Of a DNA stretch of 64,000 nucleotides, positions 1-64,000 are shown piece by piece. The notes under the pieces are model-generated. The model was not told the origin of the DNA. It did not search any database and was given only the letters and a program-made list of their open reading frames with translations. Within the stretch, counting starts at the first letter, position 1. Each line of letters opens with the position of its first letter. Origin of the DNA: Octopus vulgaris (Eukaryota); assembly GCA_951406725.2 (NCBI GenBank), contig OX597836.1, positions 20,026,001 to 20,090,000 of the forward strand. Reading direction: 5' to 3'. Both the position numbers and the translations under genes were made by a program.

Positions 1-540
1 TGTTAACATGGTCCGATTTGAATTTTATCATCTACGGAAGGAAGAATAAGCCTTCTTCTATCATACTCTCAATTTTGGTCAATAGGAGATAGTGTTAGTT
101 GAAGGCTGCCAAACTTGCTACACACAGACAACTTCAGCTTTATATATATAAAGATTTGTAAAATATTACCTATAAAGGTTTTTCAACTAGTGCTCTAATG
201 AATCTGGTCTGAAATTTACAGCTCTGCTACCTCTATCATCATCATCATCATCCTCATCATCATTCAACATCCAATTTTCCATGCTTGCATGAGTTGGGTG
301 GAGTTTCTTGAGGAGGATTTTCTATGGCTAGATGCCCTTCTTGTCACTAATCCTCACCTGTTTCCAAGTCAGGTAATATTTCCCCATGACCAGATACATC
401 TAAGAAGATTAGAAACAAAGGACACTGCTTATATGACTGTGAAACTGGCTTACCACTACCACATGATGTCACGGTAAAGAGACAGTGACACACACATATA
501 CAAACATACTTCATATATATAAACACCAGGCCATGTGCCT

Positions 541-965
<425 letters not shown>

Positions 966-1097
966 TCATAATTCAGTTTTATTTCAAGATTTCTTGCCAA
1001 CAGAGAAAGACCAAGTCTTCTTCATTGGAATTTCAACATCAAGAAATCTTAAAATAAGACTGAACAATGACAAACATACATAAAAAATACCAAAGCC

Positions 1098-1128
<31 letters not shown>

Positions 1129-1424
1129 TATGATGATGATGATGATGATGATGACGATGATGACGATGACAACTACAATGAGGAGGAGGAGGAAAATTAG
1201 AACCCTTGAGTCACAGATAAAATGTCAGTTTCCCTATATTGAGACCTCACCCCAGCATCCCTGCCTTACTGTGTGTGATAAACATCTACTAGTGTTTCAA
1301 TACAACAATACTAAATCTTTCCAACTCCTACATAATATGCATGTACATACAAGCATACATACATACACACTCATATATGTGTATATATTTATATATAATG
1401 TCTATATATTATTTATATAGGTAC

Positions 1425-1815
1425 AGGCGTGTGGCTGTGTGGTAAGAAGCAGGCTTCACAACCACATGGTTCCAGGTTCAGTCCCACTGCATGGCACCTT
1501 GGGCAAGTGTCTTCTACTATAGCCTCAGGCCAACCAAAGCCTTGTGAGTAGATTTAGTAAACAGAAACTGAAAGAAGCCCGTCATATATATATATATGTT
1601 TGGGTATCTGTGTTTGTCCCATGCCATCATTTGACAACTGATGTTGGTGTGTTTACGTCCCTGTAACTTAGCGGTTTGGCAAAAGAACTGATAGAATAAA
1701 TACTAGGCTTACAAAGAATAAGTCCTGGATTGATTCGTTTGACTAAAGGCGATGCTCCAGCATGGCCACAGTCAAATGACTGAAACAAGTAAAAGGATAA
1801 AAGAATAAAAGAAAT
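1425..1815 (+). mobile_element. tRNA-derived SINE family A (CORE-like)
   Basis: A box TGGCTGTGTGG, B box GGTTCAGTCC, CORE-like GGCACCTTGGGCAAGTG, internal TA tract, A-rich AAAAGA tail; many similar copies in the window. Confidence 0.85.
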
Positions 1816-1839
1816 AATGTGTATATATTATCATCATCA

Positions 1840-1841
<2 letters not shown>

Positions 1842-1885
<44 letters not shown>

Positions 1886-1988
1886 GTATATGTGTGTGTG
1901 TGTGTGTGTGTGTATGTAAATGTGTGTATGTATATATATATTTGTATTTATATATATGTGTGTGTGTGTATATATATACATATATATA

Positions 1989-2024
<36 letters not shown>

Positions 2025-2115
2025 TAAATATATGTACACATATATATATAAGTATATGGATATATACATATAAGATATATATCTATATACATATAGTGTA
2101 TGTGTGTGTGTGTGT
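1842..2115. repeat. (TA)n/(TG)n microsatellite
   Basis: Directly visible. Confidence 0.95.
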
Positions 2116-2326
2116 AATTTCCCATGACAGGAATGACTCAATTTTTGTCCACTTCCTGAAAAATTCGAATTATTTCTGCCACTAAAGCCTAAAACATTAT
2201 TCTCAGACAGCATCAACATTTAGAATTAACTAATATGGTTTCTTAATACGCAGTTCTATCAACTTCACTTCACTTTATATTGTCATTATTATTTCAGAAA
2301 CCTCATTGTTGATATTTTTAGTATTA

Positions 2327-2670
2327 AGGTGGCAAACTGGCAGAATCCACTTGACTTTTCATCCTTTCAAGGTTGATAAATTAAGTATCAGTGAAACACT
2401 GGAGACAATGTAATTGCCTAATCCCCTCATGCAAAATTTGAGGCCTTGTGCCTTTAGTAGAAAGGATTATTATTATTATTGCTATTGCACAGAATCGTTA
2501 GCATGCCAAGTAAAAATACTTAGTGACATTTCACCTCCCTTTATGCTCTGGGGTCGACTTTGCCTTTCATTCTTTCGGACTCGATAAAATAAGTACCAGT
2601 TGAATACTGGGAGTTAATGTAATCAACTTACCCCTCCCCCAAATTGCTGGCCTTGTGCCAAATTTGAAAC
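2327..2670 (+). mobile_element. Two degenerate SINE family B copies (Deu/Nin-like core) with different tails
   Basis: GGCAGAATC head remnants and TTTCATCCTTTC..GATAAA..AAGTACCAGT core; tails GGCCTTGTGCCTTTAGTAGAAAGG and GGCCTTGTGCCAAATTTGAAAC. Confidence 0.7.
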
Positions 2671-2692
2671 CACCACCACCACCACCACCACC

Positions 2693-2726
<34 letters not shown>

Positions 2727-2862
2727 TCATTATTATCATTATTATTATTATCATTATCATCATCATCATCATCATCATTATCATTATTATTATTATTATC
2801 ATTATTATTATCATCATTATCATCATCATTATTATTATTATTATTATAATTATTATTATTAT
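2670..2862. repeat. (CAC)n/(CAT)n/(TAT)n trinucleotide tract
   Basis: Directly visible. Confidence 0.95.
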
Positions 2863-3654
2863 TAAGAGAGCAGCGCATGCCATCAAAGTGATACTGGGGT
2901 ACAAATATACGAAGCCCAGTATACCCATCATGACTACTTGTGTCATAAGGTACACCAGGTACATGCATCACAACCATATGGGCGTGATATGATTGCCTCA
3001 TATCAAGACAAACCGTGCATAACCTTGCAAGTGAGGTCCAGTTAAAATTTTTTTCAGGTCAAGTAGCCCATCTTGCTCAAAAGGTCCCTGAATAAGGGTT
3101 GTTTAAGGATGATGAATGAAACACCCATGTTTCCAGAGGTGAATTATTCAAATCCAAAAGAATTCCTCTCAGCACTTGGTTATGATGTTCCCCAACTACT
3201 CCTGCTCATGAGGCACATATCATCAGCCACTAAGGGACATACTCAACTGGTTATGGTCAAACCACTGACAAGCAAATCTGTGGTATTGAGCAGAATATTT
3301 ACTGTAGCCGTCTTTTATATCAAGAAAAAACATGTACATGATAGCACATTATTGTTGTTACTATTATTAAAAAGAATGGTAAATGGTAGAATCTGTTGAG
3401 CAATGGAAAATTTTGTTTATTTTCTTTTACAACTTGAGTTCAAATTCTATCAAGTTGAACATTGTTTTTCACTATTAAGGGGTTGTTAAAATAATAAACC
3501 AGTTATTGTACTGGGGTCAATTAAGTCATCTGTACTTCTCAGGTCAGAATTTTGGTCATGCATCACTGTGAGAAGTCATTATTGTTGATGCTATCATGGG
3601 GGAGGGGGCAAATACAGGGAGAAATGGCAAAATATAAAAGGAAAAGAACCTCAC

Positions 3655-3990
3655 CATCATCATCATCATCATCGTCATCATCAACAGGAGCACGATATCA
3701 TCATCATCATCATCAACAACAACAACAGGAGCACCATATCATCATCATCATCATTATCATTGCTATCATTCTTTTCATCACCCTTGTTACCAACATCATT
3801 GTCTTAATTATCACAGTTGTCGTCATCATCATCATCATCATCTTTATTTGCAATTTGAGATTTCCGAGAAATTACTCTCATCACCACCACCACCACCACC
3901 ACCACAACCACCACCACCATCATAATTATCATCACCATTATTTAAGTTTTCCAAGGAGTGACTATCACCACCACTGCTACCACCTCCGCC
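3655..3990. repeat. (CAT)/(CAC)/(CAA) low-complexity tract
   Basis: Directly visible; explains the poly-S/H/I ORF 3552-4028. Confidence 0.9.
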
Positions 3991-4167
3991 ACCTACCACC
4001 CTTCAAATCCACACCATATTTCCTCTGATTCATACCGGTTATTCCCCAGGGTGAAAAGAAACTATAACAGAAATCTAAGACAAATTTCTCACATTAAGAA
4101 CATGACAAAGAAACAAATCCCTGATAATGTATGTACATATGTATGTATATGTATCAATGGATTTATA

Positions 4168-4213
<46 letters not shown>

Positions 4214-4339
4214 TGTGTGGTGCATGTATGTTTGTATGAGAGCATGTGTGCATGTATGAACATGTGCATTTATATATGCATGTGTGTGTGTATCTATATA
4301 CATATGCGTATGTATGTGTATATATATATATATAAATAA

Positions 4340-4520
4340 AAGGAAAGTTTACGAAAATAAACAAAAGACGAAGGCAGGTGGTGTACAAACAAACAAATGT
4401 ATTAGTATAGCGCTTAGGAATAGAAAAAGTGTTTTACGTTTCGAGCCTATGCTCTTCTACAGAAAGATACAAAGAAAAAAACAAGGAAAGAAACAAGGAG
4501 AGAAAAAAAAATGTGTGTAG
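4340..4520 (-). mobile_element. Penelope-like terminal-repeat remnant with degenerate minimal hammerhead
   Basis: Minus strand CTGTAGA-A-GAGC-ATAG-GCTC-GAAACGTA (about 4432-4470); related to the plus-strand copy at 5300-5440. Confidence 0.5.
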
Positions 4521-4838
4521 TAGCTATATAGGAAAGTATTGTAAGTTTGCTTGAAGCATTGTGTATTGTTTGTAAAATATAATGTGTCTTGAATGGCACA
4601 ACAATGCACCATAATAACAAGAATGGATTATAATAACTGTTATAATTTAATATTCCATAGCCTGATATAATATTTCAGAATTCAAAAATTCCTTCTTCAG
4701 ATTTCCTCAGGGATTGATCGGAGTCACTGCTCTAATTGGTTTTCCAAAGGTTATTTTAATATCTCTTTTGTCTTAATAACGGTCAATTACATAGTAATTT
4801 CCCTTTGCTTAACGGTCATTTTCATCACATTTTTTTGA

Positions 4839-4913
4839 TTGCCTCAATAACTGACGAGATGCCAGAGCAGTTTTCCGCTCTGACATCCGAAACTCAGAGT
4901 CTTATAATGGCAA
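4839..4913 (+). ncRNA. Type I hammerhead ribozyme
   Basis: CTGACGA (4851-4857), stem II GATGCCAGAGC/GCTCTGACATC, GAAA, stem III ACTC-A-GAGT, GTC cleavage triplet (C4901), stem I ATAA/TTAT extended by TTGCC/GGCAA. Confidence 0.75.
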
Positions 4914-4999
4914 CCGAATAATTGTCACATATTATATTACAGATAAATTCCTCTATTTACTAAATATCAAAGTCTCTTTCATTCTTTTGTTGTCTTACC

Positions 5000-5437
5000 A
5001 TTACTAACCTCCCTGTTTCTGATCTGCCTTTCTGACTTGCTAGGGTACCCCCACACACTCCTTTAATTCTACTACTGCCTGCTACTAGCCACTGTCCACC
5101 ATACACACACACGCACACACTCACACACACACCCTCGTTTTCTCGCACACCTTTTTTACCATTCCCTCTTTGATTCAGCTCTCCTTTTTTTAAAAAACAT
5201 TTTCCTCCTTTTTTACTACTTCCGTCTTTTCAGTATGTGACCTCGTGAAGACTACCTGCAATTTTTTTTCCTCTGTCCTCCCGTCTCGGGATCTTTCTTT
5301 CTCCTATGTTTCCGACGAAGAGCTCCGCTCGAAACGTCATACCCTCCTTCTTCCATTTTCCTGAGCGCCTAATAATAATAATACTGTAATTATTCCACAT
5401 GTTGTTGTTTTTTCTGTTTTCCCGTTTGGATAAACCT

Positions 5438-5440
<3 letters not shown>
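5000..5440 (+). mobile_element. Penelope-like terminal-repeat remnant with minimal hammerhead variant
   Basis: CCGACGA-A-GAGC-TCC-GCTC-GAAACGTC at about 5311-5338; downstream TTTCCTGAGCG..AATAATA segment recurs at 25955 and inverted at 4400. Confidence 0.5.
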
Positions 5441-5469
<29 letters not shown>

Positions 5470-5997
5470 TGCATATATGTATAAACACGTATATATATAT
5501 ATATATGTGTGTGTGTGTATGTATATATATATGAAGTCAAACACACATACAGGAGGTATGTGTTGTTTGTTTGTCGGGCAGCCCCATTTTATAGGTGTAA
5601 GAGAATATAATCTCAATACCCTTGGTATAAAAACACCCAAAAGCAGATCATAGCCAAGTGCGAGAACTCACACCAGATCCCTTTTTTCAGAATGACAGAC
5701 ATCGATGTTGTATCATTCTTATGACTTCTTAATGCCACGTACCAACCAATGAGGTCTGCTGTGAGCTGTCTAACTGGCTATGATTATATGCTAAATGGTT
5801 TAAGAACCATCTGCTGGTATGTCCCAACATGCCATGCCAAGGAAAAAATTTAAATATGAATTAGAAGCAGCTTGGGGTATATGAACCAAGTTGAACACAC
5901 ATCCATGAGTTTTATTACCTTGACCAATTCTTCCTGACCGATATTCTCAATCCGAGTCAGTTCACGCACTGTAACATTGTGTTGGTGTACAGTGTGT

Positions 5998-6195
5998 TTT
6001 ATTCTTTTCTACTCTAGGCACAAGGCCTGAAATTTTGGGGGAGGGGAGCCAGTCGATTAGAACGACCCCAGTATGCAACTGGCACTTAATTTATCGACCC
6101 CAAATGGATGAAAGGCAAAGTCGACCTCAGCAGAATTTGAACTCAGAATGTAAAGATAGACAAAATGCCGCAAAGCATTTCACCCAACGTGCTAA
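5998..6195 (-). mobile_element. SINE family B, 5'-truncated, with TSD
   Basis: Deu/Nin-like core on minus strand; direct repeat TGTACAGTGTGT at 5986-5997 and 6196-6207. Confidence 0.8.
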
Positions 6196-6644
6196 TGTAC
6201 AGTGTGTATTATTATTGGAAGAATTGGCAGGGTTGTGTATGATTGATTGATTCTAGTTTCAGCTCACGAGCTGTAGCCCTGCTGGGGCACCGCCATTTAA
6301 AAATTTGAATACTTTTATAAGGATTGAACCTTTGTTAAAGAGGTTTGTGAATTGCAGTGTCCATGTCTTTACCTACAAGACCATTGAGACAACAGCATGT
6401 ATGCTTACAATTTTATAGCTGTTTGTATGAGTGAGTATACACACATCATACAAGCTACATGAGGGTGTTTATACATCCATATCTGTTAACGGTTGTATTT
6501 AATACTTTTTTCACTGTATTGCTTGTTGGTTTCTTTTTTAATCTGTTATTTTATTATTGATCTTCTGTATAAATGAAGTTATCTATTGAGTCAAGTACAT
6601 CAACATCAAAATAAAAATTCAAATGGAAATTGCAGTTAAGACAC

Positions 6645-7231
6645 CCGTGCCGGTTACACGTAAAAAGCACCGTCCGAACGTAGCAGATGCCAGCGCCGCC
6701 TGACTGGCATCTGTGTTGGGGACACGTAAAAGCACCAACCAATCATGGCCGTTTGCCAGCCTGCTCTGGCCCCTGTGCCAGTGGCACGTAAAAAACACTG
6801 TCCAAACGTGGCAGATGCTAGCGCCGCCTGACTGGCATCCGTGTCGGTGACACGTAAAAGCACCAACCGATCGTGGCCGCTTGCCAGCCTCCTCTGGCCC
6901 CTGTGCCGGTGGCACGTAAAAACACCGTCCAAACATGGCAGATGCCAATGCCGCCTGACTGGTGTCCGTGTCGGTGACACGTAAAAGCACCAACCAATCA
7001 TGGCCGTTTGCCAGCCTACTCTGGCCCCTGTGCCGGTGGCACGTAAAAACCACCCACTACACTCACGGAGTGGTTGGTGTTAGGAAGGGCATCCAGCTGT
7101 AGAAACACTGCCAAACCAGACTGGAGCTTGGTGTAGCCTCCATGGCTTACCAGACCCCAGTCAAACTGTCCAACCCATGCGAGCATGGAAAACGGACGTT
7201 AAATGATGATGATGATGCTGATGATGATGAT
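6645..7231 (+). mobile_element. Retroposon with tandem hairpin array and RTE-type tail ending (GAT)n
   Basis: Seven GTGYC-NNN-GRCAC-GTAAAA units (about 128-bp dimer period), then TTAGGAAGGGCATCCAGCTGTAG...CCAACCCATG..AGCATGGAAAACGGACGTTAAA(TGA)n; same tail at 15590, 43330, 52552, 54790, 63441, 63715. Confidence 0.8.
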
Positions 7232-7579
7232 GGTCTCCTTTAATTTGTTGCTTTTCTTCACAAGAAGTGAGAAAATACATTGTGGAAAATTGTTATTTTA
7301 ATGAGTTGTATTTGTTTATCACCCGAAGAGAAACATTTATGCCATTGGATGCTCCTGAACCAGTTGTTAAATATCCCACCTGTGAGGGATCGATGCTAGA
7401 TGTATCGAAACAATTGTAGTGATTAATAAAGACTCTTGTATCTTCCATTTCTCATTAACCAGATGCATAACGAACCCTGTGAAAGTTACCATGCTTTGCT
7501 AGTAAGCTACCAGGTATAAACCATTCATTTTATTATCTAACACATATATTTATACATATATATATATATATATATATAT

Positions 7580-7890
7580 CACCGTGATCACCGTGACCGA
7601 CCAGGCTAACAGATGTTGCTACACATCGCTTGTCACAATGTGCTTCACATTGTTTTAGCCTTCAAATGATGCCACCCCACTGGCTAAGCAAGCAGGCCAA
7701 CAGAAGAAAGAGTGAGAGAAAGTTGTGGTGAAAGAGTACAGCTGGGATCGCCACCTCCCCCTGCCGGAGTTTCGTGGAGCTTTAGGTGTTTTTCGCTCAA
7801 TAAACACTCACAACGTCCGGTCTGGGAATCGAAACCGCGATCCTACAACCACGAGTCCGCTGCCCTAACCACTGGGCCATTGCGCCTCCA
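7580..7890 (-). mobile_element. tRNA-derived SINE family C, alternative 3' body
   Basis: Head GGCGCAATGGCCCAGTGGTTAGGGCAGCGGACTCG..GGTTTCGATTCC shared with 33147, 37269 and 57635; 3' half differs. Confidence 0.8.
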
Positions 7891-8858
7891 TCTATATATA
7901 TATATATATATTTGCAAAAGTGTTTTTTATCTTTTATCCTTTGTTTGTCATTAGACTGCAGCCATGTTGGGGAACCAGCTTGAAAGGTTTTAGTGGAACA
8001 AATCACACCCAGTATTCTCTTTTTCTAAGCATTGTATTTATTCTATCAATCTCGTTTGCTGAACCACTAAGTCACAGGGACATAAATAAACCAACACCAC
8101 TTATTAAGTGGTAATAGGGATAAACACAAACACAAAGGCGCAGACACACACACACACACACACGTGCACACACACAGACACACACACACATACACACACA
8201 CACATGATGGGCTGCTTTGTGTTTCTACCAACTCACAAGGTTTTGGTTAGCCTGGAGCAAAAGTAAAAGAAACTTGCCCAAGGTGACACACAGTAATATT
8301 GAACCTGGAATCATGTGATTGGCAGCAAATTTTTTACCATATTGGGAAACTATTTTCCTTTCCATTTTTTGTTTTTTTTTCTCATACAAAAAGAAAGGAA
8401 TCAGATGCCAGTTAATCTCTCAGTGCCACAATACTTTCTATTTGAGGTATTCAAGGGTGAGCCAGCTTTGAAATCCTGTCAGACTTGTAGTGATTAGTGT
8501 AAAGGAACAAAGATTGTTAATCCATTCTATTGAAGGATTTATTTCCTTTTTCCTTCCGCCATGAAATAAATTAAACTTTCTCCTTATTCTGTTCTTGAGA
8601 TATAAACTTTATATATGTATTTGTAGTAATAAAAATAATAATTTTTAAGTCTTCATTTCCTATCCATTATAACCATCCAGATTATTGGGAGCTAAATTAC
8701 TTCAATGTCTTCCTTCCTCAGAAGGAAGTAGTAGTAGTGGTGGTGGGGTGGGAAGAAGAAGAAGAAGAAGAAGAAGAAGAAGAAGAAGAAGAAGAAGAAG
8801 AAGAATTTTTTCTACAATAAGGTCCTGGCCCAGCATGCTGTCTTCTTAATAATAATAA

Positions 8859-8887
<29 letters not shown>

Positions 8888-8889
<2 letters not shown>

Positions 8890-9280
8890 CTTTTCTACTA
8901 TAGGCACAAGGCCTGAAATTTGGTGGAAGGGGGCTAGTCAATTACCTCGCCTCCCCCCAGTGCATAACTGGTACTTATTTCATTGACTTCAAAAGGATGA
9001 AAGCCAAAGTCAACCTTGGTAGAATATGAACTCAGAACATAAGGACAAAAAAATAAAAAATAATAATAATAATGCTTTCAAATTTTGGTACAGTGCTAGT
9101 AATTTCAGGTGAAGGGATAAGTTGATTACATCGACCCCAGTATTCAACTGGTACTTATTTTATCGACCCTGAAAGAATGAAAGGCAAAGTTGACCTCGGC
9201 AAAGATGGAACTCAGAATGTGAAGACAGCCTGCTAGGTATTTTGCCCTGCATGCTAGTAACTCTGCCAGTTGGCCACATT
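8888..9280 (-). mobile_element. Two adjacent degenerate SINE family B copies
   Basis: Reverse-complement cores ACTGGTACTTATTT..AAAGGATGAAAG at about 8970 and 9150; (AAT)n tails. Confidence 0.7.
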
Positions 9281-10135
9281 GATAATAATAGTAATAATAA
9301 TAATAATAATAATCTCTTATCCCTTATAAATTGTTATTTTTCTTGCTCTTAAATTGATATTTGATATGTCTATGAGACATATTAAACTGGTTCTATGTAA
9401 TTTTCTCATTTAATGTTTATAATTGATATATACACACCTTTTACCTATTTTGGTTATGATATCATGTTTGGAATTCTTAAATTTTATTTTTATACAACAT
9501 AACAATATTGTTTATAAACATTCCCCCATAGTGCCCCTAATAAAATTTTCTCTGTATTAACATCTTAGGTTTCTTAGTGCCCAGCCCCTTTAACTGGTAA
9601 TTAACATCATGATTTAAAGTCTACCCCTAGCCTACATCTTTTTATAGACAGTTACTTATATCCAACTGACTATTCCTAATGTCTTATTTCCTCACTGGGG
9701 AAAAGGGATACATATGATAATATTTATGATGTTACCTAGCCATGAGCTGTCAACTCACACTTGTCCTTTATTTAAAATAGACACAGTCTTCTAGTCTCAA
9801 ATTTAGTAGTTGATAAAGATATAAATGAATTTGAAATTAATTAAAACCCTTACAACCCTATAACCCCACTACACTTCATGCAATTCTTAGAAGTTGTATT
9901 CTATTCCTAGCTACAATAGTGACAACATGAATTTCTTCGATCTTCTTACTCTGTTAAAATATTTGAGGAAAATCATATTAATGTGTCCTACTTGTTAAAA
10001 TTCCATTTATTTATTTGTGCAGCTGAAGATAACACTGCATTTAAATTGATGTAATGATTGCATTGTTCAATTAAATGGAGCCACCTGAAACGGTCGTACT
10101 CCATTACTACTTGATATCCTGTTGCTTACTTTGAT

Positions 10136-10163
<28 letters not shown>

Positions 10164-10166
<3 letters not shown>

Positions 10167-10388
10167 GGTTGGCCAAAGTCACCTGACTGCAAATCAAAAC
10201 CATTTAATTCCAGGATTAAAACAAACAAATATTTTATATGAGACTTTGCTAATAAATAGACAAATGTTGAAAAAAAAAGACTGATTTTAACTCACAGCAT
10301 TTAATTATTAAACATTCATAATTGGAATAAATAAGTAAAATTGAATATTAAGTATCTATAGAATTTTATTTATTGTCGGCCAACCCTG
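10164..10388. mobile_element. Tc1/mariner-type MITE
   Basis: 11-bp TIR CAGGGTTGGCC / GGCCAACCCTG flanked by TA on both sides. Confidence 0.8.
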
Positions 10389-12149
10389 TATATATACACA
10401 CACATACATGAATACATCCATATGCACACACACACACACATACATTTATGACAAGATTCTATATCCCAAATCGTGTCTATGAAATGCACTCATAGTGCAT
10501 TGTTTGACCTGGGGCGGGGGCTATAGTAGAAGACACTTGACCAAGGTGTCACACATTGGGACCGAACCCGGAACCATGTGGTTGCAACGTGAGCTTCTTA
10601 ACCATATTATACAGAAGCAACAGCAATAATAAATGCTGAAATCCTCTACCCAGAGGAGGTTATGAGAGTTATGCACAGAAATGATAACCATTGCCAACTA
10701 ATCTAATAGTCATCTTACACATTTCCTTCTACTCTTAAATAATGTCTTACCCATGTTTCTTTTTTCTCCACTTTCTACCCACTTCCTTCAATATATATAT
10801 ATGTATTCTTTTATTCCAGATGATGTTTATTATAGACAAAAAATTCATGTGAGCCGAGACATATCCTGGCTGTCGTGATTATGTTACAAGAGAGACTGTT
10901 AAGAAAATTAATATCTGATGGTATGAGTCAACCTCCCTTATTAAAAAAAGCCAGTCGTAAATGTACTTTAATCTGTTGAATTATAAGAAATGCAGAGCTA
11001 CTGCCCAACAGCTTTCAGAGTTTGAAATATAATATCTGTCTTTCAGGTTGAATGCAGGTATAAGGGTGCAAGCATGGGTAGTTAAGAAGTTCAATTCCTA
11101 GACTTGTGGCATGTTATGCAAGGCATTCCATTTCACATCATTCTACTCTGCTTAACTGAAAAAACAAGTACCAATAACAGCTGGGGGAGAGTTAACCCTG
11201 CAATGGACTAGCATCCTATTCAAGGGCAGTCTTGTACTCTCAGTTGCTTAAACACCACAGATAATCCAAGATAAATTCCAGTCTAATGAGCCTGAAGATT
11301 TGAGACAGACTTTAACTTAACAAGGCTTGAAATACAAGCAAGGGGAAAAGTAGGGTTGATTAAATCAACCCTCAACACTTGATTGCAACTTATTTTATTG
11401 ACCCAAGGAGATAAAGGGAAAAAGGCTGAGCAAATCCCGGTGCTTTTTGGCCCATTACAGAATTAATGCTTCTGTAGTTGCTGTTGGTCCTCATTTTTCA
11501 GCCAAGTGGATTAATTGGAATAATGCGAAATGAAGTGTTTTGCATAAGGTACTGCAAGTTTGGAAATTGAACCCACAGCCTAATGGTCAAAGTCCTCATT
11601 ACTCCAACCACTGAGACATAACCAAATACATCCAGGCATTTATCAGACATCTACCACTTCTGCTTTCATCCACCTCTGCCTTCAACATATTATAATATTT
11701 GCAACACACCCAGTCAACGTTTTAAAAGGAACTTAACACCAGAAATGCTCCCAGCTCAAAATCAATGTGGGAATCTATTGAAATGTTAAAAAACGGTAAA
11801 AAAAAGAAGTCTAAAAGACGCCTTCTGCATTTTTTTTAGTAGGAAACACAAGATCGCTACCACTCCCATTGGTACATTTTTGATGCAGATAACATTTTCA
11901 AATATGAAACAAGAGAAATGCTAGGGAGTTGATGTTGCAGGAAGAAAGACTGCTTTAACTTGGGTGGCTTAAGACAGCATTGTTGAACCCCCAAGTCTAT
12001 CAAGACAGCATTTTTGATAAACAAGACATCATAGAAAAGACAATCTATGGAATTGCAGCAGTTGGTTTTGATAAATGCATGAAGAAATATCACAGCATTA
12101 TTTTGTTTTAGTTTTTTTTTTCTTTCTGTAAAAAAAAACAAAAACAACC

Positions 12150-12392
12150 CTCTTTTACTCTTTTATTTGTTTCAGTCAATTTGACTGTGGCCATGCTGGA
12201 GCACTGCCTTTAGTCAAGCAAATCGACCCCGGGACTTATTCTATCGGTCTCTTTTGCCGAACTGCAAAGTGACGGGGACGTAAACACACCAGCATCAGTT
12301 GTCAAGCAATGCTAGAGGGAGAAACACAGACACACAAACATATAGACATACATACATATATATATACATATATACGACAGGCTTCTTTCAGT
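12150..12392 (-). mobile_element. SINE family A, 3' part
   Basis: Reverse complement of the tail CCAGCATGGCC.CAGTCAAATGACTGAAAC and (TAAAAGAG)n. Confidence 0.8.
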
Positions 12393-12718
12393 TGATCCTT
12401 GTAAAATTCTCGTAAGCAACTTTACTTTCATCCACGTACAGATCACAAATTGGTTCCATATTGGCCTTCCACTACCAAGTTGCTTTTCTGCTATTTCTTT
12501 CAGACATTATATGAAATGAAAATTATAATACATTTTTCAAACAAACATGGTCCCTCTAACGGTCACAGCTACTTCAAAGGAGTTAAGTATTTTACAATAC
12601 TTTGAAGCAGGATTTTCTTTTGCCACACTGCAAAGTTACGGGGACACACCAACACTGGTTATCAAACAGTGGTGGGGTACAAACACAGGCACAAAGACGG
12701 ACAAACACAGACACAAAG

Positions 12719-12787
<69 letters not shown>

Positions 12788-13322
12788 ATAGAGAAGGATG
12801 GAGAAAGAAAACAGTATCCATTTCCAAGTAAGTTTATATTCACCTTTTTGGTGTGACTATTCTATATTGTTTTCTTCCTCCATCCTTCTCTAATTCCCTT
12901 TTCCCCCCCTCCCTCTTTCACCATTTTCTATTTATCTCTCTCTCTCTTACTCATTGTTCACACATGACCATCGTCCATCTTTCTTTTCCTGCAGATGTTC
13001 AAAAGAATGAACATTTTATTTCTCTCTATCATTTCTTTTTTCAAAGAGATTATTTCTCCCAGCATTCTTTCCTCTTGTTCTGGTCTGATGACCCTCCATG
13101 TTTGTTTTCATTCAGTTTCCTTGCATGTCTCCAGCTTTGACCCTCCATAAATCCTAAATTTTATTTTAGAATTTATGGGAGCAACAGTCTTCAAAGACTC
13201 AAATTGTCGTTGAATGCTCGAAATGAGGAGTAGATAGACAACTGATGAAGGGTCCTTTCTCTGTGTTTACTTGTCCTGTTTTTACATATTTCATGTTTGC
13301 ACGGTAGTATATATATATTATT

Positions 13323-13700
13323 AGGAGAGGCTGTGTGGTAAGTAGCTTGTTTACCAACCACATGGTTCCGGGTTCAGTCCCACTGCGTGGAACCTTGGGC
13401 AAGTGTCTTCTACTATAGCCTCAGGCCGACCAAAGCCTTGTGAGTGGATTTGGTAGACGGAAACTGAAAGAAGCCCGTCGTATATATGTATATGTATATA
13501 TATATGCGTGTGTGTGTTTGTGTGTCTGTCCCCCTAGCATTGCTTGACAACTGATGCTGGTGTGTTTATGTCCCCGTTACTTAGCGGTTCGGCAAAACGA
13601 GACCGAAAGAATAAGTCCCAGGGTCGATTTGCTTGACTAAAGGCGGTGCTCCAGCATGGCCGCAGTCAAATGCCTGAAACAAGTAAAAGAGTAAAAGAGT
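13323..13700 (+). mobile_element. SINE family A, near full length
   Basis: A/B boxes, CORE-like motif, GTAAAAGA tail repeats. Confidence 0.9.
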
Positions 13701-14349
13701 ATATATGTATGTATGTATATATGTATGTATGTATATACACACACTCAGACATATCAGGTAAAGTGCTGAGATCATCGTTTTAGTTTCTTTTCGTGTCCCT
13801 GTTCTTGTTACTTGCAATGCATCACAAGTTAAACCCTTTCACATGATTTTAGCTTACACAATTCCCTCCTCTCACTTTTACACACACACAAATTCCCTCC
13901 TCTCTCTTTCACACATACTCAGCAAGAGAGAGAGAGAGAGAGATATCATGGTAATGAAGATGTTTGTGGTGGTGAGGAAGGGGGCTTGTGTACTTTAGAA
14001 CTGCACTGCTTCTGACATTTTAGTTTACTATCTAGTCGCAAAAAAAGTCTCAAGTTTCTCTCTCTCTCTCTCCCATCTTTCATCCCTGCCACCACCAATT
14101 GACTATATCTTAGAAACCAAACAAAAATGATAAAAACATCTTACAGACACTGTGATAATGCACAGCATAAACCGGAGATGAACCAGAGACTGAGGGAAGA
14201 TGATAGACAGAGGGAGAGAGGATATACTGCTTTAAGCAAAATTATTTAACAGATATGTCTATTTTCAAAGTTTTGTTTGTAACTGATATTGCATAATATG
14301 CTTCATGAAGACAGCGGATAAGAGGAAGTGATAGAATATCTTGTTTTAT

Positions 14350-14383
<34 letters not shown>

Positions 14384-14492
14384 CAGATTAGAGAAGAGAA
14401 AGAGTAGATGTTTATACCATTCCTTTACAACTATTTCGTAATCTTGCTAGTTACATAATATTACATATAAAATATACATATACAAACATATC

Positions 14493-14888
14493 GGTGCAGG
14501 AGTGGCTGTGTGGTAAGTAGCTTGCTAACCAACCACATGGTTCCGGGTTCAGTCCCACTGCGTGGCATCTTGGGCAAGTCTCTTCTGCTATAGCCCCGGG
14601 CCGACCAATGCCTTGTTAGTGGATTTGGTAGACGGAAATTGAAAGAAGCCTGTCGTATATATGTGTGTGTGTGTGTGTGTGTGTATGTGTGTATGTAGCA
14701 TTGCTTGACAACCGATGCTGGTGTGTTTACGTCCCCGTCACTTAGCGGTTTGGCAAAAGAGACCGATAGAATAAGTACTGGGCTTACAAAGAATAAGTCC
14801 TGGGGTCGATTTGCTCGACTAAAGGCAGTGCTTCAGCATGGCCGCAGTCAAATGACTGAAACAAGTAAAAGAGTAAAGAGTAAGAGTA
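14493..14888 (+). mobile_element. SINE family A, full length (GCTAACC head subtype)
   Basis: GGTGCAGGAGTGGCTGTGTGGTAAGTAGCTTGCTAACC head; a second tail copy follows at 14920-15016. Confidence 0.9.
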
Positions 14889-15329
14889 TACAAACAGATA
14901 CAAATATATATGCATGTGTGAATAGAATAAGTCCTGGGGTTGATTTCTTCAATTAAAACCCTTTAAGGCGGTGCTCCAGCATGGCTGCAGTCAAATGACT
15001 GAAACGTGTAAAAGAATATATATATATATATATAAAAGAGTTAATGGTATCATTGAGACCTAAAGGTGTCAGCCAAAATTAGAAAGCATTTCAAGTTTTG
15101 ATACAAGGACAATAAGTTGAGGGTTGGGGTAAGTTGATTACATCAACCCCTGTGCTCAACCAGTGCTTACTTTATTGACCACAAAAGGATGAAAGGCAAA
15201 GTAAGTCTCAGGACATAAAGACACATGAAATGAGCAAAGCATTTTGCCCCCAGCATGCAAATGACTCTGCCAGATCACTGCCTTAAAAAGATATGGAATA
15301 TTACATTGTAGCAGAGTTGTTTTAGTCAT

Positions 15330-15990
15330 TTACATTTCATTTTTATTTCCTGAGATTTCAAAAAGTTTCATTGGTCAACAATGACTGAATCACTGACAAA
15401 ATTTTATTGCAACTGTTGAGAAGTTAGTTAGTAACCAGTTCTTATAAAATTTGATTTATACATAATAAAAATACCGTGCCGCTGGCACGTTAAAAAGCTC
15501 GAACCGATCGTGACCGATGCCGGACCCCCCAGCCCCTGTGCAGGTGGCACGTAAAAAGCACCCACTCCACTCGCGGAGTGGTTGGCGTTAGGAAGGGCAT
15601 CCAGCCGTAGGAACTCTGCCAGATCAGACTGGAGCCTGGAGCGGCCCCTGGCTTCCCAGACCCCGGTCAAACCGTCCAACCCGTGCTAGCGCGGAAAACG
15701 GACGTTAAACGATGATGATGATGATGATTGTGTACAGTGCTCAGGTGCACTACAAAAGTTTCATTGGTCAACAATGACCGAGTCACTGACAAAATTTTAT
15801 TGCAACTGTTGAGAAGTTAGTTAGTAACCAGTTCTTATAAAATTTGATTTATACATATACATTTCATTTTATTTCCTGAGATTTCAAAAAGTTTCATTGG
15901 TCAACAATGACTGAATCACTGACAAAATTTTATTGCAACTGTTGAGAAATCAGTAAATAACCAGTTCTTATAAAATTTGATTTATACATA
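15330..15990. repeat. Local triplication of a 105-135 bp unit interrupted by retroposon ends
   Basis: AAAAGTTTCATTGGTCAACAATGAC...TTTGATTTATACATA at about 15361, 15754 and 15887. Confidence 0.9.
15473..15728 (+). mobile_element. Hairpin-array/RTE-tail retroposon, 2 hairpin units
   Basis: GTGCCGCTGGCAC and GTGCAGGTGGCAC units, conserved tail, (GAT)n. Confidence 0.85.
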
Positions 15991-16384
15991 TTAACCTTGA
16001 TTTCTTTAATAATGTCAATCAATACGCATTCACACACACACACACAGTAGATTGATATAACTATAAGTTCTATTTCATTTATTTACAATTTGATTTAAAT
16101 GTGTCACCATACTATCATTTTTTATTAACTGTTTCTTTTTCTTATCTCCTTCACATGTCCTGATGCTCCACTCTGTATCAGTAAAAGCTATTAGGTACAA
16201 GTATTTCATCTTCCAGTACCACAGTTCTTGAAGCTTTCACTGCCAAAACTGTACAACTTACAAAGCTGATTAATTTAATAGATACACCCAGTTTTCACTG
16301 ACAATTTTGAGGTTACTTTCTTGAATAATTCTAAATCTACAACCTAATTCACTATTTGGTGATGCATTTTTTCCCATCATATAT

Positions 16385-16612
16385 ATTTCTTTACTGCCCA
16401 CAAGGGGCTAAACACAGAGGGGACAAACAAGGACAGACAAAGGGATTAAGTCAATTATATCGACCCCAGTGCGTAACTGGTACTTAATCGACCCCGAGAG
16501 GATGAAAGGCAAAGTTGACCTCGGCGGAATTTGAACTCAGAACGTAACGGCAGACGAAATACAGCTACGCATTTCGCCCGGCGTGCTAACGTTTCTGCCA
16601 GCTCACCGCCTT
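16385..16612 (-). mobile_element. SINE family B, full length, GCCCCTTGTGGG tail
   Basis: Head GGCGGTGAGCTGGCAGAAACGTTAGC, B box GAGTTCAAATTCC, Deu/Nin-like core. Confidence 0.9.
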
Positions 16613-16765
16613 CGGTATCATACCATGTACTGGTCTTGGCAATCTTATTTCTAACAACCCCATTCCAAAATTTTTTACATTATAGAATGTATGTTCAATG
16701 GAAAGGAGGGCTCCATTATTACTTGTTTGAAAGATATATGCAGTCTATTCCAAACATAAGATATT

Positions 16766-16996
16766 TATTTCTTTACTGCCCACAAGGGGCTAAGCATAGA
16801 GGGGACAAACAAGGACAGACAAAGCAGTAAGTCGATTACATCGACCCCAGTGCGAAACTGGTACTTTATTTATCGACCCCGAAAGGATGAAAAGTAAAGT
16901 CGACCTCAGCGGAATTTGAACTCAGACCGTAACGACAGACGAAATACCGCTAAATATTTCGCCCCGCGCACCAACGTTTCTGCCAGCTCGCCGCCT
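16766..16996 (-). mobile_element. SINE family B, full length, with 14-bp TSD
   Basis: TSD AAACATAAGATATT at 16752-16765 and 16997-17010. Confidence 0.92.
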
Positions 16997-19900
16997 AAAC
17001 ATAAGATATTGTTCCACTTTCTTGTGTGAATATTTACAAGTTTCCCTTTGGCTCATATCACTGATGGAGTAATCTTAGTAATGTTAAAGGTGTAAGATCA
17101 CCAGTGACCGTGACGAGGCACGACGTTAGCAGTGACTGACTTTCAGAGTTTTATTTGAATATTGTTCATATTTAAGAAGGGTGGGTACATAATGTTTTTC
17201 TTCTTTTCATTAAGCACTGGTGTGCACCATTGCAACCTACATTATACATGTGAATGTCTAATATGCAATACTTCCACCCATTTTGTGCATGTGATATCTT
17301 ATTCAACTAAAAGTTATTTCCCAATAATGAAACATGTTTTCGTAGTTTGTTTGTTTTAAGTAAAAAAAGGCAAGGAAAAGCAGTGAATAACAGAGGATAT
17401 TTGAGAGAGGTTTTTAAGGGCAGTAAGAGAGAGAGAGAGAGGGGGGTAGATGGGTGGCTGGAAGACAGAATCAGAAGAATGGCAAACTGAATGTCTTGAA
17501 GTATTTAATTTCTTACTTGATTCAAATCTCGCCTTTTATCATGCCGCTGGTCAACAAAAATAAGTATCAGTTAAGTACTTCTTGTGTTGATTTAATCGAC
17601 AACAGTCTGGTGAATGAAGTGACATAAATTAGTTCCAACTCGTTAATATTTTGAATATCACAAAACCAAGTAATTCTGAGTTGAAATTTCAGATTTAAAT
17701 CCCAGAGATTAAACCTATATAATCCAGCTTATGTTGATATTTTCTGCCCTAAATCAGCCCTAACTCAGCAGATCTATTACAAAAGACCTTCCAACCATGA
17801 CCATATCATGTCTAGAACCATATTGTTATTATCTAATGTATCATTCTATTTATTTAAATGGTAGGGTGTGGATATGAGAGATATTTAGGGGTGATTCTTA
17901 TTTAGCCTAATCCCTCACTTCAGACATGCTCAGCTTGATTAGACCTGCAGTACAGGGAGCCAAACTGCTGCCAGTACAGTTCTTTGGTTGGAACTGAACA
18001 AAAAAAAAAAAAATAGCAGCCAAATTTTCCTCAAACTACACCCTACAATTATAAAAGGACAGATTGGTCAATATAGTCTTGGATATACAAAATGATGGGA
18101 TGGCCACAGCCAGAAGACTTTTGATCACAGATATGCTGGATCATGTAGTTTGGTCATGGAGAGGGTAAAAGGCAGTGGTCAAAGAAAAACAGAGTCTTGA
18201 AAATGGAAAGTTGACGCCATTTACTCAACATCAAAGTTACACCGCCTATCCTGGACACAGCAGGGGATGTTTATTTGTGAAAGAATAAGCTTAAATGATG
18301 GAGTTGATAAAAGAGAAGCAAGAAAAATGATATCAGGATTTGAGAACAAATTCTAAATACTCCACTTCAATGAACTGCAAGGAAACAGACAACAGGTGGT
18401 TGGTAAAAAGCTGTTGTTTCAAACCAATGAGGAAGCTCCAAAGGGATTACTCAACTGGTTAGAAATAGCAACCAAATATCCCTCAAAATCTACCCACTAT
18501 CTCAAAAAAAGTGGGGAAGAAGTACTCTGTCTAGGGGAAAAAAGTGGGGAATGATATGGTTAAAGTTTAAATGCTTTTGATCAGAACTGATCTAGAGCTT
18601 AAAAAAAATGAACAAAAAAAAAAAAAAAATTAACCACAAAAAGATGCCCTAGGCAAGAAAGCCTCGACATCAGTTATGGGCAAACTGCACCTCACCTGAC
18701 GATGAACCATGTCTCGTGCAGCCTACTTCTCGAAACAGGTTACCCATGCTTGCCCTACATCACTGCTTGCTAGAAATAGCAACTAAATTTCCCTCAAATG
18801 ATGGTCAGCCATTTTTAAAAAGAAGACATGAGATAGTCCTAAATACACAATTAAGAAAGACAATAAATTAAGATAGTCCTAAATATACAATGTCGGAGAA
18901 AAAAAAGACGGCATGGTCCCAGTTTGAACTCCTTTCATTGCATATTGCAATAACGAAGCAATGACAAGGTAACCGTGATGGTGGTTAGATCTTAAGGGAA
19001 GAGAGTGAGAGAGCAGAGTATTATATCTTTTATTTATTACAGTTCTTGTTTGTTACAATACATTTTTATTTAGCCAGCATCGACATCTTACTCTTGCTCA
19101 TCATTATCATGTGCTTCTAGGTGTGTGTTTACATGTATGTACGTATTGTATATACATGTGTGCATGCACATGTGGAAGTGAATGTGTGTGTGTGGTTGTA
19201 TGTGTGCCTCATGCATTTATGTATGTGCATGCATACTTGTGCATGTGTGCGTATATGTATATATGTACAGACAGGTCATTAGCTTCAAACCAGTAATTAC
19301 TGAACAAAGCAGAATGAGTTTTAAAGAATTATGAAAATTTTTTTACAAAATATGAAAATGTCACAAATTAAAAGTCTTGAGTAGATCTTGGTTCCAAATG
19401 TTTGGTAATGAGAAAAGAAATTTTAGGGATAAAATTGAAGTAACACCCAAATATTTTAAATGAAAGATAGAAAAAGTGTAAATTCAAAGGAAAAATCAAA
19501 TTATTATTATTATACAATAAAATTTACTTAAATAATAAAATTTTAAAGTGTAAAAAAAAAAAAAAAAAGAAAAAGGTAAGTATTTGACAATTAAGTTTAA
19601 ATATTGTACACAATGCACTTGGCAAGTCCTGGTGCAATAAATATTATATTAAAAAAGAAACTCCCGTAAGTGTCTGAAGTGGTGTCAAAATATTTTCAAG
19701 AAAAACAAATTACCTCTTCATTGTGACAATAAATTTACATAAACTAGTATGTTTTTCCATTGTTTTCAATTCCAGTAATCAGAATTGGTTAGTGTTGATG
19801 ATATGGCTTCGAAATGCGAGCAGCAAAAATTTCAAATTTACTGGAGAAAACGTTCGAAACGATCAAGATTTTGTAATGAAAAGTTTCCATAAATTAATCT

Positions 19901-20189
19901 CGTGAAATTATTGGTCGGAATTCTTTAAAAGCTTCCTTCAAATCAATAACATTACTTTTGAAGAATAAAAAAAAACCAAGTCTCAAAGAATTACTTGTCA
20001 GTTGGGGCATTTTGTATTTTTCCTCCAGATATCTTCAGTGGCAAGAAAGTCACTAATGACGAAAATTTAAAGAAAGACAAACCATCAGATTTCTTTCAGA
20101 TTCTTTTGAAATCATTTTCAAAAATATAAAAAAATTATTCTGGCAACAGTATTGAAGCTTAATTGAGGAATTAGTGATAGAAATACCAA

Positions 20190-22184
20190 TCAGCTAGCTT
20201 TAATGCCCTTCCAATTTTCTAATATTGAATTCATGAAGAGAAACCCAGAAGTTTCCAACTGTTTTGGACTGTGTTCCCCTTTAAACAACTGGCTCAGTGG
20301 TCGTCTGGTACAGACTGGGTAGACGGTCATATTAGACACAGATGGACTCAGGATGTTGGGAAGCTTACTCCATTCAAATACATTAACATCAAACAAATAG
20401 ACATGAAAAATATGAGGACTCAAATGGACTGATGCATACAATATTGACCCACAAACTTTAACTGAGCTACGAGGGTAGTTGTTTAGGTTTTGTAAAGGCA
20501 GGCAACTAATTTGGGGTTTGGGTATAGTGATTCCATCGTCCGTCCATCTCTTACTTTCTAAATCATAACAAATGCTTTTTGCGAAATGACTTTCTTCCAC
20601 TGAATTCCATTCGTTTATTCCACCAAGATCATCCAAAAATTGCAGTTTTCGGTTAAAATAAATGGCTTGATTCAACTGGATATCACTCAAGTTAGCAAAC
20701 ATATTGGAGAGTAATGTATATTCCCCTTTACAAGTATCAATCTGGTATAAGTAAGAAGCAGAAAGACTAGCAGGACACTCTCCTCTATACTCACTGGAAT
20801 CTGTTACTGGGTTTGTATGGACAAAGTTCTGAGTTATCTGAGCAACAACAAACACGATGTTGTTCTCTACTGGAATTGCATGCAGTTTCACAGAAAAATC
20901 TTCCTTCAAGACCACTGTTTTTTTGAAGCTAGATCCACTAAGGTTCTGTACAATATCCAATACTAGTGACCAAGATTTAATAATGTCGTAGATATACAAT
21001 GAAAATACCAAACCCCTGTTCGAACGATCCCAACAATTCATAATTACGTGAAGTCGCCCTGATTGGCAAAAATAGTGGGTTGCTTCTTTGGAAGGATTTA
21101 CTGCACGTCCTTGTCTCATTACCGTGCGCAAAACTGATGGCATAACTTCAGCAACTTTGGTTGATAAATTTATCAAATTGATGTTATAAATATCTTTTCC
21201 AAGGGACACCAAATAGTTGCTGTCGATGATACCAAGTGGTGTCCCATTATGGTTGAGTAAATCGAATGTCCATTTCTTGGTTTCAGCACAATATATATTT
21301 ATCCCATGAGAAAAATTCTCCTGCACCAAAATACCATAAAAAAGAGGTTGAAGATCAGATTTATCAACTGGTGAAGTTACTTGCTCAATAGGTTCCACAG
21401 AACGTCTCCAACTGATTTTCCCTTTGAAATCTGGAAGATATAAGCTAAGCTGTGAAGTTGGCACATTGTAAGCATTTGTCAAACTATGGACAGAATCCAA
21501 TATTACTTCTAAGGCCTGGTTGTTGAGATATTTTAACAAAAGTGACTTGGCTATGTCTTTACGAGTATCAAAGTCCCCTGCACTCATCCAGGAAACAATC
21601 AAATAACTTACATCTTCATGCCTAGCAGTTTTGATCAATTCTTCGTTATTTAATACTGTGGTTATACAGTTCGAGGTGAAGTCACCCAAATCAGTTTCGT
21701 CAATTATCTCACGACAGAAAATGACTGACAGCAAGGAACTACATATGATCTCGAGTTCTTCCATTTCATATAAATAGGATAGCTTCCATGCCCAGAGGAT
21801 GTTCTGTGGTTGTAGTTGCTCAAGAAGAAACTGTGCGCAGTGATGCTTCAAACTGTGAAGCATAAATAGATGGGCTGCACCGAGAACTTGTTCTAGGGTC
21901 TTTCGACGCAGCATTACTTTTCCCGTGTACATATAATCAATGACTAATTTAAGAACGGCAACGTCCTCAAAGGAGCTGGAGAAATCAATAGTTTTCGTGG
22001 AGCTCTCACGGAAACCCGACTGAAGCATCACTTCAAAATATTCACTCGCTGAACTGAGAACAATCCCATGGACAGCTATAATGTCATCGTTGACTTTCAG
22101 AACAACATCCGTATAGAATCCGGTTTCGTACAAGTTATGTAATTTGTCGTTTCTTTCTTTCAGGCTTGTTTCGTCGCAGTACAT
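20190..22184 (-). CDS. BTB/POZ-BACK protein with divergent Kelch-like beta-propeller (KBTBD/KLHL-like, probable Cul3 adaptor), 664 aa in one exon
   Basis: Uninterrupted non-repetitive ORF; BTB motifs TDVVLKV, HGIVLSSASEYFEVML, FRES, VIDYMYTG; BACK-like CAQFLLEQL..NILWAW; Kelch-like Y/F-D..W ends (YDIIKSW, YDLESKRW, FDVNVFEW). Confidence 0.93.
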   Translation of the reverse strand: MYCDETSLKERNDKLHNLYETGFYTDVVLKVNDDIIAVHGIVLSSASEYFEVMLQSGFRESSTKTIDFSSSFEDVAVLKLVIDYMYTGKVMLRRKTLEQVLGAAHLFMLHSLKHHCAQFLLEQLQPQNILWAWKLSYLYEMEELEIICSSLLSVIFCREIIDETDLGDFTSNCITTVLNNEELIKTARHEDVSYLIVSWMSAGDFDTRKDIAKSLLLKYLNNQALEVILDSVHSLTNAYNVPTSQLSLYLPDFKGKISWRRSVEPIEQVTSPVDKSDLQPLFYGILVQENFSHGINIYCAETKKWTFDLLNHNGTPLGIIDSNYLVSLGKDIYNINLINLSTKVAEVMPSVLRTVMRQGRAVNPSKEATHYFCQSGRLHVIMNCWDRSNRGLVFSLYIYDIIKSWSLVLDIVQNLSGSSFKKTVVLKEDFSVKLHAIPVENNIVFVVAQITQNFVHTNPVTDSSEYRGECPASLSASYLYQIDTCKGEYTLLSNMFANLSDIQLNQAIYFNRKLQFLDDLGGINEWNSVEESHFAKSICYDLESKRWTDDGITIPKPQISCLPLQNLNNYPRSSVKVCGSILYASVHLSPHIFHVYLFDVNVFEWSKLPNILSPSVSNMTVYPVCTRRPLSQLFKGEHSPKQLETSGFLFMNSILENWKGIKAS

Positions 22185-22228
22185 AATACTGAGGTCGACA
22201 GACAGCGACTTGCAAATGCAATTTTGAC

Positions 22229-22250
22229 CTGGAGAGAAAAGAATTTGAAA
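22229..22250 (-). other. Splice acceptor upstream of the BTB ORF
   Basis: Minus strand TTTCAAATTCTTTTCTCTCCAG|GTC; exon begins at 22228, 44 nt before the ATG, with no in-frame stop in between. Confidence 0.75.
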
Positions 22251-23075
22251 GCAGGAATAAAAGCGATTTTAAATAAAGCGAAAAATTACAGTAAATAAAA
22301 AGTAATTCTTTCATACAGAAATATCAAATCATATTTGGCAGAATCATTAGCATGCCAGGCAAAACACTTAGCAGTATTTCATCTGCCACTACACACTGTG
22401 AAACACTGGGGTTGGCTAGTCCCTACCCCCAAAATTTCAGGCCTTGTGCCTATATAGAAACGATTATCGTCATCATCATTATTGTTATTCACCAAAGCTG
22501 GTAGCATTTCTAAAGCTCTGTAAGTTAGCGCCTTGTTTTGCTTATTAGAGGTTCAATATAGTTAGTTTTATTGTATCTTATTTCCAAGTTAACAAGTATC
22601 ATATTTGTCGTATCAAGTGTTTGGTCTATTTGCCCTACGGGGCAGAAAGCTTGGAAAGAAAACTTCTTTCGAGACATAAAAAAAAACTTCAACATGGCAT
22701 TGACTTCATCACTGAGCAAAGAAGAGAGGAAGGTAGGACGGAAGAGATGAAGGTAGGAGGAGTCTTTGAAAGTGAAATTGTATTTGGCCATAACTTTTTC
22801 CTCAAATTTTCCAAAAAATCGTATCAGTGATATCAGTAAAAACAACAACACAGCAGTGATGGCAGCAGCAGGAACAATGACATATCATATAACGAAGCTT
22901 GATAAATAACCAGCAACAGCAAATCGTGCAATGCAAACACCACTACTGCCACACAAATCAGAAGCAGTGAAAATGATAGTTCAAACAGTATCAACAGCTT
23001 TAAAAATATACACAATGGTAAAAATCACCAATGTGTTTGATGTGATGCCATGAGAAAGCAAGGGCGAATGTTTAA

Positions 23076-23423
23076 CCCTTTCGTTACCAACTTGGCTGAA
23101 ACTGCCTCTGGCTCTGTAGTACAAATGTCTTGTTTTCATAAGTTTTGAATTAAAATCTTCCACCAAACCTTAGTCACAATTTATGTTCCTAACACCACCT
23201 TAACCCTTTCGTTATCAACCTGGCTGAAACCACCTCTGGCTCTGAGTACAAATGTCTTGTTTTCATGAGTTTTGAATTAAAATCTTCCACCAAACCTTAG
23301 TCACAATTTATGTTCCTAACACTAGCTGAATGATAACTAAGATATTTTACTAAATTCTTTGTTATATTTGAAGTAATTGGAAGAAACACAGAGTATTTCA
23401 AAATAAATACGGTAACGAAAGGG
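23076..23423. mobile_element. piggyBac-type MITE with duplicated left part
   Basis: TTAA-CCCTTTCGTTACC ... GGTAACGAAAGGG-TTAA; second TTAA-CCCTTTCG start at 23200; degenerate relatives at 37100-37816. Confidence 0.85.
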
Positions 23424-23590
23424 TTAAAAGAGGTAGAAAAGCATGGATACCAACAGGAACAAAGAAAGGTCACACCAAATATACCATAAAATCTTTTAGA
23501 CAAAATGTAAGAGAAAACTATTCTCCATGAGTGCTTGTCTACAAGAAGGCACACCATTTCTTCCAAAAGTCACCCAAATATAACATACAT

Positions 23591-23809
23591 CAGTGCTTTT
23601 CAAACTTTTTGCTGAAGCGGAACCCCAAGGAAATGTTCCACTGGCTTGAGGAACCCCTGTGCAATAATTTAATTGTCTTATGCACACATATCTGTACAGA
23701 AGAATTAAAAATTACTGTCGATTTTAGCATTTTTGTAACTTCTTGCGGAACCCCTGGACTGTACTGGTGGAACCCTAAGGTTCCACGGAACCCTGGTTGA
23801 AAACCACTG
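23591..23809. mobile_element. hAT-type MITE with 8-bp TSD
   Basis: CAGTGCTTTTCAA...TTGAAAACCACTG termini; TSD ACATACAT; second copy at 59179. Confidence 0.92.
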
Positions 23810-24020
23810 ACATACATAAACAAACTAGTAACAACAGGCACAACGGCAACAGTAGCAGCAACAACAGCACCAACAGCAACAGCACCTACACAGCAACAAG
23901 TGCAGTAGCAACAGGCAAAATGAGATCATGTGCCCATAGAAGTATGTGTGGTGCACTGGGAACTCTCTCTAGCAGTGCATTTCCAATCATCTGTCCCCTT
24001 TGAGTGTCCTGGAAAAGAGA

Positions 24021-24119
24021 TGTAGTGGATATGTGTGTATGTAAACAAATACATAAACCGTTTCATGATTAAAAGGAATTTATTTACAGGGTTATAGGTA
24101 CACTACATTTGGTGACCCC
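24021..24119 (+). mobile_element. Short LTR followed by tRNA-Trp-type primer binding site
   Basis: TGTAGTG...CACTACA inverted termini (24021-24107), internal ATTAAA, then TGGTGACCCC (24110-24119) complementary to the tRNA-Trp 3' end GGGGUCACCA. Confidence 0.65.
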
Positions 24120-24359
24120 ATCAAACGAATTGCGGCCTTCCCTTGAACCAGCTTCATCAACCGCGTCGAAGAATCGCAGCGGAGACGGGAGATGAGATAG
24201 ATCTATCTACGCCCCAAGTTTTTGGCAGACAACAGAGACAGAGAGAAATGCTTGAAGTCCCGATCGACTACTGTTTCGAATGAAACACGCACACACACAC
24301 AAACATATTCATCTCTAATATGTGCTATATACAAGCAATTCGTAGCATTTGCTTACAGA

Positions 24360-24900
24360 GATATATGATATCACTGACCAGCCATATCTGGCAATTACAA
24401 AATGATGTGGTGCCATACTCTATTGCATGGAAAATACTTGAGAACCCAGGCCCCTATATAAACAGGACGAAATGGTGCAAGTTATGCATTACCGAACAAA
24501 CGAGGACCCTTAAACCCTTGCTCATGCCAGGGGGCATCCTGAACTTCAGGATGGAGATTTTCAGGCCATACCTGCATTTTAGAAAATTCCTACAGGCCTT
24601 TTGGAATTAGCATGGCAGCATCTTAGCCAGAAACCAGTAGCCAAGGCTGAAGGGGGACAATCGTTTACCTTCGTGGTGCTTTGGTGACCGCAAGATGCCA
24701 GCGCAGCCGAAGATCGATGGACAATGGCAAAGGGAGATAATCACCTAGGGTTTTACCTTTAAAAATGAGGCTTTTCCCTCTCCATATTTTAAAGAGGTAT
24801 CAGACCAGCAGTGCTTGGGGTCTAAAGATACACTGTAAGGCTAAACCCCTTATGAGCAAGAAACCCAGGGTAACCCCATAAACCAGCCTGCCCCACTATA
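24360..24900 (+). pseudogene. Penelope-like element 3' end (GIY-YIG-region C-terminus plus hammerhead-bearing terminal repeat)
   Basis: SLTSHIWQLQ..YSIAWKIL..PY..KWCKLCITE..ILNFRMEI resembles the PLE C-terminus; hammerhead fold at 24816-24878 with CTAAAGA core. Confidence 0.75.
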
Positions 24901-25053
24901 ATATCAACTGCTCTACATCTTAGAGTGTGCTTCTCTTCAGGATTTATGTATTTCTACAAATGTTCATATATATACGCATATAGATGGGTAGATACATATT
25001 TATCTAAACACATACACACACTTATTTTATAGACATAAGTCTCACTCCCTCTT

Positions 25054-25088
<35 letters not shown>

Positions 25089-25094
25089 TGTTTG

Positions 25095-25920
25095 TTACTT
25101 GTCTGTGGCCATGCTGGAACATCACCTTAAGGGGTTTTAGTCAAACAAATTGACCCCAGGATTGATTCTTTATAAGCCTAGCGCTTATTCTATTGGTCTC
25201 TTTTGGTGAGCCATTAAGTTACAGAGACAAACACATCAACATTGGTTGTCAAACGATGGTGAGGGAGGGACAAAAAGACACAAACACACAAATAAAATAT
25301 ATATATACATAGGCGCAGGAGTGGCTGTGTGGTAAGTAGCTTGCTTACCAACCACATGATCCCGGGTTCAGTTCCACTGCATGGCACCTTGGGCAAATGT
25401 CTTCTACTATAGCCTCGGGCTGACCAATGCCTTGTGAGTGGATTTAGTAGACGGAAACTGGAAGAAGCCCGTCGTATATATGTATATATGTGTATGTGTG
25501 TGTGTGTATATATATATATGAATATGTGTGTTTGTATATGTTTGTCTGTTTGTCCCCCCAGCATCGCTTGACAACTGGTGCTGGTGTGTTTACGTCCCCG
25601 TAACTTAACGGTTCGGCAAAAGAGACCGATACAATAAGTACTAGGCTTACAAAGAATAAGCTCTGGGGTCGATTTGCTCAACTATAAAGGTGGTGCTCCA
25701 GCATGGCCGCAATCAAATGACTGAAACAAGTAAAAAGAAGACACACACACACACACACAATGGGCTTCTTTCAGTTTCCATCTACCAAATTCACTCACAA
25801 GGATTTGGTCAGCCCAAGGCTATAGTAGATGACACTTGCCCAAGGTGCCATGCAGCGGGGCTGAACCCAGAACCATGTGGTTGGGAAGCAGTCACGTCTA
25901 GCTTCTTACTACACAGCCAG
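25095..25920 (-). mobile_element. Older SINE family A copy interrupted by a younger, opposite-strand family A copy
   Basis: Minus-strand tail 25095-25290 and head 25740-25920 flank a plus-strand full copy. Confidence 0.8.
25311..25737 (+). mobile_element. SINE family A, full length, nested
   Basis: AGGCGCAGGAGTGGCTGTGTGG head through AATGACTGAAACAAGTAAAA tail. Confidence 0.9.
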
Positions 25921-26371
25921 ACATACATACATATATATATATTCCTTCTTCCCTTCTTTCCTGAGCGTCCAATAATACTTTATTTGTTCCACATCCTTGC
26001 GTTGTTGTCTTTTTGTTTTCTTGTTTGGATTAACTTTATATATATATACACACACATACGTACGCATACCTACTTACGTACATCTATGCATGGGCATACA
26101 TATGCATATGTAAGTGCATGAATGTGTGAGCGTGCGTGTATGTCAACAATTTTTTAGATCGATGAAATCATTTTATTGTATATAACATGCGTGTGTGTGT
26201 GTGTGAAATTGATAGATTTTCCATTAAAAAAAAACTTAATTTCATTTAACTACTGTCGACTCCAGATCTCACTACAGTTTGCCTGCAGTTAAGCCGCCCC
26301 CGACTGTGACTCACTGCTATTCCGCTTCTTATCGTAGCCTTCTTTTCCTCGTGTCTTGGGAGCAAAGCCTT

Positions 26372-26513
26372 GAGGTCGATTTTGCCTTTCATCCTTTCGG
26401 GGTCGATAAATTAAGTACCAGTTACGCACTGGGGTCGATGTAATCGACTTAATACCTATGTCTGTCCTTGTTTGTCCCCTCTATGTTTAGCCCCTTGTGG
26501 GTAATAAAGAAAT
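26372..26513 (+). mobile_element. SINE family B, 5'-truncated
   Basis: Core GCCTTTCATCCTTTCGGGGTCGATAAATTAAGTACCAG and GCCCCTTGTGGGTAATAAAGAAATA tail. Confidence 0.85.
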
Positions 26514-28292
26514 AGTTATATGCCGGCATTAGCATCTTACACTGCCACGCTCTCCCACTTCGTCTCTAGTTTTACTATTTTTTCCCAACAGCGTATAGCG
26601 TGACCGATAGGTACACCTTAAGCATTTTATCATATTAAAACAGTGGCTCCCAATCTGGTGATCTGTGAACACGTTAAGTTGACAGACCTTTCAATATCCT
26701 GGAGCCCGTGGGAAAACTCATTTAAATAAAAGGGGTCCTTGGTAGTGAGAAGGTTGGGAACTGTTAGAAGATGCTATGCTTGGGCAGTTCAAAAGGGTTA
26801 AATAAATTTATGCAATATTCAGGATTGCCTCCCTTATATTGTTTAGCTTAAGAGTTACTTCCCTTTAGCCACAAATGCTTTCAGCTTTTGCGTGTGTGTA
26901 ATTGGTTTATTTTATTAGCGAAGTGTTTGGTCAGTTCGAGTCTTTAGCAAATGACACTTAAAGTGCCGCGCAGTGGGACCTAGCCCAAGACCACATGGTT
27001 GGGAAGCAAACATCCTACTGCACATCCACGCCTACGCCAATACTTTCTCATGGAAATTTAAATGTGTGGGATATATTTCTATTTCTTATGAACTGAGTTC
27101 AATTGTCGCCAATCATTCAAGTGGCAATAAAATACCAGTATAAGGTGGTGGGTTGGCAGAATAGAGACAGTTTGGTTGAGAGGTAAGAAGTGTGATTCCG
27201 AACCACAGAGTTTCGGTTTCAATCTCATTGTGTGCACCTTCAGCAAGTGTTTCATACCATAACCCTGGGGCAACCAAACTCTTTTGAGTGGATTTGGAAG
27301 ACGGAAACTGAAAGAAACCTGTCATGTGTGTGCGTGTGTATGCGTTAACCGCTTGACAACCGGTCCTGGTTTGTTTATGTCCCCGTAAATTTGAATAAGT
27401 ACTAGGCTTATAAAGAATAAGTCCTGGGATCAATTTGTTTGACTAAAAGCTGTGATCCTGCATGGCCGCAGTCAAATGACTGAAAAGAATAAAAGAATAC
27501 GTGTGTGTGTGTGTGTGTGTGTGTGACCCCACCACTGCTTGACAACTGGTGTTGGCGTGTTTACATCTAACTTAGCGGTTCAGTAAAAGAGACCGATAGA
27601 ATAAATCATTAAAAAAAAGTATCAATACTGGGATCGATTCATCCGACTAAAAGTTCCTCAAGGAACTGAGTACAATCACAAAATCGAAGTCAGCAAAAAG
27701 TGTGTTGATCAGTGTAATTGAAATTTTGCCCTTTCTTTGGCCTTTTTTTTTTTCCCCCATCCCAAAAATGACTTTTACTTAAGTATAATAAGATGTCCCG
27801 TGCTGGATTGTCTGCGCCCTGAATTTATCTAGTACTGAATTGTCACGTCAGGGCTTCGTCGACCCTAGTATTCAGTCAGTTTCTATTTTATCGATCCTGA
27901 AAGGATGAAAGGTAAAGTCAACCTCGACGGAAATTACTCAGACCGTAAAGGCGGACGAAATGCCAATAAACATTTTGCTCGGCATGCTTATTCTATATAT
28001 TGAAATTACACGAGCTGCATACATTTGCAACTGGGAGGGGAGATAAGCAGTGTTATTTACTTACACTATACATCAGAAATACAGAAAACAGTCACCTCCC
28101 TTGTGGTGCACAACACATACTGGTCAATTATTCACAAGAGAAACTGAACTGAACCTATTATACTACGAAATACTACGAAACAATACGCAAACTGCTACGT
28201 GGTCATTCAATTTGTGAGATGAGGCAGCTAAAACATCGTCAAATTAGACCCGCTATAGTAGAAAAAAAATGAAGGGCACTTTCCATGAGGGA

Positions 28293-28559
28293 CAATGTAA
28301 ATAAACCCAATCTGTTTCTTAAACGAGGGACATATTCATACAGCACAGAATGTTTTCACCTCAGTAGACGTCATTGATTGGTTGAAATTGCAGAATTTGA
28401 AGGAAAACACAACAGATATCTTACAAACTATAGAATTTTCTCAATAAAGCCAAGAGAAAAAGATGTTTTATAAACACATTCTACCAGTATACGAAGTTTA
28501 AAAGTGTTTAGTTACGTAGAATTTATTTTAAAAAACTGCCGGTTAAACCGAAAAGATCC
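28293..28559. mobile_element. MITE fragment, right end (same family as 38993-39280)
   Basis: Shared internal AATGTAAATAAACCCAATCTGTTTCTTAAACGAGGGAC; end AAAAACTGCCGGTTAAACCGAAAAGATCC is the inverse of the left end GGATCTTTTCGGTTTGAACGGCAGTTTTT at 38994. Confidence 0.7.
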
Positions 28560-28599
28560 TTCTCTCCTTTTCAACGTGGACTAAATCCCTGTTGGAACT

Positions 28600-29320
28600 A
28601 ATCCAATCCACACCTCTACAAATGCGGAAGGTGCTTGGATTGTTAGTCAAAGGAGAAATAATATGAGAGAGAATGTGAGACAACAGCCAAAACATTTTCG
28701 ATTTTATTTTTGCTCAAAGTGATCGATATCTAAGATTGCGCCTACTTTCTGTGAGTGCCAGATTTTCTTGAGATTGGGTTGACGAGGTTCTGCTTGTATC
28801 AAACATCGATGGGTTACTTAGCCAGGATGAGCTCCACAGGCGGCGAGCTGGCAGAAACGTTAGCACGCCGGGCGAAATGCGTAGCCGTATTTCGTCTACC
28901 GTTACGTTCTGAGTTCAAATTCAGCCGAGGTCGACTTTGCCTTTCATCCTTTCGGGGTCGATAAATTAAGTACCAGTTACGCACTGTGGTCGATATAATT
29001 GACTTAATCCGTTTGTCTGCCCTTGTTTGTCCTCTCTGTGTTTAGCCCCTTGTGGGTAGTAAATAAATAGGATGAGCTCCACATCTCCATCGTCCTCAGA
29101 GTCGGAGTGGGGCAAATGAAGTGTCTTTATGGTATGTCCCTGGATTTCAGAGATCTTCAGAGAATGTCCTGTCGAATGAATACAGGCCGCTTTGATCGCC
29201 ACAACGAGATAAAACTAACCATTAAACGAACCCTGTTCAGGGTTATCATGTCTGTGGGATTATCTAGAGACGATGAGAAGAGATCCAACGGATTGGCTCT
29301 TAACCCATATCGGCCGTCAC
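28600..29320 (+). pseudogene. Decayed CRE-clade non-LTR retrotransposon (restriction-like endonuclease region)
   Basis: GAW (about 28630), LHISIVLRVG across the SINE insertion, and GRFDRHNEIKLTIKRTL..VGLSRDDEKRSNGLALNPY resembling the CRE motif GR..RH..N..I.RAL..EP.GL.R.DGKRPDG.T..PW. Confidence 0.6.
28839..29068 (+). mobile_element. SINE family B, full length, 15-bp TSD
   Basis: TSD AGGATGAGCTCCACA at 28824-28838 and 29069-29083. Confidence 0.95.
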
Positions 29321-30668
29321 CATAAGACACTTTTTTTTTATTCTATCACACGTGGTAGAAGGGGTTACTACATCGGTAGCTGAACGAAATATCGTAATCA
29401 AATCTTCTGTTGTTGAGACGTTCTAGAGAGCTGAATCATTGATAAGGAAGTTTTTGACTTCGTTAGTGTACCGTCTCATCGAAGTATTAGATTATGCTCG
29501 GGAGGGTGTTAGGTTGTTCCGCCATCTCACCTTCCCTTGTAGTAATACTGTGTGCATTTTTTTTTTTTTTTTAATTTTGAGGTGGGGTCTCAAACATTTT
29601 GTTGAAAAGGACACCAGTATAAATGAATAGAGTGTATATGCAGAATATTTCGCTCTAGACGTGCTAGGCGGTCGCCAGTGACGCTAAAATCGCAGGGAGT
29701 GGCATAAACTCTCAAATCTCAAAATCTCTCAAATCCAATCAAAAACATGTAAAACTTAGCAATAAAATGAAAAGATGATGTCACTTTGGGAACAAATAAG
29801 GTTGAAGAACGTGGATGGGTGAAGAGAAAAGGGATAGGCTCAATCAGTGTTAAGACCTGCCGCATGATATTCTTTATACTGCGGCCATGCAGGAGCATCG
29901 CTTTGAAGGGTTTTAGTCGAACAAATCGACCCCAGGACTTATTTTTTAAAGTCTGGCAATTATTCTACCGGTCTCTTTTGCCGAACTGCTAAGTTATAAA
30001 CACTAAGAAATAAACACACCAGCCTGCACCGATTGTCAAGAGGTGGGGTGGGGACAAACACAAAGACATACGTGGAGTGGGGGACAGATTTTGTCCCCAC
30101 TACAAACGCTGTTGGTTTGTTTATGTCCCCGTAACTTTCTGGTTCGGCAAAAGAGACCGATACAATAAGTATTAAACATAAAAGTACTAGGGTCAATTCG
30201 TTCGACAAAAAACCCTTCAAGGCAGTACCTCAGCATGACCTCCATTCTTCCGTTTGCGCCTTAAACTGCGTCTTTATACACCCACAACACTCCTATATCC
30301 GCTATACAAACAGCTGTTCACACCCAACAATGCTTATCAGTTTAACTTTTCTTTAACATTAAATACACACCCACGTTGCCACAGTGGTCACTGACACACA
30401 GTCAAAATCCTTTCCACTTGGTTTATCTTTTATCTCCTCGCCTCCTGACGTATATTGTCCGACTTTTTCTTTTTTTATATATATATTTCCTATTAGAATT
30501 ATTAGTAGAATTCTGGTTTAAACACACCATGTAACCCTTCATAACATTTTTTATTTGGAATTTTCAAAAAAAATGTTTGCGAATTTATGTTCTACACGCA
30601 GAAATTCATACGATGTCTTGCAAACAACTTGCACATGCAAGTGCTACCAGTCAAAAGCTCCGTATATA

Positions 30669-30961
30669 ATGAAAGGCAAAGTCGACCTCGGCGGAATTTG
30701 AACTCAGAACGTAACGGCAGACGAAATACCTATTTCTTTATTACCCACAAGGGGCTACACATAGAGAGGACAAACAAGGACAGACAAACGGATTAAGTCG
30801 ATTATATCGACCCCAGTGCGTAACTGGTACTTATTTAATCGACCCCGAAAGGATGAAAGGCAAAGTCGACCTCGGCGGAATTTGAACTCGCAACGATACG
30901 GCTATCGAAATACGGCTACGCATTTCGCCCGGCGTGCTAACGTTTCTGCCAGCTCGCCGCC
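30669..30961 (-). mobile_element. SINE family B tandem (full copy joined to a head-truncated copy)
   Basis: Junction GACGAAATACC|TATTTCTTTATTACCCACAAGGGG at about 30731. Confidence 0.85.
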
Positions 30962-31709
30962 TTTAAGAACATTAAGCCAGATACTTTGCACTATTCATCC
31001 CGGTTAATATTCATTATTGCTGGAAAACGTCACATTTTCTCTAAAGACAGGTTTATCTCATTCACTCCCGCTTTATTGCTATACAAATAGGTCGCACATA
31101 TAATACACTTCAACCGACAAGAGTTTGTCACCAATCTTAAGTCAGAAATATCAGGGGGTGTTTTTTCTAGGTCGTCTGCAAAAGTAAACGAAAATAGCCT
31201 TGATGTGGAAGATTTATTACTAAAAGAAATTCAACTCAAAATATGAAGATTTCGATATCACAAAATACTAAGACGGCAAGCTGGCAGAAACGTTAGCTGA
31301 CCAAGCAAAATGCTTCGCGGCATTTCGACCGTGTTCATGTTCTGGGTTCAGATGCTACCGTGGTCGACTATTCCTTTCATCTTTTCGGGGTCGATAAATT
31401 AAGTACCAGTTGAGCCCTGGTGGTCGATGTAATCGACTTGCCCCCTCCCTGAAATTGCTAGCCTTGTGCCAAAATATGAAACGAGTATTGCAAAATATTT
31501 TTATGGCAATAGATGGTTAGTTGGTCAGACAAACGATTAACGGCATTTCTTACGACTCTTTATATTCTGAGTTAAATTTCCGTCGGGTTCGACTATGTCT
31601 TTCGCCCTTTCGTGATCGGTAAAATAAGCACAAATACTGGGGGTCGATGTAATCGACTCGGTCCCTTTCCCTCGTACGTAATTGCTGTCTTTGAGTCAAA
31701 ATTTGAAAT

Positions 31710-32085
31710 TGCTAAGCAACCACATGGTTCCGGGTTCAGTCCCACTGCGTGGCATCTTGGGCAAGTGTCTTCTGCTATAGCCTCGGGCCGACCAATGCCT
31801 TGTGAGTGGATTTGGTAGACGGAAACTGAAAGAAGCCTGTCGTATATATGTATATATATATATGTATGTGTGTGTGTGTGTTTGTCTCCCTACCATTGCT
31901 TGACAACCGATGCTGGTGTGTTTACGTCCCCGTAACTTAGCGGTTCGGCAAAAGAGACCGATAGAATAAGTACTGGGCTTACAAAAGAATAAGTCTCGGG
32001 GTCGATTTGCTCGACTAAAGGCGGTGCTCCAGCATGGCCGCAGTCAAATGACTGAAACAAGTAAAAGAGTAAAAGAGTAAAGAGT
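31710..32085 (+). mobile_element. SINE family A, slightly 5'-truncated
   Basis: B box, CORE-like motif, GTAAAAGA tail repeats. Confidence 0.9.
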
Positions 32086-33146
32086 ATACAATATCTTAAG
32101 GGCAATAAATGGCAGAATCAGTAAAAAGCTTGATAAATGCTTTGTAATGGTAGATCAAATCTCGCCAGAATTTCTGTTTGTCTTTTACGTCATTCCAAAA
32201 TGGGTAAAATAAGCACGAGACAATAAGTCGATTACAATGGCTACACACATAGTAAAATGTGTGGGGGCTTTGTTCCAAATTTAGAAACCATTTTGATAGG
32301 ATAATTTAGTTTTAGTGAAGACAACGTCTAAACAGATGATGCTATTCGTAAGACAATACCCATTATATATAATTTATATATCAATTAAAACACTACAATT
32401 TTGTTTTGTGCGTATAATAACAACCTCATTTAACTACATCTAGACATTGTCAAAACAAATCGCATCAATATACCACTAAATTTCCATGAATAAGAACCTT
32501 AAAACACACCTTCGAAACAGGGTTTGTCTATTTAGTTAAATGCGAAAGACTTTAGTTCACTGAATGTCAGTAAGTTCATACACTTGGTGTGGGGAGTGGG
32601 AAAAGTTTATATTTCGATATGAAAGTACTGCAACATTATGAGTCAGATTGTGCCAACACTCGCGATAACCAAACTTTGGATTTGCTAATTCCATTGTGAG
32701 CCTCGAAGACTCTCGCAAGTTTCCTAGGGTTTTAGATCCCAGTCAATTATTATTATTTATTTTTTTTTTTTTGCCGAACCACCAAGTTGTCAAGTGGTGT
32801 TGTGGGACAAACAGACACAAAGACACAGACAGACAAATAGACATGGTCGGTCTATGAGATTATCCTGGGATCCCCGTCCATAAAGCGCTTAGCTTTACAA
32901 ATTTTCTTCAGACCCTACGCCTATGACCTCTCTAGAAAATGGAGAAAAATATCTTGTTACTCTATGTCAACGATCCTGTTATCGTGTGGATCCCGGACGC
33001 CAACAGGAATTTCCTGAAGTGCAAGCAGGGTTCGAAGACTTCCGTCATTGGAGTTAAGGATGTTCCTCGGGTCGAGGGAGTCCTTTAAGATAGGGTAGGG
33101 ATCTTAGCTAAAAGGAAAAGATCCCTCCCTTGTCTAAGGCAGGCAG

Positions 33147-33534
33147 GAGGAAGCACTCCGTCGGTTACGACGACGAGGGTTCCGGTTGATCCGAATCAAC
33201 GGAACAGCCTGCTCGTGAAATTAACGTGTAAGTGGCTGAGCACTCCACAGACACGTGTACCCTTAACGTAGTTCTCGGGAATATACTCAGCGTGACACAG
33301 AGAGTGACAAGGCCGGCCCTTTGAAATACAGGTACAACAGAAACAGGAAGTTAGAGTGAGAGAAAGTTGTGGTGAAAGAGTACAGCAGGGATCACCACCA
33401 TCCCCTGCCGGAGCATCGTGGAGCTTTAGGTGTTTTCGCTCAATAAACACTCACAACGCCCGGTCTGGGAATCGAAACCGCGATCCTATGACCGCGAGTC
33501 CGCTGCTTTAACCACTGGGCCATTGCGCAGCCAA
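33147..33534 (-). mobile_element. SINE family C, full length, 11-bp TSD
   Basis: TSD AAGGCAGGCAG at 33136-33146 and 33535-33545; 3' hairpin CGTCG-TAAC-CGACG. Confidence 0.92.
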
Positions 33535-34561
33535 AAGGCAGGCAGTAGCGTAAACGTGACGTCGGTGTGATTTAAATAGGTTAGCGGGAGCGATGACATA
33601 GAAAAATGGCGTCGTAGCACATACCAAACAACTGTTAACTACTTTCTCTTATATTACACGGAATATTTCATTAGTTCTAATATATGTAATTATATTTTAC
33701 ATTCATTAGTTTCATGTTTCAGTAACAATGCCATTATGTATGAACCTTACAACAAGTGATATAAGTGTGACGTGATGGAGCTACATGGGATCATCCAGTG
33801 TCAAGCGGTTATGACGTCAGAGTTTGACTTGGTTTTTCGGATGTCAGCGGCCACCAATACATCACAGAAGATTGAACAGACAGTTCAAAAACGCGGGTTG
33901 TTGATCAAATAAAATGTCTCCAGAAAGTTTTTCCAAAGCCATGCGATTAACAAAAAAAAAGAAAAGATTCGACTTTCTTCACACAAGGGAACTGAAGAGT
34001 TTAAAAAATTGTTGAAAATTAGCTAATTTTGAAAAATGTGCTCCGAGAAAGCAATCGTTCCTCTTTTAACTACACCAGTTAAAGTAGGAATTCCAAACCA
34101 TTTTGAGCTTTTAGACGTTGGTTAGTGCGTTTTTTACAAATTAATTACCACAAAGGAAAAAAATTATCGTCTTGACCAGAAATTTTGAAATTTGAGCTAA
34201 ATTTGGCAAAGCTTGCTTCCCAACAACATGGTTGTGGGTTCAGTCCCACTGCGTGACACTTTGGGCAAGTATCTTCTACTATAGCCTCGGGCCGACTAGA
34301 GCTTTGTAAGTGGAAAGCCTGTCGTATATGTATGTGTCCACCACCATTTGACAACCGAACGTAGTGGTTCGGCAAGACACCGCTAGAATAAGTACCAGGC
34401 TTTAAAAAAATAAAAGTACTAGGGTCGATTCGACTAAAAATTCTTCGAAGCTATGCCCCAGCATGGCCGCATGAAAGATATTTGTAGAAAATTTCATTAA
34501 AAAATATCTATTAAATATCTACCTTTCTTAAAGTTGGGAGGAAACAAAGTTGGGACATACG

Positions 34562-35144
34562 CAGAGCTGGTTACTAGGAATTGCGGGGCACAAATAGGGA
34601 ATTGTCAGTGGGGCCCCTCTACAAAAGTTGAAGATTGATGTTTCATATTTCTTGCAACACCTCAGTTCCAGCCAGAAAGCGCTGATGGCTTAAGCTCCAC
34701 CAATTAGTCACAATGATATACTAAAAAGTGAACGCTCATATGAAAGTTTTAATGTTCTGTTACAAGTAGAGATAATTACTGACATACTATTTGTGAATAG
34801 GACTTCTCGAAACAAACTTTTCTTACTTTCTCTCATCTGAGAAGTCTTTCAAAATTATTTCAAAGGAAATGGTTTTTGTAATGTCATTTTCTGCAGATAG
34901 CATCGCCAAATTATTTAGTCTCTCTTGCGAAATTGTTAACGAAGGTATGTTTTAATCAGTTTTAGTTTTGAATCACCTCAAGCGACTGTTACGGGTATTG
35001 CTGAGTAAGTCCTAAAATCAATAAAAACATTTGGAAATGTTTAATACAACATAGCGTCCTCCGCTAGAATGTGCGCTCGGGGCCCCCTTTTTGTATGGGG
35101 ACAAATTTGAACAAATTTGTTTAATTAGCTTAAAACCGGCCCCG
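34562..35144 (-). mobile_element. Internally deleted hAT transposon with transposase C-terminal dimerisation-domain remnant
   Basis: Minus strand 35040-34885 reads FPNVF..IPVTVA..SKLKLIKTYLR..ISQERLNNLAMLS; degenerate termini CAGAGCTGG / CCGGCCCCG. Confidence 0.75.
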
Positions 35145-35514
35145 AGTATACACAATTATGTTGGTACACCTTTCACCCTTCTTACCCTATCGGTTGTAAA
35201 CATTTCCCCTTTCAAAACAAAAGTCGAATTAAATCGTAAAAGTAATTTTTGATATAACTCACCAGTTGGTGAACTCCATCGATTTAAATTTTCCAAGGAA
35301 TTTCTTTCGCATCTGAAAACTATAGACATTTTTTGCTTCGTTTTACAAATTCAAAAGTCTCGATAGTAAAAATAATTCGACAAAAATTCTTTCTAAGAAC
35401 TCGATTATTTCTGTTGCTTTTAATTTATAACAATAGTTTTACAGTTTTATGCAAATTATTTGTTTAATGGTTTTGCCCGGATGGAATAAAAAAACGTGAA
35501 GAGCGAAGAAGTAG

Positions 35515-36305
35515 CTATGTAGTCATAAGTTTGCTTCCCAACAACATGGTCCCGGGTTCAGTCCCACTGCGTAGCACCTTGGGCAAGTATCGTCTGCTAT
35601 AACCTCGGGCTAAAAATAAAGGCTTTGTAAGTGGTGGATGTGGTAGGCAGAAACTGAAAGAAGCCTGTTGTATGTATGTTGTGCGCCCGCCTTGTGTGTA
35701 TGTTGTCCCTATGATCGCTTGACAACCGGTATTGGTGTGTTTACGTCTCCGTAACTTAGCGGTTCAGCCAAAGTTACTGATAGAATAAGTACCAGGCTTT
35801 ACAAAAAATAATGGCAATCTTTCGTCTCTAGTAGACCTTTCCGTCGATTTCCGTAAAAATTTTTTTTTTTACATATGGGCTTGCGGGAACTTTTGAAGTA
35901 ATGAGAGCGAAAGAGACTAAGAGAAAGCGATTGTATGACGAGGGAAGTTCTTTTGAAGTTACCGTGCATGGAAAGCATTGATGTACATGTGTGTGTGTTT
36001 GATGGGGTGTGTGAGACAGACAGTATGTTGTGTAAGTGAAGTGCTTCTGTTAGTATGTGTGAAGAGACAGAGAGAGTAATGTGTGAAAGAAAGAGATAAC
36101 TGAAAATTTTTTACTCGGTGTATGTGTATATGTATGTATATTACTTCAAAAGTTCCCGCAAGCCCATATGTAAAAAAAAAAAATTTTTTTACGGAAATCG
36201 ACGGAAAGGTCTACTAGAGACGAAAGATCGCCAAAATAATAAGTACTGGGATCGAATCGTTCGACTAAAATTCTTCGAGGCGGTGCCTCAGCATGGCAAC
36301 AGCTG
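35515..36305 (+). mobile_element. SINE family A split by a MITE
   Basis: Head and body 35515-35812; tail resumes at 36233 (AAGTACTGGGATCG..CAGCATGGC). Confidence 0.8.
35813..36232. mobile_element. MITE with about 90-bp TIRs and 8-bp TSD (Merlin-like GG...CC ends)
   Basis: GGCAATCTTTCGTCTCTAGTAGACC...GAAGTAAT inverted at 36139-36232; TSD AAAATAAT at 35805-35812 and 36233-36240. Confidence 0.9.
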
Positions 36306-36689
36306 AACCTCTTTCAAATCACTTTTTTTTTTTATTTAAAAAAAAAATCAGAAAGGAGACGTTAAAGTTTCTTTTTTTTTTGTTGTTTTTCAGAAATCCA
36401 GACAGGAGGATGATGATTGGATCGTCTGATCATAGTTCTAATCAATTATGAATGACCGGCAGCTCAACAACAGCACAGAGACGAAAATGAGGGGACCGTT
36501 ATCTTAATATCTTATTTTAAAAAGTAAGGGTGGCAAGAGACAGTAGATAAAGCAGACCTAGATACTTCTAAATAGACAGGAGCGTCACGGCTAGAATGCC
36601 CATTATCATATGATCTGTCTCTGTTCGTTCAGGGTTAACCAAGTGGTGGAGGTGGAGACTAAATAATGATAACAAAGTTATCAACCACC

Positions 36690-36985
36690 TCACCAACAAC
36701 AACACTGAACACCTTTTCGATCTCCATGTGTCTAACACATGTGGACATGCCTACAAAGTCAGAAAACAACACAGCTCCCATGACTTTCGGAAACATTTTT
36801 TCACGCTCAGAGTTGCTGAAGCATGGAATAAACTGCCTGCGTCAGTTGTTGACTGCCATGACACTGCATCCTTTAAGGCCCTCATGCTTTCCGAAATCCG
36901 CCGAAACTACACCTGATTATATATGCACTTTAGATGAGTTGTAGTGCACCTGAGCACTGTACACATTCTTCTTATTATTATTATA
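36690..36985 (+). pseudogene. CR1/L2-group LINE 3' end (ORF2 C-terminus, 3' UTR, (TTA)n tail)
   Basis: TCGHAYKV..RKHFFTLRVAEAWNKLPASVV..SFK matches the TRGH..K..FF..RV...WN.LP..VV motif. Confidence 0.85.
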
Positions 36986-37268
36986 TAACAACTACAAGAA
37001 ATCATGAGAAGTTGTACAAAATCCTATTTTCCAGAAGCCCAGATTCTTCTTTAACGTTCTTGATCCCAACACGCCCGAGGCCAATTTCTGGTTCTGATAC
37101 AAATTCCCCGTTTTAAAGTGATCTAAATTAAAACCCTCCATCAAAAATTCGTAATTTATATTCCAAACACCAGCTTAATGATAATAGTGACAAAATTATT
37201 TTATTAACGTTTTCTTAATTTTCCAAATCTATTGAAACAAAAGCAGTGTATTTCAACAGAAACATAGT

Positions 37269-37619
37269 GGTGGGAGCACTCCGTCGGTTACGACGATGAT
37301 GGTTCCGGTTGATCCGATCAACGGAACAGCCTGCTCGTGAAATTAACGTGTAAGTGGCTGAGCACTCCGCAGACACGTGTACCCTTAACGTAGTTCTCGG
37401 GGATATTCAGCGTGACACAGAGAGTGACAAGGCCGGCCCTTTGAAATACAGGTACAACACAAACAGGAAGTAAGAGTGAGAGAAAGTTGTGGTGAAAGAG
37501 TACAGCAGGGATCACCACCACCCCCTGCCGGAGCCTCGTGGAGCTTTAGGTGTTTTCTCTCAATAAACACTCACAACGCGAGTCCGCTGCCCTAACCACT
37601 GGGCCATTGCGCCTCCACT
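37269..37619 (-). mobile_element. SINE family C with B-box deletion, inserted in a piggyBac-type MITE
   Basis: TSD AGAAACATAGT at 37258-37268 and 37620-37630; segment containing GGAATCGAAACC absent relative to the 33147 copy. Confidence 0.88.
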
Positions 37620-38047
37620 AGAAACATAGTAACAAATGAGTTAAAGTAATCTAAATTAAAACATTTTTTTTTCATGTAAAGTTTCATGTTAATCCATGTT
37701 CCAAGAACCAGCTTAATAATGGCAAAGTTTCTGCAATATAATTCTTTAATATTTTCAAAATGACTTGTAACAAAAATAGTGTATTTCAACACAAGTATGA
37801 TAACAAAAGGGTTAAACATGTAAAAACGGTCAGACTTTGTTCGTTTCGAAGAAAAATTAGAAATAGAACATGATTTAGTCTTAGTCGAAATTTTATAAAA
37901 AGGGATTAATAAATAATTTGTAGACGCTGGCCTGGGTGTGTGGTTAGAAAGTTCACTTCGCAACCATGTGGTTTAGGTTCAATCCCACTCCGCGGAACTC
38001 AAGGCCTACAAAACCCTTGGAGTGGGCTAGATAAATGGAAACTGAGG

Positions 38048-38425
38048 AGACAAACAAGGACAGACAAAGTGATTAAGTCGATTACATCGACCCCAGTGCA
38101 TAACTGGTACTTATTTAATCGACCCCGAAAGGATGAAAGGCAAAGTCGACCCCGGCGGAATATGAACTCAGAACGTAGCGGCAGACGAAATACCTATTTC
38201 TTTACTACCCACAAGGGACTAAACACAGAGGGGACAAACAAGGACAGACAAGCGGATTAAATCGATTATATTGACCCCAGTGCGTAACTGGTACTTATTT
38301 AATCGACCCCGACAGGATGAAAGGCAAAGTCGACCTCGGCGGAATTTGAACTCAGAATGTAACGGCAGACAGAATACCGCTAAGCATTTCGCCCGGCGTG
38401 CTAACGTTTCTGCCAACTCGCCGCC
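38048..38425 (-). mobile_element. SINE family B tandem, same junction as 30669-30961
   Basis: GACGAAATACC|TATTTCTTTACTACCCACAAGGG at about 38195. Confidence 0.88.
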
Positions 38426-38868
38426 TTGGAAACTCTGCATATATTATGTGCGTCCAGAAGGATGAAATGTAAAGGTAACCTCGGCGGGATTTGAATTCAG
38501 AAGCCGGCGTAAAATACCACAAGTTATTTATTCCAGCTCTTTACCTCGTAATTTCTATTCTAAAATATGTACAGGTACAATATCAGGAAACTTTGGTTCC
38601 AGAGCCTTTCCGGATTTCTGATTTTTTCTTTTTCGAACCAGTGGTGAACACACTCTAAATTAAAGACATATTAAATTTACTTAGAAATGCATTAGTGTGA
38701 ATGATACATTAGTATAAATGATATAAGTTTACTATTGTGCTTTGCAAGGTACTAGTGAACTAATCTGGCGGCCACTGGAATCTGGTGATCTCGCTCGTAA
38801 GTTAGCGCGGACCATTAGAGGTTCCGAATCATCAGCGTCAATCAAGTCAATGTTGTATGTGTACTGGT

Positions 38869-38926
38869 AATTTCTTTATTACCCACAAGGGGCGAAATAC
38901 AGAGGGGGACAATACAGCATGACACA
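38869..38926 (-). mobile_element. 58-bp retroposed 3' tail with 21-bp TSD
   Basis: TSD CAATGTTGTATGTGTACTGGT at 38848-38868 and 38927-38947; insert ends GCCCCTTGTGGGTAATAAAGAAATT. Confidence 0.85.
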
Positions 38927-38992
38927 CAATGTTGTATGTGTACTGGTTTGTAAATGTATTAATTGAATTTCTCGGTGTAAAGAAATAATAAT

Positions 38993-39280
38993 GGGATCTT
39001 TTCGGTTTGAACGGCAGTTTTTTCTAGCGGCGTCATATGAAATTGTCACCCATAATTATGACCCTACTATTGCATTTCAATCTGTTTCAGGGTTAGGGTT
39101 AGGGGTGGGGGAAGGGTATCTTTTTTTCTTCACAAATGTAAATAAACCCAATCTGTTTCTTAAACGAGGGACATATTCATACGGCAGAGAATGTTTTTTT
39201 TACCTCAATGGACGTCATTGATTGGTTGAAATTGCAGAAATTGAAGAAAAAAAAAACAATATCTTACAAACTATAGAATT
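38993..39280. mobile_element. MITE fragment, left end (same family as 28293-28559)
   Basis: Shared internal sequence and complementary terminus. Confidence 0.7.
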
Positions 39281-42200
39281 TACTGACTTCGGTTCCTCAT
39301 AACTTTCAGAAAAATGCTATTTTTTAAAGAAGGTTTCAACAAATATTTTTCTGATTGCGTAGATTACGATTATATAGGAATTTCATGTAAAAAAAAAAAA
39401 AATATTGGTGAGCGTTCATATACATATATATTTGAGTGTGTTAGTATGTATCTACAAAATCAAACTTAACATTTTGAAAAATTATGTGTACGCGCGCTCA
39501 CTACTTTTTTGGGGTTTTTTTTTTTTACCTCATTAAATTCCGATGTCATTGTATGTGTGGGAGACACACTTCAGTAGGTATGTTGATGTTTGTTTCCATT
39601 CCGTTGTCCACTTTTCTCCCATCAGACCAACTGAAGAAGAGGCAGACATGTTACTGATTGAATGAAATCATTCAGGGACTTGTTGTTTAGCCCCAAGTCA
39701 TCAACACTAACCAAACAGACCAACGGTGACGGCGCCGTTTAAATACGAGGATTGAGACTGGTTTTTCATGTGTTGACATATGTAAATGGATTTTCAAAAA
39801 CTACCATTAGATTTATTATTATCATAAATTGATTAATTTTATATTAAAGCTACTAGTGTTTTGAATCGGTCGGTATTTCATGTTTAGTACACTAAGAATT
39901 CTTAGTAGATATCATATCAATATTAGATATTATATTAAAATATTAATATCAAAATATTAATATTTCATCTTATATTCGAGAAAAGGGAGTGATTTTTCAT
40001 GTATTCACGCATGTTTATGGGAGCTCAAAAAAAGAAAACCGTCGGATATATCAATAATATCAATACGCTAACTTGTTGTTTTTGTGCGTCTGTACCTGTG
40101 GTGTGTGTCACGCTTACTTTAAAGGAAGAAGTGAGTGTCAAAGCAGGAGTGAGGACGACAGAGAGGAAGTGAGAGAGAAAGAGAGAGTAAGAGAAAAAGA
40201 GAGAGTGAGAGTGAAAGAGAGAGTGAGAGAGACAGTGAGTGGTGACGACGTTCGTTTTGTGTTTTTAAATGTTTATCACATCGTAAGAAAAGTTGATACA
40301 TAGATACATACATACATTGTTAAATTAAAAGCGGGAGAGAGAGGAGGGACACAGAGAATGTGAGGGAGAAAGTGAGAGAGACTGTAGATACACAGATCGA
40401 AAGAAAGTTGACACATTGTTAAATCAATGACAACTACAGCAAATATTGGATGTCACTTTCACTTTTCATTACTACACGAGGATAAAATCAACTCGCAAGA
40501 GGCTGAGTACTTCACAGACATGCATACCATTAAAGTAGTTCTCAGGGAGATTCAGCCTCACACAGAATATGACAAGGCTACCCACTTTGAATCACAGCTA
40601 CAACTCATTTTGGCCGGCTGAATGGATTGGAGCAAGATAAACCTTCAAGTGGTTGGAAGAAAACGAAAAAAGATCCTATATAGGGACAGGAAAATCTTTT
40701 TAGTCATTAGGAACACTATGGGTGTTAATCTGGTCCTAACAGCCGCATTTGTGGGTCTCACAGATCTGGAGGCCAAGTCCCCCAGATAAACATTGATGTG
40801 CAGGCTGTTGTTATCTAACTGCGTGTGAGTCAAGGGCAAATACACGACGGAATAGCACTGCTTACACTAAACACGTGACAGTTTTGAATTACGATATGGA
40901 ACATATCCTTTTCTTTCACTCTTTTTAGAAAATGGCACTCTGTCAGTTATGACGACGAGGTTCCTGTTTATCTGATCAACGAAACAGTCTGCTCATAAAA
41001 TTAACGCACAAGAGGCTGAGTACTCCACAGACATGCATACCATAAGGTAGTTCTCTGGGAGATTTAGCCTCACACAGAATGTGAAAAGGCTGGGTCATTT
41101 GAATTACGGCTACAACTAATTTTTGCTAGCTGAGTGGACTGCAGCAAGGTGAAGTAGAGTACCTTGCTCAAGAACACAGCGTGCCACAGAGAATTGTGGG
41201 CCGAATATCCCTAACCACTGAGCCACGTGCCTTCAGTCTCTTGACCATAGAGAAATGGAGTGAAGCAATAGAACAGAGAAAGAAAAGCACCAATCATTTA
41301 CAATGACAATTAGACTGAAATACGATTGATCTTTTCTAGCTTCTTTACTTTTCACAATGAAGAAGAGGTAAAGACATTTAGCAATGAATAGAGGGAAAGA
41401 CTTTCAGGCATTTATGTTTTTATTCTGGGAATTATATAAAATGAAACTTGAAAGTTTGAAACAAAAGATTTGTTGTGTGTCAGCATCTATATGAATGTGT
41501 CCACTTCTTTTTCCTCATTGAATTTTGATATAACCATAATCTACATCACCTGAATGTTATTTGTTTAAAATTTCTTTAGAAAATATCCACTATGAGGAGA
41601 TAAAGTCGGTATGGTTGAGACACACTTAAGGGATCTTGTCAAATTTCGTCAGACCATTTGAAGTTTTAGCTGGGTTGTGTCTCTGGTCCTCTTAATACAA
41701 ATTCTTGCTTCACATGAATCGTATATATAAAAAAAGTGAAAATAATATAATAAATGAGCTTTCAATTAACAGTGACACTTTATTCTTCAGCTGAATAAAA
41801 TTATAAGGTGAACCAGATTAACACATCACAAAGAATGTTGTCTGCAGAAAAGCATACATGGTTAAATGTGCTTCAACAGGAACAAAAATAATGTGGCATA
41901 GCTTCCCAAAAATAAACTCTTCCCTCTGAGTTAAAATGAAAAACCTTATGATATTTATTAACAAAAATGGGGCTCAGGCGGCCATTTTTAATTTGCTATT
42001 TTTGCTGGTCAATTACACAACACAATTGGATACAAGCTAAGTATTCCACATAAAACTTGACCAATCCAAATGCTTAATACTCGACAAAGTATTTCAGCAT
42101 CACATGACTGGTCACATGACCAATCATTAAAGACATGTGCAGAGCCCTTCTGGAAGTACTTAAGTCTAAACATGGAATTATGAAATTAGTCTCACTACAA

Positions 42201-42821
42201 AGTGTTTCAAATTTTCTCCTGATTATTTTCAGAAATATGTAGTTTTGCATGCTAATGAAAAAAAAATCACATTCATTTTTTTTTTTTCTCTAGAAATTAA
42301 TAATCAAGTTACACAAGAGCAGAAAATTTGAAAAAAATTTCTGATGAAAATTTGAAATGGCTCAAATTGCTGGAAGTTATTTAACAAGATCTCACTTATG
42401 TGAATATGCTGCTTTATCGACCAAGATTTAACCCATGAGAAAAAGAAAAAAAAAAAAAAGACTGTATATGGCATATAGGAGAATTGGAATTTCATAGCAG
42501 ATTTGCTGTGATATTTTCATTGCATAAACAACATACAATGTCTCTTTTCCAATAACAAATATCACTTTTATTGATCCAGCAAAACGTAAGGTCAAACAGC
42601 GTCAATGACAATGACAGCTATATAAGACCACGGCATACGTTAAATAAATAAACCAGAAAGTATAAATAAGAAATAAGTTTGTATAAATGCAGATAAGAAA
42701 AAAGGCCTTTTTATACACCAAACTATATTTGTAAAACTCTAGAGTTTTATTTGTTTGACAAGAGATTTCCTTGATTTGAAGGGATAAAATTTGAAACATG
42801 TCACAGAAGTCATGAAATAGA

Positions 42822-42858
<37 letters not shown>

Positions 42859-43215
42859 ACAGATTCATTTTGGTTTTATTTTCTTGTAATAATATACAAT
42901 AAAGTGTTAAAACACTCATACATCGGCAGCAACCTGATCATTGACCATATATATATATATATATATGCATGTGTGTCAGTGACTCCAGGTCGTGAAGTAT
43001 GACAAGATGTTTTGGCAGTTCTTTTTTAGCTTGCTTTTTCGTTTGTAACCAGATGGTGAGAAAATCTATAGTTGCCAGAAGAATATTCTGGATTGACAAA
43101 CAGTCTTGTTCCCTGCTGGGAAAATTGGAAAAATGGTGAAATAAGTTATGTTTTGGCCAGGAAACCCTGGTTAACTGTATTTTACAAGACTTGTTGTTTT
43201 CATTATATCACACAC

Positions 43216-43272
<57 letters not shown>

Positions 43273-43536
43273 CATCTGCTACATCAGAATTAATACCAGC
43301 GCTGGTGCCACATACAAAGCACTCAACACAATCTGTCGGGTAGTTGAAATTACAAAGGGTATCCAACCATAGAAATCATGCCAGAACAGACAATGGGGTC
43401 TGGTGAGACCCCTAGCCATACCAGCACCAGTCAAACCATCCAACCCATGCCAGCTTGGAAAATGGACATTAAATGATGATGATTTCAGCCCTTTAGTTAC
43501 TTATGTAACTTTCTGCTAATTAAAATAGAATGTGTG

Positions 43537-43607
<71 letters not shown>

Positions 43608-43759
43608 AACTTTGCCTTTCATCCTTTTAGGGTTGATAAAATAATCAACTAACCCCTCCCCCATAATACTTCATTCTATACAGCCATGCCTGCGTGTGTG
43701 CACATGCAAACATAGTTAGTGATTGAAGGGGATCAATTTAAAGGTTATTGTTTGTTTGT

Positions 43760-44050
43760 TCCTTCTCGAGCCATGCCTGGTTCATAAGGGCCGGTTTCCC
43801 AGTTTCCTTGGCATATAGGTTCCCCACCTGAACGGGACGCTGGTCCGTCGCAAGTGAGCTGCAAGATGCAGGAGGAAAGGGTGAGAGAAAGTTGTGGCGA
43901 AAGAGTCAGCAGAAGTTTCGCCATTACCTTCTGCCGGAGCCGTGTGGAGTTTAGATGTTTCGCTCATAAACACACACATCACCCAGTCTGAGATTCGAAC
44001 CCGCAATCCCTCGACCACGAGTCCGCTGCTCTTACCACTAGGCCATGTGG
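43760..44050 (-). mobile_element. SINE family C relative with a third type of 3' body, (AAAC)n tail
   Basis: Head GGCCTAGTGGTAAGAGCAGCGGACTCG..GGTTCGAATC; body TGCGACGGACCAGCGTCCCGTTCAGG. Confidence 0.75.
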
Positions 44051-44354
44051 TTTAAAGATTGAGTCATTTCAAAGTGAAACATAGCAAACTTGATGGCTAG
44101 ACAGCATGACACAACAGATAAACAATCCATTCCATTAGTGAAGTGTTCATCAATGAAAGGTAGTTTACTGGTGTACTAAGTTTACTTAGAAATAGATTTC
44201 ATATTTTACTCTGCTTGTTGTTCCCTTAGCAAAGTATATTTTTCAGGAAATAGTTTTAGGTTCAGTTCAATGTCCTTTTTTTTTCAATCCTAACTATTGA
44301 GAGTTTGGTTTTTTTAATTGTTTTGTTGATTTGATTCTGTTACTCATTAGTATA

Positions 44355-44751
44355 CTCTCTCTTTTACTCTTTTACTTGTTTCAGTCATTTGACTGCGGCC
44401 ATGCTGGAGCACATGCCTTTAATCGAGCAACTCGACCCCGGGACTTATTCTTTTTTGTAAATCCCAGTACTTATTCTATCAGTCTCTTTTGCCAAACCGC
44501 TAAGTAACAGGGACATAAACACACCAGCATCGGTTGTCAAGCAATGCTAGGGGGACAAACACAGACACACAAACACACACACGCATATATATATATATAT
44601 ACATATATACGACGGGCTTCTTTTCAGTTTCCGTCTACCAAATCCACTCACAAGGCTTTGGTCGGCCCGAGGCTATAGTAGAAGACACTTGCCCAAGGTG
44701 CCACGCAGTGGGACTGAACCCGGAACCACGTGGTTGGTAAACAAGCTACTT
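44355..44751 (-). mobile_element. Host SINE family A (B box, body, tail), split from its 5' end by a 4.3-kb insertion
   Basis: Sequence stops at ACAAGCTACTT and resumes at 49085-49115 AGCTACTTACCACACAGCCACTCCTACGCCT. Confidence 0.92.
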
Positions 44752-46787
44752 TATTTTATATAATTTGCCACTAGGGCAGCACACAGAGTAGCTGCGGGCT
44801 GGACAAGGACATTAATGGATGATGGTGGTGGTGGATGACGATGGTGATGGGAGAAGTCAGAAAGCGCCCGCCGACTTTTGCTTCTCTAAAACAATGTTCT
44901 TTTTTTTCAATAGTTTTACAGAGTTCAAAAATTTCAAAAACTTCAAACAATTTCAAAAAATTACAAAATGTTCACATTACATGTTTTAGAGGAGGCAATG
45001 AACCTCCTCTTCCATATGTTACAGGGATGTTACATTGCCTAAGTGACCCGGCCGACCATTGCTCTTGCCTCATTGAGGCAATACTCGCTGGTCAGGCCGG
45101 AGTCCAGTGGTACAGTCTGGAAAGAGTCCGCCGGGCAGGAACTCACGATCCTGTGTAGATCAGCCCTTCCCACGACCCCCGCACTCGGGGCCTTCCACAC
45201 AAGACCGGATTACCTCCCAATGTCCTCTCTTTCGCACTTTTCTTACGGCGTCTTCCACCTTTTTTCCCTTGAAAAAGAGGAGCACAAAATCTTCTACAAA
45301 TAGTCCCTCAGGCAGCACACCCGCCTGAGAGGATCCGGGATATTCGGGAACCGCCGTCTGCGTGTAGCAATCCGCCGGCGGGGCTCCGTTTCTCTTCTTT
45401 TTTCTTTTATTTTGGCCCTGGGCCACGGGAGGCTGAGGTTCCGGAGCTGTGCGCACCAGGTTCTCCCCTCCCGGAGCTTTCGGGTCCTTTGGTGGGTCGC
45501 CATTGCTCCCCACCTTTCTCTTTCTTTTAGAGGAGGATTTTTCCCCCTCCTCACTTTGTTTCTCTCCCTCCACTGGTGGGGCAGGGAGAGGCTCTGATAT
45601 CAGCCGCTCCAGGATCCTACTCTGGTCCCTGGAGCAGTTTTTCTTAATATGGCCGGTCTCCGAGCACAGGTGACACTTGGGGGGGCGTCCCTCTAGCATC
45701 ACCGGATACTTGGAACCGGCCATCTTTAGGAAGTCCGGCAAAACCAGACTCTTGGCCGACTGGGTCCACAGAGTTAAAGTAGCTTTTCCTCCTTCCCAGT
45801 TAGCCGCAGGCTGCATTCTTACGTTCAGGATCTTGGCGCTACCACTACTCAGACCCCGGCGGATGGAATCTTCCACCCACTCGGGCTCAAAGCCGGGCGG
45901 CAGGCCGCAGACCCATAAACGTATCAATTTTTCCCCCTTATAGCTTGGGAGAAACAGAATCTCGTCGCCCTCAATGGGCTTACTTGCGAAATCGCAAGCT
46001 GCTTTAGGAGAGTCAAACAGCAACCAAATCGTTGCGTATTTGGCTCCCCGTTGAATGTGTTTAACGGCTGGCATATAATCTGCCAGCTCGTTCATAATTG
46101 TGTCTTTCGGAAAGACCATTATGGTGTCGAGAGACTTCGAATATGTCCTCAGCACCACTGTCTTTTCCTCAAGTTCGTTCAAATATTTTTTGGGAGGTGT
46201 TAATTCCCACACTGTAAAATTCCTTGCCATAACTTAAGAAAAACAGTTCAAAATGTTACAAAATAAATTAGACACAGAAAGGAGAATGAAAAAAGCAACA
46301 GAAGGGAAGAAATAAAATTAAAATGGCAGTTCAAAGAAAGTTTTTTTTTACAAATGAATGATAGGCAGAGGAAGAGAGTTCAAATTCAGACAAAGGAATT
46401 TTTTCACTTTTTCGGCCAAAAATTGTACTCCAGGCCAAGTATATGGTTGGTACAACACCTTGGTAAATGATCCTTGGTAAATCCGTAGATAACACAACGA
46501 TAATTTCAAAAATAATTTTTGTAGACGGACTACGCCGCCTCAAAAACACAATTTTCTTCACACCCGACAACAGGCAGAAAAACTATATCCGGAGCAAAAT
46601 GGAGCCTTATTATCTGCTAAAAATATTTAATGCTAAAATACATTAATGCAAGTAATAAAGCTTCACTTCGCTCGCAAAAATACAAAATTCCTACCTGCAG
46701 TCGAGTCGAAAGTTCAACAATTCACGTTGAAACAACGTGGCATCCGGAGCAGCAAAATAACACGTCTAACTCAGACGAAGGTTAGCG
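44752..46787 (-). mobile_element. ORF1-only non-autonomous L1/Tx1-like retrotransposon, copy 1
   Basis: Bounded by AGCTACTT repeats; about 550-nt 5' UTR, single zinc-knuckle ORF, short 3' UTR, A-rich tail; no RT or endonuclease. Confidence 0.85.
45039..46230 (-). CDS. L1/Tx1-type ORF1 (gag-like) protein with CCHC zinc knuckle; apparent 1-nt frameshift near the C-terminus
   Basis: CHLCSETGHIKKNC = CX2CX4HX4C, preceded by an RRM-like region; track ORF stops at 45160, but removing one C from the run at 45176-45180 extends it to the TAG at 45039-45041 and restores similarity to copy 2. Confidence 0.85.
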
Positions 46788-46795
46788 AGCTACTT

Positions 46796-49084
46796 TATTT
46801 TATTTAATTTGCCACAAGGGCAGTACACAGATAGCAGCTACGGGCTGGACATAGACATTAATGAATGATGGTGATGAAGTGAAGATGATGATGGGAGAAG
46901 ACGAAAGCGCCCGCCGACCCCGCTTCTCTTAAGACAATGTTCAATGAATACATTTAGTAAAATGTTCAAAAATGTTCAGAATGTTCAAATTACATTTTTT
47001 CAGAGGAGGTAATAAACCTCCTCTTCAACATGTTTAAAAATGTTCAAAATGTTCAAAAAGTGTTTAACAATTCTCCCCGTCAGGTCCCCGAAGCAAATTG
47101 TCTTGCCGCCTGCAGACAACTCTGCGACGACAAGTCGAGGCCTGCAAAGAGAAAAGTAAAATCTTTCCTCTGAAAGGTCTCTGCGACCCTTGTCAAAATA
47201 TCTTCCGTTACTACCTCCGCAGCTACCCGCGGAGGCCATAACGGACTCCTTGAGCCGACCGTGTCCTTGCGTTCTCGGTCACCCAAGCCATTTAAAAACT
47301 TTTCCACCTTCCCTCCCTTGTGGTAAAGGAGGAGAAACAACTCCTCTTCACAGGAAGGGACCTCACACTGATCCGTCAGTAGCACACTTCCCACTGACGG
47401 AGCCCTGTCCGCGGGTGGCACACATCCCACCCGCGGCTCCGTCGGCGACACAGAAACGTCAGACGTCCGACCTCTCCTTTTTCTCCTCCTTCTTTTGGGG
47501 GAGACTGCTAACCCAGGGGACTCCGTCACCAGACACGGGGGAATGCTATTCCTCTCCGCCCCCTGAGCGTTCTTTGGTGGGCAACCGTTGTTGCTTGCCA
47601 GCCTCTTTCTTTTCGTGGAGGCAACCTCCTCCACGACTTCCACCGTCTCCCCCTCCAATGAGGGGACGGCGGGCACCTTTTCCTTTTCATGTTCCGGGGC
47701 GGCACCACGGCCCCCGGGACACTTCTTCTTAATATGTCCGGGCTCCGAGCACCGGTGACACTTGGGGGCGCGTCCCTCTAGCATCACCGGATACTTGGAC
47801 CCGGCCATCTTCAGGAAGTCCGGCAAAACCAGACTCTTGGCCGACTGGGTCCACAGAGTCAAAGTAGCCTTTCCTCCTTCCCAGTTAGCCGCAGGCTGCA
47901 TTTTCACATTCAGGATCTTGGCGCTACCACCGCTCAGACCCCGGCGGATGGAATCTTCCACCCACTCGGGCTCAAAGCCGGGCGGCAGGCCACAGACCCA
48001 TAAACGTAACAATTTTTCCCCCTTGTAACTGGGGAGAAACAGAATCTCATCGCCCTCAATGGGCTGGCTTGCAAATTTGCAAGCTGCTTCAGCGGAGTCA
48101 AATAGCAACCATACCGTTGCGTATTTGACTCCCCGTTGAATATGTTTAACGGCTGGCATATAGTCTGCCAGCTCGTTCACAATGGTGTCTCTTGGAAAAA
48201 CCATTATGGTGTCGAGTGACTTTGAATATGTCCTCAACACCACGGTCTTTTCCTCGAGTTCGTGCAAATATTTTTTGGGAGGTGTTAATTCCCACACAGT
48301 GAAATTCTTTGCCTTTGCCATAACGTAAAATACAACAGTTCAAAATGATAAACTAAAATTAGCCACGGAAAGGAGAATGAAAAAATGCAACAGAAGGGAA
48401 GAAATAAAATTAAAAATGGCAGTTCAAAAAAGTTTTTACAAATAAATAATAGACAGAGAAAGAGAGTTCAATTCAGACAAAGGAATTCAGTTCTTTTTTT
48501 TTTCCACTTCTTCGGCCAAATATTGTAATCCAGGCCAAATGCACTGTTGGTAAAACCCTTGGTAAATAATCCTTGGTAATCCGTGGACAACACAACGACA
48601 ATTTCAACAATAATTTTTTCAGACGGACTATGCCGCTTCAAAATTACAATTTCTTTTCATTCGACACAGGCAGAAAAATTATATCCGGAGCAAAGTGGAG
48701 CCTTATTATTTGCTAAAAAATATTAAATGCTAAAAAACATTCATGCAAGTAATAAAACTTCACTAAACTCGCAAAAACACAAAACGCCTACCCGTAGTCG
48801 ATTCGAACGTTCAACAGTTCACGTTGAAACAACGCGACATCAATACAATTTTCTTTCCACTCGACACAGGCAGAAAAATTATATCTGGAGCAAAGTGGAG
48901 CCCTATTATCTGCTAAAAAATATTAAATGCTAAAAAAACATTAATGCAAGTAATAAAACTTCACTTCGCTTGCAAAAATACAAAATTCCTACCTTTAGTC
49001 GAGTCGAAAGTTCAACAATTCACGTTGGAACAACGTTCATCTGGAGCAGCAAAATAACACGTCCGAACAGTTCAGAGGTTAGCG
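46796..49084 (-). mobile_element. ORF1-only non-autonomous L1/Tx1-like retrotransposon, copy 2
   Basis: Same architecture as copy 1; bounded by AGCTACTT at 46788-46795 and 49085-49092; duplicated unit of about 200 bp in the 5' UTR. Confidence 0.85.
47080..48321 (-). CDS. L1/Tx1-type ORF1 (gag-like) protein with CCHC zinc knuckle, 413 aa, intact
   Basis: CHRCSEPGHIKKKC; first 200 aa differ from copy 1 at about 17 positions; basic NLS-like tracts KRKR and KRRRRKRR. Confidence 0.9.
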   Translation of the reverse strand: MAKAKNFTVWELTPPKKYLHELEEKTVVLRTYSKSLDTIMVFPRDTIVNELADYMPAVKHIQRGVKYATVWLLFDSAEAACKFASQPIEGDEILFLPSYKGEKLLRLWVCGLPPGFEPEWVEDSIRRGLSGGSAKILNVKMQPAANWEGGKATLTLWTQSAKSLVLPDFLKMAGSKYPVMLEGRAPKCHRCSEPGHIKKKCPGGRGAAPEHEKEKVPAVPSLEGETVEVVEEVASTKRKRLASNNGCPPKNAQGAERNSIPPCLVTESPGLAVSPKRRRRKRRGRTSDVSVSPTEPRVGCVPPADRAPSVGSVLLTDQCEVPSCEEELFLLLYHKGGKVEKFLNGLGDRERKDTVGSRSPLWPPRVAAEVVTEDILTRVAETFQRKDFTFLFAGLDLSSQSCLQAARQFASGT

Positions 49085-49115
49085 AGCTACTTACCACACA
49101 GCCACTCCTACGCCT
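49085..49115 (-). mobile_element. 5' end (A box) of the host SINE family A
   Basis: Minus strand AGGCGTAGGAGTGGCTGTGTGGTAAGTAGCT. Confidence 0.9.
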
Positions 49116-49241
49116 ATCTGTCTATCCAACAGTATCTGTCTATCTCACAGAATTTAGTGCTTGTAGGAATAGGCATGTTTATATGGGGCATGCTTTCAAC
49201 AGATCCTGATTAACTCTTCATACTGAAATTTCATTCCCTCC

Positions 49242-50270
49242 TTAACATTGGGGTTTCAAGGATTTCCATTTCAATTTCCTTCCGTTTGGCCTTCCTGAAA
49301 TTCGAGTTGATGTGGAGTGAGTCATGATTGAGGTTATTTGTATATATGTTGCCCTCATTGACGATTGTATAATGCTGTGATCGGAAATAGCTGTGACAAT
49401 GACCTGATCATTGTGAATGAAGTCTGTATTGGTGGTAAAGACTAGGTCAAGTATGTTATTTCCCCTAGTTGGACAGGTAATTATTTGACGCTTGAAGAAA
49501 TCTTTAGTGGTATCGAGAAGAGCATTCATACCTCTCCTGTTCAGTTGTTTAATTCCAGGTTGGATGTAACCTTTAGCCCAGCTGAGACAAGTAAAATTGA
49601 AGTCCTCTGCTCAAAGCACATTGATCTATGAACTGGGCTCATTTGGGTTTTGACTTATTAGCAACAAAGTATCTTTGAAGTGATCTCCACGGTTAGCAGC
49701 ATCAGGAAGACAGAAGGTAATGGCTATGAAGGGCAGTGAGCTGGCAGAATCGTTAGCACACCGGGCAAAATGCTTAGCGGTATTTCTGCCATTAGGTTCT
49801 GAGTTCAAATTCTGCTGAGGTCAACTTTGGCTTTCATCCTTTCGGGGTTGATTAAATAAGTACCAGTTACGTACTGGGGGCGATATAATCAAATTAATCC
49901 GTTTGTCTGTCCTTGTTTGTCCTCTCTGTGTTTAGCCCCTTGTGGGTAGTAAAGAGATAGGTAATGGCTATGAGCAAATTGAGGTCAATCACATGCATTA
50001 TAAGTGTTGGAGTGGGAGAGGACATTTGTTGCCAGGTCTTCTTGGATGAAGGTTGCTATTTCTCCTTATTTCCATATTGTGTAGTCAGTTCTGAGTAGTG
50101 TATAACCTGATATATGTACTTTTGCATCCAATATGTCTGGGATCAGTTATGTTTCACTTAGTGCTACACATATTGTCTTTTCTCAATGTACAAAGTCTCT
50201 AAGATATGATATTTTTGTTTGGTTTGTGCTGTGAAGTTTGAAAGACCTTTTACAGTTGACATTATTATTA
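49242..50270 (-). pseudogene. Decayed CR1/L2-group LINE, APE endonuclease region
   Basis: QIITCPTRGNNILDLVFTT..SDHSII motif; DFNF at about 49600; VALSET at about 50160; stops and frameshifts. Confidence 0.8.
49730..49958 (+). mobile_element. SINE family B, full length, 15-bp TSD
   Basis: TSD AGGTAATGGCTATGA at 49715-49729 and 49959-49973. Confidence 0.93.
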
Positions 50271-51129
50271 AGTTAAGATTGTAGGTTAATGACAGCAATG
50301 GAATGGTTGTGCACTGGGGTAGTAGCATTGGCTGGTACTGTACAAGAGCTAGAAGTTTTTTTTAAATTTTGTTTGCCAGTTTCGTCATTGCTAAAAAAGA
50401 ATTTTCTTAATTTTTTTTTTTTGGTGGTGGGGTGGTTGTCTAGAGTTGGTATGGTTGCACTGTTGAATATGGTTATAGTCATTCACAGCTGCTGATTCTA
50501 CTATTGTACCCAGTAGATATCTTAGGTAACTTCTGGGTTTCGATGAAAGTCTGAACCAACACTTCCACTGTAAGGGATGTTTCTTCTGGGAATTTAGTGG
50601 TGGCTTGGTGTCATGCTTTTGCTAATGCATGGAGTCCCTGGAAGATGAGACATAATCCTTTGTGTTGGGGATAGAAAGAATTTTAGGATTCCAGACTACA
50701 TGTGTCGAAGCTATTAAATGTGATTTAGTGGTGGTAGTGGTGATGGTGGTGCTGTAAGATATGTGGTTTTCGCATTCACTGGTTTTGCTAGTATGAAATG
50801 TGTCTTGTCTCTGTGGTGTTATGAACCAGGCTGTGTTGTAGGGACGGACTGGAAGTGAGGGAGTATGCATGTCCTGTCAGAAGTGGGGCCTGTGAGTCCC
50901 ACCAGAAAGGTCGTAGTGGGCATGCGAGGTCAGCGAGGCATGAGCAGTTAGTTGGTGGTGGACAGCATACCAGAGCAGACCTGTTAGACAGTATAGGGTA
51001 GACAGAGCACAAGGACATTGTGAGTGATCATTCCAGATCAACAGGTAAGACTACTGCAATTCTCTCTTTGCTTCCGTCTTTTTCCTCCTTCACATCACAA
51101 GCTATTTTGGATCCAAAAAAAAGAAAAAA

Positions 51130-51290
51130 TGATGGGTATGGTCCGTGTTTCCAATGAGACGGTTAGACCATTTTGCAGCAAGGGAGAAGTCATTGCTTGG
51201 TTGAAAAAAATTAAGTTGGTGGCAAGACTCTACAGTATAGATGACCTAGCAAGTTTCATACCATTGTACTTTGATGGATTGGCATTGAAG
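51130..51290 (+). pseudogene. Gypsy-like gag N-terminal fragment
   Basis: VRPFCSKGEVIAWLKKIKLVARLYSIDDLASFIPLYFDGLAL resembles the gag pattern PF.G.GD..AWL.K..LVA.L....LA..LPL.L.G.AL (recalled, not searched). Confidence 0.5.
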
Positions 51291-51506
51291 TCTCCACATT
51301 GGCCAGCAAGAATGCCAGATTCATTTCATTTTTGGGCCTTTGCAATGGTGTATACCTACAGCCAGTCACATAATCAGGCATGAATTTGTCATTTCTGATA
51401 TAGCAGTCCTACTGCATGACACCTTGGGCAAGTGTCCTCTACTGTAATCTCAGGCCAACTAGAGCCATATGAGCGGATTTGGTAGACATAAACTGAAAGA
51501 AGCTTG

Positions 51507-51545
<39 letters not shown>

Positions 51546-51682
51546 TTATAAGATTGTTGAAAGACAGAATGAGGTCATTGAAAGCAATGGAGGGTGTGTT
51601 AATGAATAAATATTTCCATAGTCATTGGCTTATTCATTTTTACCTTAGATCTTTAAATTGGACATTACTTTTGCACCAACCT

Positions 51683-51687
<5 letters not shown>

Positions 51688-51773
<86 letters not shown>

Positions 51774-52086
51774 ATGGGTAGATGTCTGTAAATTAGTGTG
51801 TGTGAGAGTGTCCATGTGTTAGTTTGTGTGGATAGGTACAAGAATGACATGAATGTATATCTGTCCATGTGCTAAATTTCTTGAATGTGTCGGTTTGTCT
51901 GTTTATCTATGATCCATTGTTATATAACTAATGTATAAATAGTCACCATCAATGTAAAAAATCTAATGTATTCATTTATGGAATACATGAAAAGGGGGAA
52001 AAAATGTATGTGTATAATTTGTATGAATTTTTCTATGCAGGATTTTGAGTGTGCATGTGTACATATGTGTGTGTGTGTGTGTGTGT

Positions 52087-52170
<84 letters not shown>
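51688..52170. repeat. Two long (TG)n microsatellites (51688-51775, 52065-52170)
   Basis: Directly visible. Confidence 0.95.
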
Positions 52171-52171
<1 letters not shown>

Positions 52172-52172
<1 letters not shown>

Positions 52173-52490
52173 ATGGCTGAGTGGTTAGAACGTTGGGCTC
52201 ACAATCACGAGGTAGTGAGTTCGATTCCTGAATCAGACTGTGTATTGTGTTCTTGAGCAAGACACTTTATTTCATGTTGCTCCAGTTCACTCAGTTGCAG
52301 AAATGAGTTGCAACATCACTGGTGGTGAGCTGTATCAGTCTTTGCATTTCCCTTGGACAACATTGGTGGCATGGAAAGGGGATACTGGTTTGCATGGGTG
52401 ACTGCTGGTCTTCCTCAAACAATCTTGCCCTGACTTGTGTATCAGAAGGGAACTTTTTAGGTGCAATCTCATGGTCATTCACGAAAGAAG
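52172..52490 (+). mobile_element. tRNA-derived SINE, fourth type
   Basis: A box TGGCTGAGTGG, B box GAGTTCGATTCC, TGTGTTCTTGAGCAAGACACTT core; related head on the minus strand at about 41130-41235. Confidence 0.65.
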
Positions 52491-52551
52491 AGGTTCTTTA
52501 CCCTATTTACACTATATATATATATATGCATATATATATATATATATATAT

Positions 52552-52696
52552 CATCATCATCATCATCATTGTTTAACGTCTGCTTTCCATGCTAGCATGG
52601 GTTGGACAGTTCAACTGGGGTCTGGGAAGCCCGAAGGGTGCACCAGACCAGTCATATCTAGCGGTGTTTCTACAGCTGGATGCCCTTCCTAACGCC
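52552..52696 (-). mobile_element. 5'-truncated RTE-type tail
   Basis: (CAT)n, GTTTAACGTCTGCTTTCCATGCTAGCATGGGTTGG...GGATGCCCTTCCTAACGCC. Confidence 0.85.
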
Positions 52697-52726
52697 TAGC
52701 TCAGTTGGTAGAGCGGAGGACTGTAG
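52697..52726 (+). pseudogene. tRNA-Tyr(GTA) 5'-exon fragment (positions 8-37)
   Basis: TAGCTCAGTTGGTAGAGCGGAGGACTGTAG matches the conserved metazoan tRNA-Tyr; acceptor stem and 3' half absent. Confidence 0.8.
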
Positions 52727-52728
52727 TA

Positions 52729-52773
<45 letters not shown>

Positions 52774-53483
52774 GATAAGAGTAAATAATTTCTATAAAGG
52801 CTTTTAAAAAAACCCCAATTATTTACTGGTAGAATTCGGTATGTAAATATAGCGATTACGCAGGAACTTCTGTAAGTTCAGTATATATATTGTATATAAG
52901 AAAAAGGGACAGGCAAAACAGGTTGCTTGACCGCATACCAAAAAATAGAAATAGCAGTCAAGAATGCTTATTTCTATCAAAGTTGGACTCGGCATGACAG
53001 ACCCTGTAATTCACATATGCAAAACAGAAGGAATAGATAATGAATACACAGATAACCGCCAGACTTCGTATATATATATATATATATATATGCCAAGACA
53101 AGCAAGTTAGGCAAGTTGAAATACAAAATATATTAAATGCATTTAATACAAAAAATGTACATATGTATACATATTTAAAAAATCCAGCTTACACAGAATA
53201 GAAATGATATAAGAAATTAAGAGGGTTGTGTAAGAGTTTTATGATACCAACAGCTGTTTCTGGGGGCTTGGTGGTCCAAAATAACGATTGCAACTTAATT
53301 CCATCATTGGTACACCAGCATCTGTCTTCAGGGAAGAATTCTACATTTGAAGTGTTTTACAGAATGGAGTTTAAAGATGGAATGATTTTGTGAGGAACTA
53401 AGTGTATTAGAAATACTAGCTGCATCACCACCTCCTAATCCAATTCAAAAATAGATTACACTTCAGGTTCTTCCCCACTATCA

Positions 53484-53890
53484 ATGAACCAACCAAACTC
53501 AACCTCATTAGCATTAAACCCTAACCACAGAGCAGGTAGAGAAACTTGCAACTGTTGTATATTTCAGTTATACCCTCTTGGAAGCTCCTGTCTATGCAAA
53601 AATGTACTCTACAAGTGTCATGTTATAACACCACGCTTCCACCAAGCAAGGGTATATATCAGCAGCACCATAGATTTCAAGCACCACTACTGTGCATGCA
53701 TGAATTCTTTCACCAATCCAAATTCTAAATTATCAACCTCCTTAGCAACGTATATACACAACCTCAAATCTCAAAATATTATTTAATACTTTTTATTTAT
53801 ATCATAAACTGACAGTTGCTTTCTCAGATGCAGCATGAAGTTTTGTCAGTGAAGAGGTCACGGTTTCAAAGCGATGAAAATATTTTGACA
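53484..53890 (+). pseudogene. Penelope-like GIY-YIG endonuclease fragment with decayed hammerhead downstream
   Basis: CNC..YPLGSSCL..VLYKCHV..VYISST..FK..Y..SF..STSLATYIHNLK; TGTCA-GTGAAGA..GAAAATATT-TGACA at 53844-53890. Confidence 0.75.
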
Positions 53891-54589
53891 CAAATTAAAT
53901 TTAAATGTTGAAGTGAAACTAACGTATTTTGTGTGTTCTTAAATGGCTTACAAACAACTTCTATGCTGCAATTATTCTCAGATCAAATCACTTGCTATGC
54001 AAGAGAAGACAAAATTATCTGGAATTTATTTGACATGTCTTGCGCAGTTTTTAATTATCTAACCCATTTCTTGCATAGTGTCTACACAGATAAAATGTTA
54101 TGATGAGGAGTGTTTATTTACTTTTGAGGTGTGTCTATGTACGTGTGTGTGTGTGTGTGTGTAAGCGCATGTGTTTGTATATACATACATGTGTATATAT
54201 CATTTAATAGACAGAATACATTTTTTTATATGCTACTAATAGTTTCTTATGCTGAGAACATGCCAAATAATGAATTATAACATGTGTAACATCTCTACAG
54301 TCATCAGGCACAAACCATATAGCATAACAAACTAAAAATTGGATGAGGGAAGAAATATGAAAAGTGGAGAAGGAAGTATATAGAAAACATGGAAGGTTAA
54401 AAACGGAAAAACAGAAAGTAATCAGAAATGAATAAGTAAAAAGGTAAAAGAGTTATCTTCCTTAGGCCTTTAATTATAAGGCTGGAAAAAATATAGATAA
54501 ATATTTTTTTTTACTTGTTTCAGTCATTGGACAACAGCCATGCTGGGGTACTCGAGCAAATCAATCCAGGACTTAGTTTTTAAAGTGAT

Positions 54590-54938
54590 CATTGCCAGTG
54601 CCACCTGACTGGCTCCCGTGCTGGTGGCACGTAAAAAGCACCATTCGAGCATCGTCATTGCCAGTGACCCTGACTGGCTATGGTGCCGGTGGCACATAAA
54701 AAGCATCATTCAAGTGTGGCCAATGTCAGTACAGCCTGACTGGCCCTTGTGCCAGTGGCACATAAAGAACACACTCTATTCTCTTGGAGTGGCTGGCGTT
54801 AGGAAGGGCATCAAGCTGTAGAGGCATTGCCAGATTGGCTTGGAGCCTGGTGCAGCCTTCTGGCTCATCAGCCCTCAGTCAAAACGTGTAACCCAAGCCA
54901 GCATGGAAAACGGACATTAAACGATGATGATGATGATG
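54590..54938 (+). mobile_element. Hairpin-array/RTE-tail retroposon, 3 hairpin units
   Basis: GTGCTGGTGGCAC, GTGCCGGTGGCAC, GTGCCAGTGGCAC units, conserved tail, (GAT)n. Confidence 0.8.
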
Positions 54939-55041
54939 GTATTTATTCTATTGGTCTCTTTTGCAAAACCACTAAGTTTCAGGGACATAAATAAACCAAC
55001 ACTAGTTATCAAATGGTGGTGGGGACAAACACACACACACA

Positions 55042-55096
<55 letters not shown>

Positions 55097-55117
55097 TACA
55101 TATATATATATGTATAC

Positions 55118-55149
<32 letters not shown>

Positions 55150-55802
55150 TATACACACATGATGGGCTTTTTCCATTTCTCTCTACCATATCTACTCAAG
55201 AGGCTTTGGTCAGCTCAAGGCTATAGTAGAAAACATTTGTCCGAGGTGCCACACACTGGAACTGAACCCAGAACCATGTAGCTGCAAAGCAAACTTCTTA
55301 CCACACTGCTATGCCTGTGCTGTGTGTATGACATGCTTGTGTGTGTTATAGGACTTGTATCTAGGACATGTTATATCAACATGACATGGGGGTAGCTAAA
55401 CAGTTCAAAGACCTTAGTCAGTTTGCATGCAACTTATTTATAACAAAAACCACCATTGAGTCTTAAATTTCTTCTCACATATAAATAAAGCCAGAAAATA
55501 TCTGCAATAAAATAAATATGTGATATCTGCTTGATTCCAAAGCACAATAGTAATTGTTTCAATAATTTGGCAGCGTTCAAACTAAATTTTCTAAACATAT
55601 TCTTAGTTATTTTTAAAAAAAAGAAGTGCCAAAAGCAAATTACATTGCTACAGACAAATTACAAGCATAAGAATAGGTGTGGGTGTGTTATTAAGAAGCT
55701 TGCTTCCCAACTACAAGGTCTGGGGTTCAGTCCCACAGTGCAGCACCTTGAGCATATATCTTTTATTATAGCTCTGGGCTGACCGAAGGCCTAAGAGTGA
55801 AT

Positions 55803-56140
55803 TTCTTCTTTCTTCTTTCTGCCTTTAACCCTCCAACGCGGAGTGTAGGCCACTTATAATTGAATTCCATGTCGCATAATTTTTCGCTTCTGTACTTATA
55901 CTCTGCCATGAATGTCCCCCATTCTTTAGTTACTTTTGTGTTGATCTCTGCCACGAGTTCTTAGGCCTATCTCTCTTTCTATATCCATCTGGTCTCCACT
56001 GTAAAGCACTTTTCGCTACATTTGGTGTGTCTTTTCTAATTGTGCTGCCAATCCACTTCCACTTTTTCTTAAATATATGCTCCTAAATCGAAACTTGATT
56101 TGTTCTTTGCCACAGCCCCATATTGCTTATGTGTTCAGGC
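55803..56140 (-). pseudogene. RTE-clade LINE 3' end
   Basis: KWKWIGSTIRK..AKSALQWRPDGYRKRDRPKNSW matches the RTE C-terminal W.W.GH..R..AL.W.P.G.R.RGRP..TW motif; (AAGA)n tail; abuts a SINE A head at 55672-55800. Confidence 0.8.
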
Positions 56141-56950
56141 CATCTAATTTTAAGTATACTATGCAAGCAAGGAATTGAACTCATGACCTTGCAATCACCA
56201 GCCCAACAGCCTCTTCACTAAGCCATATACCTCCACATAAAGTAGACAAGCATTTACTAAAAAAAGGAGCTTCTGCTGTGCATTGGCTTGAAAGCTGCTG
56301 ATCATAAGCCAGCTTCATCAGAGCTGACCAGGGGCTAAACAACACCAATCCCCCTATCAACCTTAGATTGGTTAACAAAACCCTCTTGTTGTCTATACTA
56401 TTAGAATAGGCGTATATATGTTACCAAGAGGTCACAACGAACTATAAGCACAGCCATCTTGGGTCAGAGGATCTTATCTAAACATACACACACACACACA
56501 CACAAAGAATACTTGTAGATTTGTTTCTTTCGTTCTTTATCATTCTCTATCTTGTTCTTGGTAATGGTTAGTTTAAGTTCCATTTATAACTATGTATATC
56601 TTACCATTCTTTTAAAGAATAAAATCTTTGTTTCTCTGACTAACTCCTACCTCACAGATTCTGATATATTTAACGCCAACAGTGGGGTTTCAGAAGTTTT
56701 GGAATCAGCTAATTGTGAATCTATTTCCAGAGGACAATGGGTTTTCACTCTACTTCTTGTATGAACATTAACACCTACAAGGCCTGCAGGCCTGCAAGAA
56801 ATAACAGCCAAATCTACCTCAAATCATACTTTACAGCAGTGAACCTCAACTGTTTGTCGTTCAGCATGGCCTTTTACCAAATGGTATTTATCAATGCCTC
56901 CCTGCTTTGCATGTTTTAAGAAGCAAGCAAAAAAAAAAAAATGAGAGAGA

Positions 56951-57380
56951 TAGGCGCAAGAGTGGCTGTGTGGTAAGTAGCTTGTTTACCAACCACATGG
57001 TTCCGAGTTCAGTCCCACTGTGTGGCACCTTGGGCAAGTGTCTTCTACTATAGCCTCGGGCCGACCAAAGCCTTGTGAGTGGATTTGGTAGACGGAAACT
57101 GAAAGAAGCCCGTCGTATATATGTATATATATATATATATATATGCGTGTGTGTGTTTGTGTGTCTGTGTTTGTCCCCTAGCATTGCTTGACAACCGATG
57201 CTGGTGTGTTTATGTCCCCGTTACTTAGCGGTTCGGCAAAAAGAGACCAATAGAATAAGTACTGGGCTTACAAAAGAATAAGTCCTGGAGTCGAGTTGCT
57301 CGATTAAAGGCAGTGCTCCAGCATGGCCGCAGTCAAATGACTGAAACAAGTAAAAGAGTAAAGAGTAAAGAGTAAAAGAG
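56951..57380 (+). mobile_element. SINE family A, full length (GTTTACC head subtype)
   Basis: Complete head, body and (GTAAAGA)n tail. Confidence 0.93.
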
Positions 57381-57634
57381 AGAAATGAAAAAGGTAATTT
57401 TAGTTAAACAAATCTTTATTTTACAGTGACTTTTATTATCTTTATTTTTTTATCCTTCCAAAGGTGGTGAGCTGGCAGAATCATTAGGGCCTCGGACAAA
57501 ATGCCTTGCGGCATTTGTTTTGGCTCTTTACATTCTGAGTTTGAATCCCACTGAGGTCATCTTTGCCTTCCGTTCATCCATGGTTGTTAAAATGATCTCC
57601 CAGTCAAGTTCTGAACTCAATGCTATTGACCAAC

Positions 57635-58025
57635 GGACGGAAGCACTCCGTCGGTTACGACGACGAGGGTTCCGGTTGATCCGAATCAACGGAACAGCCT
57701 GCTCATGAAATTAACGTGTATGTGGCTGAGCACTCCACAGACACATGTACCCTTAACGTAGTTCTCGGGGATATTCAGCGTGACACAGAGAGTGACAAGG
57801 CCGGCCCTTTGAAATACAGGTACAACTGAAACAGGAAGTAAGAGTGAGAGAAAGTTGTGGTGAAAGAGTACAGCAGGGATCACCACCATCCCCTGCCAGA
57901 GCCTCGTGGAGCTTTAGGTGTTTTCGCTCAATAAACACTCACAACGCCCGGTCTGGGAATCGAAACCGCGATCCTATGACCGCGAGTCCACTGCCCTAAC
58001 CACTGGGCCATTGCGCCTCCACTTG
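57635..58025 (-). mobile_element. SINE family C, full length, 9-bp TSD
   Basis: TSD TTGACCAAC at 57626-57634 and 58026-58034. Confidence 0.9.
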
Positions 58026-58490
58026 TTGACCAACAACTTCCCCACCAAGATTGTTTGCCTTCATGCCTCAGTCAGAAATTACACAATCTCATCCAGTATG
58101 ATTCTCTTGTTAGACATTTGCATGGATTAGTACCCAAATGGGTGCCTTTCCATATGACACAGGCACGGATACTTTTATGTGACACGAGCACAAATGACAG
58201 GGGGATGTGCCTGTTTGTATAGACAGCCACAAGTGTTTTAATTCCTATTTCCTTTTTTGGAGCAATCATGAAAACAAAGCAAAGACAAAACACTGTTTTA
58301 TTTTAATATACAATGAACTGAATTACTTTTAGAATTTCTGTAAAGGAGAAACTTCTGTGTGTGTGTGTGCATGCGTGCACACACATTCATAACATTCATA
58401 CATATATACATACCCACACACATATATAAATGTCTGGACATTCCAGCTTCACGTCAAGTGTAATTAATTCTAAGAAATAACGCAATAATC

Positions 58491-58542
<52 letters not shown>

Positions 58543-59178
58543 TTTCATTATGTTATGATAATAATAATTAAAAGTTTATCATGGTGACAATACAAAAAAA
58601 GAGATCATGAGAATGTGACAACAAGCCAGAAATAATTGTGTTGGAAGGTGATTCTGTTTCATAAAATAGATGTTTTATTGTTTGAAATTATTCTATCCAT
58701 TTCAACAACTAGTGGCTGTGCTTTTCTTTTTTTTTTTTTGAAAATGCTGTCCTCTTATAATCTTGCGATGAATATATACAACATCATCATCATCATCATC
58801 ATCATCATCATTAAAACAATGATAACAATGGTGTCAGTGAGGAAGCTTTTACATTGATGCTATGTCTGCTAGAAATAGCAACCTAATCTCTCTCTCTCTC
58901 TTACCCTTTCTCTTTCTCTTTCATATTATACTCTTCTGACTTAATTTTGGAGCAATTCTTCTGTTAAGATTCAAAACCACCTCACTCAGAATCCTAGCTC
59001 TGATCTTCAGATACCATATTTCTCACCATACAAATTGAATTTTGCTGACCAAAATTTACAGCCAAAATTGGTAGATTGACTTATACACCAAGTCGACTTT
59101 AGAGGATCAAAAAATTCCATGTGAAATGCAACAGGATTTGCAAAATAGTGACAATGTTTGAATGCTTATACTATATAC

Positions 59179-59379
59179 CAGTGGTTTTCAACCAGAGTTC
59201 CGCCAGTACAGTCCAGGGGTTCCGCAAGAAGTTACAAAACTGCTAAAATCGGCAGTAATTTTTAATTCTCCTCTGCAAATATGTGTGCATAAGACTATTA
59301 AATTATTGCACAGGGGTTCCCCGAGCCAGTGGAATGCTTCCTTGGGGTTCTGCTCCAGCAAAAAGTTTGAAAAGCACTG
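59179..59379. mobile_element. hAT-type MITE with 8-bp TSD (inverse of 23591-23809)
   Basis: TSD CTATATAC at 59171-59178 and 59380-59387. Confidence 0.92.
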
Positions 59380-60194
59380 CTATATACTACATCAACTTGT
59401 ATGTAAGAAAATAAGTTTAGTATATTTCTAAATAAGGCATAAACACCTATGAAAATACAACTTGGGCAATCAGATTAGCTGATGTGTAAGTACATGAGCT
59501 GGAATCCTCCCGTCAAATAGACTAGTTGAATATTCTTGAAAGTTTGCTGTGTTATAAAAAGCTGGTGAATTAGAAGTTGACATGGAGCCTTGTTGCTCTG
59601 CTCCATGAGGTAGCATCTCACTCTCTTCTATCTTTCGTTACAGAACAACTTGAGATACTGCTCCAAACCATGTCAACCAGATTAAAAAGGCTGTTACAAT
59701 AAAGAACAGTGAAACCCATCTGAGATATTTGATTAAAAAAAAAAATTTCAATTGTTATTGTTATTAACAACAACAAAACACCAAGATAGCTCAAAGGTAA
59801 TTGTTCTTGGACTGAAGTGACAGTTGTCCCCGTCAAAACAGTAGTCAAAACTTTAGCTGGTTATTGTTTGTTGCTGTTGCCATTCATCTATTGTCTTTGT
59901 ATTGTCATGGCTCTCTGCTTAGCTGTAGCTTCAGCTGCAGTCCAGTCTGAAGTCTCTTGTCCATTGTTTGTTGCTTTTTGGTAGTGGCTAAGATGCACTG
60001 GATATACAATGGTGGTTTAGCTCAGAAAGAAATGCACCAAAGATAAAATTGTTGTTGGAGCCAGTTTCACACCAAAAGTCTTGATTGGTCAGATCTATTT
60101 GATGACACAGGTAATATTCTGATGAACCCTGACTGTATTCTTGAGGGTTTTTTTTACATTGGATATAGTGTTCCAAGTTTGATAGCTTAATATT

Positions 60195-60388
60195 CCAGTT
60201 CTATATTTAAGAGATGAGGAGTCATGTATATTATTTACATTATTTACAATTGACGGATATTTGTCCTCATCTTGTTTGTTGTTAACACAATGTTTCAGCT
60301 GATATGTCCTCCAGCCTTCATCAGGTGTCTTGGGGAAATTTCGAACCTGGGTTCTCATTCCTAAGGTATTTTTCAATGTTGTTATTAC

Positions 60389-60432
<44 letters not shown>

Positions 60433-60555
60433 GTGTTCAGGTCACTGTCTGGAATCGAACTCGGAATCTTGGGGTTAGTAGCCCGCGCTCTTAACCACTA
60501 TGCCCATGGGCATATGGTATAGTGGTTAAGAGCGCGGGCTACTAACCCCAAGATT
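60195..60555 (-). mobile_element. tRNA-head + hammerhead element with inverted 5' duplication
   Basis: A/B-box head at 60447-60505, (AAT)n, hammerhead CTGATGA..GAAAC at 60284-60329; perfect 37-bp inverted repeat 60465-60501 / 60519-60555. Confidence 0.65.
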
Positions 60556-61316
60556 ACAAAGTCATTCTAAACTACAATATCATTCTAAAACTATACATTC
60601 ACATCTTCAAAACGATATGAATAAATGAGCATCACATACAACAGAGTAATCTGAATGCTAAAGGGTTAAGCATTTATTATTCGGTGTCAAAATTATCATT
60701 ACACCAACTGCTCCCTAGTTGCTGACCTGGTTTCAGTGATCTCAGATCAAGTCACGTGCTGAGCAAGTACATCTCTGAAATTTAACATTTTATGCTGGAG
60801 AAAATTCAGCTACAGCACATAATTACCAAAGCTTGCAAGATCTACCACTGGAATAACTTCTGACAAGAAATATGTAACAGAGTCACGTACTCAAGCATCT
60901 ACTCCACTAACTCTATAGCTATTGTTTTTTCTTTCAAAGATATGTTACCATACATAATATGAAAATGTTCTTGAGTGTTATTTATTCCCAAATGTAAATT
61001 ATTTTTCTTCAAATATATTTTTATTGATACTTTTTGTTGCTTGCGTTTTAAAATGATTATTTTTCAAGCAGAAAACTAGCTGCATTATCTATTTACCCCC
61101 ACCTCGCCCTGACACTCTGGAAAAAAACATTTGTGGGAACATATCTGAGATTTATAAAATAGAAGTCAATGGGAAAATTAGTCTTAGGGAATTCTTTCAT
61201 GATATAAAATTATCAGTGATGCAATCTTTTTGGGACTTGAGAGATTGCTGAGCATACGTATTTATATATACATGCAAACATACATACATACATACATACA
61301 TACATACATACATACA

Positions 61317-61347
<31 letters not shown>

Positions 61348-61631
61348 TTGTGAGTGTGAGTATGTCTGTACACACATACACACATGCAGATGATGCAAAT
61401 AAACAAATAAAACTGCTTGCACTGGATATATAAAAAATATGTATACATATATACATATAAATAGAGAGAAACAAAGAGTGGAAGATATTCAAACGACGAA
61501 CAGTCATGTATAAATACGTAGATATTTATATATTAACAGAAAATTAAGAGGAGAAAGTATGGTATTATAGGTTCAACAGCTGTTTTGGAGGGTTCTACCA
61601 TTAAAAACAATATGTATATATTTATATATAT

Positions 61632-61901
61632 ATATTGTTATATTTCGGAATGGTCATATTGCCAGTTTAGCCAATAAAAACACACGCACTATATATTTGG
61701 AGTTATTTTGCTTCAGTGTTATTTATTTTTTACATTAATCTTAATCTTATTTCGGCCAGAGTTCTTTCGTCACACTCCTGTGACCGCATCAGTGGTCCTT
61801 TGTTTTCTTCTTTCTTATTTGTGTCTCTCCTTACTAACCGTCAGCCATTTTGTATTTATTGGCTAAACTGGCAATATGACCATTCCGAAATATAACAATA
61901 T
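61632..61901. repeat. Perfect 47-bp inverted repeat enclosing a hammerhead-like motif (Penelope-type terminal repeat or MITE)
   Basis: ATATTGTTATATTTCGGAATGGTCATATTGCCAGTTTAGCCAATAAA at 61632-61678, inverse at 61855-61901. Confidence 0.85.
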
Positions 61902-62097
61902 CTGTTTCAACACACGACTTCACATAAAAAATCTTGCACAACAAATATTTAAACGTATATATATATATATATATATAAACTTAGATAAACTTAGATATGT
62001 TTCGACCAAAGATTGGTCCAGGCCATGTCTAACTTAATAGCACCACCTGATCGGGTTATCTAAATCCTGTTTAAGTCAAGTTTTGTTTATGGTCCAT

Positions 62098-62310
62098 TCA
62101 AGTAGTGAGTGCTCTCTGGGGTGATTCAATCCTCGAGATGTTTTGGTTTGTGTGGGGAGACCACAAGGAGCAGCAGTATTTGAGGTGTGGCCGTACAAAG
62201 GAGGAGAAAAGTGGAATGATGACACCTTGTTCTCTGGACCTGAAGGTTCTTAAGATCCAGGAGCTCATGCTATGAGCTATATCAGCCTTATTGTTGAAGT
62301 GGGCACTCAC
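62098..62310 (-). pseudogene. CR1/L2-group reverse transcriptase C-terminal fragment
   Basis: WILRTF..IPLFSSFVRPHLKYCCSLWSPH..ISRIESPQR matches L...VRPHLEYC...WSP....I..LE.VQR. Confidence 0.85.
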
Positions 62311-62329
62311 CTGTTCTTGTCAAACCATC

Positions 62330-63425
<1,096 letters not shown>

Positions 63426-63440
63426 TATATATAAATATAT

Positions 63441-64000
63441 ATCATCATCATCGTTTAACGTCCGCTTTCATTGCTTGCATGGGTTGGACGGTTTAACTGG
63501 GGTCTGGGAAGCCAGTAGGCTGCACCAGGCCCAGTCTGATCTGGGAGTGTTTCTACAGCTGGATGCCTTTCCTAATGCCAACCACTCTGTGAGTGTAGTG
63601 GGTGCTTTTTATGTGCCACTGGCACAGATGCCAGACAAGGCTGGCAAACGGTCACGATCGCATGGTGCTTTTTACGTTCCACCGATATATATATATATAT
63701 ATACATATATGTATACATCATCATCATCATCATCATTTAATGGCTGTTTTCCATACTAGCATGGGTTGGACAGTTCGACTGGGGCCTAGGAAGCCAGGAG
63801 GTTGCACCAGGCCCCTATCTGATCTGGCAGTGTTTCTACAGCTGGATGCCCTTCCTAACACCAACCACTCTGAGAGTGTAGTGGCTGCTTTTTACATGCC
63901 ACTGGCACAGGGACCAGAGGAGCTGGCATCGACCACGATCAGATGGTGCTTTTTATGTCTCACTGGCATGGGAGCCAGTCAAGGCAGCACTGGCATCAGC
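63441..64000 (-). mobile_element. Two tandem hairpin-array/RTE-tail retroposons (63441-63685; 63715 to window end)
   Basis: (CAT)n tails, GGATGCCCTTCCTAA and GTGCCACTGGCAC units. Confidence 0.85.

Follow-up and report, generated by a model that had tools for sequence, protein, structure and literature searches.

A SINE interrupted by two ORF1-only elements

The window analysed here, a 64,000-nt stretch of Octopus vulgaris DNA, holds a SINE interrupted by two head-to-tail elements, all read on the minus strand. The SINE body and tail downstream of the insertion site (44351–44751) are 94% identical to an intact copy at 56975–57374 and the head lies at 49085–49117, which bears out the preliminary description of one SINE split by two insertions. 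Element 1 (44752–46787; 2036 bp, counted between 8-mers) carries an ORF1 of 356 AA (45160–46230), and element 2 (46796–49084; 2289 bp) carries one of 413 AA (47080–48321) together with a tandem duplication of ~190 bp in its 5′ UTR (48645–49035; copies 89% identical). As had been described, the domain search of the window ORFs gave no reverse transcriptase (RT) or endonuclease match in either element, and a single, weak zf-CCHC match was obtained for each ORF1 (E 0.009 and 0.0014, below the Pfam cut-off). Both elements end in a 3′ hairpin that the autonomous LINEs also have (TGCC-N5-GGCA at 44766–44778 in element 1; 46810–46822 in element 2), and AAATA; there is no poly(A), contrary to the A-rich tail reported earlier. 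Close to the hairpin lies a short motif directed against the target, AGCTACT in element 1 (44787–44793; reverse complement of target bases 2–8) and AGCTGCT, with one G-U wobble, in element 2 (46833–46839).

The 8-mer AGCTACTT was found, as expected, at all three junctions (44744, 46788, and 49085), and in four empty SINE copies of the window the same 8-mer is followed by a head of the 49085–49117 type. The 3′ junction (44736–44751) is the original target site, AAGTAGCT + TGTTTACC, and both the middle (46780–46795) and the 5′ junction (49077–49092) read AAGTAGCT + CGCTAACC. The latter two have 16–17 bp in common, from which the downstream junction departs at 3/16 bases. Thus, of the 8-bp junction repeat first proposed, the 8-mer is real and the length is not, as the duplication reaches 15–16 bp. 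Because the same 16–17 bp flank element 2 at both ends, it probably arrived second, landing in the 5′ junction of element 1.

The two elements are 88% identical over the 5′ UTR and N-terminal half of ORF1 and 83% identical over the last 150 nt, with no BLAST alignment in between. Their proteins align over the first ~250 AA only (80%), in line with the high divergence of the C-terminal halves noted before. A repeat search across the whole window was dominated by microsatellites. Joints spanning the inserts, as an empty allele would give, were seen in four presumed-DNA runs; having less than 31 nt per side within a very-high-copy SINE, they cannot be assigned to the window locus. No run known to be RNA was among those listed as carrying the elements. 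Four further runs, guessed to be RNA, contain element-2-like contigs of up to 1702 nt, which we do not count as proof of expression.

The host SINE and the distribution of its insertions

The host SINE is short, dispersed, and present in very high copy number, with exact 25-mers counted 84,762 and 7,660 times. It may be tRNA-derived, as first described: an A-box-like motif lies in the head (49094–49104) and a B-box-like motif in the body (44710–44720). A search of Rfam with an intact copy yielded nothing of tRNA type at E ≤ 10, the only matches being microsatellite-driven ones to miRNA. Genome-wide, 84,762 exact target sites are empty and 693 are filled, with reversed-pattern controls giving 0. 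The target, AAG(T/A)AGCT, exists in an old (A) and a young (T) SINE variant; the A variant is the older by both the elements (93% vs. 97.5% for T) and the SINEs (82% vs. 92%).

Insertion is site-specific, as the preliminary description had supposed. All of the 30 top ORF1 matches lie at the SINE site, and 12/12 lower-ranked ones start at the SINE head. In a tail search blind to the target, 96 of the first 100 matches listed (of 237; counted by eye) adjoin a SINE body or another element. The flanks are not random. We thus have a single target sequence accompanied by a target duplication, as in the target-specific Tx1 families. Fifty unselected filled sites comprised 26 ORF1-only and 10 ORF2-bearing elements, 8 tails of ORF1-only type, 2 of autonomous type, and 4 without assignment; two of the 50 were stacks. 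The largest stack has 16 units and mixes distant families.

Private variants shared by both ends of L003/L082, L102, and L164 point to a long target duplication. Among 52 full-length single insertions, positions 9–15 agree at both ends in 25 (10.7 expected), a concordance that may partly reflect shared age. In the other 27 the ends differ at these positions, often by recurrent 5′ variants absent from SINE bodies, and the 5′ junction is therefore not a plain duplication.

A separate, selected ORF1 lineage and its putative helpers

A model of the ORF1 of element 1 (pLDDT 87), which comprises two RRM-fold domains, a CCHC knuckle, and a variable C-terminal half, matched tandem RRMs in a fold search, the best VIA Z (8.5) belonging to a La RRM with an rmsd of 2.8 over 82 aligned residues. 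No L1 ORF1p chain was among the fold matches listed, and a sequence search of the PDB returned knuckle matches only (E ≥ 0.098); from the model we claim no more than an RRM fold. L1 ORF1 consists of a coiled coil, an RRM, and a CTD, and so differs in architecture from the octopus protein. Named ORF1 homologues are octopod.

In a quick IQ-TREE tree, built from 51 of 134 units having their N-domain intact, the 36 ORF1s of ORF1-only elements form their own clade (SH-aLRT 100). They are about 26–30% identical to the ORF1 of LINEs at the same site, and the units fall into 24 clusters. Values of dN/dS were 0.09–0.32 in 28/28 pairs (0.17 for the window pair), by which measure these ORF1s are under purifying selection.

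The autonomous relatives that had been predicted do exist: two-ORF LINEs of the L1/Tx1 group use the same SINE site. Their 1133-AA ORF2 contains Exo_endo_phos (PF03372), RVT_1 (PF00078), and zf-RVT (PF13966) domains, and their ORF1 has a zf-CCHC and aligns with the window ORF1, so that both the APE endonuclease–RT–zinc-binding ORF2 and the RRM + CCHC ORF1 of the group are present. The best solved relative of ORF2 is human L1 ORF2p (E 8e-66, vs. only 1e-21 for R2); no named Tx1 reference was among the 120 matches listed in the RT search. Young copies are 98.6–99.7% identical. Of the copies fetched, 13/15 with endonuclease identity of at least 77% start at the SINE head, vs. 0/5 at 68% or below. 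As they share the target site and the last ~40 nt with the ORF1-only elements, these LINEs are likely the helpers, whose ORF2p would mobilise the ORF1-only elements in trans. The 3′ UTRs are otherwise unrelated, and the 5′ UTRs of ORF1-only elements are partly similar to that of one ORF2-bearing unit, L100-2877.

A 3′ motif that covaries with the target

Among 31 distinct tails, the four positions of the hairpin stem are paired in 29, 26, 26, and 29, respectively, the compensatory variants being C-G, T-A, and G-C. The preliminary description included neither the longer duplication nor an anti-target motif; the latter, a 7–10-nt reverse complement of the target, is carried in the 3′ UTR of the ORF1-only and autonomous lineages alike. 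A complement of at least 7 nt occurs in 116/192 junctions, against ~3 for shuffled sequence and 2 for an upstream control, and in 0/30 ends of relaxed-target sister LINEs, whose targets have just AAGAAA in common.

The motif follows the SINE variant: 30 junctions combine motif T with target A and 108 combine motif A with target T, leaving 4 discordant (138/142 called junctions agree; the motif base was uncalled in 59/204). The predicted AGCTTCTT is present in L176, an ORF2-bearing copy at the old SINE variant. As the copies are related, the Fisher P for this association (3e-26) overstates independence; about four sub-lineages show both motif states, and the ORF1-only/autonomous pair alone is surely independent. 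A-variant SINEs also house a family whose motif is of the T type (14 of 100 listed vs. 38 matched, counted by eye), which contributes 3 cases to the junction count, and at 7/30 loci tails of another type, lacking the motif, still occupy the SINE site. Since mismatched and motif-less families are found there, the motif is not required for use of the site; it may aid the aiming of insertion.

Discussion

HeT-A of Drosophila attaches to chromosome ends and belongs to another clade, whereas the octopus elements occupy internal positions, numbering in the hundreds and bearing target duplications. The likeness is in a Gag-only element forming head-to-tail arrays with pol-bearing partners, as outlined in PMC5537684. 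Closer in organisation is Dictyostelium TRE5-A.2 (PMC5391098), portrayed in the sections consulted as ORF1-only, forming tandems, and served in trans by an APE-RT partner, as we infer for octopus. The combination of ORF1-only content, site specificity, and tandem arrangement thus has a precedent, one that the preliminary description overlooked. TRE5-A.2 is given there as position-specific at Pol III genes; in octopus insertion is at a fixed sequence inside a SINE, and the ORF1-only elements, now split into many families, have no more than ~26% identity to their helper. Tx1-Mar/SINEU of crocodilians and Tx1/Tx1D of Xenopus (PMC4494074) are reported as cases in which one target, within another dispersed transposon, serves both a Tx1 LINE and its non-autonomous partner, and there, too, tandem insertions sandwich the target duplication. 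As that source presents Tx1-Mar/SINEU, the target is a DNA transposon, the partner a non-coding SINE, and the preference 13–90%; the octopus elements insert into a SINE head with near-complete specificity and build stacks of up to 16 units, and the non-autonomous partner codes for ORF1. HAL1 (half-L1) is likewise an ORF1-only non-autonomous LINE derivative and arose several times (PMC5753468); a fixed target or stacking is not part of that account where we drew on it. Having ORF1 alone, no ORF2 remnant, and a selected ORF1, but no poly(A) and octopod homologues where HAL1 is mammalian-L1-derived and poly(A)-tailed, our elements function like HAL1 and are not HAL1.

In SART1Bm and R1Bm (PMC7265360, relevant parts), a short RNA in or beyond the 3′ UTR pairs with the target during priming; these sequences are target-sense, and their pairing partner is the nicked bottom strand. 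The octopus motif, of opposite polarity, corresponds to the bottom strand; its potential partners are the top strand and read-through RNA. The literature searched, which extended neither to subscription papers nor to Repbase reports or the Zenodo library of PMC13282606, held no SINE-targeting LINE or anti-target motif, and a recent octopus repeat annotation, in the portion used, lists 13 recently active L1-Tx1 families with neither a target nor an ORF1-only family described. TRE5-A.2, Tx1-Mar/SINEU, and HAL1 cover separate parts of what is seen here; the anti-target motif in both lineages is new here.

With site specificity, stacks, helper families, a separate ORF1 clade under purifying selection, a shared hairpin, duplications of up to 15–16 bp, and a covarying motif established, we consider it highly probable that an old, diversified ORF1-only lineage occupies a fixed SINE-head site and is copied by the endonuclease-RT of a same-site L1/Tx1-group LINE. 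Helper ORF2p would bind the RNA via the common last ~40 nt, and its endonuclease would make a bottom-strand nick at AAG(T/A)AGCT, a narrower version of AAGAAA, the core used by the sister LINEs. The transcript would read on into the duplicated target, whose RNA copy could prime reverse transcription, and the internal motif would pair with this copy, thereby enclosing the hairpin in a stem, or else with the top strand of the DNA once displaced. The target would be duplicated through a second nick, at a distance of up to ~15–16 nt; each junction would thereby become a new landing site, allowing stacks to grow. Retention of ORF1 by each element would serve the packaging of that element's RNA.

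Two versions of the pairing step differ in whether the motif contacts DNA. The endonuclease alone may set the target, with the motif merely folding with read-through RNA, in 3′ processing or ORF2p binding, and never contacting DNA; to this version, which can stand beside the main explanation and departs from it just at the pairing step, we give an even chance. In predicted folds of read-through RNA from element 2 and autonomous family A the motif does pair with the downstream target copy, mismatched and motif-less families reach the SINE site anyway, and Kojima 2015 (PMC4494074) holds the endonuclease mainly responsible for target choice. Yet this version leaves unexplained why a stem that would hide the priming sequence is retained, and the motif stem is absent from the minimum-energy fold of element 1 read-through RNA. 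A bolder and rather doubtful possibility is an RNA-assisted APE LINE, in which the read-through stem swaps strands with the nicked SINE duplex, one arm priming on the bottom strand and the other gripping the top strand.

The stacks themselves could mostly be copies of multi-unit read-through transcripts or local tandem duplications, not independent hits. Homogeneous arrays exist (e.g., seven consecutive tails at G000:C1:223.69-223.71 Mb, with units 98.7–99.7% alike), a contig from a run merely guessed to be RNA (X3 record 27) spans the element 2/element 1 junction, and stacks make up ~27 of ~85 loci whose tails are of the window-like type (by eye), where 693/85,455 filled sites would lead one to expect a few percent at most. 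We regard this as unlikely, given that units are as similar between arrays as within them (up to 99.5%), that the window pair and the 16-unit stack combine distant families, and that junction variants are stack-specific across unrelated families, as expected if local targets duplicate. It is very improbable that the ORF1-only elements are internal deletions of present autonomous families: the shared target and last ~40 nt and the 5′ UTR similarity to L100-2877 are outweighed by the low ORF1 identity and separate clades, the unrelated 3′ UTRs, the diversification of 24 clusters under purifying selection, and an ORF2 remnant in 0/89 full-length units, which also speaks against simple deletion of ORF2-carrying copies as raised in the preliminary description. 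The ORF1-only elements likely go back to an ancient deletion in a family now lost. ZCCHC3-like clusters do appear among atlas look-alikes (0.90–0.91), but a domesticated host gene pair, single-copy and syntenic, is practically inconceivable with at least 150 scored ORF1 matches that are dispersed, many broken, and flanked by duplicated targets; the same holds for an assembly artefact, element-like contigs being found in 4/4 presumed-DNA runs under two organism labels. Copy number and flanks rule out both.

Under the preferred reading, a diversified ORF1-only lineage served by a same-site LINE, the system amounts to parasitism in three layers: some 85,000 or more SINE landing pads, likely harmless, a young LINE, and at least two dozen ORF1-only families riding on it. 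The stacks likely record the history of insertion at one base, and the ORF1-only lineage offers a test of why non-autonomous elements retain ORF1. The covarying motif allows a cheap and exact test of whether RNA helps an APE endonuclease to select its target or stay on it, a question of relevance to site-specific retrotransposons as insertion tools. If the strand-swap reading were true, the LINE and its ORF1-only parasites would have rewritten a mini-guide after a one-base change in the SINE, and would together form an insertion system that is programmable in part and keeps chasing that SINE.

Anatomy of the element pair

The two minus-strand elements (element 1, 44752-46787; element 2, 46796-49084) lie head-to-tail within one SINE head. 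The preliminary description, a SINE split by two elements with a target copy at three junctions, was confirmed by AGCTACTT at 44744, 46788 and 49085. The SINE body on one side of the pair matches an intact copy at 56975-57374 at 94%, and the SINE head lies on the other side. Identity between the elements is 88% over the 5′ half and 83% over the final 150 nt; the part between cannot be aligned. Each has one minus-strand ORF (356 and 413 AA) with only a weak zinc-knuckle profile match. Modelled with AlphaFold on a 36-row alignment, the N-terminal 205 AA of ORF1 reached a pLDDT of 87, and a fold search with this model returned tandem RRM proteins. Given this resemblance, ORF1 comprises two RRMs and a CCHC knuckle, with a variable tail. 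The named homologues are from octopods, namely Octopus sinensis, O. vulgaris, O. bimaculoides and Argonauta.

Adjoining the SINE head, a 95-AA minus-strand ORF (49242-49529; weak PF14529 endonuclease-RT match, E 0.003) is an unrelated, decayed LINE fragment. Copies of a second abundant SINE-like family lie in both orientations in the window (28829-29071, 30669-30963, 38041-38435, 49785-49963 and others).

Target site and junctions

A protein search of the genome gave 150 scored matches among 11,750 candidates. In 30/30 of the top loci (the best 30 of 150, including the two in the window) the target 8-mer was present at both ends, as the proposed site specificity predicts, and all were bounded by a SINE or another element; 12/12 lower-ranked ORF1 loci (66-80% identity) begin at a SINE head. 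The tail alone gave 237 matches; among the 100 listed, classed by eye, a SINE body followed in 57, the start of another element in 36 and a truncated element in 3, with 4 unassigned. Genome-wide, there are 693 exact filled 3′ junctions and 84,762 empty sites; for AAGAAGCT, an older variant of the site, the counts are 135 filled and 7,660 empty.

The supposed 8-mer target copy is present at all three junctions in the window, but the duplication extends beyond 8 bp: L003/L082, L102 and L164 carry private variants at both of their ends. Bases 9-15 agree between ends in 25/52 full-length single insertions vs. 10.7 by permutation. The other 27 show mismatches there, often recurrent 5′ variants, none of which was seen in SINE bodies. 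Transcripts would start inside the upstream duplication of the donor, and the 5′ join would be a mixture of RNA-derived and target-derived bases. Each junction remains a target.

Stacks and arrays

Since its two ends carry identical 16-17 bp, element 2 was likely inserted after element 1. The largest stack, extending from one SINE head over 42 kb, contains 16 tail junctions (G000:C7:13456204-13498275; L154, L153, L100, L152, L099, L151). Runs of one junction variant span unrelated families in it, same-strand ORF2 fragments (55-66%) of sister LINEs, the relaxed-target relatives of the likely helper, flank it on both sides, and no closing SINE body was seen. In form it is similar to a one-strand transposon cluster, and as a guess it might be piRNA-cluster-like.

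Counted by eye, about 27 of about 85 loci with the window-like tail type are stacks, well above chance; of unselected filled sites, only 2/50 are. This excess could come from a preference for occupied sites or from multi-unit copying; array units are equally alike between arrays and within them. Homogeneous arrays of one ORF1-only family were also seen (G000:C1:223694739-223706793, covering L091 and L092; L085; L110). Their units are 98-99.7% alike, whether compared inside one array or across arrays, and the junction variant differs from array to array.

Probable helper LINE and the ORF1-only lineage

The autonomous relatives with APE-RT that had been expected were found at the same SINE site: in a genome-order sample of 50 filled sites, 10 were ORF2-bearing, 26 ORF1-only, 10 typed by tail alone and 4 unassigned. 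The ORF2 of this likely helper (1133 AA) contains endonuclease, RT and zf-RVT domains, its nearest solved structure being human L1 ORF2p; the helper likely belongs to Tx1 rather than L1. Nine copies of helper family A are mutually 98.6-99.7% identical, and many endonuclease matches have full-length open frames. Three full-length autonomous family A copies are stacked within one SINE at G000:C9:2660000-2690000 (L156-L158). Of 20 copies sampled over the range of identities, 13/15 at ≥77% and 0/5 at ≤68% started at a SINE head. The flanks of sister-group 3′ ends (n = 30) were diverse, sharing no more than an AAGAAA core; a narrowing of the target is therefore the likely origin of SINE specificity. 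At L206-L214 sister copies are repeatedly followed by the same two sequences, so part of this family may target another repeat.

Segmentation of L001-L150 gave 134 units, 89 of them full-length ORF1-only (median 2049 bp, 24 clusters). None of the 89 has an ORF2 trace. In a quick N-domain tree of 50 intact sequences, 36 ORF1-only proteins group in a single clade (SH-aLRT 100); their identity to helper ORF1 is about 26-30%, and dN/dS was 0.09-0.32 in 28/28 pairs. The missing ORF2 trace, the separate clade and these dN/dS values make simple deletion from helpers very unlikely as their origin. Except that one ORF2-bearing unit is somewhat similar in the 5′ UTR, these units and the helpers have only the extreme 3′ end in common: a hairpin, TGCC-N5-GGCA, with compensatory variants, then AAATA. 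The A-rich tail reported earlier thus proved to be this end, without poly(A).

Shorter units of ~1.4-1.5 kb carry a different ORF1 and tail, which suggests a second ORF1-only origin at the site. Units of this size where measured, or with weak ORF1 (L104, unit at 2964; L152, L151, L184, L192, L193, L198, L199), have a differing tail without the anti-target motif and are possibly that second lineage. Among L015, L019, L021, L022, L023 and L026, one ORF1 family has differing 5′ ends and one 5′ end occurs across ORF1 families, so that 5′ end swapping appears frequent; their ORF1 C-halves are mosaic.

Anti-target motif

In both lineages, whose UTRs are otherwise unrelated, the target sequence recurs in reverse-complemented form ~40-80 nt upstream of the 3′ end. 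A complementary run of at least 7 nt was present at 116/192 junctions, a set including some false junctions; the corresponding counts were about 3 for shuffles and 2 for an upstream control stretch. Across 204 junctions, counts drawn from related, non-independent copies, the motif has T with the A-variant target in 30 and A with the T-variant in 108, whereas 4 were discordant, 3 lay at G-variant sites, and in 59 no base was called. The prediction that a helper at the A-variant site reads AGCTTCTT held for L176; a second helper copy at such a site is decayed at the motif position. A-variant elements and SINEs are older than T-variant ones, so the site and the motif probably changed in concert. 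On the other side, a family that has the young motif occupies old-variant sites (14 vs. 38 matched among 100 listed, by eye), and tails at 7/30 loci lack the motif. The motif itself is real and linked to the target. In folds of read-through RNA it paired with the target copy in element 2 and helper A, and not in element 1. Its partner may be RNA only, or the DNA top strand; RNA-assisted DNA targeting we consider rather unlikely.

Comparison with known systems

Tx1-Mar and SINEU insert into a Mariner element, and their stacks share a duplication (PMC4494074). The ORF1-only TRE5-A.2 is mobilised in trans, inserts position-specifically and occurs in tandems (PMC5391098). HAL1 (PMC5753468) and HeT-A (PMC5537684) are also ORF1-only. 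SART1 and R1 prime with target-sense RNA (PMC7265360), whereas the octopus motif has the opposite polarity. In PMC13282606 only L1-Tx1 counts were found, and a term search of PMC8869645 returned no mention of SINEs. A search of the literature at title and abstract level showed no SINE-head target or opposite-polarity motif. The system is very probably a real, new variant of target-specific retrotransposition in the L1/Tx1 group.

Follow-up and report, generated by a model that had tools for sequence, protein, structure and literature searches.

Two ORF1-only retroelements stacked at one nucleotide of an octopus SINE, and a 5′ 16-mer that differs from its host

How does a retroelement come to begin with a copy of its target that does not match the target into which it is inserted? 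This question is raised by a locus in a 64,000-nt stretch of Octopus vulgaris DNA (contig OX597836.1, positions 20,026,001 to 20,090,000; hereafter the window), in which 2 elements, designated A and B, are stacked head-to-tail at one nucleotide of one young SINE. The 5′ end joining of non-LTR retrotransposons is still only partly understood, and the rDNA target is nearly invariant, so that a carried tag is hard to distinguish from an ordinary duplication in rDNA elements. A SINE target with subtypes provides a natural barcode for each insertion, and comparison of the 5′ and 3′ 16-mers can be used to probe homology-assisted joining.

Layout of the locus and subtypes of the host SINE

Read on the minus strand, the locus has the order head-X-A-X-B-Y-body, in which the head and the body are the separated parts of the host SINE and X and Y are 16-mers (Table 1). 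X reads AAGTAGCTCGCTAACC and occurs as an exact match at the 5′ junctions of both elements; Y reads AAGTAGCTTGTTTACC and occurs at the 3′ junction of B and in 2 empty SINE copies. The coordinates assigned to these 16-mers in the first-pass annotation are right. X and Y differ at 3 of 16 bases (positions 9, 11, and 13). A search of the window for the 16-mer with up to 3 mismatches returned 7 matches versus 0.27 expected, a number reached by none of 100 shuffles.

The middle X doubles as the 3′ copy of A. Thus, A has a perfect 16-bp duplication, which is silent on a carried tag, and the mismatch is that of B (X versus Y), the two 5′ junctions not being independent. The earlier statement that both elements begin with a 16-mer foreign to the host holds for B and fails for A, of which the flanks (X/X) match in the pattern of an ordinary duplication; the evidence for a carried tag consists of a single informative junction pair. 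A 792-nt contig from the public sequencing run X4 covers positions 46715–47506 (A-X-B) with 1 other letter and 2 gaps. The middle junction is therefore present in data other than the assembly, which confirm at least 2 of the 3 diagnostic bases of the middle X. That run X4 consists of RNA is a guess, and no evidential weight attaches to its gap over 48839–48985.

The SINE subtypes GCTAA and GTTTA are real and have linked body markers: at +38, +57, +79, and +121, the copies at 14515 and 31702 (GCTAA) agree with each other and differ from those at 13340 and 56975 (GTTTA), the definition being based on 2 copies per type, with the copy at 25334 mixed at +79. The presence of both subtypes in the window, as had been claimed, is thus borne out. 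The GCTAA copy at 14515 reads TTGCTAACC and is a single base off X, at a CpG position. Among the 16 SINE copies of the window (the longer BLAST matches, not every fragment), X is exact in none and Y is exact in 2. The copies at 31702–31717 and 34206–34221 are headless and start within the 16-mer, near the insertion site of A and B, which chance 5′ truncation may explain. The head is presumably of tRNA origin; ARAGORN found no tRNA, so this origin depends on box motifs.

Table 1. Coordinates of the features of the locus and of the reference SINE copies in the window
Feature	Positions	Strand	Remark
Host SINE 5′ head, 22 nt, side that we take to be A-box-like, split from the body by the insertions	49093..49114	minus	head also precedes intact copies 13324, 14499, 25318, 56959
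16-mer X, 5′ junction of element A	49077..49092	minus	sequence match
Element A (2281 nt), comprising a 35-nt leader, a pair of ~200-nt 5′ monomers, a single ORF, 3′ UTR, A-rich end	46796..49076	minus	
15-nt near-palindrome, first bases of A, 7 pairs including one G-U	49062..49076	minus	background 109 in 128000 positions
Two tandem 5′ monomers of A, putative internal promoter units	48641..49041	minus	177/198 identical
413-aa ORF of A, resembling type I ORF1p, CCHC knuckle included	47080..48321	minus	
16-mer X, common to A (3′ duplication) and B (5′ junction)	46780..46795	minus	sequence match; bridged by a run X4 contig
Element B, 2028 nt: 35-nt leader, one 5′ monomer, one ORF, 3′ UTR, A-rich end	44752..46779	minus	
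15-nt near-palindrome, start of B, 7 pairs including one G-U	46763..46777	minus	5-bp core homologous to that of A
Single 5′ monomer of B	46544..46744	minus	182/198 identical to the first monomer of A
ORF of B, 356 aa, two predicted RRM folds and CCHC knuckle	45160..46230	minus	
3′ terminal tail of B, ~124 nt, conserved with A	44752..44875	minus	joints at 44875 and 44876 in public contigs
16-mer Y, 3′ junction of element B, continuous with host SINE body	44736..44751	minus	sequence match
Host SINE body and tail, GTTTA subtype, 4/4 markers	44354..44735	minus	1 private change in 112 nt
Empty SINE reference site, GCTAA subtype, one base from X	14515..14530	plus	sequence match
Second GCTAA-subtype SINE, overlooked in the first-pass annotation, 5′-truncated within the 16-mer	31702..31717	plus	marker comparison
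Empty SINE reference site, Y type	13340..13355	plus	sequence match
Empty SINE reference site, Y type	56975..56990	plus	sequence match
Decayed fragment of a LINE endonuclease, located upstream of the SINE	49341..49658	minus	Pfam Exo_endo_phos_2 E 6e-4; tblastn to L001 ORF2 E 8e-12

Elements A and B and their family

A and B are 82% identical at the nucleotide level, and each has a single ORF, followed by 3′ UTRs of 284 and 408 nt, respectively. The ORF listing and Pfam revealed no reverse transcriptase (RT) or endonuclease domain in either element; with the two ORFs, Pfam returned only zf-CCHC, just below the cut-off. In the AlphaFold model (mean pLDDT 72.6; residues 11–220 about 80–95 per block), two RRM-like domains precede the knuckle, and structure comparison gave tandem-RRM matches with E about 3e-5 and low TM-scores. 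The model thus points to the type I ORF1p architecture (RRM and CCHC) for the ORF of A and B. Type I ORF1 occurs beyond the L1 clade too. Excerpts of PMC5203782 link the architecture to Tx1/L1 in non-mammalian animals. Between A and B, 197 codons contain 31 synonymous and 17 non-synonymous codon differences, so that the ORF is under (purifying) selection. The ORF of B ends before that of A, and the homologous coding tail sits in the 3′ UTR of B (45030–45160, minus strand).

The ten best relatives looked up include 6 named ones, from Octopus sinensis, O. bimaculoides, O. vulgaris, and Argonauta. None of the 23 relatives scanned contains an RT, and no autonomous partner was found in the form of longer homologs of 1092–3115 aa, which is weak evidence. 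Since the elements carry ORF1 only and no RT-bearing relative was found, we take A and B to be half-L1-like passengers; they would form an octopod family of half-L1/Tx1-like, ORF1-only, non-autonomous elements, the clade of which is not fixable in elements that have no RT. O. vulgaris has 80 L1-Tx1 consensus families, of which 13 were recently active (excerpts of PMC13282606).

The tandem 5′ monomers of about 200 nt resemble the promoter monomers of rodent L1, and each has a small conserved hairpin near its start. The near-palindromes at the starts of A and B differ in sequence, and their 5-bp core is kept via 2 wobble-type changes; they may represent a hairpin conserved in the RNA or the relic of an early snap-back event. 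The snap-back origin (excerpts of PMC11371274) is disfavoured because the core is homologous between A and B. A TTTT lies 23 nt into both elements. The conserved 3′ tail is probably a recognition tail for a partner ORF2. The last ~120 nt (44752–44875) appear module-like: one contig has them alone at the SINE site (joint 44875–49087), and another lacks them (joint 44756–44876).

Twenty of 24 listed public runs have part of the window, under four organism codes, and the contigs of 4 runs were aligned. Each DNA run gave 2503–3525 aligned contigs, SINE contigs at the ends included, with a body depth far above that of single-contig joints; summed contig depth is not a copy number, but thousands of contigs per DNA run indicate that the A/B family is multicopy. 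Contigs and window sequence together reveal a dispersed multicopy family with an X-A-X duplication and an A-rich 3′ end. Pattern scans for the element or its junction gave no matches in metagenome, prokaryote-genome, and viral contigs.

Aligned-contig evidence on targeting amounts to one or two contigs per item, among the matches listed. Among these, loose ends occur in run X4 at 44760 and at 44770, and their letters resemble diverged element 3′ ends; as only 9 and 19 element bases precede these positions, the aligned parts of these contigs should include the SINE side. In run X1, the joint 44875–49087 places a 5′-truncated copy in this SINE site, preceded on its 5′ side by 6 target bases, and in runs X1 and X8, the joint 44756–49081 has 12 target bases and unread letters between. 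The truncated copies seem to show these shorter target copies, and the full 16-mer may thus belong to full-length copies. Site sharing comprises 2 of 2 window copies, at least 2 X4 contigs with diverged 3′ ends, and at least 1–2 truncated-copy joints, counts that have no denominator; a family is termed target-specific in the excerpts of PMC4494074 if >20% of its flanks lie in one target. The first-pass suggestion of repeated targeting is upheld by the two insertions at one nucleotide, together with the single contigs that have diverged 3′ ends and a truncated copy there. Mosaic contigs that join a part matching B to a part matching A (joints 44904–46934, 45709–47801, 46034–48140, and 46267–48392, among the matches listed) point to mosaic copies or third subfamilies, and since there are several of them, recombination among copies may be common.

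Origin of the mismatched 16-mer

At the divergence of the host, the probability of at least 3 changes in 16 nt is 0.0002–0.006. Since the host body carries a single private change over 112 nt and shows the Y type at all 4 markers, X did not come from it by decay; an ordinary duplication with later mutation, which the first-pass annotation had set against its own reading, does not account for this locus. Either B brought X along, or a later event replaced one side of the locus. We lean toward the former, that is to say, toward full-length RNAs that would carry a target-derived 5′ tag annealing at the new site; the weight of this interpretation relative to replacement is a matter of judgement, not computation. 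Three observations are consistent with a tag: (i) X is absent from the 16 window SINEs, as expected of a fixed element-borne variant; (ii) the spacing between X and the conserved leader is 13 nt in both subfamilies, although the 13 nt themselves differ by indels between A and B; and (iii) X pairs with element nt 19–33 at -14.4 and -15.2 kcal/mol versus -13.2 kcal/mol for Y, a weak and post hoc comparison in which 108 and 48 of 2000 shuffled 16-mers were equally good and 20-nt windows paired with equal strength at rates of 6.5% in A and 10% in B. The pairing hints that X folds back on leader nt 19–33 around the 15-nt hairpin, slightly better than Y. The shorter target copies that truncated copies seem to show, and the run X4 contig across A-X-B, count on the side of a tag as well. 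The earlier proposal that the 5′ 16-mer was carried from a donor SINE is thus partly sustained, insofar as X is not decayed host sequence (P 0.0002–0.006), and it is limited by being one data point, with X exact in none of the 16 window SINE copies.

From the observed anatomy, same-nucleotide stacking, and subtype discordance, we infer the following steps. A target-specific partner ORF2 would nick the SINE head just before AAGTAG and copy the A and B RNAs by target-primed reverse transcription from the 3′ tail. B would have inserted first, into a young Y-type SINE, from an RNA that began slightly upstream of the element proper and carried X, which had once been the target duplication at a donor site of an ancestor. 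The end of the B cDNA may have annealed to the host target, with which X shares its first 8 nt and 13 of 16 nt overall, and this annealing would have left X at the 5′ junction of B and the host Y at the 3′ junction. A would then have entered the regenerated head-X site on the 5′ side of B, giving X-A-X, an arrangement that fits an ordinary duplication or a carried tag. Because each new full-length copy would regain the tag, the tag would perpetuate itself.

The tag-bearing RNA would most likely come from the 5′ monomers of the element itself or from read-through from an upstream tandem copy. An R2-type ribozyme and the SINE Pol III promoter are less likely sources of this RNA. Rfam at E up to 10 gave 12 matches, with no ribozyme among them and none at the gathering score; an HDV-like descriptor gave no matches, and a hammerhead core was found in neither 5′ region. 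TTTT terminates Pol III. With TTTT at nt 23 and the B-box-like motif displaced 4.3 kb by the insertions, Pol III read-in from the SINE is unlikely, and the same TTTT together with the negative ribozyme searches makes R2-style RNA production by host co-transcription unlikely. The first-pass comparison with the co-transcribed target of R2-type elements is therefore apt for the outcome at the junction and is unlikely to extend to the mechanism.

Replacement, to which we assign a real but lesser probability, would have begun with ordinary duplications, after which gene conversion or ectopic recombination exchanged one side of the locus: either the host was once X-type (X-A-X-B-X) and its 3′ copy and body were overwritten by the commoner Y, or head-X-A-X-B was imported. 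The perfect pair formed by the flanks of A is consistent with this, as are the ~380 nt of abundant SINE homology that adjoin the 3′ 16-mer and the mosaic joints 44904–46934, 46034–48140, and 45709–47801 in the public runs. It is also consistent with the collinearity of the flanks not being significant. The continuation of the LINE frame and an 18-nt tandem unit across the insert, seen by eye, speaks against a crossover between loci but is no argument against conversion. Also against replacement, the conversion tract must come within 8 nt of the junction and span all 4 markers to +121, the original host variant is one found in 0 of 16 copies, and the 5′ side offers just 22 nt of head homology.

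The remaining explanations fare worse. A-X-B may have moved in one piece, as a read-through dimer copied from a tandem that sat in an X-type donor SINE, with the inner X inherited, and a run X4 contig does cross the A-X-B junction; but that run is RNA by guess only, the contig may derive from this same locus, tandem R1 (excerpts of PMC2718515) and SINEU-3 (excerpts of PMC4494074) were interpreted as sequential insertions, and the outer X would be left unexplained, still needing a carried tag or conversion, all of which makes the dimer improbable. A one-off template jump, in which the RT, having copied B, continued on RNA or DNA of an X-type SINE for another 16 nt (plus the head) before joining, has precedents in the "extra template" 5′ junctions of R2 (excerpts of PMC11371274) and in the SINEU-2 extensions from a different subfamily (excerpts of PMC4494074); it would have to stop exactly at base 16 and give the same 13-nt spacing as in A, and we regard it as highly improbable. 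Slightest of all is the chance that three point mutations in an ordinary duplication, or an assembly chimera, produced the mismatch: position 9 is a CpG site, but two of the three changes, improbable as they are (P 0.0002–0.006), match another subtype, and the middle junction is bridged by the public-run contig.

A wider reading, less likely than not, is that octopods harbour a radiation of SINE-targeting L1/Tx1-type elements, including ORF1-only passengers, in which full-length RNAs begin with a fixed, self-perpetuating 16-mer tag that folds on the leader and primes 5′ joining that is precise, with no ribozyme involved. Such a radiation would parallel the R2/rDNA system, with SINEs as a very large and scattered target. 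The partner endonuclease would add another nickase with sequence specificity. Were the mismatch a one-off conversion, what is left would be a new but ordinary example of the target-specific Tx1/half-L1 kind.

Comparison with known systems and flanking sequence

The locus behaves as a Tx1-type, target-specific insertion would, probably with a 5′ target tag of the R1/R2 sort, and is not an R2; each ingredient is already known from the R1, R2, and Tx1-Mar/SINEU systems. As described in excerpts of PMC5753468, HAL1 (half-L1) resembles A and B in that it keeps ORF1 intact as its one ORF, lacks ORF2, and has complete UTRs at both ends, an A-rich end, and an ORF under purifying selection. A and B differ from HAL1 in that (i) their ORF1 is predicted to be of type I (RRM and CCHC), not the mammalian Transposase_22; (ii) they are from octopods; and (iii) they are apparently site-specific. 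Target-specific elements of the Tx1 clade (excerpts of PMC4494074) include Tx1L in Tx1D, Keno in U2, and Tx1-Mar and SINEU-3 in Mariner-N4_AMi. They likewise occupy one site in another repeat and form tandem copies sandwiching a duplication, for which the expected length in SINEU-3 is 16 nt. By contrast, the target here is the head of a SINE and the passengers, of a clade that is not fixable without an RT, encode ORF1. For SINEU-2B_Crp, the same excerpts describe a 5′ extension resembling the target, and derive it from a master copy within the target repeat. That extension is 42 nt long and weakly similar and belongs to a non-coding element, whereas an exact-length pseudo-duplication in a coding element, at one locus, is found here.

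In the earwig R2, every 5′ junction has a 22-bp copy of the downstream target with three substitutions, propagated via RNA, and the R2 elements of earwig, sow bug, and horseshoe crab resemble B in having a 5′ target copy that is substituted relative to the host target (excerpts of PMC3774820). R2 is co-transcribed with rRNA and excised by an HDV-like ribozyme; here no ribozyme was found by the searches above, the target is not rDNA, and there is no R2 protein, A and B having neither the single ORF with RT and restriction-like endonuclease nor the 28S target of the R2 clade. According to excerpts of PMC2718515, full-length R1 RNAs of the melanogaster type carry 28S bases, truncated copies have plain duplications, and tandem R1 elements arise via insertion into the 5′ duplication. 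Drosophila R1 is thus similar in its tandem copies, separated by a duplication and formed at the 5′ copy, and differs in being autonomous, in its rDNA target, and in a tag that comes from upstream of the nick. No SINE-targeting ORF1-only octopus element was found in the literature searched (excerpts of PMC11203168 and PMC4824008 contain nothing of the kind); Repbase, Dfam, and subscription papers lay outside this search, and the family may be catalogued there.

The reading frame of a decayed LINE ORF2 seems, by eye, to continue across the whole insert, and the collinearity tests were not significant: in a frameshift-aware alignment of the flanks to one LINE ORF2 (L001), nulls were as good in 4 of 100 cases upstream and 19 of 100 downstream, and in an anchored alignment of the downstream flank to the same ORF2, 52 of 400 nulls were as good. 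The 18-nt imperfect tandem unit at 49116–49145 appears to resume after the SINE tail at 44340–44353 (minus strand). L001 (1339–4398) and L002 are contigs filed as bacterial MAGs (Bacteroidota and Gammaproteobacteria) that contain a eukaryote-type LINE ORF2, which is probably host contamination. Elsewhere in the window, positions 20190–22268 (minus strand) contain a frame that stays open for 692 codons and has a BTB domain at its N-terminal end (Pfam E 1.6e-21) and a kelch-like layout, possibly an intronless gene or a retrogene.
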